This document shows, piece by piece, positions 1 through 64,000 of a DNA stretch of 64,000 nt. Position 1 is the stretch's first letter; every line of letters begins with the position of its first letter. The translations under genes were made by a program, and so were the position numbers. The stretch comes from Haliotis rubra (Eukaryota), in NCBI RefSeq assembly GCF_003918875.1, contig NW_025767524.1, forward strand, positions 2,294,001 through 2,358,000, read 5' to 3'. The notes beneath the pieces were generated by a model. That model saw only the letters and a list, made by a program, of their open reading frames with translations, was not told where the DNA came from and ran no database searches.

Positions 1-740
1 AGCGAAAATTCAGTTAGATCAGTCGTCTGCTGGTGACAGGCAATATATAAATAGGAAGCCACGTGATCACAACACTCCCTCGCAGTGCGGAGCAAAAAGT
101 ATGGCTCATCGTCGAAAACCCATACAAAATACCCGCATGATACGAGCGGCAACAGTTTCGCCGATACGATGCCATCAACACTATTTTTTAGGGAACACTT
201 GATATTTTTTGGTGAAATAGATGAATATATCCTTTATCACTCAAGGTTAGTAAAGTACAAACTTTTAATGATATTACAGATAAAAAATACGTTTTTGTCT
301 TACATCGTCGAAAACCCCTGACACCGGGATATAAGTGTATAATATTTCTTTTACAATTTTCACTGAAAATTAATGACATAGATATTCAGATTTAGTTTTG
401 CAAGGAAAATATATGCAAAATTGTGTTCTTAATGAAAGATCTTTTCCTGAACGTGATATAAATTTCCATTTTGTCCAAAAACTTCTTTTTTTTCAAGCTG
501 AGGAGGTCATCACTATGATCATATAAAACCATTTCGTGCGGCAATTGATAGTTTGTGAATAATTAGAAAAATGTTCCAATATAGCCCAGTCGGCTTATAG
601 CAATATCCCCAACCTGTTACTAACTAACCTACAGTTACAGTAACAGTGTTAGTGTCATGTTTTACAATTGCTAATGCGATAATCAAGACAGAAACGGATG
701 TTCTTAAGAGTCCGAAAACCTATAACACGATGATACTTAC

Positions 741-777
741 CTGCATGGACTGCAACGAACGATTTCCGTTTGTCCAT
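741..777 (-). CDS. TASP1: First coding exon of a taspase-1/asparaginase-2 family protein; gene continues off the left edge
   Basis: Minus strand reads MDKRKSFVAVHA-G followed by a GTAAGT donor. This matches the N-terminal FVxVHAGAG motif of taspase-1. An ETS site (CCGGAAGT, ~861) lies upstream. Only 12 codons are visible. Confidence 0.6.
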
Positions 778-2403
778 TACAAATTTCCTATTTGAATCAG
801 TCGTAAAACACGAGACTGTGATAATGTACACATAATCCTTTCATATTTTCCGCCATGGACCCGGAAGTCTGAACATCAACTTCGCTTAAGTCTAATACAA
901 AGATGTAAAGAGTCTGTTCATATGCACCAATATCTGGCACAAAATTTTATTATTTATTTATAGGAGTAATATTACACGACAGAGTTGGTCAAAAGTACTT
1001 CATATGTGCATGCAATCTGTTCCATTTTTTTCTTTTGCTGTAAGCGAGGTGAAAGGTGAACTCGACCCGAGGACACATGTTTGGTACTGGTTGGAGAGAT
1101 ATCCGACCGTTGAACTGGTATGGAAGCAGTAGTAGTACATTCACTCAATGTGACTCTGTTACATATACTTTTCGTGTCCTTGTGACAACCTCCCCCCGTT
1201 TGTAAAAGCTCTTACTACTGTTCAAAGGCATGAATGATGAAATTACACTGATGACTGATGTACAAGGTCCAGGGTAGGCTGTTGATGGTTGTGACCTACT
1301 GGGCAAGGTATACATGTCAAACTAGCAGAAAAAAAAAAACGAAGGGAAAAATATCCGCCCGTAACCTCCCCTCGAACGCATACTAAAAATTATTCCTGCC
1401 TGTTAAACTGCTGAAATATTCAACATGGCAGTACGTGTTCGTCAGGAAGAACTATATACCTTCCTTTCGCTGTCAGTTATAAAATATCAGACAACTGATT
1501 TTTCTTGAGCGTTATGTCCCCTGTAGTCCGTTTTACAGAAAATTGAAAGCTGTCTACAATGGGGGTGAACCACATTATTTTCCCTACAGCCTAGCCTTCC
1601 CTGTAGTGCTAAAGCCCTAAACGAAGCAAGTCTAGATTTCCCCAGGTTCAGTTCTGAATCTCTGGTCTCCCTAGGGCTCCTTTTCAATTTAAATGGGCTT
1701 GTTTGTTACTAATAAAATTCTATATATTCAGAGACTAAGCCTTAGTCTAACTTCGTACATATCAAGCGCTGTTCTCTCAGGAGCGAAACTTTGTAAGTTT
1801 TGGGTGTCCAGAAAGGGCCGTTTCCAAATCGTTCCCACCAACAGCTGTCGTAAATGAACATGGGAAATCGTCATCATCTTCTCAACTCAACTCAACTCTC
1901 ATACTGTCGTATGAGCTCCATATTCGATTGCGTTAGAATACAAAGTGAATACTCGGCGATGCAGTGAAAGCGCTCGAAATCAGGCGATCTGGAACAACAC
2001 CACAAACCGGTTTCGGTTTCGGCTTGCGAAAAGTGGACTCGTACTGGGTACGTTTCTGCACATTTACTTTGGCTAGGGTACATTTCTGTATACAGAAAGG
2101 TACCTGGGGTACATTTCTGTAGTACCTGTGCCGACAACGACCCCTTCAGCAAAAATATAGGCCTATGGTTTTTATAAAAAGCCTAAACCCTCGAAATAAT
2201 CCTAATATTAATAAGTAGAATACATTTCAAGTGGGGGTTATGGGCGGAACTCTTACCGAACAAAGAGCTTTAAAGTTCATATGTACAGGGTTAAATGTGA
2301 TTCTTCTCAATGACTTTAATGTAATGTATGTTTAACTTATTGATCATGTTTCAGAGTTTGGAACCAATGACACTTATCGGCAGACCTGTTCAGTGAGCTT
2401 GCA

Positions 2404-2652
2404 ATGCCTCGCCACAGCAAGCTGCAGCTTCAAATACTTAGTCTTTACCGTCAGTTTCTCAGGGAGGCAAAAGATAAACCAGGGCTCCGATCATATGTTC
2501 AGGAACAGTTCAAGAAAAGTGCTCAAATGCAAAAGACTGACATCATTCAAATAGAATATGCAATCAGGAAAGCCCAAAAGCAGCTTGACATGTTAAAGTC
2601 CACGTCAGTCTCTGGTGTGGGTGTGTTTGAAAAGGAAGAAGAAAAGCCTTGA
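2404..2652 (+). CDS. SDHAF1: Succinate dehydrogenase assembly factor 1 (LYR-motif protein)
   Basis: MPRHSKLQLQILSLYRQFLR...KPG...EQFKK...KTDIIQIEYAIRKAQKQL has the LYR motif and aligns by eye with SDHAF1 (MSRHSRLQRQVLSLYR...IEYLYRRGRRQL). Splice acceptor tgtttcag ends at 2354. Confidence 0.9.
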   Translation: MPRHSKLQLQILSLYRQFLREAKDKPGLRSYVQEQFKKSAQMQKTDIIQIEYAIRKAQKQLDMLKSTSVSGVGVFEKEEEKP

Positions 2653-2757
2653 AAGAAGAAGAAGTTTAAATATCTAAATTATTTTGAAGACAGAATTATT
2701 TTAGTTACAGATAACATTGCTTTTGAGACTTGTTTTGCCAGTCTAATCTGCAGCACA

Positions 2758-3819
2758 ATGTTTTTAAAACTCAAAATGGGACTTATGTCCCAATTCGTAG
2801 TGAAACGGATGTGCTCATCTTTGGTAGAGAAGAGTCTTGTGTCATCACTTTATCAGAGAGTTCTCTCCACTTTTCCTGATGGTATCCAGATGGCGCTAGC
2901 TTATGGCTCAGGTGTTTATCAACAAGAAGGACATGTAGATATGTCTAAGAACATGTTAGATTTCATCTTCGTTGTGGATAATCCCTTGCCATGGCATAGG
3001 CAGAATATAAGAATGAATCCAAAGCATTATTCCTTTCTCAAATTCTTTGGACCAAAACATGTCACAAGAGTACAGGATAAATTTAGTGCTGGTATTTATT
3101 TCAATACTCTTGTTCCATTTGAAGAAAGAGTGATCAAATATGGTGTAATCAGCACTGATCGTCTGGTAACTGATCTCCTTGACTGGGATACACTCTATGT
3201 CAGTGGACGTCTCCACAAACCTGTCAAGCTTCTCATTCTACCCAAAAAATGCAAGTCTTCTTTCAGCGATGCAAATTAATCTTCAGAGTGCCGTTCATGC
3301 AGCACTTCTCATGCTCCCAGAATTCTTCTCAGAGGAAGACCTTTATGTTGCCATAACTGGACTGTCCTATAACGGAGATTTTCGTATGACCGTTGGAGAG
3401 GACAAGAAGAAAATAACGAACATAGTGAAACCAAACATTGAGTATTTTCGTAGGTTGTACGAGACTATACTTGACAATGAAGAACATATCTACTGGCATA
3501 AATCTAAAGGCAATTTTGAACAATACCCAAATTACATCTCCCAGTACCACCATCTTAGCTTGCTCCCCCGAAGAATGTTCAGACTCACCTTGTAGAAATG
3601 AGGTCACATGGAGGTAGCTCACCAGACCTAGAGGAGGTGTTGAGGGTCTTTGCCCATGACAGAAACTGTGATGAGCATGTAGCTAAGATCATTGCCAATA
3701 TTGTGTGGTGGTCAAGTGTGTTTCAGAGTGTCAAGAGTGTGTTTACAGCTGGAGTCATGAAATCGTTCCGTTATAGTGGCAAGAAATTGAGGAAAATGTT
3801 CAAGAGTCAGTCAAAATAA
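2758..3819 (+). CDS. TAMM41: Mitochondrial phosphatidate cytidylyltransferase Tam41, intronless, ~350 aa, with two apparent homopolymer frameshifts
   Basis: Motifs AYGSGVYQQ, MLDFIFVVD, IYFNTLV, IKYGVIS, DLLDWDTLYVSGRLHKP, LSYNGDFRM and GEDKKKITNIV. The three ORF pieces join at an A6 run (3244-3249) and a C5 run (3565-3569). AATAAA at ~3998. Confidence 0.93.
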
Positions 3820-5544
3820 CACTGTTTGAAGATGACTGTATACATGTACATGTAGTTACCAATGTTAATGAACAAATGCTATCATTATTTACTGAATGTT
3901 TCTCTGCAAACATAAAAATGAGGTACTCTAGGTAATGTAGTATTTGGTGCATGCCGATACTTCTGTGCCGTGATACAGAGAACTCTTCATTAAGTGAAAT
4001 AAAATATGTACCACACTTAAAAAAATATGTATGCATTGGATCATCTAATTACGCTTGACTTATTGGAACCCCAAACAACTGTTGGCATGGTTTGTTATGT
4101 CATTTATTCAAATTCAGCTTTTGATTATTTAATATGGCACATCTGTTAATGCTGTAAAGACACATTTGAAATGACAAAACTATTTCAACATATTCAGAGT
4201 GGTTGTGGAGATAATAAACTGGGCTTGTCTACATTGTTCCATGATGTTTAACTATCCTTTCTTCTCCATGCAAAAAGCTGAAAATATTATTGTATTATCA
4301 TCATGATCAGTGTGGCACACTTGGATGCGTCATGTCCATTTACCATTTTGAGGATGCTAGAAAATCCTTAGTGTATGGTAGTCTTAATTTTGCTCAAAAA
4401 CTGTTCCTGATGAATGATTCCTACAGTTCAGCATGAGTGTGAGAAAGATTAAGAGACATGGACTACCTCCATCTTGATGCATTTGTATTGTTAAAGTTAG
4501 CTGTGGATTTGATATGAATAAAGTATAAAAACAATTATTTATTGTTGTTTTTTTAATATTATTTTGATCATTGATCTTTGTTGACTTGTCCAGGAAAAGA
4601 AGGAGGCAAAAACGGGATGCTCGAAATAATACTGGAATATGCCTTACAGATTATTGTTAGGATTGTCAACCTCGCGTGTTGCATGACCAAACATCCCAAT
4701 TCACATCAGTATCTACAGATGAAGAGAATTTACTTCATGAAATACACCATCAACTTTATATATAGTCCTTTTCAACATTCATGCCTCGGTTTGAAACACA
4801 TCCACACAAAACACCTTCAGAAAATGAAGAAAATCTAATAATTTGTGTTGCCTTTGGCATGGCAAGACACCACAAAATGAATATGAATAATATGACAGTC
4901 TAAATCAGTTGTTGGGATATATTTCTGTGATAGGTGAAATATGATATTTGGATATATCATGTAGTTCTGATTAACAATTAACATAAAATTAATATACAAC
5001 CCAAATATGTCTATTTTGCATGCCTTTAAATTTCCAAAGCAGTGGAAATGAACTGCAAGGAAAGGGAAGTAATCCATGCTATATTATCTCCCCTGAAAAA
5101 GGGACACAACTCCAGTTGACTCATGAAAATCTCCTTCACAATGCTGCCCAAGACATCACTCAGGTGTTGCAAATACTGATGAATGAACCAGTAGCGTCTG
5201 AACTTTGACAAAACAGGTAAACATGGAACTGTTGTCAGACTTCACACTGTGAAATTAACTGAGGTCCATTATGAGTTGGAAAGGTTTTTCTTGTGTTTGA
5301 TATTGTCAGTAAAAACAAGAGTTTGTGAAAGTTCTTCTTTAAAAACACCTATCACACACCAGCTGAGATCGAATAAAGATCAGTCTTATGCAATGAGTGA
5401 TAGTTGTTTTTATGAAACTGGATTATAGATATCAATTAATATGCTCTTAATAAACTGTCAAAGATCCCCCACTTGTGTGGTCTTGCCATGTGGTTATTTT
5501 ATACTTTTATAGGTAAATAGTTGGAGACACACTCATCTTTAACC

Positions 5545-5991
5545 ATGGCATCAAGAAGAATGTCTGGAAAAATCGCCATGTGGCAAAAACGCACGGATGA
5601 ACACCAGGAGAAACAGATGATCAACCCTTTTTCAGAATGGGAAGGTGCATCTCACCGAGCAACCCTCAGTAAAGATGATGAGAACTACGGTATACCCGTC
5701 GCAGGGTCATCGACAGAGAGGAGAGGTCGAAAGGCTGGAATGTTGATCAGCGGAGAGGTAGTGGAACTGTGTCATGTGATTGCCGACATTGGCTGCAGAC
5801 AAGATGATGGAACATATGTAATTACTTTTGGACATTTATTTGAAGCTTACACGAGAATCTCCAATAAGCTTGTGGGCATGTTATTGCGTGCTCGTAAACA
5901 ACATCTGGTTCAGTTTGAAGGTGAGATGCTGTTTCAAAGGCGGGATGATGATGTGCTGATTACTTTGTTGAGGATTCCAGATGAAAACTGA
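5545..5991 (+). CDS. ABRA: Actin-binding Rho-activating protein-like (STARS/Costars domain)
   Basis: QMINPFS, YGIPVAGSSTERRG and ITFGHLFEAYTRISNKLVGMLLRARKQHLVQFEGEMLFQRRDDDVLITLL are typical of the ABRA C-terminus. accATGg context; acceptor at ~5512; probable non-coding exon donor at ~5216. Confidence 0.88.
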   Translation: MASRRMSGKIAMWQKRTDEHQEKQMINPFSEWEGASHRATLSKDDENYGIPVAGSSTERRGRKAGMLISGEVVELCHVIADIGCRQDDGTYVITFGHLFEAYTRISNKLVGMLLRARKQHLVQFEGEMLFQRRDDDVLITLLRIPDEN

Positions 5992-6189
5992 GACATTTGG
6001 TGTGTTTTGCACGTGGCCCTGATTGCTTAGAATAACTTGACATTTGGTGACGATAACTTGAAGTGTTAACACCCCAAATGTTTCTTTGTTTTTCAGCCCC
6101 AAGCCGGTTTAATGTCACAAAAGTGATAAATATCTGACCTGCAAAGCTCCAGTCTTTCCTCCTAAATTAACCTGACAAGCTGTGTTAAG

Positions 6190-6510
6190 GTGAGGTGAGG
6201 TGAAATTGGGTTTTACGTCGTGCTTGAGAATATTTCGCTCATATGACGACGTGCATGCGTGTTTATGTGTATGTGCGGCTGCTTGTACTAGCCCAGACTT
6301 AAGCTGGTTTTATAGTGCTAGCCCACCGAGATACCATGCCGCAGTGAAGCATGAATACCCCACTCAGACACATTATACTGACTCCGAGCCGACCAGTCCT
6401 TGTTATACCCATTAATGCCGAGCACCAGGCAGGGACCAACTAGTACCATATTTTAACGTCTTTTGGTATGACGCGGTCGGGGATCGAACCCGCGACCTGC
6501 CGCTCTCCGA
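6190..6510 (-). mobile_element. tRNA-derived SINE with Meta-type core
   Basis: tRNA-like head (ggggatcgaacccgcgacc on +), core cacattatactgactccgagccgaccagtcc...taatgccgagcaccaggcag...tagtacca...tttggtatgacgcgg, and a (CCTCA)n tail. Confidence 0.75.
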
Positions 6511-6814
6511 GCTGTGTTAAGACTGGAGTACTGTTTAAAGTGGCCTTAAACCCAACTCACACGCTACAGAGGTATATTGAGTACTTGTTTCCTAACTTGG
6601 ATATCATCTACAAACTTGTGTAGTTAAAGTAATATTTAAGTGCTTGAATGATACTCATCAAAGTTAAGATTCGACTGAATGAGATTGATTCAGACTTAGA
6701 AAGACTGCCAGTTAACTTCAGCCTGAAGTACTGCTTGTGTTGCAGTTTGAGACCACTTAGATATTTGATACTTTTAAAATGTACATAAAGAGGTATCAAA
6801 TCCTAGTTCCAAAA

Positions 6815-6967
6815 GGGGCAGTGGGATAGCTTAGTGGTTAAAGCATTCCCTTGTTATGCCGAAGACCCGAGTTCCATTCCCTACAACACTACTATGTGTG
6901 AAGCCCATTTCTTGTGTTGCCTGAAATTGCTGGAATATTGCTTAAATCACATAATACTGAACTCACT
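6815..6967 (+). mobile_element. Short tRNA-derived SINE, family A
   Basis: A/B-box head, gtgaagcccatttct body, gctggaatattgct and (ACTC)n tail. Other copies at ~11508-11672(+), 21115-21208(+), 29875-29970(-), 31517-31697(-), 37408-37578(-) and 51170-51335(-). Confidence 0.8.
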
Positions 6968-7969
6968 ATCTCCCTCCAAGTTCCAAAAGGTAATTATATT
7001 TTCTACATACAAAATACTGTGTGAATCCTATATATTTTCAAGAATGCATGATATTCATATAAGATGGCTATGTTTGCTGGTTTGTTTTTGTAAGTTTTAC
7101 AACCCCAAAGAATTGTGTGTAAATTTGGGTATTTGTGGTTTTCCCATCACCCTTTTGTGATAAAAAGTGCAATATATATTTTTCAAGTGAAGTTAATTAT
7201 TGAAAATAAAACAAAGAATGAAAAAGGTTCACCCATTTTGTTGTCTGTACAGTCAGAGACTATATGCAGACGGTTCATGGTCTCTGATATAATAGGACCC
7301 GTATATAGGTCATGACACTTCCCGAGACTGGGGACAAACAACATTCACTTGATCCGGTCTAGTAAAGTCTGATTTGGCGGTCGTGCAATTTGGAACCAGA
7401 AGTGGTTCTTGAATATTTGCTTGTCACCGGAAATCTGGTACCAGAAGTAAGCTGGGCCTGGTCTTGCATATCACACGTTGGTGTGCGCAAAGGGGGCCAG
7501 GAACCAGCTTAGTACCGAAAGTAACGCCTCATGAGACTTACAGTTCCTATAATCTCTTCGACATTCACAAAATATATTTTTGGTTTGTAAGCACTGATCC
7601 ATCAGTAAATCCTCTTGCATGAAAGCATTTACTGAATTATCCAAAATAGCAAAATTAAGACTTCTGAAAAATAAGAAGTCAACGGTGTGTATTTGAATCT
7701 GTCTGTCAGAATTCAACTGAAACACACTGCCTAATGATCATCACTTGCTTCCAAATATTGTTCTTTTTAACCCAACACATCCATTTCTTCAGGAAGTGTC
7801 AGAAGTTCCATCTGGTGAAAAGGACATCAGTGTATAAAGTATATAAACACACGAAGGATTCCTTTATTGATTCTTGGTAATTACATGGTCTATAACAAAC
7901 ATATATAACTTCCATATCACACACCATTCATTTCAATTCACTTCACAAAGTCAGTTATCTCTCCATGAA

Positions 7970-10372
7970 TTAGTCAATTCTATTCTGTCTCTGAAGATCT
8001 TGAACTGTCTTTGAATCTTCCCATGGACGTGGACCACGGATATTCTGCCAGTTGTCTACTTCCTCCTTCTGTAGTTTCTGGTAACAAAAATAAAGAGATA
8101 GCTGCTGAGACACGTCTGCTCATCAAAGTATGCTGAATGTTATACATGTGATACACTCCTCAAAAGAACTTAAAGAAAACACATTTTTTCACATAAATAT
8201 AGTTACAAACAGCCTTCCAAATGGGGGTCATCTTCCTGAGTAAGAAAGGTTATATCTATCCGATTTCAAGCCTACATTTCTTGCCTCAGGTGTATAGCTA
8301 CTCATCATAGAACACTAGTAGTGTCAGATGGATGTTCTTATTTTAAATGGCTTCACAAAAATGAGTACTATAAGAGACAACCTGGTTGATTAGATAATGA
8401 AAACATTTCCGATTTTGTCCCTGACAGACTGACAAAATGACAGATTACCACAGGGTCTCAAGCAAACACAGCTATATATTTACCTCATACGCTTTTTTCA
8501 ATGGCTTCTGTGCCTTTTGTTTCCTTCAAATTTAGACCATATTTTGCAGCTTCTTCTTCTGTAAGCTGGAAGATTGACAATTTAAAATGTGTAAGCCTTG
8601 GGATGATACTTACTGCCTTGAACAGTTTGTGATACATAGAACACATTTTGTTACAATGAAAGGGTAAAAATACACATATTTTTTCAGTTTTAAATATAAT
8701 TATGGTATACAGTAAACACACTACAGCCAGTTGAAATTACTCCAAGCAGCCTTATAAATCTATCAGATTTTCAGTATCAGTTGAATATTTGCATCTCCAG
8801 ACTCTGCCTTATCATGATAATATTTATCACAGTTTGAAATAATTGAATAAATTGATATCTTCAAATAGATATAATTCAGTCCAATACATGTACATTCAAG
8901 GAAAAAGAGAAGGACCAGGGTTTCATTCAATGGATCAATCTGAGTACAATACATCAACAACAAACAGTGCTCCTTAGAGGCAAGCTGTAGACTCTGTAAT
9001 AGGTAATATATATCTCTGTATCCATAAAAGTATCATCATTCTTCATCTCTGTGTAATCAGGATACTCGGTAATACTGATAGGCACACATTCTAAAATTTG
9101 AGTTAACAAGGAGGCTGACTAAGACATCCGTCAGTGATAGGACCAGTGCAAATTATGACTATTATGAATGTAATGTTGGAACAATACAAAGACACAAAGT
9201 CATTTGATGTTAGTTATCTGTACAGCATGAAGAGCAAGCAATATTTCAGAAATGCACTTCACACATTGTACCCATGTAGATAAATTAACCCAGTCATTTA
9301 ATGTGATGAATGAAACCTTTAAAGCCCTGTACTGCCATGTTGGAGCACAAATAACCTTATCAGTGGCCTGACCATAGGAGTTATTTTATATACCCTGGTT
9401 TCAGTATGGCATCATGCATACTAATAGTGTACCTTCATTGTGTCATAGCGATATAACAAGCATTTTGATGCAGTTGTATAAGTCAGTCCATCAGTCAGTC
9501 AGTTTAGTTTTATGCCACACGTAGCAATATTCCAGCTATATGGCAGCGGTCTGTAAATAATCAAGTCTGGACCGGACAATCCAGTAATCAACAGCATCAG
9601 CATCGATTTATGCAACTAGGATATGATGACATGTGTCAACCAAGTCAGTGAGTCTGACCACCTGATCCCGTTAGTCGCCTCTTACAACAAGCATGGGTTA
9701 CTGAAGATCAATTCTAACTCGGATATTCACGGGTAGTTGTATAAGTAATAACTACGAAAAAGAAATTACGTATACAATACCTTTTTTTCCTTTTCGGAAC
9801 TGATATCTAATCACTGTAAATTTTTCCAACCCAAATGATCCTCCAACGATAAGGAGCTAAAAAGAAGTAAAACTTTACTGAGGCAAACATTTTATCATTC
9901 ATCCGCTTTTATTGAAAAGCCATAGGTTCATTGTTTTCACAATTCAGTCGTTGAGATATATTAAATTCTGTTTTGTTAAATATTGTAAGATGGGCATAGA
10001 TAGGCAAGTTGTGAAGATAACAGTTACTGGTCATTAATGTTACGGTTTACAAATGCTGAGGACAGCAAAGAAGTACACTTATATTTACAACAGAAAGTAT
10101 CACATTGAAAGTGAACTTCATACATAATGCATGTCTATTTTGATCTGTCTTGCAGCTACATATTTTTAAAATGCAGACTAAAACAGAAATTTACCACATA
10201 ACAGTTTGATTATTGTCAATCATCATTCCACATACAAAGTTTACTCATTTTTCCTTTGCTTCTTACTTTGTTTAATACATCTAAAATGTCATACCAGAAA
10301 TGGAGCACCAAGTCTGATGAAACGACGTCTCGAAACATTTCTAAGCCACTGGAAAACACCAGTTGCCGACAT
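7970..10372 (-). CDS. COX16: Cytochrome c oxidase assembly protein COX16, 4 coding exons
   Basis: Exons 10372-10295 (MSATG...FIRLGAPFL), 9856-9781 (LLIVGGSFGLEKFTVIRY), 8565-8484 (LTEEEAAKYG...) and 8077-7970 (DNWQNIRGPRPWEDS), all GT-AG. One extra A in a homopolymer run of exon 2 and of exon 3 must be removed to keep frame. Poly(A) signal at ~7863. Confidence 0.92.
9490..9733 (-). mobile_element. SINE family B (ccatgcttgt...gaggcgactaacgggatc core)
   Basis: Dispersed ~240-nt repeat that shares the gctggaatattgct tail with family A. Other copies at ~13378-13545(+), 17000-17230(+), 32200-32443(-), 57415-57620(+) and 63395-63500(+, partial). Confidence 0.8.
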
Positions 10373-11507
10373 AGTTCAGGGTATCAGTACTATCACAGAC
10401 AGACTGATCTTGTAGGAAACATTTAAAACAGTCCTCTCTGATAAAAAAAAGAAAGAAAGGTCACGTTTTAAAGGTCACGTTTCACAAACAACGGTTATAT
10501 TTCCGATTAAAGCTGTTGTTCTACTGACAATCGCAACTGACAGTGAGTTACAGGCGGATGATACAGAGCAGATCCCACATAACCGTAAACATTGACATTG
10601 GAGTAGTCTAACATTGGAGAAACAGGTGCTCGCGTGCATGTCGGTTTGGAGTTACCCGCCCTTGACTTGAACAAAGGGGTTCAATATGGGTTCATCAAAT
10701 TCTGTTTCACTGTTGATCAAATGGGGTTTGCGGTCAGAAATGTAACATAAGCATACACTCCTACATTCTTACATCACTGACATGTCACATTTGCCAGATT
10801 TCGTTACCCGTGTTTACATACAGTCACGCGACTCCTGACCATCATGAGTAACTGAAAGCTGGAAGGACCATCATGCTTCGACATCTGTAAAACATCACGT
10901 GCATCATACACAGTCAGCGTCTGTTGTCTAATAATTCAAAGAGTCAAATAAACAAACATAAGTCTGTTATCTGTATTCTTCCGAAAAGAGTTTCTTTTCT
11001 GGTCGGTAATCTCACATTTGACAAACACACCACAAATAGTGTCAATTCAGTTATGATATCTCATAATGGTTTAAGAATGGCTTTGTAAATTTTTTTAAAT
11101 ACAATGCCTTCTGTCGGGTAGCAATGTCAAATCAGAGTTGCTGTCTTCGAACAGGGGCATAACATTTCGGGGTTCTTGGGCGACTCGCCACCCTATAAAA
11201 AGGTGTCTGGGTGACAATCCTGAGGGTGCCTTACAGCCAAACGTGCACAGCAGCATACTTTGGGGGAGGTACAGTTGATATTATTTCTTGTAAGTAACGT
11301 CCCGCTTTCACCTGATTAAGGTGATAGGTTTGTCAGCACCATACGCGTGACCGCGGGCAAATGTATGCGATCTGTACCACTTCGAGCATTCCACGTCAAC
11401 CTGACACGCCCTGATAGTATCTGAAGTACTGTTGAAAGCGGCGTTACCCCACCTCACTCACCTAAAGTAAAGCTTTAGGAAGTTCAGCCATATATTAATA
11501 GGTTTCC

Positions 11508-11672
11508 GGGGCAGTGGGGGTAGCCTATTCGTTATAGCGTTCGCTCGACACGCGGAAGACCCGGGTTCCACTCACCACATGGGTACAATATGTAAAGGCC
11601 ATTTCTGGTGTCCCCCGCCGTGATATTGCTGGAATATTGCTAAAAGCGGCGTAAAAAATAAACTCACTCACT
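11508..11672 (+). mobile_element. SINE family A, near full-length copy
   Basis: ggggcagtgggggtagcc...gaagacccgggttcc...ttctggtgtcccccgccgtgatattgctggaatattgctaaaagcggcgtaaaa...actcactcact. Confidence 0.85.
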
Positions 11673-11892
11673 AACAGGTTTCCATTGCTTGATTGAATAG
11701 ACATCAGAGTCGAGACGCGTTCATAGGATCTACTGACCTAGGGTTCGAATCCCAGATTTATTATTCTACGTCTACCAGCAAGTTAGTCTTTCCTCTAATA
11801 TTAAACTGAACGCCAACTGATGCAACTGAAATACAGTTCAAAGCAGTGTTCAACCAAACTCACTCACTCCTCCCGATCCTGGAACCGCGAAG

Positions 11893-12252
11893 ATGTTAAA
11901 GCTGGCTCGGTTTGACGACCATGCCTTCTACAGAGTCGGAATCTGGAACCAGCATGACAACCTAGGACCTTGCACGAACAACCATCTCGAGGGGTGGCAT
12001 TCCCATCTGAACAAGGTTGTCATGAGAGCTCATCCAAACACCTTTGCGTTGGTGAAGGTTCTTCAGAAGCTGGAGAAGACCGAACTGAACAAGCTTGTTC
12101 AGTTCATCCATGGAGCTAAACCACTGCCACGACGTCGTGTGTACAAGGAGATTGACCGCAGGCTTGATAGACTAAAGGATCAGCTACGAGCTGGTGTGAA
12201 GGCTCCCTTGGACTTTCTCAGTGCTGTTGGTCGACTAGTGAAGATGGAGTAA
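11893..12252 (+). mobile_element. C-terminal fragment of a MULE/Mutator-type transposase
   Basis: WN...TNNHLEGWHSHLNK...HPN is the characteristic catalytic-Glu region of MULE-type transposases. The N-terminal part is missing. Confidence 0.7.
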
Positions 12253-14169
12253 AACAAATTCTCAGACTTTTTGCCAGTCAAAATATGCATAAGATGATGT
12301 AAAGATATTTGACCCTGTCAGATGTAAAGATATGAATTCAATTATTGTTCCGGATTTCACAAATATATGAAAACCCCCAGCATTTTTTCATTGTGTAGGC
12401 ATTTGTCCACCTTGTCTGTTGGAATGTTCCATTTATGTAATGGGGAGAAGATACTGCTGCTTGAAATCACTGGTGCATTACTTTGTTTATTCTACACTGT
12501 AGGCATTTGGAGACTACGCCGTCGCATCCAGTCTGCCACCTAACGAAAACATCTTCACAGATACTTCGCAAAACACAGATAACACATTTCTACTCGACAA
12601 GGTGATATACTGTCCAAATGTGCGTTGGGATGTAATATCTTAATAATAATCATATTTCAAACATTTCCTGAGCTTGCATGACCTGGTGCTTAGATAACTT
12701 TTTTGGAATTCGCTCAAATATGACAACGGTCTAGTCAAATATGACAACGGTCTAGTACATGTGAACACTGACATAGCGGTAGCACTAATTAGTGTGTAAA
12801 TCATTCTGCTACAGGAAATAAACACGGCTGTATCTGCAAGGTGTGTATAAATTCTATACTAGTGAAGTGGACGCGATGGTAGCAGAAATACAAGTGTGTG
12901 TCATGTACTATTGTGAAATGGACACGATCGCAGAAAAGCAGGTGTACACTATTCTACAAGTAGAAATCGACGCACGGGTTGCACAAATGCACATGTAAAT
13001 CATCTATAAAGGAAATAGTCATGGTGGTGGCATGCGTATGAGAATCCTACACACAATGTGAATGACCCCCCTAAAATTAATGTACAAAGTAAGTGACCCC
13101 CCCTGCATGTCATGTACAAAATCGATGACCCCCCTTCCCCTTCCAATATTTTGTAAGCATAATTTTTAAATATTTTAATGTACAAAATTGCTGACCCCCA
13201 GAAACATGTGTACAAAATTGATGACACCCCCTACCTCCCAGAACAAAATGGGTGACAACACCACCCCCTCTCTCTCTTAAAATCACCCCCTAGCCATAAA
13301 TTATGAACGGTCCCTAAGGGGACTTGTCGGTTATGGTCAGTACAATGTGTCCGACTTTGTTATCTATTGCACACAGTCAGGTGGTCAGGTTCGCTGACTT
13401 GGCGGATCCATGTCATCGTATCCCGATTACGTAGCTCGATGCTCATCATGTTGATCACTGGATTGTCTGGTCCAGATTCGATTAGTTACATACCGCCGCC
13501 ATATAGTTGGAATAATGTTGGGTGCAACGTTTAACACCAACCAAACAAAATATTGCACATATCTGTGTTGGTGAGAAATGTGTGCTAAATCATAAGTGCT
13601 AAATCTAACAATCAGCTACAACCACGTAGCGTCTCTAATATGTCAAATATACTTGAACGAGATGGTTAACACCCACTTCACCTCATAGTTGTGTCTGTGT
13701 CAAAGGTCGTATGGCTTGCTGAGATGTGTCATGTCAGTGAAGGGCCAAGAATAGGTCAGAAACGTAGGAGTGTATAGAGGTTGATGTCTAAAAAAGGAAA
13801 TACATCTAAATGCCGACCAAAGACTTTTCCCAGTTATGGTCCTTATCATCAACATCACGCATGAGATCGGGGTGTCACTAAGATAGAGAACTTACTTAAC
13901 ATACGGACTGGTTCGGAAACAAATACTTCTACAGTTTATGCGTCCAATAATAATTAATTTCCTGGGTGGCAACCGTGGAACTGAAACGATCTTATTTAAT
14001 TCAAAGAAAATAATCGCTTTCATTTCACAAATTATATAAACTTTACATTTTCCATGTTTGAGTTCACTACATGGTGTGAAGAAAAACTGAAACAAACAAA
14101 ACACGTGCTCTTGTCCATGTATGCCAACAAAAATGTAACATCATTGACTCTTGTCACATGTTATTGATT

Positions 14170-14610
14170 TCACTTGTCAACTTCAGTGTCTGTATCAGGT
14201 TTGCGGTAATTGATGTTCATTTCACCAACACACACAACGCAATTCTTCCCAGTCAGTGACTTTGAAAAGAACTTCTCTATACATTTATCAGCTTTGGCGT
14301 CTACTAGGAGTTGATCTGTATGGAACTCAATATGATTTGATGTTAGAGAACAGTTGTCTCCCCCTGACTTCATGACGTCAGATATGATGTATTGGTTGTC
14401 AAAGTCCCCATGATCTGTGACAGTCAATTCCATAAGAGATGCATGTTCGTCAAAACAACACTCGTGGGTGTCCACATGATTGTGCGAGATGTGACAGCGT
14501 CCTCTAACTGAATATTGCTCTCGTGATTCGGTCACAAGGAGTCCACAAAATGTTGATCCATTTTCTGTGAAACATAAGTGTGCTATGCCTTTCACCTTGA
14601 GGGCTGACAT
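14170..14610 (-). CDS. Unknown Cys-containing ORF, possibly the last exon of a two-exon gene
   Basis: 146-aa ORF with a good acceptor (ttgtttcag) at ~14664 and a possible upstream exon at ~15227-15565. Frame continuity is broken and no family was recognised. Confidence 0.35.
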   Translation of the reverse strand: MSALKVKGIAHLCFTENGSTFCGLLVTESREQYSVRGRCHISHNHVDTHECCFDEHASLMELTVTDHGDFDNQYIISDVMKSGGDNCSLTSNHIEFHTDQLLVDAKADKCIEKFFSKSLTGKNCVVCVGEMNINYRKPDTDTEVDK

Positions 14611-15594
14611 CTTTGCTGGGTTCAGTCACACTCCTCCCAGTATATAAGTGGCATGTGCACCTTCTGAAACAATCAATAACAGAACAAATGACAATCAAGA
14701 GCCTTTCTTAATAGCAGAATTAAACAGTGTTATATATTCAATGAACGTATATGGGATTATCTTGGAGAATAATAGTTTTGTTAACAAAGGCTAATGACTA
14801 CATATTCTATATATGCTCGTGACGCTGAGTATGAAAGCACAACAATAAATAAAAGTAGTAATGGGCATAACACATATGCTAAATGCACATGCATTTCCAT
14901 AGTATTGCATGCAAAAATGATTATATTAATTGACAACAAGTACAATCAGTGGCTGTTCTAGTTCTTCGATATAAACGTAACCTCATTAAAATTATTTCTT
15001 GTTCAGAGGTTGGTGAATTTGCCATAATTCACGCATTCAGATTATACAATTTATGAAACCTATAGCTATAATCACGTTGACTTGATTCTTATCATGTGTC
15101 AAAACCTTATGAAATAACACAAAATGAAGTTAAATTATATCTTTAAACAATACTAAAATAATACCCTCAAATACTCTAATTGGAGACCATTTCCAGAAAG
15201 GAGTTTAGAGAAGAGTTTAATGTCAACCTTAAAAGGGCCTCCCGGTGGCGGTCATGGTCAAATGCATTGGCAGTTACGAAACCTACGCTTTGCTCAGCTA
15301 CGCAGTCGCCATCCATTTGTGGCCATAGTGATTATGAGGATTTGGGTCTGCTTGATCTCTAACTACTGTGTTTAAGAAACGGCAAATACATCAGCAAATT
15401 GATCTCGTTCTTGGAAGTTGGTCCGGATCCACACACAAAGTTTACTTTGGATCAGAGCTTACCAGCCGAGCATCACTGACGCCAACTGAATATTTCTGTC
15501 GAACTGCTCCTTGACTAGAAAAGGATTACACAAGCAGACGTAAGTAAACGAAATACAAAGTCCATGCAATGTCCAATTTTCAGAAATTCGGCAA

Positions 15595-15660
15595 CAAATG
15601 ACGCACGTGTTATTCAACCGGAAGTTTTGAAAACGACATTTGCCGGAAACATACGATTCG
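15595..15660. promoter_or_regulatory. Probable housekeeping promoter (CRE/E-box-like and ETS sites) upstream of the microprotein-NDUFB1 unit
   Basis: TGACGCACGTG, ACCGGAAGT and GCCGGAAAC clustered in a locally CpG-richer patch. Confidence 0.45.
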
Positions 15661-16096
15661 TATGACCTTCACCTGCCTGGAGATGCATTGAGGTTGTTCA
15701 TGCCGTTTACAATTTCTAGCTAAATGTTAGACTTTCTGATCTTTACTTACTTGTTTCATTTAGATGTATGATGTGTGATATATTATATATCTTGTGTATT
15801 TAAAATTAAGTCTTTTTCCAAACAAAATTTACATGGCATTGCAAATTTCACAGTTCTCAGAGGACATCAAGCACAGAAGTCTTCCATTCTCAAGTCAAGA
15901 TCATTTCAGTTTCACATACGTAATCAAAGACATCCAATGTTTTCTGACTGGTTAAATTTCATCTTGCATACATGCAGGAGATCTTGACATAATTCATCGT
16001 TCGGGTCATTTTAAATCTGATATTATGAGATAAACATAAACCATATATCGGTATATGGTCCCTGCATAAACAAATGTACCTAAGATAACAGTGACT

Positions 16097-16519
16097 CTGA
16101 AAGGGTCGTTGTCGGCACGGGTACTACAGATGTGTACCCCAGGTACTTTTCTGTGTACAGAAATGTACCCTGGCCATAATCAGAATACAGAAATGTACCC
16201 TAGGACGATTCCATTCTGCATTGTGGAGTTTTCTTGATCAGAACGGTCATACTGTTGTATTAGATGCATTTGATATCGTTATATAAGAGCATACACAGTA
16301 ACAAACATGTCACGGTGCACAACGTACACCACTCGCAATCAGCTGAACGGGAACAACTACATACGGTTTCGGTATTGGGTTGCGGAATATGTACTCGTCC
16401 GTCGTTTAGGGTACCGGGTACGTTTCTGTAGTTTGTCTTTGTTTAGGGTACATGTCTGAATGCAGAAACGTACCTGGGGTACATACCTGTAGTACCTGTG
16501 CAAACAACGACCCCTTCAG
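16097..16519. mobile_element. MITE with ~100-bp terminal inverted repeats
   Basis: ctgaaagggtcgttgtcggcacgggtactacag... at the left end and its reverse complement ...ctgtagtacctgtgcaaacaacgaccccttcag at the right end. Another right arm lies at ~2040-2150. Confidence 0.75.
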
Positions 16520-17385
16520 CAACAGTGACATGGAAGAATTCAAACAACATGCCCCATTTCTGAACACGATAAACACTTTTCGTGCAAAGTTCATGCATAA
16601 CTGAATGCATATCTAAGCTTGGCAAGAACAGTTTTAGTTTGGTGTGCCATAGTTTGTAACTCAGTATTATAGTGAACTCGAATGGCCACTAATTTTAGTT
16701 CATCATAGCTGTATTTTTAATATGCATTTTGACTAAAGTAGACTTTATACAATAAGGGGTAAGGGCCATAAAACATTTTGTTATATCCATCATACTTAAC
16801 TTACTGAAGATTATGTTATTCAGTGGCATTTACTAGTTGTACATTGAACCAAGATATTTTTATGGATTGAATAGCGTGAGACCATTCCAGGTCCTTCATC
16901 TCAGGTCCCTAGAATGGACCTTCAGTAACTGAGAGAATGCTTTAATCCATAAAAATATCTTGGACATAACTGAAGATTATTATTCATCTAATAGTGAAAT
17001 CGGGTTGAATGAACCTTCAGTAACCCATGCTTTTCGTGGTTGACTAATGGGATCGGGTGGTCAGGCTCGGTGACTTGGTTGACACATATCATTGGTTTCC
17101 AATTGCGCAGATCGATGCTCATGCAGTTGATCACTGGCTTGTCTGGTCCAGACTCGATTATTTACAGACTGCTGCCATATAGCTGGAATATTGCTGAGTG
17201 CGGCATAAAACTAAAGTCACTCTCTCACTACTAGTGAAGGGACTACAGTTTTCATCAGGTTGAAAAGCTAACATGTTTAATTTAGCTGAAATATGTTAAG
17301 AGCAACAGGGACTAATTTCAGTTGACACCTGTTTCGGTTAAGACAACAGTAAGTCTAATCATGGTACTTCTTTCTGTTCCAGTTG

Positions 17386-20300
17386 ATGGATGGACTATCA
17401 GGAAATCTGACACTGTGGCAGAAGTCCAGCAAGTTCCTCAGGAGAAATTTTTGGTCACTCTTCTTTCCTTTGGCTGCATCGACAGCTATCCTGTTAGATT
17501 TGTCAAAGACAAGGCGTTTCAAAGCTAATCAAGCCCTTCTAGCTAAACAAGCAGAGATCAAAGCTCAAAGTAAGTAACTCCTACAACTCCAATCAACGTG
17601 ATTCTTATCCTTTTAAAAATATCATCTTTAAATGTAAAATACCTAAACAGATGCCAACCTTTCAGGTTTTACAACAGGAGCTTAAAAAAATATTATGAAC
17701 TGACAAAATATTCTGCTGTAAGTTCAAGAATCGATCCTTTTTTATATTTGTGGTCTATCTGCGACCTTCTGCTTTCTGAATGATGTTCTTAACTTCTGTA
17801 TGATTTATTCTATGTGATGTTTTTCTAATCGAAATCTACAATATGTATTTAAACATGACTGGAGTCCATGTACCAATGGAAAAATTAAAAAAATTAAAAA
17901 CAAAAGAAGTAACTCCTACAAATGGTCTTGAGACATTGGTGCTACTGGTACATCTCACTTATAGACTGTCACTGTTGACAAAGTTCAGGGACTTGTCTAG
18001 AATTCGAAAATATAAAATAAAATAATTTCCCTTTGTGGGAACGATGGATTTTGTAGGAGTTTTTATTTTCTCAAAGTACTTTTGTAAAATTAAGCACTGA
18101 TGCCTTTTGGTGATCGTTATTGGTCCTTTGTCAAAATACAAAGCACTGATGCCTATATTTTGGTGATGAGCCCAGAATTTATTGGTGGGAAAAATCCCTG
18201 TTGTATCCCCAAACAATCTGCTCCAGCATTGCCACCTATCTAATGGTAAAGTGGTAGTCCAAATAGAAATGTGACAAGCCCCTACTATCATATGTTTGTC
18301 TCAGACTGGTACTTTATATATATACTAGGCACATAAAGAAACTGCATACAAAAATTTAAAATCTAAATTTATCAAACCTGTGTAGACACATAAGGATTTA
18401 AACTCAGAGATTAGTGACATGTATCCAACATGCATGCACGTGCCACGTTCTGTGACGTCAGTGGGTTCGTCCTTGAGACGTGCAATACGTTGTTGCACGT
18501 CCATTCTGGGAAAGAGAATCAGAGCAAATGAATGCCACACAATACTGTCACTTTGGAAAGCTCAACCCCTGCCCTTGCGATCGTTCAAAAATTAAACGGC
18601 TATTGAAACGCATAGCATGCCAAGGCTCACGTGTGCACAACGTCATGAGGCCATTGGGATGGTCCCTGGGGGAATGTCTCAACGACAAGTGGCTGCACAT
18701 TTCCACTGCCACCGGAACACCATTTCTGCACTGGTGAGACGCTACCAGAACACCAGCTACCGGCCACGTTCTGGACGTCCACGTGTAACAACGCCAAGAC
18801 AGGACAGATGGATAAGGGTGACCCATCTTCGCCACAGGTTTCAGACTGCAGTGATGACTGCCCGAACCATCCCAGGACTTCGCCGTATCCACCCCAACAC
18901 AGTTCGACAACGTTTACATCATCACGGGATCAGACCACGACGTTCCGCCATACGGCCTATCCTGACACAACGTCATCGACAAGCTCGCTGAATGTGGTGC
19001 CGGAATCATGTCCGCGGACCCTTGTTTTGGTGGAGAAATGTTGTTTTGACAGATGAGTCCAGGTTTAACATTATGGGAGAACGTTATGCACAGGCCTGTG
19101 TCTTGGAGAGGAATCGCTTTGGTGGTGGTTCCGTGATGATTTGGGTTGAATCACAGCACGCCAAAGAACTCCTTTGGTGATTGTTCAGGGCAACTTAACT
19201 GGTGTGGGCTACAGGGATCAGATTCTTCGACCTGTGGCAATTCCTTTTCTGCAACGTCATGGCCCTGGGTTAACATACCAACAGGACAATGCCCGCCCAC
19301 ATACGGCAAGGGTTGCTATGGATTTCTTGCAACACCACAACGTTGACTTACTGCCTTGGCCTGCAAATTCACCGGATCTCTCCCCGATAGAGCATGTTTG
19401 GGACGAGATGGATCGACGTCTACGCCATCTTCCTCATCCGGCAGATAACGTCCTTGACCTTGCAACAGAACTTGAGAGAATCTGGCGTGACATCCCACAA
19501 GCCTTCCTTGCACGTTTGATAGGCTCTATACGTCGTCGATGCACTGCTGTTCTCAATGCCTATGGTCGACATATCCCTTATTGAGCTTGTGACATGGTCG
19601 TTTGACCCCTGTCCCGCTTGTGGACTCGTGACGTCATTGTGATTGACTTTTAAATTGAAATTCTCCCAACTTGTTATGGTCTCATGATCCCTCCATTAAA
19701 GTTTATATGTGCCTTTGACATTGTTATCGTACTAATATTTTGACAATGCACAGTTTCTTTATGTGGCTAGTATATATTGGTAGACCTGTATTACAAATTA
19801 ATGGAGATGAAAGGTGATTGTGCAGTACCTGAATGAATTTTGATGGAATTATGCTCATGTTTACATAGTTTGTATGGTGTACACTTGAGTGGGTAATGTT
19901 TACTGCACAGTTCGATACAGCTGCATTGTTTCTGAGTGGCTTTGCACAATATTCAGTTATTCATCTCCCAATTTCTCCCCAAACACTTCTTTGAAATACC
20001 ACACGCATGAATTGATACAAATGTGGAATGCTGTGCAAAAGCACAATCAATGCTTTGTCTGGCCATTACAAGCCTCCATGAAATACTGGTTGCTGAATAA
20101 AGCATGCACACCAGAACTGTGCCCATATTAATGTTCTTGGTTTGTAGTAACCATAGCTGTATGTTTCACCGTAAACTGTGAAAGTCTTAACACCTGCCTC
20201 ACTGTTGGCTTTCCTCCTACATCAAGCTGACATGTCCTGATAAGATTGAAACTGTTCAGTGTCCAATAATGTTTTCCAGTTTTAATTTTGTTAGCTACAA

Positions 20301-20533
20301 AATCACCTGAATCTCTACCATTGACATCCTCGATCATCTCCAGGGAATATACGTTACGATAAATCTCCACTAGCACCCTGGATGCATCTATGGCTCGGCC
20401 CGATAATTTTATTACCCTGGAGATTATCGAGGATGTACCATTGACTGATTTACAGTTTTGTCCTAATGGAAGTCATGACTGGATTATTTGTTAATGAAAT
20501 AATTCTACATGTACTCTATTGCTTTCAGGCTGA
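17386..20533 (+). CDS. Unrecognised ~62-aa single-TM microprotein, upstream cistron of NDUFB1 (exons 17386-17569 and 20529-20533)
   Basis: Acceptor ctttctgttccag ends at 17382 and a GTAAGT donor starts at 17570. Splicing to the NDUFB1 acceptor gives A|GC TGA. Protein: MDGLSGNLTLWQKSSKFLRRNFWSLFFPLAASTAILLDLSKTRRFKANQALLAKQAEIKAQS. Confidence 0.7.
18323..19772 (+). mobile_element. Tc1/mariner DNA transposon with a disrupted DDE transposase (18617-19584)
   Basis: TIRs TACTAG(G/C)CACATAAAGAAACTG flanked by TA. Paired-type HTH, RSGRPRVTT, LTDESRF, QQDNARPH and WPANSPDLSPIEHVW. In-frame stop at ~18991 plus a frameshift. Confidence 0.95.
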
Positions 20534-20535
20534 AA

Positions 20536-20718
20536 ATGAAGTTCTCCATGCTAAGAGCGAGGTTTGTGCCCTACTACATGGCATTGCTGATACCACCGGC
20601 AGCCTACTTTGTTGGCAGTTACTTTCAAGGGCAGCTTGATGAGACACAGACGCTGTATCGAAACAAAAGTCGATTGTTTGGTGGCCGCAAATTAGCTGAG
20701 GGAGAGAAGGCATGGTGA
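20536..20718 (+). CDS. NDUFB1: NADH dehydrogenase 1 beta subcomplex subunit 1 (MNLL)
   Basis: 60 aa: MKFSMLRARFVPYYMALLIPPAAYFVGSYFQGQLDETQTLYRNKSRLFGGRKLAEGEKAW. TM with Pro, RNKSxLF and a terminal W match NDUFB1. Acceptor ends at 20528; AATAAA at 20820. Confidence 0.88.
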   Translation: MKFSMLRARFVPYYMALLIPPAAYFVGSYFQGQLDETQTLYRNKSRLFGGRKLAEGEKAW

Positions 20719-21559
20719 TGGATGCAAGACTAATGAATGTGTGCGGTGTAGAACGGGGACTTAGACTTTATCACATTTTGAATTGGACTGTAAATTATTG
20801 ATCCTCTCTGTAAAATAGAAATAAAGGATTTAGTAATTTATGTGTTTGACAGTTATTTTTTATGTTCCCTACAGCATAGGCTCAAGGGAGTTGTTGTCCA
20901 TAGCTTGTCTTTGACTTGTGACAGTTCATTATGGAAATGTGGTTTATGTTGGACAAGCAGATGTTATGATCAATTCTGACATGAATGTGAAAGAAACAGT
21001 GATTTCTTTTTATCAGAACAGTCTACAGATTTACCTTTTCCAAAGAGCATGGATATTTAGAGTTAATGTGACTAATAGGGAACCTCCATGTGTGACACTC
21101 ATCTGTTAGTGAGTGGATACAATGTGTGAAGTCCATTTCAGGTGTACCCGCCATGATGTTGCTGGAATATTGCTAAAGGGGTGTAAAAACGTACTCACTC
21201 ACTCACTCATTGAGATGTTTGTCAGCAACAGTACATTGGTCATTGTCGGAGTCAGTGAAAGTTGTTTTACACTATCGTCCTCAGCATTACACCAGTTTGT
21301 AAAATAACCAGAAAGTCAATACATCAGTCTGCAAGAAGTCTTATTGTAATGGTCAACACAAGAGTTGCAATACATGAGGTACTCTTTCTGGCAAGCATGT
21401 AGTACCCAGTTTGCCCTGCAATCCACACAGGCTGATGAGCAGTGACATATGGTACAGGACATTTCTGCTGAGGGGGGCTCATATGACAAGTTTATGAATA
21501 GCAGCTGTGTATGCAACATATGACCCATTCATTCAACACATGATCTACTTTCCAGTGGA

Positions 21560-21864
21560 TAAATGTTCAGCATTCAACACTTGACCCACTCAGCTGACAA
21601 ATGTTTAGCATTCAACACTTGACCCACTCAGCTGACAAATGTTTAGCATTCAACACTTGACCCACTCAGCTGACAAATGTTTAGCATTCAACACTTGACC
21701 CACTCAGCTGACAAATGTTTAGCATTCAACACTTGACCAAATGTTTAGCATTCAACACTTGAGCCACTCAGCTGACAAATGTTTAGCATTCAACACTGGG
21801 GTACTTTCTCTGTTCAGTCTTTCACACTTTCAGTTCAGCTGACAAATGTTTAGCATTCAACACT
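21560..21864. repeat. Minisatellite, 38-bp unit, about 7 partly degenerate copies
   Basis: Unit cagctgacaaatgtttagcattcaacacttgacccact repeated head-to-tail with no unique spacers. Confidence 0.9.
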
Positions 21865-23396
21865 GTCGGAAGACAACATGCCATTCAGATGTGCCAACTT
21901 CATCCAAGTGGACGGGATGCAGTCAACAGTGACATATTACAGTTGGTTCAGGAAGCTTGATAGGAACAATGTAACAACTTGGTAATAACATCAATGCCAC
22001 ATTTGACTTCATATGAATATCATGATATAACAATGACAAGGCAGTGTGAACTAGCAAAGCAGGCAAGTGGACAAATGTCAATTTGTAACCCTGTTCAGAT
22101 TGTACTAGATATGAAGATGTATCTGCATGGTGGGAAGGTCCAGTGAACATTACTCTACATCATGCTATCACAATACTCACTGTCCACTGTGCATGATCAG
22201 TCCTATATTCTTACCACTCCCAGAATGGTTGACTTGCTAAATGTGATGTCTACTGTTGCATGGTGGTCAAAATTGTGGGTGTGAATTGGACTCTTTTTCT
22301 ATAATTCTAATTATCATAATTAAAGTCAAGTTAGTAATCTGCTTGTAGAAGAGTCCCAACTTTTTTCTCTCTTAGACTTCAGGTTTTCTGGTGAAGAAAC
22401 TCTGTTAACCGGTATTCTAAGGAAATAAATAATTAAAGAATCTAAACATGTGTACAAACAGTTACATGAATATGTATGCACTATGTGCATTGTTCACCAT
22501 GCCATTCCTGTAATGTAACATTATATTTGCAATTGTTTCCTTGTTAAAATTAAGTTTGCATTAAAAAAAATTGTAAACCAATTTTTAAACAAATTGTTTA
22601 GCCTGAAAACAATGCTTCTGTAAATATGGACATTTAATGAACTTGGTAAATGCACATGCTGATGTAAATAAATAACATTCATACACAAAATAAATTACAA
22701 CTTTTTAACTGAAATCACAACCACCAATGAACATAACAAACTAAACAAATCAAAGCCTATGTGAGATCACAGTTTACAAAATACAGGAAAACTGTACCTT
22801 TTGGTACCAACAAATCTAATAAATTACACTCCTTTTGTTGTTCACCAAACTTGAATTCAAGTTTCGTTTGTACAAAAGCCAACGCAATGAATGCATGTTA
22901 TAGCTCTTGACCTAAACACTTGAGTGCTAACAGGTTTCAGAGAATTCACAATCCATTAATTCTGTTATTTCATTTGTTACAACTCTCAACTCAAGCAAAT
23001 GGTTGAAGGAAGAAGATTGTTTGGAGATATAAAAGGTGTTCAAAGTATTAAAAAGCATAGAATCTGACATCAACAAAACAAATTTGAACTTTTTACTTCT
23101 ACTAGCATTTAAACACACAAAATTGAAATCCATGAAAACCTGAGACCAGAACTTAAAAATGTCTTGAGTGCATTAAGCTAACTAGAAAAACTCCATATTC
23201 TATTGATATGTCATCGTCACTTGTCAGTGTACCAGACTGAAATGATAATAAACATTATTAAAGCGAACTGTACCCAAAGGCATGTAACACTACTCATTTG
23301 ATACTGACAGGTTTGACATTGTAAACAAATGCTAGAAAAACAAAAGCAACACATGGTAAACAAACAGTTTCCCAAAGGGAACTTTGATGTGAATAA

Positions 23397-23695
23397 GGGA
23401 CCATTCATAATTTATGGCTAGGGGGTGATGATTTTTAAGGGGGGGTGGGGGCTCAACAATTTTTTGTAGGCTCAACAAGTACACACATAGGGGGTGGGTG
23501 GGTGTGTTCATCAATTTTGTACAGAAAATATGTTTAAAATTATGCTTAGAAATTATGGGTAGGGGAGGGGGTTCACTGATTTTGTACATGACAGGCAGGG
23601 GGTCACTTATTTTGCACATACATTTTAGGGGGGTCATTCACATTGTACAAGCTACTCCATAAACACCCCCCTAGCCATAAATTATGAACGGTCCC
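23397..23695. mobile_element. PIF/Harbinger (Tourist-like) MITE
   Basis: TIR GGGACC(A/G)TTCATAATTTATGGCTAGGGGG with TAA on both sides. Related partial copies at ~13055-13315 and ~50740-50910. Confidence 0.85.
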
Positions 23696-25583
23696 TAAAT
23701 GAAATACTGACTGATGAACGATTTCATCTAAATACTTCTTTGTAAACACACTCAACACAACTTGTAGCAAGGGCTTTCAGCAATTACAAGCAAATCATAA
23801 CACTACATTACTACTGAACACAATGCAAGTAGAATAGCACTCAAAATTCAATTTTACATCTCAAAATCTTTGACTCAGAATTTACTTTTTTCAAAAAAAG
23901 AAAAGATCAATATTTAAATTTTTTTTTAAAAAGTTTTGATCTGTACCATCATGATATCTTTTTTAAATCTGTGAAAATATTTGCATTTTTAGCTTAAAAA
24001 ATGTATTGTTCCAGTCTCATTAAAATCAGATATTAGTGCTCACTACTGGTACACAAAGATCAAAGAATATCCCATGGAGTTCACGCAAGAATGATGTTCA
24101 TCTGACCAATCAGAGCTTGATTTACAAGATTGCACAAGTCAAAGTGTGAATATATTTTGTAACCATGCACCCTCTTAAAGGTTAACATTGGGGATTCCAA
24201 ATGAAATCATTGTCTCGATAACAATGCAATTTAAGAGTGCTAATTGGTTCAGTCTGTCCATGGTGGCTCCTGCTTCACAGATCTTGTGTGCCTCTGATCT
24301 CTTGGGTTAGTTGTGTTTTGGTTTGAGAAGGTTACTCCCATGTTATTCCTCAGTCCTTTGATCCCCTTTCCAATCAAGACCCCTTTTTGATCAAACACCT
24401 CTTCACAATCCTCAAGACTGGGCACCACTTGCCAACTCCCCGTTATTATCCTTTAGGTTAGTTGTGATTTGAAGAAAAGGTTACAAACTACAATTATTTT
24501 TCTCAAGGGGCTACTGTGTATGCACAGAAACGTGCTGATGATGAGACCTCAGTATTTGTGATAGTGCCCATGATCCTATAGTAGGCCTTAGATTAACTCA
24601 TTAATCTAGCTTAACTCCATGCTGGCAGTGAGTTTGATCAACCATGTCATGCTAACTGAAATCTGACAAAAATATATCCAGTGAAGTGCAATACACCCTC
24701 AAAGTAATTTCAATCTCAGTCTGAAATGGAATTGCCATTTTGAAACCAGTGCCACAAAACTCTAGGAAGCTGCTTTCTGATTGGCTAGTTGGCATCCTCT
24801 TGCAGTAATTACATTAGGAGGTCAAAGGTCCTGAAATGAGCTGTAGTTGGTTGTCCTCTGATTTTAGGGTAGTGGTAGTGAGCACAAAGATCTGATTTTA
24901 AAGAATTTGTGTTCTGTTCCTCAATCTCATGAACAGGACAGTTATACACTGAACATGAAGCACTTTGTAAGTCTAACAAATGAAAGTAGGACTTGTTTAA
25001 TGGATGTATTGAGTCAGTTCCTTTCCTGACTTCTGGAACAAACCAAAAATCTCCACTGGAAACATGAGTAAATCCAACATGGACTCTCAGGGTGTTCTTG
25101 TACCATGACCTTCAAAATGACACAGCACTTTGTATTGTGAATCACAAATAACATTCTCTCCCATTTCAAATTATACCCTTGTTCCGCTGTTCACAATATT
25201 AATAGCCATACCTAAAAGCAATCATTTTCAGATTCTTGATAAAACTAAACATGTATTTGTACTCAGTGCGGGACCTTTATATTGACAAAAGGTGATCGAC
25301 CAGCATGATACTATCATTACATTTCAGAAACAAAATGCAACATTGAACTAAAACAAGAGAGTGAAAACTCTCATAACAATGTGGCAGCCATTATTACTCA
25401 ACAAGCAAATTCTAATACAGATTCTGCTTGCAAAGAACTGTTTAAGCATTAGTTTTTCAAATTATAAAAGTTCCTGAGATGACTTCTTCCATAGCTCTCT
25501 CTCTTTATGTATAAAAAGCCTAAGGCTGCAATATAAGACACATGATTCAGACTTTCAACCCGATAAATTTCACATAAAAGATA

Positions 25584-28500
25584 TCAACGGAAGTATAACA
25601 AATTCCGGGCCTTATATTTTGTGTCTATGTCAACTCCTCCATAGTCAAAGGCCCTAACTTTTGCTTTGATCAATCGGTCTTTCAGTTCTTGGCGTTTCGC
25701 CAATTCTTTTGTGTATATGTCATCATAATCTTTCACTTCTGTCACGTAGTCCGGGACACGTTGACGATGACGAAGATTTTCCTTGCCATACATGTCAAAC
25801 GATACACGTTTCTTTGGGGTATCTGCCTCCTTCTTTCCTTTGGAAAGACAAGAGTGAGGAGACTCTAGATCGGCTAATTCTGAAAATATACAACGACAAT
25901 GTTAGAAGTTATCTGTGGTTTGAGACAAGCATGGTGCGGAAATTATACCACAGCATTGTTAAGTTAGAGGTACTTGAGTTAAAGAGTGAATGAGTTTAGT
26001 TTAATACGGTTTTTAATAGTTTTCCAGTTATTTTATGGCCTGTCACTTCTGTGTGGGAGGAAAATCTGTCTTATACATTGAGCACTTTGGTGAAACCATT
26101 GGTATTGAGCTAACAAATCTAGAAATAGTGTTGGAGTGAACCCGATGAACCCACTATCCCAGGTTTCCTGCATGCTCAAGGAATGCAATTCTGCAAATAG
26201 CGGTGAAGTTAATGACGCAACCATCCATGCTGCTTGGCATTTAGAGGTTTTGGCCAGCAAAATGCCTTCATAAATACCACCAATCAGGGTCCAGATAGAA
26301 TGTATCCTAGCCTTCATTGCATTGGATATTCATAAGTCTTGCTAAAAATAAGTTTCGTCATATATTTAACAGACAAACTCAATGTTTTCCAAAGGTATAC
26401 CTCGAAATGTATCTGAAAAGCAAATGCAGAATATCCCCTCAAGTACAAACATTACAATGCACTCACTATTACCACTAACTATCAAGTTATGTGGTATCAC
26501 AATACTTTCTGATACATACCTGTTCTGTCATGAAGCTTTGTAGGCTATTTGTGCAAATGGTGCTTGTACAAACAACACAACAATTATATTTTCTGAAACT
26601 TTAATGTTTTCAAATTTGGCAGAAACACATTTTATTTTGGCACATTACCGAACCTGCGGTATAAAAATATTCTTGCTGTCGTACCTGAAGATTATCTTAA
26701 CAACTAGACAGTAAATGACAAACCTTTAGCTGAGACATTTATGTGAGACAGACATGATATGTTCTGATGACCATGTACAAGTACTATACATGCACTATCT
26801 ACATACAAACAAGCAAATGTTAAAGGTACCAATATATACATATGAAGGGTGACTAAGACATAGGTGTCATAACACATACTGAATGTACTACAATCCTGGG
26901 CAGCCTGGGCCCCGTTCACAAAACTCTCGTAAGCCTAAGATCTGGTAAATTGCTATGGACAATTCTAGTTACATTATGCAAGAATTTTTGCTACTACTTG
27001 TAAGCTGAACAATTTGGTGACACCATTAATGTCCAATTGAGGGTCATAAGTTTCACAAATGATTTCATTTTCAAAACACTATGGCGTATGTAGAAGTCAT
27101 GCCATTCTAATGAAATTAGACTCAGTTTGTTACAGATATTTGTCCATTTGGCAAAGTTTTACCAATCTCAAGCAATTTTGTAACATGTACAGGGCTGTAG
27201 TACAATCCATATGAACTATGTAAGCTGTATGATACAGGGTGCCGTTCCACTAACTGATCTTAGCTCTACGCCAATCGAAAACCCTAAAATCCCAATCTTA
27301 GCGTGATGTTACGATCGGCATACCGTTCCACTAACCGATCTTAGCCAAGCCAATCGTAAAGTTAAGATCCAAAGTCTATGTTGCTCATGACCAACTTAAG
27401 ATCGCTAAAATCAATTGTAGAGAAACCAAAATGGCGGCTTTCATTATTCTATGTGAAGAAGAAGAGCGAGCATTACACTGTGAGCGTGTTTTTCGAGACT
27501 GCTCACCGATTCTAGATACCTTATCAGATGATGTGATTGTAGCGAGTACAGAATGCCTTGTCACGCCTTGTTTATGCTGATTGACAAGGTTCATCCACAT
27601 GGTTATGCTAAATACCCAGAGTTAATGGGCACATGCCTGAAATCAAGGTGCTCACTACCCTAAAACTGCTCTTTTTCGCTCGAGGTTTCTTCTCCACTTA
27701 ACACTTGGTTCCAAACCTACCTCCATCGTCAACTTGACTATGCAAAGGGAGATAACTCGTGAATCACATTTTTTCTCTCACGCGAAAGTCTCGATCTTTT
27801 CTAGGATCGGTTGTAAGATCGGGATCGGCTACGATCGGCCTAAGATCGGATAGTGGAACAGGCGTAACTTTTGGCAAATACGATTGTAAAATTGGCGTAA
27901 CTTGCTAAGATTGATCTCAGATAAGATCGTTTAGTGGAATGGCACCCTGGGTGTGAAATCTGCTAGAGCCTATAATCATGCACCACTAGGACAGGATGAA
28001 TCATACACCGATGATGAAGGGAAGGCACTATGTAAGTATAAGATCACCAATAACAACACACATGATCAGTAAAGGAAAATCAGTGATATTTTTGTTATTT
28101 TGGACATACAGTAAAAAAAAGTAGGATGCAGACTGCAGTAGAAGTCAGTGAGAAATATCTATATCACATGAAGCTAAAGAGCATGAAAGGTAACAACTAC
28201 AAGCTTCTACAGAAAAAGACGACAGCTTGAGTTTATAGCTAACTGCTATCAGTCATGAAGGACATTACTGACTTACTGACACAAACATCTGATGTTTTAG
28301 AAGCTGCAGTTAGCTGAAGTCAGAGTTGACTAGTGGATTTTAACTTCTTTATTCTTTCAATGCAATATTTTGTTACAACACCTTGATAAAGGTAATAGCT
28401 TATTTGCAGAAATGTGGCATTGTAAGAAAACGGAAGTTGACATCAATAAGTCATAGGGCTGACTTAAAGATCAACAATCAGAAATATTGTCACAGGGAAA

Positions 28501-31500
28501 ATTAGCAATGATTATCAATATAAACTCTGTGTCATCGATAATATCTTACATAAACCATGGAGATAAAACAATGTTTTGCTCCGGTTGGAAATCCTATACA
28601 TAAACAATTTAACTCTTCCATAGCTATTAAATACACAAAGTTACATCTCTGTTTAAGGGCGATTTCTACTTTATGTTCAGAATGCTGTTTTGGTTGGTAA
28701 TCCATTCATATACAGTAAAATCCTGATGAGTCGAATGCCGGTGTCTCGAATATTATGCATAACTCGAAGTACCTGTCGGTCCCAACCATTCCCTGTTATA
28801 GTTGTCATCATTTGATTTCCGGTTACACGAATTCGTCTCATAAATACACACGATGACTCGAGAAGGAAATTTGGTCCCATGAGATTAAAACAACAGCAAT
28901 CTTGTATACATAAGCCGAAGTCAGTCAATGAGAAGTTGACCGGTGTAGCAAACTGATCCAATTAACAAACCAGTGCGGCTCACAACTTTCCGCCATTGAC
29001 GGGTGAGTTCAAAGGCAGATTAGTGATTTTACGGAAATCACTGTCTGTGCTAGTCAGACTGGACTGACTGATGACTGACTGGTTTGGTTTCACCCCTATT
29101 ATATTCCAGCAAAATCATTAGATAAACAAATGCTTCAGGGCGGATTGGAATTAGGATTGAAATCATCTTTTTTTCTACCCTCACTAGACATACCTATTAT
29201 GTAGGGAAATCATTAGAATACAAATGCGATTAAGTCTGGAATTTATTTTTACCCTCATAGACATACCCTCAGCGACATCGATAAGTCGAATTTATTACTT
29301 GGTCCCCAGCGATTGGACTCATCTGGATTTGACTGTATATAAAGACTCACTAGTGAAATGAAATATGTTGATCACATTCCAACTTTGATTTGGGATTTGT
29401 GCTTCCCTGATATCATGGATGATCAACAATATCTAGTTAATGATTATTGATCTCTATCAACAGTCAGCCCTAATCAGTCAACTCAGTCACAGATATGCTA
29501 TGTCAGGTGTCAGGTGTCAGGTGTCAGTGATATATTGCACATACAGCAGCATCTGATACAGGATGAAATGATACATGACGTCTGGATCTATACAACACAT
29601 CAGTCCATGATACGATACAACATACAATTTCATCTGGCTTTTCAATAGGGGAAGGCAGACTATGAGTGTTAGTTGTTTTCTTAGCATTAACTGGCTCTTG
29701 TTAAAAGTTTTCTGGCATAACTAACTTCAAAGGCACATAATACATTTGTGGTTAATAACTTCATCAATAGTATCAGTTTACAAAGCTGTCAAACTGCTCC
29801 AATGTCAGGGAGAAAACATGACTTTGGACCCTACCAACTCAACTCAGTCAAACGCTCAGTGGCTTTTATGCACTGACTGACTGACTGAGTTTGGTTTTAC
29901 GCGGCTTTTAGCAATATTCCAGCAACATCACGGCGGGGGACACCAGAAATGAGCTTCACACATTGTACCCAGGCTATCATGGAATATTCCCACCTTTTGG
30001 AATAGTTGTTGAATTCCTTTGACATGGCTAAGGACATTTGACATTAGTTCAGACGGGAAGAATCCTCAGTTCCTCAATGTTCTGTTTGTTTAATATTTTA
30101 CATGTCAGCCATAATATTTAATTACTTTGTTCGATTCTGTCCAAACATACTGAAGCAGTCCTACTTTATGTTAAAGTTTGATAATCTCTTATAGAGTATC
30201 ATAATTAAATGTAAAGAAAACTACACTGTAGAAAACATCATCAAGTCTGCTTTTGAATACAAAGACGTATTGTGATGAAGATCATATCATGGAACAAATG
30301 TCATGCATATCATGCTGTGATCAGTAACAAATCATCATATCAGTCAGTTGATTCTCTGAAGCGGAGAGCGAGATGGTTTAGAGCGGACATGACAAAGCTT
30401 GTTAGTAGGCAGTCTTGGTGGTGGCACTACAAAGCCAGCAGGAAGGCACACAGGTGAGATGTTCTCTCCATTCTGTAGGCTGTATTTCCTACCTGGGATG
30501 TGGGTGGGGGATCCTTCGGCCACCCTGGGACTGCAGTAGAGATTCTCATCTATCACAGAGCCCCCTTGACCTTTACACTGGGACAGGAGCTCCATAGCTC
30601 TGAAATTACACACATCTTTGGTGCTTTGATCTGGTATAAAATGTTTTCAGTCTAAGTAAACTTAGGCTCAGTATTATTCATTACACTGCTATACTGAGTC
30701 TAACAAAACCTAGTAGAAGGTCGCGTCAGCTAACCTTTTGGACTGACCAATCATAACACAGCTTACCAAATCGCGAAAGATAACATTCGCACATACCGTT
30801 TGAACCGTTACCTAAAAAACTCGAACAATTCCGAATGCTATTTTCCGCACGATCGCTTCCGAGTGATACACGCAATGAGTAAACAGTCGCTGAAAACAGC
30901 GTTTTTGTCAATATTCAAGGATGTTATCTTGCGAAAATATAAGCAAATAGTAACCATGTCACTAGAAACCCCCTAGCATATATACTGCAGGTCAAATATC
31001 TGTGTTTTATGCGGATTTTCGTTTGTTGATAGATCAGTGTCGGCGACCAGGGAAGAGAAAATCCCAAAACCGTTTTGTAAGTCCCGCCGAACCCTAACAA
31101 GTAATCGTTGTCTGATTGGTTAAATCAGTTCGGCCGTCTCGCGTTTGATTGGACGGTCATAGGTCGCTCAAAGGTTAGCTGACGCGACCTTCTACTACGT
31201 TTTGTTAGACTCAGTATAGCAGTGTAATGAATAATACTGAGCCTAAGTTTACTTAGACTAAAACAATAGTGAAAAAAATATCAATGATATATGAATAAAG
31301 TCACATCAATATTTAGCAAATTGGCATTTTGTTGGCATGAAGTTTTACCATGTAGCTGCAATATATATTCACATTGCAGGAAAGGTTACAATTTGTCAAG
31401 GTGTGCACGGTGGCACTCTGTGTGTGAGGGTATGCAGTGTCTTGATCTCCTTTACTTTAGTTCCCCCCTTTGCCACAAAATATTTGCCCATGGGTCAGGT

Positions 31501-34500
31501 GACCTACTTACTGTGAAGTGAGTGAGTGAGTGAGTGAGAGTTTAGTGTAGTTTCATGCAGCTTTTAGCAATATTCCAGCAATATCATGGCGGTGGATACC
31601 ACAAATGGGCTTCACACATTGTGCCCATATGGGTTATCGAACCTGGGTGTTTGGCATGACTAGCAAATGCCTAATCCACTAGGCTACTCTACCGCCCCTT
31701 TTCTGTGAAGACAATGGCCTCAAGCTGAGGACTAGATCACTTATGATTCAAAGCCCCATGAGAAACTGAAGGACACCTACATTTCCCTGTCTGAGGGTAA
31801 CACCATGACAATGGGGATATCCCAATCCAAACAAACATTTATATCATCAATGTTATGTTGTATGCCCAATTCCCACACGTGACAAGGGCATGGAAAACCT
31901 CTTTAACATCTGAAAACATTTAGTTACCCATAAACTAGTAAGGACTAGAATATCAAGCTTAAGCCATCTACCTTTTCAGTTTATCATCTGCAAGTTTCTC
32001 CTTTAATGCAAGACTTCTTTCTCTACCTGAAAGAATCATCACATTTAAATACTGGATTGTGACCAAAGGTTTGACAACAATGGATACATGATCTGAAAAC
32101 CTTTGACCATGGATTCCATTTACACCTTTCCACTTCTTGCACAATATTATACATATGTAAGTAATGTTTCAGTTTTAAAAAAGCAATACATCAATCATGA
32201 GTGATTGAGTGAATTTAGTTTTACTCCGCTTTCAGCTATATTCCAGATATATGGCAGCTGTCTGTAAATAATCGAGTCTGGACTAGACATTCCAGTGATC
32301 AACAGCATGAGCATCGATCTATGCAATTGGGATACGATGACACGTGTCAACCAAATCAGCAAACCTGACCACCTGATCCCGATAGTCACCTTTTACAATA
32401 AGCATGAGTTACTGAAGATCAATTTTAACACGGATCTGCATGGTTGTCATCAATCAAGAAAAACAATAATGATGGGGTAACATACAAGATCGGTAAATTT
32501 GATAAGGTCCACATGATCAGCACGGAAACATATAGATTTTATGCCTTATCTTTAATTAAAGGGGACAAGGAAAACATCTGACTTACTGTCAAGCTCTTTC
32601 TCACGAAGATCCAGCTGTCTAAGCTTAGCACGCAGTTCCTCTTCAAGGCGTAAGATTCTATCAGGTGGTGGCGGTGCTGAAGAATCACTCTCACTGCGTG
32701 AACTGCGATGGGATAATCTTTCTCTCATACCAACCACAAGACTGTCATTCAGAATATCCTCAATGCCTGGCCTCCGAACAACCTAAAAAAGATACAAAGT
32801 AAAATTCGTACAAACCTATAGAGGTTATTGATTCTTTGAAGAAAGTCCTCCTTGGGGTACATAAGCACTGAAATGTCGCTTTTAAGGCCTACGACAGTTG
32901 TAACTATATTTTTTAATTGTTCTCTTGTGAGGCCACCCTACAGGGCCCCTCCTACAGCCAAGAGCAGGTAACTCTACCTCGCACCTCACTTTTCGTGCTG
33001 AACGTATCAGACAGAATGAGGGGAGGCGGGAGAGTACCCCAAGGAGGACTTTCTTCAAAGAATCAACCTCTACAGGTTTGTACGATTCTTTTTTCAGAAA
33101 AAGTCCTCCTTGGGGTACATATAAGCATTAGACAGACTCCCAAAGATATTTGAGTCAGGAGCGGCATTCTGTCTGACATAACGATCCATTGGAAGTAATA
33201 TTCTACAACCTAGCGGAGATAGAAAATTACACTTACCCAGGCACCTGACCGCCGATGTCAATCAAGGCGTGGGGCGTAGCTAGGGCAAGGACCCAGAATG
33301 TCTAGCTTATATGTGATTGGATAACGGTGTCAAGTCACTTACATAACCCCAACCCCCAACCCAAGGTGTGGAGGAGTAACTATGGGGTACTCGCCAAAAC
33401 AAACCACTATCAGAAAACGCTCTTTAGCCAGCAAAGGCATGGTGAAGAGGAAAGTATGAGTAAAGTACAAGACACAGAAATACCAAAGTAGAGCGGGGAT
33501 AAGAACCATCACCAAATACCACCACTGATAAAAGGAGAACGATAAAAACCTGACACCAAGTAGATTACAGAGTAAATGATCCCGAAAGCTAGAGCGGTAT
33601 TACTCTGTCCACTGTGGAGAACTGTCTGGCCAAACCGAGCACGCTCACGCGAGTGTTTGTCCAGCTGATAATTGGCGGATGAACATACTCGGGTCGGCTC
33701 CAAATAGCCTCAGTGGGCAGAGCACATCAGCATGAATGTGGAGGTGGCAACTGCTCTATCCGAATGAGCTTTAAAGGCCCTCTGGAGGGGACAAGCATGA
33801 CTGTGTGTACTTCAACTAAAGTCAAAGAAAGGTTGAGAATGTAACCCATACATCTCAAGATAGTTTGTTTATTAGCTGGTTGCCCAGCCTTGCTGAAAGG
33901 TGATTCGGGTGTGGCGCCGTTCTGGATAGTACTCCTCTCGACCTCTGGGAGATAGTACAGGAGCCTGAACTAGCAACCTGAAACGGCAGCCTGCTTATCT
34001 TTAACAGATAGCCCACAGTCCTCGAGCAGGCATCCGGCTTAATATATGCCTTAGAGTGAAATGACCTGAACAAGTGGAAGATAACATCTAGGGCTAGTAC
34101 TACATTGTGAGCGCTGAGGCCCTGGGGACTGCACCAAAGGTAACTGCCATGCCTTGTAAAACAATCCTCTAGGACTTTGGATATTCGACCTGTTCCCAAG
34201 AAGAGAGACAGAGAAACTATGCCCTGCTGTATCTCGAATCTCTCCAGGACCACCCCAAGAAAACCAGATCCTGTCAGAATCCTCTCGAGAACCAGCTCTT
34301 GAGGTTGATAATCCAAGCCCTAACTTGGTGAGGAGTATCCATCACTGAGACGGGAAACTATGCCTGTGTGGAATCTAGCCCCGAAAACTCAAGAGGGTGG
34401 CGAAGTATCCATCACCGCTGAATCCGTAGACCAGCTCGCCAGTCGCCCAAGCATGGGTAACAAAATTGCCCTGTACCCTGGCGATCTGAGCTGGAATGAG

Positions 34501-37500
34501 CATAAGTTTGGTAAACAGCCTTGGCGCCGTGGAGATGCTGAAGGGGAGTACACGAAACTGATAGCACTTCCCGTCGAAGGAAAACCTGAGGTATTTCCTG
34601 AAGTCGGGGTGCATTGGAACATGGAGGTTTGCATCTTTGAGGTCGATTGACGTGAGCCAATTCCCTGCCTCTACAGACGGGATCACTGAACGCAGTGTCT
34701 CCATCTTGAAAGACGGCACCTCTATCATGTCGTTCAGCCCTTTAGAATGGGTCTGAACCCATTTCCTTCTTGGTAACCAGGAAATATGTGGAGTAAAACC
34801 CCAGGTTCCCATGGCCCAACGGAACCATCTCTATGGCTGCCTTGTCCAGCAACGACTGGACCTCAGCACAGAGCGTATCTGCCTTCTTCTGAGCGTTCGG
34901 CACCAGAGTACATGGAATCCTGGAGAAGGGAGGTGAGCCTCGCTTCCACTATGGCAAATGGCCATCCCTGAGCGTGGACATGACCCAGGAATTTGAGGCG
35001 ACTTTCTCCCACTCCTGAAGGAATAGAGAAAGTCGGCCGCCGACAGGGATATCAGGTAACAGGCAATGGATCCTGGTGGTCGGCACTCATCATCTGGCTT
35101 GCACACAACCATATGGCGTCGCATGCCAGATGCAAGTGCACCTCCGTCAGCTGCCTTGCAAACATGGATGATGACGAATCGTCGTCCACTGCCCCCTGGT
35201 TCACAAGCTGTCTTTGCAGGCTGAAAGGTAAGCAGAGTAAACTATAACTTTCAGTTGCTGAACTGCATTGCAATATTGTTCTTCGAAGGAACAATATGCT
35301 GACTTCAGACCTTGGTTATTGGAGGTAGATGGCGGTAGGCGCTGGCCTTGCCTAGGCGAACCTTGCGAGTGACCGGTAGACCCCCCGAGGGCAACCGTTC
35401 GGCATCAGGAGGGTCATTAAGCCCCTCCTCTCCCATCAGATAAGCTGATTGAGCTCCGGGATATCGAATCGAGGGCGGCTATCTGACAGGAGAAGGGTTA
35501 ATAACCTCCCAATAAGCGATGGGAGGAATCCATAGTGGGTCTCTCGACCCAAGACAGAACAAAAGCGCCGGGAAGTCTGAAGACCGTGGGGTCGGGGCCA
35601 TCCAAAGGGACGACTACCTGAGGCAAAACCCCCGTCCTCATCCATGGCTTCCTCATCATGCTCCTCGAGGATAGAGCTCTCTGTCTCGAGAGATAACTCT
35701 GGTGACTCTGGCAGATGAATTTCGTCACTAGCCCCCGGACGGACGGAGACCGGACATCGCATCCAAAATCAGTGACTTTAGGTTTTAAAATGGACATTTT
35801 AGTGCTTATATGTACCCCAAGGAGGACTTCCTCTGAAAAAGAATAATCAGGCACTTTGTATTCTTTCAATAACTTGGTTTACAGATCCCCTCAAATGTAG
35901 AGTTGTTGGCTGAAAGAACAATAACAATGTAGAACATTCTAAAACACATAAATGTGATTTTTATTGTCAAAATTCGGTCGTCAGGTGAAATGATTATTTC
36001 ACAGTGCAACTTATTAACACTTAGCGATAAGCAAACCCTGCAGAGAATGATGCCGTAATTCCACCCACCTCTGCTAACTCGAATCATCTTCCTTATCACT
36101 TGATCTAGCTGGTCTGAGTACGAGATGGAAGGCGAAGCAAAGTCACCAATGCGGATTTTGCGATTAAGTTCTGTCTGACTTGTGGCAGTGAATGGAGGGT
36201 AGAGAGCACACAACTCATACAGCATGCACCCCATTGCCCAAATGTCAGACTTCTCATTGTAAGACTTATATTGTTGACTAGTTCCTGCAAATGAAGAATT
36301 GAAAAAAAAGTTAATGACATTGAATTTTGACATTCAGCTGTATTGAACATTGTCTATTGAACACACAATGAACATTGTTAAAATAATTCTACGGGAGACA
36401 TGTAATATGGAGTTCCAACATAGGTCTTAGCGAAACTTGTTTCATGATGCAGTACCGGGCTAGTCAAAGTCTCAAGTTTTACATTCTTGTCTGCATCCAG
36501 GAACACATTTGCAGGCTTGAGATCTCGATGAAGAACAGCTTTGCCATTTTTGATCTATGGCATTCTTGTATGGTTGAATAGAGAAAGTCGGCCGCCGACA
36601 GGGATATCAGGTAACAGGCAATGGATCCTGGTGGTCGGCACTTATCATCTGGCCTGCACACAACCATATGGCGTCGCGTGCCAGATGCAAGTGCACCTCC
36701 GTCAGCTGCCTCGCCAACATGGACGACGACGAATCATCATCCATGCCCCCCTGGTTAACAAGCTGTCTTTGCAGGCCGAAAGGTAGGCAGAGTGAACTAT
36801 AACTTTCAGTTGCTGAACTGCATTGCAATATTGTTCTTCGAAGGGCCTTCGATATGCTGACTTCAGACCTTGGTTATTGGAGGTAGATGGCGGTAGGCGC
36901 CGGCCTTGCCTAGCTGAAGCTTGCGTGTGACCGGTAGACCCCCCGAGGGCAACCGAGGCATAGATGCACTCATTAAGCCCCTCCTCCCCCATCAGATAGG
37001 GCTGATTGAGCTCCGGGAGATCGAATCGAGAGCGGCTATCTGACAGGAGAGGGTTAATAACCTCCCCAATAAGCGATGGGAGAATCCATAGTTGGGTCTC
37101 TACGACCCAAGACAGAGCAAAAGCTTCGCCGGGAAGTCTGAAGACCATGGGGTCAGGGCCGTCCGTAGGGACGACTACCTGAGGCAAAACCCCCGTCCTC
37201 ATCCATGGCTTCCTCATCACGCTCCTCGAGGATAGAGCTCTCCATCTCGAAAGATAACTCTGGTGACTCTGGCAGATGAATTTCGCCACTAGCCCGGACG
37301 GAGACCAGACATCGCATCCAAGATCAGTGACTTAATGGAGGTCATCTGCTGCTGCAAAATTGAAGACAGATCAGACATGGTTAATGGTGGAAGAGCTGAT
37401 TGTTCAGAGTGAGTGAGTGAGTGAGTTGGTTTTATGCCGCTTTTAGCAATATTCCAGCAATATCATGGCGGGCAACACCATAAATGGGCTTCACACATTG

Positions 37501-40500
37501 TGCCCATGTGGGGATTCAAACCTGGGTCGTAAGCGTGACGAGCCGACGCTTTAATCAGTAGGATACCCCACCGCCCCTGATTGTGCAGAAGTTGAGGGGA
37601 ATCATTATTAAAAACCACACACTGGACCATAGGAAATTGAACAATGACCAGCGATATGTGACGTCACGAACATGTACTGTGCGCGTCAGTTGAGTTATGG
37701 TCTGGAAACAAAATGATTACGGACGGACGGAGGGACGAAGCATTACATGCCGGGGGGATAAAAATCAACCTATAAATTCCATCTAGCACCCGTGTGTAGA
37801 AAAAGGAACCATACATACAGTAGTTGATTCTTTGTCACTCATTTTCTTGTAGATAGAAGGTCAACTTCCAATGAACAACATGGAACGACAGCATGAAAAG
37901 TGAGGTGCGAGGTTGACGGCTACAGTTACCTGCTCTTGGCTGTAGGGGGCCCTGAGGGACCATTTTATTAAAAAATATAGTTACAACTGTCGTAGGTTTT
38001 AAAATGGACATTTTAGTGCTTATATGTACCCCAAGGAGGATCTTCCTCTGAAAAAGAATAATTAGGCACTTTGTATTCTTTCAATAACTTGGTTTACAGA
38101 TCCCCTCAAATGTAGAGTTGTTGGCTGAAAGAACAATAACAATGTAGAACATTCTAAAAAACATAAATGTGATTTATATTGTCAAAATTCGGTCGTCAGG
38201 TGAAAAGATTATTTCACAGTGCAACTTATTAACACTTAGCGATAAGCAAACCCTGCAGAGAATGATGCCGTAATTCCACCCACCTCAACTCGAATCATCT
38301 TCCTTATCACTTGATCTAGCTGGTCTGAGTACCGAGATGGAAGACGAGCAAAGTCACCAATGCGGATTTTGCGATTAAGTTCTGTCTGACTTGTGGCAGT
38401 GAATGGAGGGTAGAGAGCACACAACTCATACAGCATGCACCCCATTGCCCAGATGTCAGACTTCTCATTGTAGGACATATTGTTGACTAGTTCCTGGAAA
38501 TGAAGAATTGAAAAAAAAGTTAATGACATTGAATTTTGACATTCAGCTGTATTGAACATTGTCCTATTGAACACACAATGAACATTGTTAAAATACCTAC
38601 GGGAGACATGTAATATGGAGTTCCAACATAGGTCTTGGCGAAACTTGTTTCATGATGCAGTACCCGGGCTAGTCCAAAGTCTCCAAGTTTTACATTCTTG
38701 TCTGCATCCAGGAACACATTTGCAGGCTTGAGATCTCGATGAAGAACAGCTTTGCCATTTTTTCGTCTATGGCATTCTTGTAGCGCCAGAGTCATTTGTA
38801 CAAGTATTTTCCATGCAAAGTTTTCGTCAACATGCAAACTGCAAACAGAAATAGCCCTCAGAGATAATTTTACTATCAAAACTTACAACACTAAAGAAAA
38901 ACTAGATACCGTAAACTATGTTTCTAACGAACACAGTAATAATGAATTGACGGATATAACAACTAGTTTCTGTGTTTTTGTTTTTTTTGGTTCCGCCATT
39001 TGCATTATGTGTTAGTTGAAATGTGTACAGAGAACTATGGTTATATCAAACCAACATTAATGGCCCCATTGAGTTTGCTATAACCATAACTGACCGTAGG
39101 ATATACATGACAAATGCTTGTTCACGTCAACCATACCCCACCCAACACACAATATTAACCATAGGGTAGTCAAAACAAGAGTAATAACATGTCAATGCAT
39201 TTGTACATGGAAAACTTCTCCTTGCTTATTGGTTGAAGCTATATGATGTCAAGTTCTTCCATTGTTGTATTATCAAAATGATGTGAACAGCTGTCCAAAC
39301 CATTCATGATGTCATAATTTGCTGACAATATGTTGCAAGAAAACTTGGTTAACTTCAGTGAAGTTTCTCTGTATGGCATAACATCTTTATCAAGGTCCTT
39401 TCCTAAAATGACATTGGGTATTATACATGATAAATTACTCAAAATTCTTGCTCTCTTCCTCTAGGCATACACCATTCATTTACTAGGGTTAGATAATGAA
39501 TAATTATTGCACATCAAAACATCAGTAGCGATTCTTTCAAGGTCTGAGGCACAGTTAAATGGCAGTCGTTGATTGGTTGGTTGGTTGTTGTTTAACGCTG
39601 CAATATTCCAAAATGGCAGTCAGCAGAGGAAAGGGTGTGTCTTGTCATGATTACACAATGCCATTTGGAAAGTGGTCAGATGTAACACGTCATATTTGAG
39701 ATTTTACTTTCCCAGTACATTTTTATGGTTGTGTCCCATCAAGGATTTGCCACCACTGCTCACAAAAACTTAGCTAAACCTGTAGAGGTTTCCAATTCTT
39801 TGAAGAGAAATGTCCTTGGGGTACATATATGCATTTTCTGCGGCTGAAAATGTCATGTGACAGTTGTATCAATGTTTTAATAAAAATATTGTCCGGCCCC
39901 CACCACGTGGAGTTACCTCCCTGCTACGCATGCACAGCCAACCAGGTAAGCACCTAGGCCCGTATCTTCATTCCTTCTGCTGAACAAATCAGTGAACAGA
40001 ATTGCAGGGAGGTGGGTGGCCCTACCCCAAGGACGATTCTCTTCAAAGAATTGGAAACCTCTACAGGTTTAGCTAATTCTTTTTCATAGAGATCGTCCTT
40101 GGGGTACATATATGCATTAACTCAGACTCCCAAAGACTGGAGGCTAAGGAGGAGGGAATTCTGTCAAAGTACAAATAAATAGTGAGTGAGTTAATATTTA
40201 ACGTCACATCGGCAATATTGCAGCCATATCGTGACGAACAAATAAATAGCGATCGTTAAGAAGAAAGTAACTGACGCCATAACACTCACCTGTCACGTGT
40301 CCTGAAACTTCAGCGAGAGGCATAATGGGAGGGTAACCGACAGGGAGGAACTTACTGAGACCCGACCTCACAAGTTAAGCAAAACAGTTTGCACACTGTG
40401 CAAAATTAAAACCCCACCCACATCATGAAATCTATAAAAGAGCACCGTTAGGGGGAAAACCAACTTACAACCAACTAGTATCTCATGAGAGAAATCAAAA

Positions 40501-43500
40501 GTAGTTAGATATGACAACAGCGGATATATCAATTATACACAATTGAAAACAGCTTCATCTGTCTAGATAACCAAGACTCACTCGGTCAGGGTGGCAGGAC
40601 ACTGTCCACTGGAGAGAACAGAATGGCCAAAACGCGCTCGATCACGGGAATGTGTATCAAGCTGATAGTGCCTTATAAAAGTGCTAGGCCTGCTCCAAAT
40701 AACAGCAGAGCATATCTCTTCAATGGGCAGTGCCGATGCAAAAGCCTTTGAAGTGGCCACTGCCCTGACCGAGTGAGCCTTTAACCCCTCAGGGGGAGAA
40801 TTGCCCTAAGCCTGATAAGCACTACAAATGACCGATACAAGCCATCGAGATAGGGTTTGCTACGGCATGCCAGCCTTCCAACGTAACGGGCAGAGTGATG
40901 GGTACCCATACGGATCCCTTGTGCTCGTTTGATATAGACCTTGAGGGTCTTACGGACATCCAACGGGTGAGTGTTCGTTGCAGAGGTCCCCGAAATGGAA
41001 GGCTGGGTAAGAGTAGGAAGTTCGATAGGAGCGTGGAAAGCGTGATCGATCTTCGGACAGTAAGTATCCGGGAGGCGAATACTGACACGATCTGGATGGA
41101 ACACAGTCAGCGCCGGGTCTGCCAACATAGCATGTAAATCGCCAACCCTTCGCCCAGATGTTACCGCCACCAGAAATACGGCCTTCCATGTTAACAACTG
41201 AATGGAAATAGCCGATAGACGTGAGAAAGTAGGACCGGACACCCAATCTAGCACGATTGACAAATCCCAAGGTGGGCTGGTACGCCTGACAGCAGGTTGA
41301 ACCCAATCCATGCCAGCCAAGAAGCTGCATAAGAGGGTGCTGCCCCAGAAGAGCACCATCGACAGGGGTGTGGAAAGTGGAAATAGCGGTGGAGTAGCCA
41401 AACTGCCAAACCTTCTTCCAAAGCGAGCTTGCAGAAACTCCAATACTTGGACTAAATCTGCAGAACAGGGTTCTGCAGTTCCCCTATCTGAACACCAGCG
41501 CGCATAGTGGGACCACCTATCCTCATATTGAACATTTGTTGAATGCCGCCTCTAAGCGAGAATTGTGTCTGCAGCTGCTGCAGGAATTCCGGGTGCTTCA
41601 AGGCTAGACCTGACAGAGGCCAAGACACCCACTGAATCCTTGGATTGGGGTGTGGCGCACCGTTCTGAGTGAGAATGTCAGGTCGCAAAGGTAATAGAAC
41701 TCGCGCGGGGCCAGGATCCGGCGAGAGAGAGCGTCTGCTCGCACGTTCTCCAGCCCCGGGAGATAAACAGGAATCACCTGACAGTCACACTGGTCGCACC
41801 AGAGGAGAAATTCCCATGTCTCCCGAAGGAGCGCTAGGGACACCGCACCGCATTGCCGTATGGTTGTCCAACTGAAGACGAACCACCTGGCCCTGAACAT
41901 GCTCCCGGAAGTGCTCGAAAACCAACCGCACAGCTTTCAGTTCTAAGACATTGATGTGAAGGCGGGCCTCGGCTTCGGACCAGAGTCCGGACACCGACAG
42001 ACTGCTCAGAACACACCCCCAGCCCGTGAGGGACACATCGGTTTGAAATGTAAGAGATGGCGTTGGGATTTCGAAAGGGACCCACTTGGAGAGATTCCCA
42101 ACATTGGTCCACCACTGAAGGTGAGGAGACAACCACTCGGGGACTGTGAGACACTTCTCCAGATCCTCCGAGTGAGCCAAAGCTTGCTGTATAGGGCACA
42201 TCCTCAACCGTGCCCGCCACATGACAGAGATAGTTGCCGCCATATGACCCAGTAGACGGAGCCAAGTCCGCGCTGGTGCCTGGGCCTGGGAGAGGAATGA
42301 GGACACCATCTTCCGTACTCTGGTGACCTGGTCGGGAGACAAAGAGACAAGACCCTGTTGAGTTGTGAACCGCACCCGGGAAAACCAAGTCCTGGGTGGG
42401 TACCAGGTCGAATTTCTTGAGGTTGATGATCCACCCCAGGTGATCCATCTAGGCTCGCTGGCTGAGTTAGAGCGCTGAGCAACCAGTCGTCTAGGTAAGG
42501 GTAACAACGCCTACCTTGCGACCTTGCGAGGGTAGCTGGCACTAACATGAGCTTGGTGAACACCCTGGGGGCAGTGGATATGCCGAAGGGGAGCACCCTG
42601 AATTGGTAACACATCCCGTCGTAAGAGAACCGGAGGTACTGCTTGAACGAGGGATGAATTGGCACATGTAGATACGCATCCTCTAGGTCGATCGACGTAA
42701 GCCAATCGCCGGGCTGAACAGAGGAGATCACCGAGCGAAGTGTCTCCATCTTGAAGGATGGAACCTCTAACATGCGATTCAACCCCTTGAGGTTGAGAAT
42801 GGGACGGAACCCGCCGTCTTTCTTCGGAACGAGGAAGTACGTGAAATAAAACCCCGCCTTCTCCTCGCCGGTAGTATGCGCTCTATTGCGGACTTGTCCA
42901 GCAAAGCCTGAACTTCGTCGCGCAGAATACCCGCCTTGACTGGACATGACGGCACCGGAGTGCGCCTTATGCCGTGAACTCTGGCAGGCCTCGCTTTCAC
43001 AGTGGTAGATGGCCGACACTGACGGTGGATAGCACCCAAGTGTTGCGTGTAGCCTTCTCCCACTCCGGTAGGAATAGAGAGAGGCGGCCTCCCACTGGGA
43101 CGTGTGGTAAGAGTGAGTGAGTAGTCCCCTGCAGATGAACTGGCGCCAGCTCCGAGAGAGGGACTGGGAGTGAACTCTCCCTCTCCAGGGGAGCCGAGGT
43201 GTCCGGACCCGAAGCCAAAGGCAAAGGATCGACAGCCGCCTCCAGGCCAAGGATCGAGCCGAGCTTGGCGATCCCACCCCCGGACCCCCCGGTGTTATAA
43301 CGGACATATCAAAACCACTTGAAGATTGAGGTTGCGACTTATGCGAAGTAGACTTAGATTTAGTTTGCTTAGCCTTTTTGGCCTTGGACGGGGGAACCTC
43401 CTGGGTCAAGTCCCCTCCCGCCTCACACAATTCCTTGTAAAAAAGGAAGTCAGCCGCCCGTCTCTTCTGGGCCCGGGGAAAAGCCCATACACAATTCACA

Positions 43501-45403
43501 GATGTCAGGGTTATGCCCTGCTTTTTCCAGACAGCATAAGCATTTGTCATGCTTATCTTGGCGAGGGATATTTTGCCCGCAGGCAGCACACCCCGTAAAT
43601 GCCTGAAAGCAAACACGAAAGCAAACACAACAGCATAAAGATACACGTACAAAACATTGAAAATTACGTGAATGCGACAACGCGACATGAAATACTTGGT
43701 TAATAACGCAATATTTCAACCACGTGGCAAGCTAAACTTCCCGCCATGGAATAGCAACACGTGCATAATCCACGGGAAAGCTAGCGTAAAAGTTAAATAC
43801 AAAGTCGCGTAATTGAGAAATAACTGACTGCAAAGTCAATCAAACGTTTCTCAAGAACGAAAAAAGACCATACATACTGTAGTTGAAGTCTCAGACATTC
43901 TTCCGATAAGAAGTTAATCAGCTTGGTAACTCCATAAACATGTGTGAACGCTAGAGTGACAGCAGAAGGAATGATGAGAGGGCCTGGCAGCTTACCTAGT
44001 TGGCTATTAAAACATTGATACAAGGGAAGTAACTCCACTTGGAAAATGCATATAATAAATAAAAGAGATTTTTATTTATTGTACAATATTTTGATTAAAA
44101 CATTGATACAACTGTCACATGACATTTTCAGCTGCAGAAAATGCATATATGTACCACGGCGGGGACACCAAAATGGGCAAGGACGATCTCTATGAAAAAG
44201 AATTGGAAGTCTGACAAGTGAATGGCATGCTGAAGTAAACAAATGCTGTATTTTATTTACTTTGTGTCTGCAACTGCAGGACATATATTAACATAAAAAG
44301 TCTACAAAACTGGTTCCCTATCACTGTGCAGCAGGTATTAGCAAACTGAAAGGATTACTGCAAAAAACAAAACAGGCAAACCTGAAAAAGAACATTCATA
44401 ATTTTTATTCTGACATCCCAATTCACTGTGCTGAAGTTAGTTATAACTATATATACTTCTACCACCATTACAATTTTCAAATCAAACCGTAACTCACCCT
44501 TCCTTTCTGGATTTAGCAATGAGTGTGGCAAGATCCCCACCCTCACAGAACTCCATGATGATGTAGATGGTGGTGTTATTGCGGTCAATGATGCGGTCAT
44601 AATAGCGGACAATGTGTTCATGTCGAAGTTCACGTAACAAGTTAACCTCTGATACAAGCATCTGTTTTTCTGATTCGGTCATGGAACCATAGTCCATCTC
44701 TTTCCACACAAGTACCTGAAATAGATTGGTGTCATAATAAACAACACTTCAGGCAAAAAGATACACAAAGTTTCTCCAATGAACCATTCAATGTTAGTAT
44801 TTTATTCCGGCACAGAATTAAACCCAAACATCTATCAGCATGGATAGTTATAACATGTAGTAATACCTGCCAAATGTTTGCAATTCTACCTGCCCTTAGG
44901 ACTCCTTTAACAGTGATCACAAACAGTTTTGTCTTCTGAATTCAAATTGTCGTTCATCATGGTTGGACATTAACATTGAATGAAATAGTGATAACATATG
45001 GCAATAATCCAAAAGATGGTTAAAATTCTACTTGCATTTGGGGTATCTATAATAAACACCAACAAAGCCTGTTCAAGCTTTCCAGGCTAATACTAATTTC
45101 AATCCCTGAAGACTGTGTAATATTCTCCTTGGTTATGTATCATGGTGTGAACAAAACATTGGCTCTTGAAAATTGTGAACAATGGGCAGGTTGTGTAAAA
45201 CAATGTTTAACATCTCAAAAAGAACATGGAGGTTTGCAAAGGCAAAACAATTGTATCAACTGATAGGTTAAAGGTGATAAGTTTTAAGTGACAAAAAGAC
45301 ATGATACCTTTCCATCTTTTTTCCTCCTAATCTTCTTGCAAGTTCCATAGGAACCTATTCCTATTGTTGTGAGCACTTCAAAGTCATCAAGAGTTGAGGG
45401 CAT
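25584..45403 (-). CDS. NEK2: NIMA-related serine/threonine kinase NEK2, 8 coding exons
   Basis: Phase-consistent GT-AG exons 45403-45308, 44715-44498, 38838-38601, 38493-38284, 32782-32587, 32026-31972, 30599-30493 and 25879-25584. Motifs GIGSYG, VWKEMDYGSMTESEKQMLVSEVNLLREL, HRDLKPAN, DFGLAR and GTPYYMSPE, then coiled coil, KRVSF and KEN box. Confidence 0.96.
27238..27946 (+). mobile_element. Internally deleted PIF/Harbinger element
   Basis: TIR GGGTGCC(G/A)TTCCACTAA flanked by CAG/CTG, with subterminal gatc-rich repeats. The remnant at ~27431 (MAAFIILCEEEERALHCERVFRDCSPILDTLSDD) resembles the N-terminus of Harbinger transposases. Confidence 0.75.
30649..31259. mobile_element. Non-autonomous element with ~90-bp near-perfect terminal inverted repeats
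   Basis: agtctaagtaaacttaggctcagtattattc...gtcgcgtcagctaaccttt at 30649-30738 is reverse-complemented at ~31170-31259. Confidence 0.85.
32805..38059 (-). mobile_element. Decayed DIRS1-type YR retrotransposon in NEK2 intron 4
   Basis: Inverted termini with a tccttggggtacat core and an internal complementary region at ~33033-33127. RT fragment FKMETLRSV...SIDLKDANLHVP...YQFRVLPFSISTAPRLFTK at 34375-34812. YR C-terminal remnant at ~33600-33780. Confidence 0.9.
35780..36570 (-). pseudogene. Indel-rich duplicate of NEK2 exon 4 and the 3' part of exon 3 (duplication or assembly artefact)
   Basis: Near-identical to 37996-38780, including intron sequence, but with scattered frameshifting indels. 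The flanking 35023-35778 duplicates 36576-37333. Confidence 0.75.
39770..44204 (-). mobile_element. Most complete DIRS1-type YR retrotransposon (gag-like, RT, RNase H, YR) in NEK2 intron 2
   Basis: Cys-rich gag N-terminus CAACGQNIPRQDKHDKCLCC; RT LVPKKDGGFRPILNL...YPYLDDWL; RNase H TDVSLTGWG...HINVLELKAV, NVRADALSR; YR PPWDLSIVL...TSGRRVGDLHA, HSVRAVATS...WSRPSTFIRHY. Inverted termini plus ICR at ~40022-40117. Confidence 0.95.
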
Positions 45404-46639
45404 CCTAGGACTGAAGGATAAAGAATGTTGGACTATCAGACAAAACTGACATTGGAAATTATAAACGTATGTTAAATGCAATGAGAACTGGTAAAATGTA
45501 TGTGTGTTTGATACATCGCTCTCACAAAAAAACTTGTAACCTGATGATAAGCAACCACGACAAAACGATTATCACCTGTCATAGAAATGTCTATTAACAA
45601 GATTTATGAACAAAGGAGAAACTTAACATCCCTGTGAAAAAATGAAAATGATTGTAAATCTGCTGTCCATGTCATATACAGGATACACATGATAAAGATT
45701 ATAACTCATCTGAAATTAATATTTCTTTACTATGTTTAACATAACATTAACATGATACAGTAGTTGGAATTTTTGAGTGACTGATTTATTTCAATATGTA
45801 TAGAATATATTTAGGATGAAATGATAGCCATAGATAGACTGTTTCAGTTTTTAAATATGACTGCTGCATCATGAGCATCTCATACTGTTATCCCAAACAT
45901 GCAAGCAAAAGGTTTACTTTCCTGAATTATCTGACTATGTACAAACAAAATAATGGTTAAATACAAACTGTTAACATTGTAGGGTTCTTGTCAGAAACTG
46001 ATTCTATTTAATTGTCAATAATAACAATAAACATGGCATTCTGTATTATTCAACATAACTGTATCTGCTTACATAGCAATAAGAAGTTTTAACTGAATCC
46101 TAAAAGACCATAAAGAGTTACCAATTGTCAACAGTTGTATGCAAGATAGCTAAACCATCTGAATTTGAGTATCATCTAACTCTGAAGCAAGAATCAAGTG
46201 TGATGTGACAAATGACACAATATTGATCTGTTATAAATCACTCATACATTGTTAGTAATCTTTATTATGAATCAGATCACAATTAGCTACATGATTGAAC
46301 ACCAAAACTGATGGAGGTAGCTCACAGCTGCTGGGTTGATATTTAAGCCACTTACGTTTTTAACAAATTCATTGATTGTGCTGGTATATTTTTACTATGG
46401 GTCACATCAGCTACCAGCTGGTGACCAGATTTCTCTGCAGATTTACTAGCATGTTTACTTTCTTCTTTACCAGATACATAATGGCTGGAAGATGTGGCTT
46501 GTTCTTGCTTTACGGAATTGCCAGTATCCATTCTGAACTATTACGAAAGGACGTAAACAAATCTAGTCAAACCGAATACAACACAGGCACACCATGTTGT
46601 CATAAATTTGGGACAGCTATCGATACAAGGACACCCTCA

Positions 46640-47137
46640 TATACCTGTCTCAACTTGCCGTGACTTTCGACCAATGGAGCTCCACAGTCATGCAGGTTAT
46701 GATGTTGTGTCTCAACACGTTTCAGCAGAAGCGGGGCTACTTCATAATTTGACTATTTAGTATGAAGAAATCACATGTTATGATAAATCGATAAGTGTTC
46801 TATTGATTGCTACATCAAGGGAAAACTTGGTATACAGTGCATGGGCGTTGACAGCTTTGTTTTGATGGAGCTGCATCATATTTCATTTCATGGCTTCGAA
46901 ACTGCCGCACTCATCTAACACGTTTCCTGATTGGCCGCTTGATTAAACGTATCGAAGTATTTTATTGGTTGAGAGACTAGAGGTCAAAGTTTATTTAAGG
47001 TCATGTGACTTAGTCAAAATGGCAGCGCACACATGATAACAACCCAAACAGAAATGTTTTATTTTGAAATTTACAAGAAAATCTGTAACCGTCTACTGTA
47101 GTAGACATGTGCGATCGAGTGCCATTCATTAGGAACT
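46640..47137. promoter_or_regulatory. Probable bidirectional promoter between NEK2 (-) and ZFYVE26 (+)
   Basis: CCAAT boxes (~46672, ~46930, ~46964), YY1-like AAAATGGC (~47016) and TTTGAA (~47063). A minus-strand donor at ~46644 would fit a non-coding NEK2 exon 1, since an acceptor sits just before the NEK2 ATG. Confidence 0.55.
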
Positions 47138-50100
47138 ATGGCCTCCATATCACAATCCAGTCGATCACACCGTTCCTCCATAACCAGAGAGGGGGAGGAA
47201 ACTATTGCTCTGATGTACAAGAGTTTCAGCAACAATTTACTTCTCGGACAGTGGGAGTTGGCAAGAGCATGTCTTTCACAACTTCGCAACGACTGTCATG
47301 AAATTGGCGTTGACATCAAGGATGTGTTACGCAAAGTAGCAGCATATCCATTTAATTCAAGGTACTTCTCGTCATTTCATGACACATTAATACTTAAAAC
47401 GCATACTGACAGAGAAGAATATCATATTTCAAAGAAATATCGTTCCAAGCTGTCATTTTTAAAGGTATCAAATGAAATTTTGCACACGCTTTTAGTGCCC
47501 AGGTTGATAAGAGATAACTGTACATGTAAAGCGTGAACTTGTAATAAACTGTTCAATAACTTCATCTGTATTTCCCAAGACCTTCAGCACTGTATAGTCA
47601 AAGGTTCAGGGTCTCTTATACACAGGTCATGTAAATGGGTCTGTAGGACTTCCACTGTACCACATGTGTTTACTTGAAAAACTTATTTAAGAAAATATCA
47701 TGCAGATTTGTGTATAAGTTGACTTCTTTAAAAGTTTGGGTTATTTTATAATTCTTCTGTCGTATTTAAACTATAAGGACTATAATTGCGGATTGATCAT
47801 ATGATTTCAATGAGTAGATAGTGACTGAGTGGTTAATTTCGGTCAAACATGTGACGTCTGCCAACTGACTAGAACCTAATTTTATTGAACATGTTTTCAG
47901 ATTCATGTCGTTTGATAGAAAAATTGTGCCTGGAATGGACAGAGTGGCAATAAAGGATTCTCAGACACCAGTAAAACTATTGGCAAGATAGTATGGATAA
48001 TCAAGTTCATTATTCAATTGATATGATGTTTGCACCATTAGAAAATACACTGAAATGCTTATTGGTTTGTATTAATATAGCAAGGTATATTTTATCTGCA
48101 GTTATGGCTCAGCATCCCTCAGCAGTCCTCATGAATTATCATGGCTGTGTCTTCTTGAATGCAGACAACTGGAAGACTGGAGCGAAAATAAGGTACATGA
48201 GCAGGTTCAGTTCCATGCTGTTTGGATTTTGTCAGTGATGTTTATCTAGATGATAGATTTTCATCTTGCCATTAAGTGATTGATTGTTTGCATAATTGTA
48301 ATTTGTAGTGCAGTAATGCAATCCCAGTTTAGCATGTGTTAGACATACATGTGTCACATAGATCAATCAATGCTGGCCAATTCCACTAGATTACACACCA
48401 TAACAATGCATTACTTTCCTAATTAAAATTGCTTAATGATGTTTATTAACATAAGTGTTTCAGTTGAATAAAATTCAAAAGTATGATTATTTAGCATGGT
48501 AAGTAGCATGTGATATGTCATTGTATATTGAGTAGAACTTTTAACTGCCATGAATGTGGATAATGATATCAATAAACATGCAGATAGAGTCTTCAGGGGT
48601 TGTCATTCTTAATTGAATTGATTGGATGATTCATACTGGATTGTTTTGTTTTATGTGAATCCTGATGAGTAACATTTCCATCACTAGTTGATTACTGTGG
48701 TTACAACTGATGCTGGATTGTGTTATTCTCTTTTCAGAATGAATCCTCCAGTTACTTGACCAAAGAGATAGAATTCAGATTGTTACTGACACAAACATGT
48801 CAAGATGTAGATTCAGAAGTCATTAAAGTAAGTCAGCTTTTAGCTCATTTGAGTAAGTTTCAATGAATAATAGTGCTAATTTAATTAGACACTTATTATA
48901 GGATGATTTCAAGATTTATTTATCCTGTTTTTGTAAGGAAATATTTGAGTGAAACTTGTGACAAATTCATATATCATTTGTATATAGTCTATCTCAAGTT
49001 ATTTCTCTTTTTATCAATGTAAGGTAATCCTTGAGTTCAGTAAGTACATCTCTTTTCACATCACAAAATATATTTGGAACTCTGGTTCTTTCAAGGCTTA
49101 TCTTTCATTTTCTCTATGATGTAATGAGTGAGTAAGTTGAGTTTTACTTCCTGACTATCATTCATAATGTGTTCACACTATTTTTATATTTTAATCCACT
49201 TTTTGTCAGATGTTTATGAAAATAAAAAGACTGAATGATTTGCTTACTGTCTCATTCATAACACATTTAATTTTTCTTATATGTATGCTACTCAAAATAA
49301 TTTAATAAAGAACACTTGAAAAATCAGATGTCCTTAACTTGTTTTGAGTAATATATTTTAGTCTTGGAATGCCCTAGGTTTCTGAGCAAAGCTATTCAAT
49401 TTCATGTGACAATTCTGTGATTACTGTTAATGTCAAATGTGAAATGTTATGTTGCAGGACTTGTATCTGTGGTTCAGGCACATCCACTCAACTCCACCCA
49501 CCTCGTCACAGAGAGCATCTCCTCTGTCCAAGGTCACCCTGACCCACATTCAACATGTTCTCCTGACCTCACCATCACAGGGGTTTGCCCTCATCTCCTC
49601 CCTCACATGTCCACAAACCCATGAGAGGTCAGAACAAAAACGCCAAAAACAACGGAGTAATGAAGAGCGCAACAGCGAAAACCTCCAAGGTGTTTACATC
49701 ACCTGTATCAACAAACTGCTTGACGACCTGTCTAAGTGTCCTAGCAAAGAAAGAACAAAATGTGAACAGATTTGTGACCAGGTGTATATACTGTTGTCAT
49801 TTTACGACCCGGTACCATTTTGGAACTACTCTCAGCTGCAGCAGTTGTTCACACGGTTGCTGCAGCTGTGTCAACAGCATGACCGCAGCATCAAGAAGGA
49901 CAAGATACTCTCTGTGTTGCTGGGCAGGGACTGTCCATATCTGGTGGAGACATTTTGCAAGTTGGACCATGAGCTGAGTTTAGCATCAAAACTAAAGCAC
50001 AGTGGAACTGACCTGACAGAAAGTGAAAGGGATGTGATTCACTTGTTTCGAGGTCTTGATAGTGAAGATTGTTGGAGGAACCTCTTTTTGCTCTCCACTC

Positions 50101-53100
50101 AGAGACAGAGGCATTTCCTGCAGATGGTGTTGGTCAGTATCTTATTATGTCAAACTTTCATTGTCATTCATAATCTCCACCTTTAGCATACATACTGTAT
50201 TTGTTTACAAAATCACAACTAGTTATGCCTGTCAAAACCGTCAACTGTATGTTGATGAAGTATGTAAATGTTTTTTTTGATAGTATTTTCTGTTTTATTG
50301 ACTTTACGAGTTGGAATGTGGGAGTGAATGTAATGTAACTGGAGTACTGGTGTTCAACACAACTCTCTTATACTCGCTGACTGACTCACTCTGTAGAGAC
50401 TATTCAAACTATTAACAATACAAACCCACAGAACTGCAGTGCGATACATATCCCTTGCTTCTGTTTCAGGAAACTTCACTCAGTTTGATACGATGTGAAC
50501 AATTTGAAGAACTGAAGGACTTACTGAGACCGACAGAGTTGCAGCCCCTTAAACCAGTAGTCTTGTTGCTTGGTTGGTCCCTGTGTACTACTTCAACTGT
50601 TGCCAGGAAGCTGTTGGATGTTCTTTGGGATGAAAAGGTATTTACTCTAAAACAATGTTTGCTATATTGGTGTGTTTACCTGGTTATAACACCAATAAAA
50701 GTTTAGTACCATCGTGGCTATTGACAAATTGAACTGCATCAATTTTGTACACATGTATTAGGGGGATCAGCAATTTTGTACATAAAGATATTAAGAAGTA
50801 TGATTAAAATTTAGGGGAAGGAGGGGTGGGGGTAATGGAATTTGTACATGACAGGCGGGTGTGGGGTCTGGGTGTGGGTCATTCACATTGTACATGCTTC
50901 TCCATAAAAATCATCATTTTTTCATTTTTGTTTCGCAAAATTCATTTGCTTAAGATTGTTTGAATTTTTGTGGAATTCTGATTGTTGTTATGATATGTTG
51001 TAAAACTGTATCAACTTAATGTCTGTATTCCAGACGCCATGTCGGCATCCTGCTCTGGCTGCTGGTTGCCGCAAGTTGGCATATCAGATTGACCTTATTC
51101 AGTGGTGCCTTGATAGAACCAAGTAGGTGCCACTGTTAACCATTCTATGCACACTGTTGTGTGTGTTTCAGTGAGTGAGTATGGTTATATGCCGCTTTTA
51201 GCAATATTCCAGCAATATTACAGCAGAGGACGCCAGAAATGGGCTTCACACATTGTACCCACGTGGGGAATCGAACCCGGGTCTTCGAACATGATAAACG
51301 AACCCCTTACCCCTTGGCTACCCAACCAACCCGCGTTTGTTTCAAGTTGATCATGTTCAGGGATTAACATGCATTTTTCCTAATCTTGACTCATGCTACA
51401 TTGCTTATCTCCCTTCTCCTTTCGACGGTTATGTGGAAACTTGAATCCCTAGTTCCCTGAAGAGAACGTAAAATCACTTACCCACGGGTTGCCTCCCTTT
51501 TCCCGCCAAATCAGTCCCATGTTATTTGAGCCATGCTCCTATCACTCTCTCCTTCATTGCCCAAGCGGACGGTCGGGAGGTTTCCTGGGTCCTGTTTGCG
51601 GCATATATCCTTTATTTCTTTTTCAGAAGAAGTCCTCCTTGGGGTACATATAATCATTAAAATGTCCATTATAAAACCTACGACAGTTGTAACAATATTT
51701 TAATAAAAATATTTACAAAACAAAAAACTACGTTTTTGTCTTGTGAGACCACCCCTACAGGGCCCCTGAGGGCCCCCTACAGGCAAGAGCATGTAACTCT
51801 AGCCGTCTACCTCGCACCTCACTTTTCATGCTGTCGTTCACCAGTGAAAGACGTGTGTGTGTTCATTCGAAGTTACAAACTTCGACCTACAATTATGTCA
51901 GAGAAAGAGTCAGCAACTGTATGGTATGGTTCTTTTTCTTCCGCACGGGTGGTAGATGGAATGTTTAGGTTGATTTTTTCATTCATAATTTGTTGTAACT
52001 TTGCCGGTCGGGTTCCCATTTCGGGCCATGTGGCAGGCAAGATGGCGGACCGCACAGCATGCATTCGTCCTTTGTTTGTGTGGCTAGCATTGCTTTCCTC
52101 AAGCTAGGATGTCTGTATATAATATGTTTATCATATCATAGGCTTGCCTTATCTTTTTCGCTGTCAGTGTTTTAATGGTAAGTCTAGGTTGGTAATTTAG
52201 CATGTACGTTGTATCTGCTGTATATTACACCGCTATATGTAAACACAGATTAGCTTGCGGTTTTTCCACTTGTTCATGTAGACATGTTGAGCTGGTTAAA
52301 ATTGCTTTGGCTTTTTGGCAAATTTTATCGCCTGTGCATTTTCTTTTGCTGATTGCTTGTGTATATATTTGTATATTTGTTGCTGGACAACAGTTACCAT
52401 TAGCCTGGTTCTGTTTGTTACTTTGAACTATTAAGAGTCGCCACGCTGATTTCTTGTTCTACACCAATTTCCTGCAGGTGAGGGGGGACATTTCTGCTAA
52501 GGACCCTCCCTCCAATAAACCAAAGAAGAAGAGTTCTTCTTCAGTGAGTGGTAGAGGCTAGGGGTAAGCGGGCCAAGGCGGCGGAAAACCCCCTTCTTCC
52601 CCTACCCCCTCTACTTCTGTACAATCATCTAAAAAATCTGCACCTATTACGTTGTCTGATTTGTCCTCTATCTTACAGCAACAGATGATGTCAGTTCGGT
52701 CACTTATCTCGGACGCGATGTCCGGTCTCTGGCAGGAGATCGGTGTCCTTCTGGGGATTAGTGGCAGTCCGGGGTCATCTGTCGGAGGCACCGCTTCCTC
52801 CCAGCAGCCTTTTCAGAGGAAAGGGAAGTTGGCCCCGGCTTCCCAGTAAGCTTTCCTCTAAAGCCCTTAGTGGTCCCAGCACAAGCAGTTGTTACACTGC
52901 TGACCGCCGGGATTCACTGCCTATTACCCGATATCCCTGTTGGTGGCCGACTTACTCTGTTCCTTTGGAAGTGGGTGAAAGTCGCTTCAAATCCCTGGGT
53001 CCTGTCCACACTCAGGGATGGCCAGTTGCCACAGTGAAAGTGAGGCCCTCCTCCTTTCTCCGGGATTCGTTGCACACCGGTGCCGAACTCTCAGGAGAAG

Positions 53101-56100
53101 GCAGATATACTCCATGCTGGGGCCAGTCGTTGCTGGACAAGGCAGCCATCGAGGTGGTTCCAATGGGCCAGGGAAATCAGGGGTTTTACTCCACATATTT
53201 CCTGGTTACCAAAAAGGACGGAGGGTTCAGACCCATTCTCAATCTCAGGGGTCTGAACGACATGATAAAGGTGCCGTCTTTCACCTCTATCAGTCGGGAT
53301 TCCACACGAACAGTGATGGATACTCTCACCAAGTTGGGTTGGATTATCAACCTCAAGAAGTCAGAAGTGGTTCCGACACAGGATCTGGTTTTCTTGGGGG
53401 CGAGATTCAAGATGCAGCAAGGCATAGTCTCTCTGTCTCGAGACCACATATCCAAAGTCCAGAGGGTTGTTTTACAATTCCTCCAGTCCCCCAGGGCCTC
53501 AGCTCGGACATGGCTCCAGTTGCTAGGCAACATGGCGGTGACAGTGGACATAGTTTGGCGTGAGCGTATGAGGATGCGACCTGTTCAGCAAGTGCTGACG
53601 CAGCTGTGGTCTCACTCGGAGAGCTACGACAAGGTTCTAGTAACTCCGGAGTGGCTCATTCCTCACTTGAGGTGGTGGACCGACACCAGGAAACTATCCA
53701 GGGTTATCCCACTGGAGACCCCGGTGCCTGCCTCACAGGTTGGGGGAGGGGTGTGTGTTCTGGGAGACCTCACAGTTTCCAGGCCTTTGGTCCGAGAACG
53801 AGGCAACCCTGCACATCAATTGAGAGCAGTCCGTATTCAAACGCTTCCGGGAGAAGGTTCAGAGCCGTGTGGTTCGTCTAGAAATGGACAATCAATATAA
53901 CCAATGACCTACATCCTGAAGCAAGGCGGTACGGTGTCCCCGTCGCTCCTTCAGGAGGCGTGGCAGTTTCTACTTTGGTGCGATCAGTTCAACATTCGGG
54001 TCATGCCTGTTTATCTCCTGGGGGTAGACAACGTTCGTTCTCACGTCGTATTCTAGCCCCCCATGAGTGGTTACTCGACCGGGAGATTTCGGGATTATCT
54101 CCCAGTTGTTCAGGTCATTCCAGGTGAGTCTGTTTGCCTCTGGGGTGACGAACCAGTTTTGCTCTCAGATCCCGGAGCGATCGCCTCCAATGCCTTCCCG
54201 CTCGATTGGATAGACAGGGTTCTGTGGGCCTTCCCACGATACCCCTGTTCTCCAGGGTCATCTCGCAGCTAGCCACCCAGCCAGCGTGAGTACTTGTGCT
54301 TCTTGCACCTCTGTGGTCGTCTCAGCGCTGGTTTCTGGTAATACTCGGGTCACTAGTTCAGCCTCCTGTACTATTACCCATGTGGCCGGACCTACTATCC
54401 CAGAACGGCGAGTGTACTTGTGTACTTTTCTATTTCTGTGTGGTTGTAATTGTTACTTTGAATGGATGGTTGTGTCACACAGAATACCACACCCGCCTCA
54501 AATATCTTTGGGAGTCTGTCTTATGCTTATATGTACCCCAAGGAGGACTTCTTCTGTAAAAGAATTATACAACCTGTAGAGGTTATGAATTCTTTGAAGA
54601 AAGTCCTCCTTGGGGTACGGCCACCTGCCTCCCCTCGCTCTGTCTAATTCATTCAGCCCTGAAGATTGTAAGGGTGGTCTCACAAGACAAAAACATAGGT
54701 TTTTGTATATATATTATATATTATCATAATGATGTAATTATTCATGGAATTTACGGCTAATTTTTGAGATTTTTCACATTGTTTGCTACTTGGTAGTATG
54801 TAAACAATGCAGGCTACGCATTTCAGTGGCAGATCCACACCCTGTGACGGGGAAGTTCAAGAGTCGCTTCATTCCGCTATCACCCGCCATGACTATTGAA
54901 GCCTCCCGAACTACGATATCATTTTGGATCAGAGCTGTCATCCTACGAGCCTACAAAGCAGCAGGGCTGGATCCGCCAAGATCCTCCCACCCTCACGAAG
55001 TTAGAGCCTTAGCCTCGACACTCGCTCTACATGGGAATTGCTCATTATCATCCATCATGGAAGGCTGTTTTTGGAAGTCGGACACAGTATTCGCCAACCA
55101 TTATCTTCGCGACATCGCGACAGAAGAAGTATCCAGTATCCACCAGTTGTGGCCTCTTGTAGTAGCACAACAACTCACGCTACCAGCCAGATGATAAGAA
55201 ACTCACCTTTATCACATTGACTTGTTGATGCCAGGCCAGCAGAGAGTCCATGTTCCACTGTCTTATTACATAAGTCCGCGCATGAGTGATCTAAGACTCA
55301 GTTTTGGTAATAGTCCTTACCAACACATAATGGTCGTTCCAGATAACTATACATCGAGGCGTACTAGTTTATCTAAATCCACGAAATCTATAGATTTACT
55401 TCTTTTATTAACTTAAGAGAAGGTGGTCCCCAGAATTTTGGACGCAGGAAGAAGCCGCAAGAAGGGGGTATATGATCAGAGAATGCTATATTGATTGATC
55501 AGTCACAGTGAATCCTGTTAGGTGGCTGACCCACCACCTATTCTGTCAGATTCTGTAAGCAATATAGCATGAGTCAGGATAAGGAAAAATATGTAATTTT
55601 CTGATAAAATTGATATTTTATACTTAACCTGACTCATGATTTGAAGGGCCGTCCCTTCTAATCACTGCAGGCTTCACTGTAGGCCTTAGTGTTTGGCTAA
55701 TTCAGGAGAAAGTGATAAGAGCATGGCTCAGGTCATGTGGGACCGATTTGGTGGGAAAGGGGAGGCAACCTATTGGTGAGTGATTTTACGTTCTCTTCAG
55801 GGAACTAGGGATTCAAGTTTCCACATAACCGTCGAAAGGAGAAGGGAGATAAGCAAAATAGCATGAGTCAGGATAAGTATAAAATATCAATTTTATCAGA
55901 AAAATTACAAGTCTATAGAGAGCTGAACAATATTTGACATTAGCTGGTGACTTCAGTGCAAATGTACTCAATTACAGATAGTTGTCACATACTGTAAACG
56001 TTTTATATATTTCGCGAGGTTTTATTTTTGCGCTTTTCGCGCAAAACGTTTTAGTAGCAAGAAAAACGTTTTATATTATATACCATCTTTAATAAACCTG

Positions 56101-59100
56101 TCATTCATTCAGTCTAGCCATTTCGCCCTGAGTTGTTACCATAACACATCAAGTTTGAAGACAGAAATCTACGGGAATCTTAAAATGACGACTGATAGTA
56201 GCATAAAGAATCATACTTAACTGTCGCTGTAATGTATTTCCCAAAACATAATTAAATAATGAGCTAAATCCCATCGCCGAATTAGCGAAAACAGCAATGT
56301 GTATTGTGGCCGCCATGGAAATTGGTCACATGACAGATGGTTTGATACAAAACAGATTACCATGAAACGACTCGGAAAGAAATAATACAACAGTATTTTA
56401 TTTATTCATTAAGATTTTATTTACCAGTACATCATGAAGCTTAATAGTCACTTAACACTCAATCATCTCATTCACAACAACCCGGCTTGTTTGAAATCAC
56501 AAAGAGCTTCATATACAGTAGAAGTTAATTCGTCAGATCGTCAGAATTCGGAACATAAGACTGATGTGTTTTTAATCTCTTCCGTGAGTAAACGGATTAC
56601 TGTGTACTAGTATATCGCACAGATAGGGATTTCCTGTGAGTATGCAATAAACGCCGCCTGACAGGTTAAGCCACTCTGTTTGTTTTCACTGCTATTAGTG
56701 GCGGCCAAAGAGACAGCTGGCAGTTCCGGCAATTACTGATTGCGCGAATAATTGACCGCGCGATGTAGTCTAAACTGTCAATTCCGCGAAAATTGCACCA
56801 CGCGAAAATAAGTACGTTTACAGTAGCTAGAACATTTCTGAATGTGGCATTAAACAACAAACAACCCCCAATCCCTACCCAAACCATGAAATTACACTTT
56901 CGACCTATGTATAAGCTACATGTGTTGACAGACCTCTTCTGGAGTCAAGTGGCGTCGGTGTGACTAACCAAGAGCGAGCGACCCATCTTCTACAGGGCCT
57001 GGAGGCTCACTCAGTGTTGTTTGTCCTGCACCAGTCCACAACGCTTGCCTCCCTTGACCAGCAGGAGGTGCTCCAGCTATTGCAGAACACAGCAAAAAGG
57101 CAGGACCCAGGTCAGTCAGGGCTGGAGATACCCTATAACCTGGCAACTTGCATCTGGGGGGAAATCAACTTCTTTTGATTTCTCTGAGATTTTATGTATT
57201 TATGTATAAGATGGGATCAAAATGAAACCTTTTCTCCTGATTCATCTTATCGGGCTCTAGAGTGGGCAAAGACAATGATAAAAGTTGAATCTATGGAGAC
57301 ACCATGATGATGAATTGTGTTGAAAAAATTTGATGTACCATCCGTATTGACTGAAAGTTCTCCCTTGTCTATTGTAGATTTTAAATAACTCTTAAATGTG
57401 ATACCTGTAAAGATTTAGGTTAGAATTGGCCTTCAGTAGCCCATGCTGGTCTTTAGAGGTGACTAACGGGATCGGGTAGTCAGACCTATTGACTTGGATG
57501 ACACTTTTCATTGTATCATCATGATGTTGATCACTGGATTGTCTGATCAAGACTCAATTATTTACAGACCGCCGCCATATAGCTGGAATATTGCTGAGTG
57601 GCATTAAAACAACAAACAAAACATGCAGTAAATGTGATTACGTTGCCATGGTTGCATCGAAAGACTTTTGAGGTGTGCTTCCTCACACTCTTGATGATCT
57701 CAATCATACACTTTGTACCACCTATCTTGAATCTGTGACAATGACTACAGTAACCTTCTATGTTCTTCAGAGTCCAGTAAGAAGCAGAAAAGTGTACGTT
57801 TCAACATTGCTGGACATGACCAGAGTGGAGAGAGTGAAGCAGACGATGGAGCAGACATCAGTATTGAGCAGCAGCAAGATCTCTCTATTTATCGCAGTTT
57901 TTGTGCTATCAGAAACATAATGGATGCCATTGCCTTCTGTTCTGAAAATGCAGATCTTGAATTAATGAATCCTATCTGTGTGAGGAAAGCTCCTCGACCC
58001 CGGAGTCTGTCGAAATCCTTCACATGTGAAGTAAGTGTCAGCAGCAGTGAGGGCGAAGACAGCAGCAGCCAGTACACCCAAAACATCAGCCGATCTGTCT
58101 CGGGAAACTTCATCAGGTGTACATCTGGGAATTACAGCCAATCCACAGTAGGGAACAGCGGTCAGGTTATTGACAAGGACAGCTTTCAGGATCTGTATGA
58201 TCAGTCAGTGACTCAGAAACTGATGGACACGCAGAACCATCTAAAGAAGCTACATCCACTAACATACAGGGTTGAAGTGCTGGAGGATATATTTTCTTTA
58301 CTGTTTGCCACACATCGGGATGTCCAAGAATCTTCCAACACAACCGACTTTGATAGTGATGAAGGACATGAGGATGGGAGCAAGAGGAACAGCCAGGAGA
58401 ATATGTCCCTCAACACTTCACTCATTTCAGAGGAGGATACATCACCTCTGGCCCAGAAGACTGATTTCTACTCGAGCCAGCCACCTTCACTCAGTAGTCA
58501 AAGTGTCCCTGCGAGGGGATCAGGTTATGATGAACCATTCCGGGAAGATCCCCCTGCACAGGTATCTCAATCTGTCCACAAGAAAGTACGAGTTCCTCAG
58601 GATCAGTTGGCTGAGGAGGTCAGGAAGTCGGCGTCTGCTCTACTGAACTCAGACAACACCAAGAAGATGAATAACTCGGCTGGAAATAGAGCTCATGTGG
58701 CTGGACAGGGAATAGATAAATGTGCTGTGTTTAAGCTGGGATTTCTAGCAAATGAGTACCTTGTACGCGATCTTCTTGCAATGCTGAAGGAGTCCCTTCT
58801 TGATATCAATGCAGTTAGGTATAAACTGACTGGACAGAAGTCAGATTTGGGTAAAAAGTCAGAACTGAAGGCAAGCACAGACACACTGCATGTTACTCAT
58901 GCTATGGAGGAGGCTCTGACACAGGTTGTCAAGTCAAGTGTTGTTCCAGAAACATTACAGAAGAGGCTGACCAGACTCACTCAGTATATACATGAGGCTC
59001 AGTGGCGCTTCCAGCTGGTGTCACATGACCAGTTGCCAAAGCAACCAGGTCAGGTTCTTCAGAGACCAGTGTTTGTTCCTGGAGATGATAACTTTGATGT

Positions 59101-62100
59101 ATATAGGTCAGATGGATGGCTGAAGGGAAGATCCAGAAGTCCAAACAAGGACAGGAGATCAGGTACTGGCACTGAGACAGATGTTCTCATGATGAGGGTT
59201 TGCACAGGTCAGAGAAAGTGAGGATATTCAAGATCAAATACTTATTCAGCACTTTGAAAACAGTCGGAAAATGGATTATTTGCGAAAGTCAGGGAGTTTA
59301 GGGCTTTACATATATGAATGTTTGTATTAACTCCAGTATATGCGTTACTTTGTGTCTTCTGATTTGCAAATATTGACATCTGTGGATCAAGAAAATGGAT
59401 ACTGATCAGGGGTGGAAATAACTTTAAAATTGCTAGTGTACTCCGGTACAGTGGCACATGTAAAATCACTTGCCCTGATAATTTTTCCGCTATAACGGCC
59501 CATTTTCTTGGTGATTTTTTAAATAAACAACATAACTAACATTGGAATTTCAACTGGACACCGGTACAGCGTGATATATAGAGAATCTCACCTGCTGATT
59601 GAAAGTGTCTCTTTGGCAATATTTAGAGGCTCACAATATTTGGCAATCTTTGGATGGCATATCAAACAACTTTTAGTCTGTTCTCTGCAACTAATACATT
59701 ATCAGCATTCAGCAGAATCTGAATTAAGTGATCTGATCAATTTTGTACTTTCAAAAAGGTATCATAAGTGACAAAATGCATTTCTTTTGAAGCATCCCCA
59801 TCCCCATCGCTGAATGGAGAGAATGACCCATGTGATATTGAAGTCCGTCGTAGGCGAACCTCCGGTGTGTCTAGGACTAGTTTTAGCACTCAGAGTGGGC
59901 TGGTGCAAGCAAGTCTGGAGATAATTCCACTGATGCTGTCAACTCCAGACACCCTCCTGACGATGAGTTTATCAAAGGGAAACTTTGCACAGGCAGCCCA
60001 AGTCATCAAGGTGAATTTTTTAAATGTTTGTCTACGATGGAAACAATGAATCTTATCTGTTGTTTGAAGAACAGACAAATAGACTAAAGTATGTAATAGA
60101 TATGTCTACCAGACAACTGGGAGAAGGTGTCACTAGGGATTGTAACCAGTCCGAATTTGACCGGATGAAGTGGATGCCATGCACAAAGGTTGTGCAAAAG
60201 ATAGCTTGGTTTATTTAATGTTAAAATGTGCAGCTAGAGTAAATGTATATTTGGGTTATATTGGCTCAGGATTTTGTTCAGGTAACAGAGCAGGATAATG
60301 TTCTAATCTTCCTATATATACTGAAGGAACCAATTAAGGGAACACCACTTCATGGCAGTGTTCCTTTATTTATTCTCAGATTTCCTCCCACAGCACTATT
60401 CAAAGCTGGTGATGAATACTGGAAAATATTAAAGGAACGCTTGAATTTTCCTGTGTATCTTCTTTAGTTTCTCTCAGTACATTATGAACACTAATGATGT
60501 AAACATGACATAGAACCAAGTTTTGTTTCGCCTCATGTTACACATATTTTCTCTTTCATGAAACTTGCCACCAATGCATAATATAGTTTAAAAAAGTCAT
60601 GGCTATGAATAATGTAATGTCTACTGATTCGATTTACGAAAAAAGTGCTTTCTTATGCAAACATTCTTTCACTTTGTTGCATTCAGTTAAAACAGAGGAA
60701 GGTTAGAGTGATATGGAACTTCTGATCTTTTAGTATCTCCTGAGGTCATAGCAGAATTGATGCCTCTCTAATTCCAGTTGTTCAAGCTTGAGAAGTCAGA
60801 AGCAGCAGAAGAGGTGTCATTTTCAGAGGCATATCACAAAGCTGCTAACAAAGTGGCAACCCTAGAGAGTTCAACAAGGGAGAGATCTGGTGCTTCATCT
60901 AACCTAGGTAGACCAAGCATGAAGGCCTTGGCTAAAGTGGCAGCTGCTGGAGTTGCATCAGCCTCGCTTTCAAATGTGACAGATGAGCTGTTGTCCAGCC
61001 TAATCATCCCAAGTTTGCCAAAGCCAAAGGCAACCTCAAACATGCCAAATGACATTATGAGATTATTCACTGAACTCGATGTCAGTACAGCAATACTTCT
61101 AGACCTTGTGTGTACCTCATGTAGGACATGGGACTTGTGCAATAAACTCTTTGATATTATCAAGACTAAAGTAACCATTGAAAATGAGGTGAGTGAAGAC
61201 ATTGGATGGCGGAACAGTACTGGTGTAAGTACCTCCAGTAGAAAGTCAAAGAGTGATGTAGGACTGAAAGGGGCATTAACATTCCTTAAACAGATGGAGA
61301 GATTGGTGCATGGTTTTGCAGATGATGCTAGTATTGGTAAAATATTCACGTCTGCTGGGCCAATGACATCAAAGCCAAGCATCGAGAGGCAGATGAGAAC
61401 TGGAACATGTCCCCTTGTGGCAGAAAAAGTGAACACTTTTGTTAGTGCAGTTGAGGAAGTTAGACGATGGGTTGACAAAATTAACAGGGCCTTCGAAAAT
61501 GTTGGCAGTGTGAATAGACGTGATAGTTTGCAGCTGCCTGAAACCTCACCCCCGGTGTCTCCAGTAGACTCATCACCCAAATTCAGGGACTCATCACCAA
61601 AGGTCAAGGATGCACCAAAGTCATCTCCAATCCACAGTGCCTACAAGCATTTTTGTGGAGCACTGGAAAGATGTGCCCCAAAAGGAGGTCTGGTGTACCT
61701 CCTCAAACGGTAAGATCTATTTCTATTGATATGTCAAAGATACAAGATCTCATTGTGTGGGTGGAGAACATCTTAAACTGCATCACTTTAGGTTTTCTTG
61801 CTATAATAAGCTGAAACGCTGATATACAGTGGAAGCTGTCTAAACCGGCACTCATCGTGACTGAAGTAATAACCCGGTTTAGACAGCGTGCTGGATTGTA
61901 GAGCTGACACGGTTACCTATGACAAGAACTGCGCTCATATTCTCTTTTATTCACTTAATAGCATAAACATGATAAATCAGCACATTTGAAAAAAAACAGA
62001 CATTGTGGATTGTTTCTTCTCAATTGACGATTCGAGGGTGATTTGCTCAGCGACACTTTCTAAGTTCTCAATGTGGGACAGCAGGTGCTAGACAAAGCGA

Positions 62101-64000
62101 AGTGCTTCATTTCTTGTGCATATTTTGAGGAAGTCTCTCATTGTCCTGGAGTACAAGTATGCCCATACTGAACTAAAATTAAATAAATGTTTCCGGAAAC
62201 CATGTAGTTACCTAACGTGTGATGGCTGCCACATGCTCATAATCCCTTGTTATTTCAACGCAGGATTAGTTGGTGACAATACACAACCGACTTACTCCCT
62301 CGCCACACGTCGGAATAGACGGCGGTGATTACTGTTTAAACACATATTCAGGCGGCTCATTTCATGCCCAGATCTGGAAATGACAGCTGCCAGATTGCAG
62401 AGCTTTTAAATGTTCATAAATGTACCTGCCACGGACGGGACAGAGATTTTATGCGGTGTTAACAAATTGCCAGATTGGACAGCTGCCTGTTTTGACAGCT
62501 TCCACTGTAACTGAATACTGTTCAAAGCAATCTTGAAACACAAATAGCTCAGGTGAACTGTGAGCAGCAATTTGGACCAAGAGATGGAAACTATCAGTTT
62601 GACTCGCATTTGAATCGGCTTGCTTTTTCCATGTTAAAATATGAGTGTTTTGATTGTCAAAGAATGAAAATCACCTTTTGAAATGGGGTCTGGTATTGAA
62701 TGGATGACTGCATTCCTGGCATCTGACAAACAAACTTCCACAAAGCGACTGTTGCACATTGACTATTAAAACAGTTTTCCTCAAAGCAATAGAAGTGCTA
62801 CGTCTGTTGTAAGTCTTATGTATGGGAATTGTGATCATCTTCGCTCCATGATTGCTATATGGAACAGGCCCTGGTACTTCAATGGAATACTTCGCAGACC
62901 TCTGATCTGTCTTTATTGTGGCTATGGAAGGGAACCTCATCCATTTTGGCTCCCTGTTTAATACAGTGTAGTTATTGGCTGTTTCCCCTTCCAGATATGG
63001 TGTGGAGTCGTCTCATGACAAAAGCTACCTTCATAGTCTGTACGAACATGTTCGGGAACTTGCAATACTTGTTGCAGAATGTGACGGCAGAACCAAAGGT
63101 GAGCATTGACAGTCAGTTTACTTCACTGATAAATGTTTTGAATCAATTTTGAATGTTAATATATAAAATGATGTGTATATATTATTCATTGTACAGGTGA
63201 GGTCACATGTGACCCAGTTATTTAATTTGTTGTGCAGAGTTGTGTCCCCTTGGTATGATGACTTTTAATCCCTGATTAGTCCTGATTATGATTGTGTGGT
63301 TGGCAACATGATCCATCTGCCAGTAGGATTCACTGTTCAACAACACATAAAATCTTCGGTCTTTCTTTCGACATCCATCCCGTAAACATTACAGGTTAGA
63401 TCTGGTGTCCAGCCCATGCTTGTCATAAAAGGACGTCAAATGGGATTGGGTAGTCAGGCTCACTGATTTGTTTTGATGCATGTGTCATCAATCCCACTTG
63501 TGTTACTTCTGGTTGTAGAGCAGAAACATATCTTCCATTTTACAGAGACTGTGATCATACCCCAGAACTACTTCGAGATGTTGCAGGAAGGACCGGTCAC
63601 CATCTTGGGAAGACTTATGTTTGCCAAACGAATGATTCCATCCAGGTAACATTTACCTTACAGTAGATTTTGTGTTTGAATTCTGTGTATGTGTGTGTAA
63701 TTACTGATATTGCACTCTTGATTTACTTGTATTGTTAAAGGTTTGTGAGTACATTTTGCTGTGATATTGAGATGAAATACATTTTGTTTTCAATGACATA
63801 TTCTGGTATATGGCACAAGTGCTTTTCTTTTCCAGATTGGAAAGTGTGGCACAAAAGTTGAGTCTCAACCTAACACACATCATAGTCCACAGCTGCTGCC
63901 CCCGAATCCCCAGCAAACACCTGCCACCATTGCTTGCCTTGCAACTGAATCAAGGTGAAGGTCATACCATCTTAGTTACCCACAATTCCATGTTGTTGTT
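47138..64000 (+). CDS. ZFYVE26: Spastizin / zinc finger FYVE domain-containing protein 26, 5' portion
   Basis: N-terminal LLLGQWELARACLSQL matches spastizin GEWELAQACVPQL; also YRSFCAIRNIMDAI and YRVEVLEDIFSLLF. Phase-consistent exons 47138-47361, 48102-48192, 48738-48827, 49458-50132, 50470-50637, 51034-51122, 56932-57110, 57771-59162, 59793-60010, 60778-61709, 62995-63098, 63546-63645 and 63836 onward. Confidence 0.9.
51373..55909 (+). mobile_element. Outer DIRS1-type element of a distinct family, largely deleted
   Basis: ~150-bp inverted termini (51380-51535 vs 55720-55875) and an ICR at ~55557-55640. YR C-terminus HPHEVRALAST...FWKSDTVFANHYLRD at 54790-55194. Confidence 0.88.
51614..54710 (+). 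mobile_element. Inner DIRS1-type element nested in the outer one; same family as 32805-38059
   Basis: Terminus gaagtcctccttggggtacatat...aaaacctacgacagttgtaac; RT/RNase H remnants at 52743-54050; methyltransferase-like remnant NAFPLDW...LWAFP...LLAPLWSSQRWF; ICR at ~54525-54618; right terminus truncated. Confidence 0.9.
55992..56823. mobile_element. Non-autonomous Tc1/mariner-type element
   Basis: TA|CTGTAAACGT...ACGTTTACAG|TA with subterminal TTTCGCG/CGCGAAA repeats. Confidence 0.8.
61827..62507. mobile_element. pogo/Tigger-like MITE
   Basis: TA|CAGTGGAAGCTGTC...GACAGCTTCCACTG|TA. Confidence 0.8.

Follow-up and report, generated by a model that had tools for sequence, protein, structure and literature searches.

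In the 64,000-nt stretch of the Haliotis rubra genome analysed here (the window), SDHAF1 and an intronless TAMM41 gene appear on the same spliced RNA. We consider it likely, for the explanation as a whole, that the two genes form a conserved lophotrochozoan unit, that TAMM41 derives from a retrocopy and that the two frameshifts seen in it are errors of the assembly. The features are collected in Table 1.

Table 1. Features of the SDHAF1-TAMM41 locus in the window, with the basis of each assignment.
Feature	Coordinates	Strand	Basis or remark
Exon 1, non-coding, probable 3' part	1062..1117	+	Depth arithmetic and contig letters beyond 2354; inferred junction
5' UTR intron	1118..2354	+	RNA-like contigs cease aligning exactly at 2354
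uORF, 9 codons (ATG...TGA)	2367..2396	+	Stops 7 nt before the SDHAF1 AUG
SDHAF1 CDS, 82-aa LYR-motif protein, intact	2404..2652	+	Pfam PF05347 match
Intercistronic spacer, 105 nt	2653..2757	+	No ATG, no poly(A) signal
TAMM41 (Tam41/Mmp37) CDS, intronless	2758..3819	+	Pfam PF09139, in three frame pieces
3' UTR	3820..4540	+	AATAAA at 3998, 4213 and 4517

The first-pass annotation had placed both ORFs on a single terminal exon behind one acceptor (...tttcag), preceded by a 9-codon uORF and separated by a 105-nt spacer, and all of this was found again in the sequence; the spacer holds neither ATG, AATAAA nor ATTAAA. Its 3' half (about 2700-2757) is conserved in three Haliotis and its 5' half is variable. 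RNA-like contigs from two sister abalone species break exactly at the acceptor and carry extra exon-1 letters. Because of this splice-like break, the runs of two such contigs, X9 and X16, were taken as RNA. X9 joins 56 nt of exon 1 to an unbroken 2354-3693, through SDHAF1 and the spacer into TAMM41, and X16 joins 38 nt to 2354-2911, which a second contig (2884-4159) overlaps. These contigs agree with the bicistronic transcript proposed from the letters, exon 1 included; contigs are not single molecules, however, and could look the same if overlapping transcripts were present. The first AATAAA after TAMM41 lies where it had been read; however, the transcript end proposed at about 4003 was not borne out, and RNA-like contigs reach 4159, 4170 and 4505.

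The position of exon 1 was obtained by depth arithmetic, with no junction read directly. X9 has 1393 letters, 1337 on 2354-3693 and another 56 beyond 2354, and its depth is 2.62 (9.35 x 56/200) in the bin 1001-1200 and 0 in the bin 801-1000. The alignments of X9 and X16 begin at 2354 rather than at 2355, which fits an exon 1 with a final G (CTG|GT at 1117/1118), and the donor GT at 1118-1119 is also kept in H. asinina. The case for a donor at 1201 is weaker. The transcription start would lie upstream, within about 850-1062. The 5' UTR intron contains a high-copy repeat of about 900 nt (1245-2150), over which X1 (DNA of the same species label) reaches depths of 1e5 to 2e6 (bins 1401-1800 and 2001-2200). 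H. asinina lacks the repeat: its sequence (L016) aligns to 669-1244 and 2151-4840 of the window with only about 120 nt between.

SDHAF1 is a small complex II assembly factor that acts in the iron-sulfur maturation of SDHB. The SDHAF1 ORF of the first-pass annotation was upheld by its match to Complex1_LYR (41.7 bits against a cut-off of 24.8; E 1.1e-10; residues 10-63), with the L-Y-R tripeptide near the N-terminus (...LSLYRQFLR..., residues 12-20). Judged by cluster scores and a named relative rather than by a tree, this protein appears closer to SDHAF1 than to LYRM4, LYRM7 and similar proteins: Atlas clusters named SDHAF1 (succinate dehydrogenase assembly factor 1) scored 0.93 and LYRM4 0.84, and the JGI protein P0003, 56% identical to the window ORF, is also named SDHAF1. 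It is the sole copy in the genome, and its dN/dS against two other Haliotis is 0.05-0.12. Exact-sequence look-ups with SDHAF1 and with two TAMM41 pieces (2758-3276 and 3598-3816) gave no match, which carries little weight.

For TAMM41, the start and the stop of the first-pass annotation stood, but not the open frame between them, which in the window reads as three pieces. The first (frame 1, 2758-3279) corresponds to positions 2-131 of the Tam41 profile, the second (frame 2, up to 3595) to 132-249 and the third (frame 1, 3559-3819) to 246-322, so that together they cover positions 2-322 of the 322 in Tam41_Mmp37; relatives match PF09139 in one piece, e.g., the 352-aa proteins of H. asinina and another Haliotis (L005). 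The first break falls in a CCC-A6 run (A6 at 3244-3249) with one surplus letter and the second in a C5 run (3565-3569) with two, as judged against another Haliotis and against read-derived contigs. Contigs of X1, X9, X16 and X6, with at least three independent runs among them, are each short by exactly 1 letter in 3201-3400 and by exactly 2 in 3401-3600, the missing letters being placed by per-bin depth arithmetic and gap counts. For X1 (142x DNA), the depth is 141.3 (142 x 199/200) in the former bin and 140.6 (142 x 198/200) in the latter. We also considered whether the 10 gap letters of X1 were one 10-nt UTR indel, and rejected this because depth puts 1 + 2 of the gaps at the breaks. When the three surplus letters are dropped, the TAMM41 ORF is stop-free over 352 aa, identical to H. 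asinina at 343 of the 352 residues, and has a dN/dS of about 0.05.

The H. rubra assembly is Nanopore-based (wtdbg/DBG2OLC, two Racon rounds and one Pilon round). Since the contigs lack the surplus letters and the repaired ORF is open and under purifying selection, the frameshifts were attributed to the assembly; contigs of the same species label indicate that both are residual homopolymer errors. On this comparison of sequences, TAMM41 appears intact and under purifying selection. One could also take the frameshifts at face value and see in TAMM41 a pseudogene of recent date, or a loss-of-function allele, of this abalone: the window sequence does have both breaks, and the genome holds no second TAMM41 copy. 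However, full-depth contigs of the same species label are free of the three letters, both breaks sit in homopolymer runs of a Nanopore assembly, and TAMM41 shows no other damage together with its low dN/dS, so we regard this as highly improbable. Programmed ribosomal frameshifting at both breaks was likewise rejected, the surplus letters being missing from sister-species and same-species contigs alike. The H. rubra assembly is in need of re-polishing at the TAMM41 locus.

The adjacency of the two genes, which the first-pass annotation had marked for a check in other groups, was found in other molluscs, in the annelid Owenia and in the brachiopod Lingula. SDHAF1 lies directly upstream of an intronless TAMM41, on the same strand, in H. 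asinina, L005, L006, Crassostrea, Lingula and Owenia, and also, as merged LYR+Tam41 gene models, in Pomacea, Potamilus and P0100. Across seven loci the spacers range from -4 to 174 nt and the orientation is fixed in three phyla, in agreement with the earlier remark that there is little room for a separate promoter. In Crassostrea (oyster), the two ORFs overlap out of frame (ATGA); because the SDHAF1 stop overlaps the TAMM41 start, the oyster SDHAF1 mRNA must run into TAMM41. The uORF occurs at the same position in H. asinina, L005 (12 codons) and L006, with a peptide sequence that is not conserved, and Lingula has a similar 9-codon uORF at -39. Of two further loci with SDHAF1 at 51-56% identity, L007 shows no TAMM41 over 680 nt, and in L008 the contig runs out 250 nt past SDHAF1. 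Several TAMM41 models of caenogastropods and heterobranchs carry an 80-110-aa non-LYR N-terminal extension; these lineages may have rebuilt the unit.

SDHAF1 is not among the genes called for H. asinina, Lingula or Owenia, and models in Pomacea and Potamilus fuse it to TAMM41. Annotation pipelines thus mishandle this locus, SDHAF1 being either left out or merged.

In the priapulid Priapulus, the amphioxus Branchiostoma and the sea urchin Lytechinus, TAMM41 has about 8 exons spread over 3.5-22 kb with similar break points, and SDHAF1, sought within 8-10 kb upstream, was absent there. By comparison, one exon holds the whole of TAMM41 in Haliotis, Crassostrea, Lingula and Owenia, and only in the lophotrochozoans sampled does it sit downstream of SDHAF1. 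There is good support, from gene structure and location, for an ancient TAMM41 retrocopy that entered the 3' UTR of SDHAF1 and took the place of its parent gene; after so long a time, a poly(A) remnant or target-site duplications would hardly be expected to persist. The first-pass annotation had also suggested a retrocopy; that idea fits the contrast between an intronless tandem and multi-exon, unlinked outgroups, and the event is no local novelty but reaches back to the lophotrochozoan stem. We propose that the retrocopy landed in the SDHAF1 3' UTR in the lophotrochozoan ancestor and that the intron-bearing parent was then lost; the downstream cistron would now be the only TAMM41 because of that loss.

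In the proposed mechanism, the short non-coding exon 1 would be driven from a promoter used in common with an Asparaginase_2 (ASRGL1-like) gene lying head to head with it, and would be spliced to one long terminal exon holding the uORF, SDHAF1, the spacer of about 100 nt with no poly(A) signal, intronless TAMM41 and the 3' UTR. We infer that TAMM41 is translated from a dicistronic mRNA. The most likely route would be re-initiation after the 80-90-codon SDHAF1 ORF, or after the uORF and short internal ORFs. Against this route, animal ribosomes usually re-initiate poorly once they have translated an ORF as long as about 82 codons. Leaky scanning seems less likely, because 1-6 ATGs stand between the two start codons in every species compared; as a sole route it was rejected, given the four in the window. 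The 55 conserved nt just ahead of the TAMM41 AUG might as well be a splice acceptor, a region of internal starts or an element used in translation. The strictest form of the proposal is that the dicistronic mRNA has been obligate since the lophotrochozoan ancestor, the retrocopy having replaced its parent, with TAMM41 translated only by re-initiation and the uORF, conserved in position and ending 7-9 nt before the SDHAF1 AUG, sharing ribosomes between both proteins. It is a real possibility, against which we lean slightly.

Other ways of expressing the pair have to be weighed against this one. A shared promoter might serve alternative acceptors, with exon 1 joined either to 2355 for SDHAF1 or to about 2741 for a monocistronic TAMM41, so that the dicistronic RNA would serve mainly SDHAF1. 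Of the AG sites that the first-pass annotation had listed for this purpose (about 2710, 2740 and 2753), that at 2740-2741 is kept in three Haliotis, as is the 55-nt stretch ahead of the TAMM41 AUG; pyrimidine-rich tracts ending in AG occur near the TAMM41 AUG in L006 and Lingula, and FlyBase has the Drosophila TAMM41 orthologue CG33331 sharing a promoter and 5' UTR with its neighbour. However, neither the AG at 2710 nor that at 2753 is conserved, X9 and X16 pass the exon 1 junction and 2711-2754 with no break or branch, and in oyster an acceptor would fall inside the SDHAF1 CDS. Among the contig joints listed, none connects exon 1 to an acceptor near the TAMM41 AUG. The suggestion retains little support, and we judge it unlikely. 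Similarly unlikely, though by a hair less so, is a pair of overlapping transcripts, in which TAMM41 would have a start region of its own, placed either in the spacer or within the SDHAF1 exon, and the tight linkage would be kept for regulation only. The contigs cannot separate two such transcripts, the 3' half of the spacer is conserved, and in some gastropods the TAMM41 models show long N-terminal extensions; against this stand the shortness of the spacers and the fixed orientation in three phyla, the lack of a poly(A) signal between the ORFs, and the retrocopy itself, which when new would have brought no promoter.

Stop read-through or an in-frame splice could also join SDHAF1 to TAMM41 in a fusion protein. 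The window spacer is in frame and stop-free downstream of the SDHAF1 TGA, and merged LYR+Tam41 gene models exist in three records (Pomacea, Potamilus and P0100). However, this open frame is not conserved: the H. asinina spacer has an in-frame TAG, that of L005 is 101 nt and out of frame, and the oyster ORFs overlap in different frames. The merged models look as if two ORFs had been run together by gene predictors. Read-through fusion was rejected, and a fusion by either path is the least probable of all the readings considered here. The dicistronic reading remains the one that we prefer.

A literature search for the SDHAF1-TAMM41 pair returned no relevant paper, only generic polycistronic ones. 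Related arrangements are known. In mammals, AltMIEF1 (L0R8F8) lies upstream of MIEF1; as proposed for abalone, a small LYR mitochondrial protein is the 5' cistron and the second ORF also encodes a mitochondrial protein. However, AltMIEF1 is an alternative ORF that lies within the 5' UTR of a gene with several exons, whereas in abalone the canonical SDHAF1, of which there is no other copy, comes first and a complete gene of retrocopy origin follows. Intronless copies that sit in the transcribed region of another gene and are expressed from the host promoter form a general class of retrogenes. What would set the abalone type apart is that the retrocopy replaced its parent across a whole superphylum and that TAMM41 has kept its place as the second cistron ever since molluscs, annelids and brachiopods had a common ancestor. 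In the FlyBase list of rule-benders, Drosophila CG33331 and CG33332 are entered under 'shared promoter' (PMC4528330, supplementary file 9). As proposed for abalone, TAMM41 there comes from a transcription unit shared with a neighbour; however, the partner is CG33332 and not SDHAF1, TAMM41 is the upstream gene, and the entry belongs to the class in which alternative splicing joins two genes to a common 5' UTR, instead of two ORFs on one exon. Green algae have polycistronic nuclear genes translated via leaky scanning, with AUG-poor upstream ORFs (PMC7896298, PMC11291117). They resemble the proposed abalone unit in having two conserved ORFs on one capped mRNA with the short upstream ORF first, but the AUGs between the starts make re-initiation more likely in the latter.

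If this reading is true, the unit would be a very old natural case of a dicistronic nuclear mRNA in animals, and it would show how a promoterless retrocopy can survive, replace its parent and stay functional. Oyster, abalone and Owenia offer a system in which to study how ribosomes re-initiate behind an upstream ORF of fair length. For spiralian phylogeny, whether a genome has the tandem or lacks it is a simple rare genomic character, which could test the place of disputed phyla in Lophotrochozoa. With one promoter and one mRNA behind them, a complex II assembly factor and the cardiolipin-pathway CDP-DAG synthase would be supplied jointly; if both proteins are made from that mRNA, complex II assembly would be tied to the first committed step of mitochondrial cardiolipin synthesis throughout the superphylum.

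The first-pass annotation had described one acceptor, a 9-codon uORF, SDHAF1 and a 105-nt spacer lacking ATG and AATAAA ahead of TAMM41. Landmarks were checked by reading window positions 1-5400 and by an ORF listing, which together with the PF05347 match bore out this layout; ATTAAA was absent from the spacer too. The named clusters closest to the 82-aa ORF were succinate dehydrogenase assembly factor 1, and SDHAF1 and TAMM41 each occurred as one copy in the 1.38-Gb genome.

Features of the SDHAF1-TAMM41 exon, in window positions
Feature	Position	Strand	Basis or remark
Acceptor, pyrimidine-rich	ends 2354	+	sequence reading
uORF, 9 codons	2367-2396	+	ORF listing
SDHAF1 ORF, 82 aa	2404-2652	+	LYR family PF05347, E 1e-10
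Spacer, 105 nt	2653-2757	+	without ATG, AATAAA, ATTAAA
Tam41/Mmp37 coding region (TAMM41)	2758-3819, stop included	+	ORF and Pfam match
Further AATAAA signals	4213, 4517	+	3' UTR

TAMM41 started and stopped where previously placed, but it was not open as written; its translation fell into three parts, in frames 1, 2 and 1 (Pfam positions 2-131, 132-249 and 246-322, respectively). Alignment to a contig of another Haliotis (L005) located one surplus letter in the CCC-A6 run at 3244-3249 and two in the C5 run at 3565-3569. Contigs of four public runs were aligned to window 1-6000 and the frameshift sites judged from per-bin depths. The contig of X1, a DNA run with the same species label, had a depth of 142 (exactly 142 in clean bins) and one mismatch over 2.3 kb, with 141.3 (142 x 199/200) in bin 3201-3400 and 140.6 (142 x 198/200) in bin 3401-3600. 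In X9, an RNA-like run of a sister species, depth dropped from 9.35 to 9.30 and 9.25; X16, from a second sister species, behaved alike, and short pieces of a further RNA-like run (X6) had one gap in 3188-3384 and two in 3394-3636, indicating that all read-derived sequences lack one letter at the first break and two at the second. Without the three surplus letters TAMM41 was an open frame of 352 codons, with 343/352 residues identical to the H. asinina protein and dN/dS of 0.05 (0.065 against L005). For H. rubra, the published assembly (1,378,265,264 bases, 2,854 scaffolds) was built from ~30x Nanopore reads and polished twice with Racon and once with Pilon (PMC6774278). From the read-derived contigs, the repaired frame under low dN/dS and the Nanopore-based assembly, we conclude that both breaks most likely arose as assembly errors in an intact gene. 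The contigs, the open repaired frame and its dN/dS led us to reject a pseudogene, and the contigs at both breaks to reject programmed frameshifting. Relative to the window, the X1 contig also lacked 7 more letters in non-coding ~3801-4200 and an X6 contig 10 letters in 3966-4170; these missing 3' UTR letters are either more assembly errors or indel alleles.

Runs X9 and X16, only guessed to be RNA, behaved as spliced RNA; both gave zero coverage of the 5' UTR intron and of intergenic DNA at 4600-5500. An X9 contig of 1393 nt aligned in a single piece to 2354-3693 with 56 letters on its upstream side, and an X16 contig of 590 nt aligned to 2354-2911 with 38 further letters, overlapping a second X16 contig of 1339 nt at 2884-4159. 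X9 depth was 2.62 in bin 1001-1200, equal to 9.35 x 56/200, and 0 in bin 801-1000, so the 56 letters fall inside 1001-1200. In both alignments the first matched position was 2354, not 2355, consistent with an upstream exon whose last base is G, and the donor CTG/GTATGG at 1117/1118 was kept in H. asinina. On the depth, the alignment starts and this donor, exon 1 probably ends at 1117, with the intron at 1118-2354; an end at 1200/1201 is less well supported. Within the intron lies a high-copy repeat of ~900 nt (1245-2150), with a DNA-contig depth of 1e5 to 2e6; the H. asinina orthologue of this intron lacks it. The contigs ran unbroken from the exon junction via SDHAF1 and the spacer into TAMM41, and they indicate transcription of the spacer as part of spliced RNA, though contigs are no proof of single molecules. 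The first AATAAA does lie at 3998, but the transcript does not end there, as contigs reached 4159/4170 and 4505.

The earlier proposal to look for SDHAF1-TAMM41 adjacency elsewhere was followed up. In six further loci SDHAF1 immediately preceded an intronless TAMM41 in the same orientation, separated by 87 nt in H. asinina (L016), 101 nt in L005 (TAMM41 of 352 aa), 74 nt in a more distant species (L006), 36 nt in the annelid Owenia fusiformis and 174 nt in the brachiopod Lingula anatina, with stop and start overlapping as ATGA in the oyster Crassostrea virginica. The tandem is thus not limited to this abalone, with order, strand and tight spacing kept in three phyla. In Priapulus, Branchiostoma and Lytechinus, TAMM41 was split at similar points into about eight exons spanning 3.5-22 kb, and SDHAF1 was not found within 8-10 kb upstream. 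In Drosophila the TAMM41 orthologue also shares a promoter, but with a different gene than SDHAF1 (PMC4528330). The upstream cistron is systematically mishandled by annotation pipelines: SDHAF1 was missing from the called genes of H. asinina, Lingula and Owenia despite an intact conserved ORF, and gene models of Pomacea canaliculata, Potamilus streckersoni and P0100 (ENA) joined the LYR domain to Tam41, which looks like predictors bridging two neighbouring ORFs. TAMM41 models of Babylonia, Littorina, Elysia, Biomphalaria and Aplysia (P0013, P0027, P0079, P0084, P0103) had 80-110-aa N-terminal extensions without a LYR match; either caenogastropods and heterobranchs may have rebuilt the unit, or the ORF calls may be over-long.

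In H. asinina, Lingula, Owenia and the window (ASRGL1-like, minus strand, 739-1062, CDS start ~779), the upstream neighbour in head-to-head orientation is Asparaginase_2; in the window a conserved CCGGAAGT (861-868) lies between this gene and the SDHAF1-TAMM41 unit. Since Asparaginase_2 is called divergent in those three species, the bidirectional promoter arrangement is also ancient. Costars and/or COX16 follow downstream in oyster, H. asinina and the window. An intact 156-aa ORF at 5521-5991 (+) contains a Costars (ABRACL-like) domain at its C-terminus, recognised by eye; in the oyster locus (L010), TAMM41 is followed by a Costars gene and then by COX16, as in H. asinina.

Our results revealed one promoter region, one 5' UTR intron and both ORFs on one exon, with no poly(A) signal between them, spliced RNA-like contigs over both and strong purifying selection on both. 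In the oyster, the ATGA overlap means that any SDHAF1 mRNA includes the TAMM41 start. We infer that TAMM41 is translated from the dicistronic mRNA. Of the alternative acceptors suggested before (2710, 2740, 2753), only the AG near 2741 was conserved among Haliotis, together with the 55-nt stretch that precedes the AUG of TAMM41; however, spliced contigs crossing the spacer showed no branch at candidate internal acceptors, and it is improbable that exon 1 is joined there, bypassing SDHAF1. An internal start region for TAMM41 is scarcely more probable, given order, strand and spacing held across three phyla. Read-through fusion of SDHAF1 to TAMM41 is also unlikely: the window's spacer is in frame with both and has no stop past the SDHAF1 TGA, but this is absent in H. 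asinina and L005 and probably due to chance.

For the dicistronic mRNA, leaky scanning to TAMM41 seems unlikely because 1-6 ATGs per species (four in the window) lie between the two starts. Termination at the stop of the short SDHAF1 ORF followed by re-initiation at TAMM41 would fit the oyster overlap as well as the small distances between the ORFs at the other loci. A uORF ended 7-9 nt before the SDHAF1 AUG at nearly the same site in Haliotis, L006 (-37) and Lingula (-39), with unrelated peptides. The recurring 9-codon uORF may be regulatory or chance; speculatively, ribosomes leaving it would be badly placed for the SDHAF1 AUG and could re-initiate further down.

The retrocopy origin put forward in the first-pass annotation is supported by comparative exon structure and linkage, but the event is ancient. 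Since TAMM41 is intronless and linked in lophotrochozoans and multi-exon and unlinked in outgroups, the simplest history is one retroposition into the SDHAF1 3' UTR on the lophotrochozoan stem, then loss of the parent. A full-text literature search found no description of the SDHAF1-TAMM41 pair. Conserved animal dicistronic genes and retrocopies using a host transcription unit are known kinds, and the present pair would belong to both; it stands out because the unit is so old, because the retrocopy took over from its parent and because the tandem can serve as a phylogenetic character.

Follow-up and report, generated by a model that had tools for sequence, protein, structure and literature searches.

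A Conserved Microprotein ORF Upstream of NDUFB1 in Haliotis rubra Extends an Arthropod Gene Pair to Molluscs

Introduction

A conserved-peptide uORF (Ka/Ks 0.11) was described in Drosophila CG18624 and other arthropods by Hayden and Bosco (2008; BMC Genomics 9:61), CG18624 being ND-MNLL, the Drosophila orthologue of NDUFB1 (PMC2276209). That work traced the pair within Arthropoda only, as far as ticks, and took the uORF to be regulatory. It does not take up start contexts, AUG depletion or the prediction of helices, and its main text, searched by term, mentions neither leaky scanning nor Mollusca. It is the one paper we found on NDUFB1, ND-MNLL or CG18624 as a bicistronic or uORF-bearing gene (a mouse paper with an apparent mention of Ndufb1 is actually about Ndufb11). 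Leaky scanning as a route to two proteins has been demonstrated with reporters for sloth1/sloth2 of Drosophila (Bosch et al., 2022, eLife 11:e82709; PMC9681215), and there, as in green-algal bicistrons (Duenas et al., 2025, PNAS; PMC11892635), it has been tied experimentally to two signatures: the Kozak-like context of ORF 1 is weak, and AUG is under-represented ahead of ORF 2.

Here we describe a locus of Haliotis rubra in which a 62-aa ORF (ORF1) precedes NDUFB1 (MNLL). The window, i.e., the whole stretch of DNA analyzed, is 64,000 nt long, and positions are counted from its first letter.

Results

Transcript structure and splicing

The locus comprises the following features.

15331 (or earlier)–15539, plus strand: exon 1, 5′ UTR, from the run X2 contig, whose start is 15331
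15540–17382, plus strand: intron 1, GT..AG, from the run X2 joint
17383–17569, plus strand: exon 2, holding nearly all of ORF1, from the sequence and RNA contigs
17386–17569, plus strand: ORF1 coding sequence, part 1, 61 codons and the first base of codon 62
17390–17410, plus strand: overlapping, out-of-frame mini-ORF of 6 codons, MDYQEI and TGA
17570–20528, plus strand: intron 2, GT..AG, 2959 nt, joint in 4 runs
18320–19700, no strand assigned: broken relic of a Tc1/mariner-type transposase inside intron 2 (ORFs 18617–18991 and 19174–19584)
20529–20838, plus strand: exon 3 (last), in which the ORF1 stop is followed by a 2-nt spacer, the coding sequence of NDUFB1 and the 3′ UTR
20529–20533, plus strand: 3′ end of ORF1, two bases completing codon 62 (Ser), then TGA (20531–20533)
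20536–20718, plus strand: NDUFB1 (MNLL) coding sequence, 60 aa and stop, identified by Pfam, PDB chains and invertebrate orthologues
20820–20825, plus strand: polyadenylation signal AATAAA, 11–13 nt 5′ of the RNA contig 3′ ends

The junction 17569->20529 (GT..AG), on which a sequence-only reading of this DNA had staked its two-ORF message, is carried by assembled RNA contigs from 4 public runs (three from two studies of organism A, the fourth labelled organism B). The whole three-exon mRNA is represented by a contig of 717 nt from run X2 (15331–15539 / 17383–17569 / 20529–20838), whose joint 15539->17383 is also GT..AG, and RNA contigs end at 20836–20838. Exon 1 contains a single ATG (15334), the start of a uORF of 13 codons that ends at 15375, and a TAG in the ORF1 frame eight codons 5′ of the exon 1/2 junction; because of this in-frame TAG, the ORF1 start is fixed at 17386, with none further upstream. 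Exon 2 is bordered by ctttctgttccag on its 5′ side and GTAAGT on its 3′ side; of its three frames, that of ATG 17386 is open and the other two have stops. In the spliced mRNA the junction reads ...CAA A/GC TGA AA ATG, such that 2 nt separate the ORF1 stop from an NDUFB1 start in a different frame. Each detail that the sequence-only reading had given for exon 2, for the arrangement of the two ORFs and for both start contexts is borne out by the sequence.

Within intron 1 lie a MITE-like inverted repeat (16097–16519) and a very abundant SINE-like repeat (about 17040–17230). RNA contigs over the transposase relic of intron 2 mismatch it at many positions and therefore derive from other copies.

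Identity of the two cistrons

The downstream cistron was assigned to NDUFB1 by the PF08040 gathering threshold, which it passes (28.2 bits; cut-off 27), and by a single TM helix followed by the motif [FY]RNKSxLFGG, which it carries as YRNKSRLFGG, aligning with nine invertebrate orthologues. PDB NDUFB1 chains match it at E about 2e-3. With NDUFB1 as query, a word-indexed protein search returned no match; orthologous loci were reached by an exhaustive HMMER search with nine matches, one of which (P0007) was discarded as a false, TPR-like match.

ORF1 alone has no match in Pfam, PDB or the word-indexed protein search. Its peptide matches none of the chains of solved structures, those of Drosophila complex I included, and is therefore not a modelled stable subunit. 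An AlphaFold model (pLDDT 78) places a helix at residues 10–20 and a longer one at 22–60; the predicted hydrophobic core lies within the long helix at about residues 22–38, and the mean Kyte–Doolittle hydropathy of this 17-residue core is 1.15–2.19. A Foldseek comparison of the model with PDB gave no matches, as expected of a single helix, and the neighbours of ORF1 in a protein language model are small single-pass OXPHOS subunits. The product is predicted to be a single-helix membrane microprotein.

Conservation of the gene pair

Homologues of ORF1 lie 5′ of NDUFB1 on the same strand in at least six other loci, the arrangement for which the sequence-only reading had proposed to check other invertebrates. 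In Elysia crispata and Plakobranchus ocellatus the homologue is just 5′ of NDUFB1; three further invertebrates (L005, L007, and L011) have the same order and strand, the donor sites assumed at L005 and L007 being weak; and in spliced metatranscriptome contigs of another species (L008–L010) the ORF1 homologue and NDUFB1 are bicistronic with a 16-nt spacer. At two more NDUFB1 loci (L001 and L002) the upstream sequence is too short to reveal an ORF1 exon, and two proteins (P0009 and P0013) were not placed on contigs; the arthropod-like P0009 has an N-terminal extension, but the ORF1 profile gives no match to it. A metagenome scan with a closer ORF1 alignment recovered the L011 contig again and nothing else. 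Synteny with Elysia of a downstream kinase (NEK2) was suspected, but tblastx did not confirm it.

Eight residues of the ORF1 alignment are invariant (R19, N21, S24, P28, I35, D38, T42, and K46). Within the only closely related pair of species, Elysia and Plakobranchus, identity over the ORF1 exon is 82% while the introns on either side are unalignable, and ORF1 has dN 0.143 and dS 0.99. The resulting dN/dS of 0.14 lies below 1, in line with the constraint that had been proposed. Among RNA contigs, the sole difference within ORF1 (17484 A>T) turns ACA into ACT at a third codon position and is synonymous; exon 1, which is non-coding, has 6 contig differences over 209 nt. Judged by its conservation, ORF1 is a real gene maintained under purifying selection.

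Annotation of these genes is uneven. The ORF1 homologue is annotated as a “hypothetical protein” in two gastropods, a prior annotation that the sequence-only reading had allowed for. The Elysia annotation joins both ORFs into one through an invented intron, the Plakobranchus annotation calls the microprotein alone and misses NDUFB1, and in H. rubra both ORF1 and NDUFB1 are absent from the protein collection searched. The locus illustrates how annotation pipelines mishandle such two-ORF genes.

Relation to the arthropod CG18624 peptide

A mollusc-type ORF1 profile, built from nine sequences with the window's ORF1 among them, matches the arthropod uORF peptides (sequences from PMC2276209) of Bombyx at 57.7, Boophilus at 43.7, Aedes at 43.1, Drosophila at 40.3 and Locusta at 34.3 bits. 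The two groups share the core R[RK].....FP......I..D...T...K, similar sizes (41–66 aa), a lack of internal Met, a position directly 5′ of the MNLL/NDUFB1 ORF on the mRNA, and purifying selection (Ka/Ks 0.11 in the arthropod uORF, 0.14 in mollusc ORF1). On these matches, ORF1 is the mollusc-type orthologue of the arthropod CG18624/ND-MNLL conserved-peptide uORF, so the family was already known, and the description of the microprotein as “unknown” in the sequence-only reading has to be withdrawn (34–58 bits to a family published in 2008). Unlike the 2008 description, the pair in molluscs and other invertebrates has an intron between its cistrons, and in the window the ORF1 stop sits in the NDUFB1 exon. 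What is new is the reach of the pair into Mollusca and its conserved translational design.

Start contexts and the stretch between the starts

The features by which leaky scanning was to be recognized, namely a weak context at the first start, a strong one at the second and a near-absence of AUG between them, are all found here. The ORF1 ATG (gacTTGATGG) has T at −3 and G at +4, and the NDUFB1 ATG (CTGAAAATGA) has A at −3; T at −3 of ORF1 recurs in 7/7 loci, as does A or G at −3 of NDUFB1. Across six lineages a single ATG lies between the two starts, vs. 12.8 expected from dinucleotide shuffles, and equally long NDUFB1 coding sequences contain 26 internal ATGs. That single one, ATG 17390 of the mini-ORF, is also the only extra ATG in exon 2 and is peculiar to H. 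rubra. None of 328 ORF1 residues is an internal Met, vs. nine of 355 NDUFB1 residues, and a codon-aware control restricted to out-of-frame ATGs at synonymous sites gave 1 observed and 3.75 expected (P about 0.045). Avoidance of ATG at synonymous sites is hence modest, and most of the AUG depletion is amino-acid composition. Spacers from the ORF1 stop to the NDUFB1 start measure 2, 8, 12, 13, 16, 22, and 53 nt and have no common sequence.

Discussion

We place at roughly seven in ten the probability that the locus is a single gene of three exons with a bicistronic mature mRNA (ORF1, then NDUFB1), with both products probably made by leaky scanning. Given its poor context (U at −3), the ORF1 AUG would capture only part of the 43S complexes; those remaining would scan the nearly AUG-free stretch and initiate at the NDUFB1 AUG, with its purine at −3, and the ratio of the two proteins would be set by how strong the ORF1 start site is. 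In H. rubra only, the mini-ORF at 17390 may offer a second, reinitiation route to NDUFB1. Both the translation of ORF1 and this mechanism are what we infer from the features shared among loci.

The sequence-only reading had offered leaky scanning and termination-reinitiation side by side, and the comparative data favor the former, because the weak −3 T is kept and the intervening stretch is nearly AUG-free, whereas the spacer varies from 2 to 53 nt. That ribosomes instead translate the whole of ORF1 and then gain NDUFB1 by termination-reinitiation is very unlikely: the stop and start in the window are close together and all spacers are short, but ORF1 spans 46–62 codons and reinitiation efficiency drops sharply above about 30 codons (studies summarized in PMC2276209), neither the length nor the sequence of the spacer is conserved, no stop/start overlap motif is retained, and this model gives no role to the AUG depletion or to the U kept at −3. 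Separate isoforms, with the bicistronic mRNA yielding ORF1 and NDUFB1 coming from an mRNA in which exon 2 is skipped or whose 5′ end lies in intron 2, have somewhat more to commend them, though we hold this to be unlikely as well. The cistrons lie on separate exons, and an intron comes just ahead of each ATG, so exon 2 skipping would yield a clean NDUFB1 mRNA; a contig of run X1 is broken precisely where exon 2 begins; and RNA contigs also cover about 20200–20528, at an unexplained depth of roughly 20–70% of that of the spliced contigs, with none over 19800–20199. Yet the sole joint into exon 3, among the joints listed, comes from exon 2 in 4/4 runs (contig data may mask a minor isoform that skips exon 2), a leader beginning near 20200 would be burdened with nine ATGs ahead of the NDUFB1 start, the metatranscriptome contigs L008–L010 are bicistronic, and the conserved AUG desert in ORF1 is left unaccounted for.

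The remaining alternatives concern the peptide itself. ORF1 might be mainly a cis-regulatory uORF, its translation or the stalling of its nascent peptide throttling NDUFB1 while the free peptide has no job; this is how the 2008 paper classified it (PMC2276209), any translated uORF reduces initiation downstream, and the short spacers are in keeping with it. Conservation, however, is centered on the hydrophobic helix and its flanks (RRN..S..FP......I..D..RT...K), and the C-terminal tail beside the stop is variable in sequence and length (46–62 aa), a pattern opposite to that of known stalling peptides; the weak start and AUG-free stretch, moreover, point to selection for letting ribosomes pass, and we regard this explanation as improbable. 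Quite improbable, too, is descent of ORF1 from an ancient tandem duplication of NDUFB1, as with sloth1 and sloth2. The two are equal in size and architecture, the nearest named protein-atlas clusters of ORF1 are PF08040 (at 0.88–0.89) and one of six ORF1 family members matches PF08040 at E 0.084; against this, the window's ORF1 has no Pfam match and lacks the [FY]RNKSxLFGG motif, and none of the arthropod uORF peptides is found by the NDUFB1 profile. A related suggestion, that ORF1 is a diverged NDUFB1-like segment, likewise finds no support in BLASTP (no match) or profile–profile comparison (hhalign probability 2.2%).

The peptide may act in the mitochondrial inner membrane in connection with NDUFB1 or complex I, more likely as an assembly factor or loosely bound partner than as a stable subunit. 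In its fullest form, the proposal is that the ORF1/CG18624-uORF peptide is a hitherto unrecognized OXPHOS microprotein of at least protostome age that assists the distal membrane arm of complex I, as assembly factor or loose partner, and whose amount is locked to that of NDUFB1 because both come from a single mRNA with their ratio set by the conserved weak start context; this we put forward tentatively, as possible rather than probable. The pairing is common to arthropods and molluscs and therefore probably goes back over half a billion years, to the ancestor of the protostomes, and linkage retained for so long argues that both products must be made together. In the literature found, no function is reported for the peptide, which, together with its absence from solved complex I structures, makes it a candidate for a missing factor in the assembly or regulation of complex I, one that is testable in Drosophila. 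Known from insects and ticks since 2008 and functionally unstudied, the gene pair now extends to molluscs.

Among systems with demonstrated leaky scanning, sloth1/sloth2 is alike in design: two small single-pass mitochondrial-type peptides on one transcript, an intercistronic gap of 5 nt (2 nt for ORF1/NDUFB1), and a non-optimal Kozak at the upstream start with an optimal one downstream. It differs in that sloth1 and sloth2 are paralogues acting on complex III, whereas paralogy is undetectable between ORF1 and NDUFB1, and the second of these belongs to complex I. The green-algal loci share both signatures with the H. rubra locus, but their proteins and lineage are unrelated and their intercistronic regions are usually unspliced, whereas in H. 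rubra the two cistrons are joined by splicing.

Gene structure and transcript

Reading of the window bears out the earlier claim of an open exon whose reading frame (ORF1, a 62-residue predicted membrane microprotein) would stop 2 nt before the start of NDUFB1 (MNLL), a complex I subunit, as well as the contexts claimed for the two starts. The features are:

15331-15539, forward strand: exon 1 (from contig start), non-coding for ORF1
17383-17569, forward strand: exon 2, preceded by a good acceptor (ctttctgttccag) and ending at a consensus donor, GTAAGT
17386, forward strand: ORF1 ATG, T at -3
17390, forward strand: ATG of a six-codon ORF
20529-20838, forward strand: exon 3
20536, forward strand: NDUFB1 ATG, A at -3
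20820, forward strand: AATAAA

In the ORF listing, exon 2 is open end to end solely in the frame of ATG 17386, and it holds no ATG besides this one and 17390, as had been claimed. Joining 17569 to 20529 (A/GC TGA, junction at the slash) completes ORF1, and the ATG two bases past its stop begins a 60-residue ORF in a different frame. This second ORF is NDUFB1: it matches Pfam PF08040 (28.2 bits; curated cut-off 27) and NDUFB1 chains in mammalian complex I structures (E about 2e-3), and its alignment with invertebrate orthologues runs through the YRNKSxLFGG motif.

We compared 15000-20999 (6,000 bases) with the assembled contigs of four public RNA runs (three of organism A, from two studies, and one labelled organism B). 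The predicted 17569-20529 junction, with GT..AG ends, was found in contigs of all four. The whole transcript lies on one 717-nt contig (run X2), including a second joint, 15539-17383, likewise GT..AG; contig 3' ends fall 11-13 nt after the AATAAA. Exon 1 carries an in-frame TAG eight codons 5' of the junction, and ATG 17386 is therefore the first possible ORF1 start; the sole ATG of exon 1 (15334, 13 codons) lies 4 nt from the X2 contig's end. Contig differences number one in ORF1 (17484 A>T, third position, synonymous) and six per 209 nt in exon 1.

Other transcript forms may exist. RNA contigs cover about 20200-20528, adjoining the 5' side of exon 3; their depth is roughly 20-70% that of the spliced contig, and none of the four runs' contigs cover 19800-20199. 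The 20200-20528 stretch occurs only once in the window and places nine ATGs before the NDUFB1 start; a 27-nt hairpin lies within it (20324-20349 / 20410-20436). The coverage may reflect transcription starting within the intron (an alternative start), an intermediate of processing, or a repeat located elsewhere. The 5' boundary of exon 2 is precisely where the run X1 contig breaks off, a break compatible with there being more than one upstream exon, and a minor isoform skipping exon 2 could escape contig data. In intron 1, about 80 nt 3' of exon 1 (15617-15650), CCGGAAGT and GCCGGAAA are ETS/GABP-like motifs, typical of nuclear OXPHOS promoters, and may mark an alternative start site.

Several repeats surround the gene:

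13377-13525 and 17040-17230: SINE-like repeat, two window copies 81% alike, the latter 150 nt 5' of the ORF1 exon
16097-16519: MITE-like inverted repeat in intron 1, 104-nt arms, 81% complementary, 215 nt apart
18320-19700: relic of a Tc1/mariner-type transposase within intron 2 (broken; ORFs 18617-18991 and 19174-19584)
21552-21865: 38-nt unit repeated in tandem about eight times (copies 80-100% alike), 0.7 kb 3' of the NDUFB1 poly(A) site

In the RNA contig sets the SINE-like repeat has a summed depth of 15,000-180,000, and both variant contigs and loose ends are numerous, which places it among the genome's most abundant transcribed repeats. RNA contigs over the Tc1/mariner relic show many differences (e.g., a 37-nt replacement at 19072-19074), so the transcribed copies are other ones.

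Conservation of the ORF pair

As a lone query, ORF1 had no match in Pfam, PDB or a word-indexed protein search. Orthologous loci were reached by exhaustive search with NDUFB1, which gave eight true invertebrate orthologues, and by then fetching their contigs. On these, tblastn of ORF1 matched the Elysia crispata locus (L003, accession identified in PMC13673630, PMC10700116; E 2e-5), three other invertebrate loci (L005, 2e-3; L007, 4e-10; L011, 5e-7) and three metatranscriptome contigs (L008-L010, 3e-5), every time on NDUFB1's strand and directly upstream of it, where the sequence-only reading had suggested looking. Wherever DNA was read, the layout is the same: an exon of its own for ORF1 (46-59 codons), starting 3-5 nt before the ATG, an intron of 0.3-7 kb, and a next exon starting 0-11 nt before the NDUFB1 ATG, the donor sites taken for L005 and L007 being putative and weak. 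On the metatranscriptome contigs both ORFs are already joined, with 16 nt spacing, which is direct RNA evidence for the joining in a second species.

These contigs also hold a third ORF (>270 aa; L008 388-1200, L009 402-1007, L010 409-936), starting about 20-40 nt after the NDUFB1 stop and just past an AATAAA, with an LVDLGCG methyltransferase-like motif (possibly BUD23-like); the sequence between NDUFB1 and this ORF differs in L009. The arrangement may reflect close packing of neighbouring genes, an operon-like unit or a join made in assembly.

A profile search with six peptides returned five entries: two unnamed sequences from Logan (one matching L007's peptide exactly, one close to L011's), an ENA entry with the same sequence as Elysia's, and proteins annotated as 'hypothetical' in Nucella lapillus, the nearest to L007's peptide, and in Plakobranchus ocellatus. 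At the Plakobranchus locus (L013), NDUFB1 lies 7 kb downstream of ORF1 on the same strand, and a contig look-up gave no called gene at its exon. Eight ORF1 residues are invariant in the alignment (R19, N21, S24, P28, I35, D38, T42, K46). Elysia and Plakobranchus, the only close pair, give dN 0.143 and dS 0.99, i.e., a ratio of 0.14, below 1 as had been anticipated; identity over their ORF1 exons is 82%, whereas the 300 nt of flanking intron on each side cannot be aligned. By this ratio and the exon-confined alignment, ORF1 is a coding sequence kept by purifying selection rather than a chance uORF.

The bicistron has given rise to annotation artefacts at both loci: in Elysia, model P0008 (123 aa; L003 10001-17978) loses most of ORF1 to an invented intron and reads into NDUFB1, and in Plakobranchus, model P0014 (88 aa; L013 10001-16110) puts a spurious N-terminal exon on ORF1.

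Nature of the peptide

The peptides share a hydrophobic core of ~17 residues around the invariant Pro (mean hydropathy 1.15-2.19) with net positive flanks, and AlphaFold, from a nine-sequence alignment, predicts helices at 10-20 and 22-60 (mean pLDDT 78). Conservation is located in the core and the tail adjoining the stop is variable, which counts against a stalling regulatory peptide and argues for a free-standing membrane microprotein. Neither the family profile against PDB chains nor the model in Foldseek against PDB gave a match, so no solved complex I, including that of Drosophila, has the peptide among its modelled subunits. As a lead only, its nearest protein-language-model neighbour is an unnamed 51-residue eukaryotic cluster (0.90-0.91), followed at 0.83-0.89 by NDUFB1, COX6C, ATP synthase k and j, NDUFB4 and MITRAC7 clusters. 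Paralogy with NDUFB1 is unsupported (no BLASTP match; hhalign 2%; Pfam E 0.084 in one family member). Our best guess is that ORF1 may be an assembly factor or a loosely bound partner.

Probable translation of the two cistrons

The spliced contigs and the conserved pairing support a bicistronic mRNA, ORF1 then NDUFB1, with translation of ORF1 predicted. Start contexts and ATG counts were taken from seven loci (six independent lineages). At the ORF1 ATG, position -3 is T in 7/7 and +4 is G in 6/7; at the NDUFB1 ATG, position -3 is A in six and G in one. Summed over the loci, the stretches between the two starts hold only one ATG, the overlapping one at 17390 in the window, against 12.8 predicted by dinucleotide-preserving shuffles and 26 in equally long NDUFB1 coding sequences. 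Internal Met is absent from ORF1 peptides (0/328 residues vs 9/355 in NDUFB1), and likewise from the arthropod peptides of the PMC2276209 supplement. The ORF1 amino-acid sequences themselves leave room for few out-of-frame ATGs: a codon-aware control expects 3.75, with 1 seen (P about 0.045).

The sequence-only reading had offered leaky scanning or termination-reinitiation. Start contexts and ATG depletion favour the former, in which both proteins would be made from one mRNA past the weak ORF1 start; reinitiation at NDUFB1 after ORF1 is less likely, given an ORF1 of 46-62 codons and a spacer that varies (2, 8, 12, 13, 16, 22, 53 nt) with no conserved motif. In this species a further route to NDUFB1, by reinitiation, could run through the mini-ORF at 17390, because 125 ATG-free nt separate it from that start. 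Leaky scanning is probably the route overall, by analogy with the Drosophila bicistronic gene sloth1/sloth2 (PMC9681215) and green-algal bicistrons (PMC11892635), where experiments established that the same two features, a weak first start and no AUG from there to a strong second one, mean leaky scanning.

When ORF1 is translated, its stop position should keep the mRNA out of nonsense-mediated decay under the usual 50-55-nt rule, since it lies in the last exon (window) or <=53 nt before the last exon junction (other loci).

Relation to the arthropod CG18624 peptide

Drosophila CG18624, the MNLL/NDUFB1 orthologue, carries a 54-residue conserved-peptide uORF (Ka/Ks = 0.11), the uORF-mORF pair having been followed in ESTs to the tick Boophilus (Hayden and Bosco, 2008; PMC2276209). 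The arthropod peptides in that supplement have a core common to the mollusc-type family (e.g., tick ...RRYSATVLFPTISGYLIYADYSRTQRWK; L011 ...RRNWISVAFPTVLGYFIYADWSRTQRFK), and five of them score 34-58 bits against a profile built on nine mollusc-type sequences but give no match to an NDUFB1 profile. By these scores the window's ORF1 is their orthologue, and the microprotein, previously called unknown, falls within this known family. A literature search found no papers on the peptide after 2008; a term search of the PMC2276209 main text gave neither leaky scanning nor Mollusca, and 'Kozak' and 'transmembrane' in the reference list only. The gene pair is thus already known: it represents, in molluscs, the CG18624 uORF-MNLL pair of arthropods. 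These data extend that pair outside Arthropoda and add that its layout is assembled by splicing and that its conserved sequence design points to leaky scanning.
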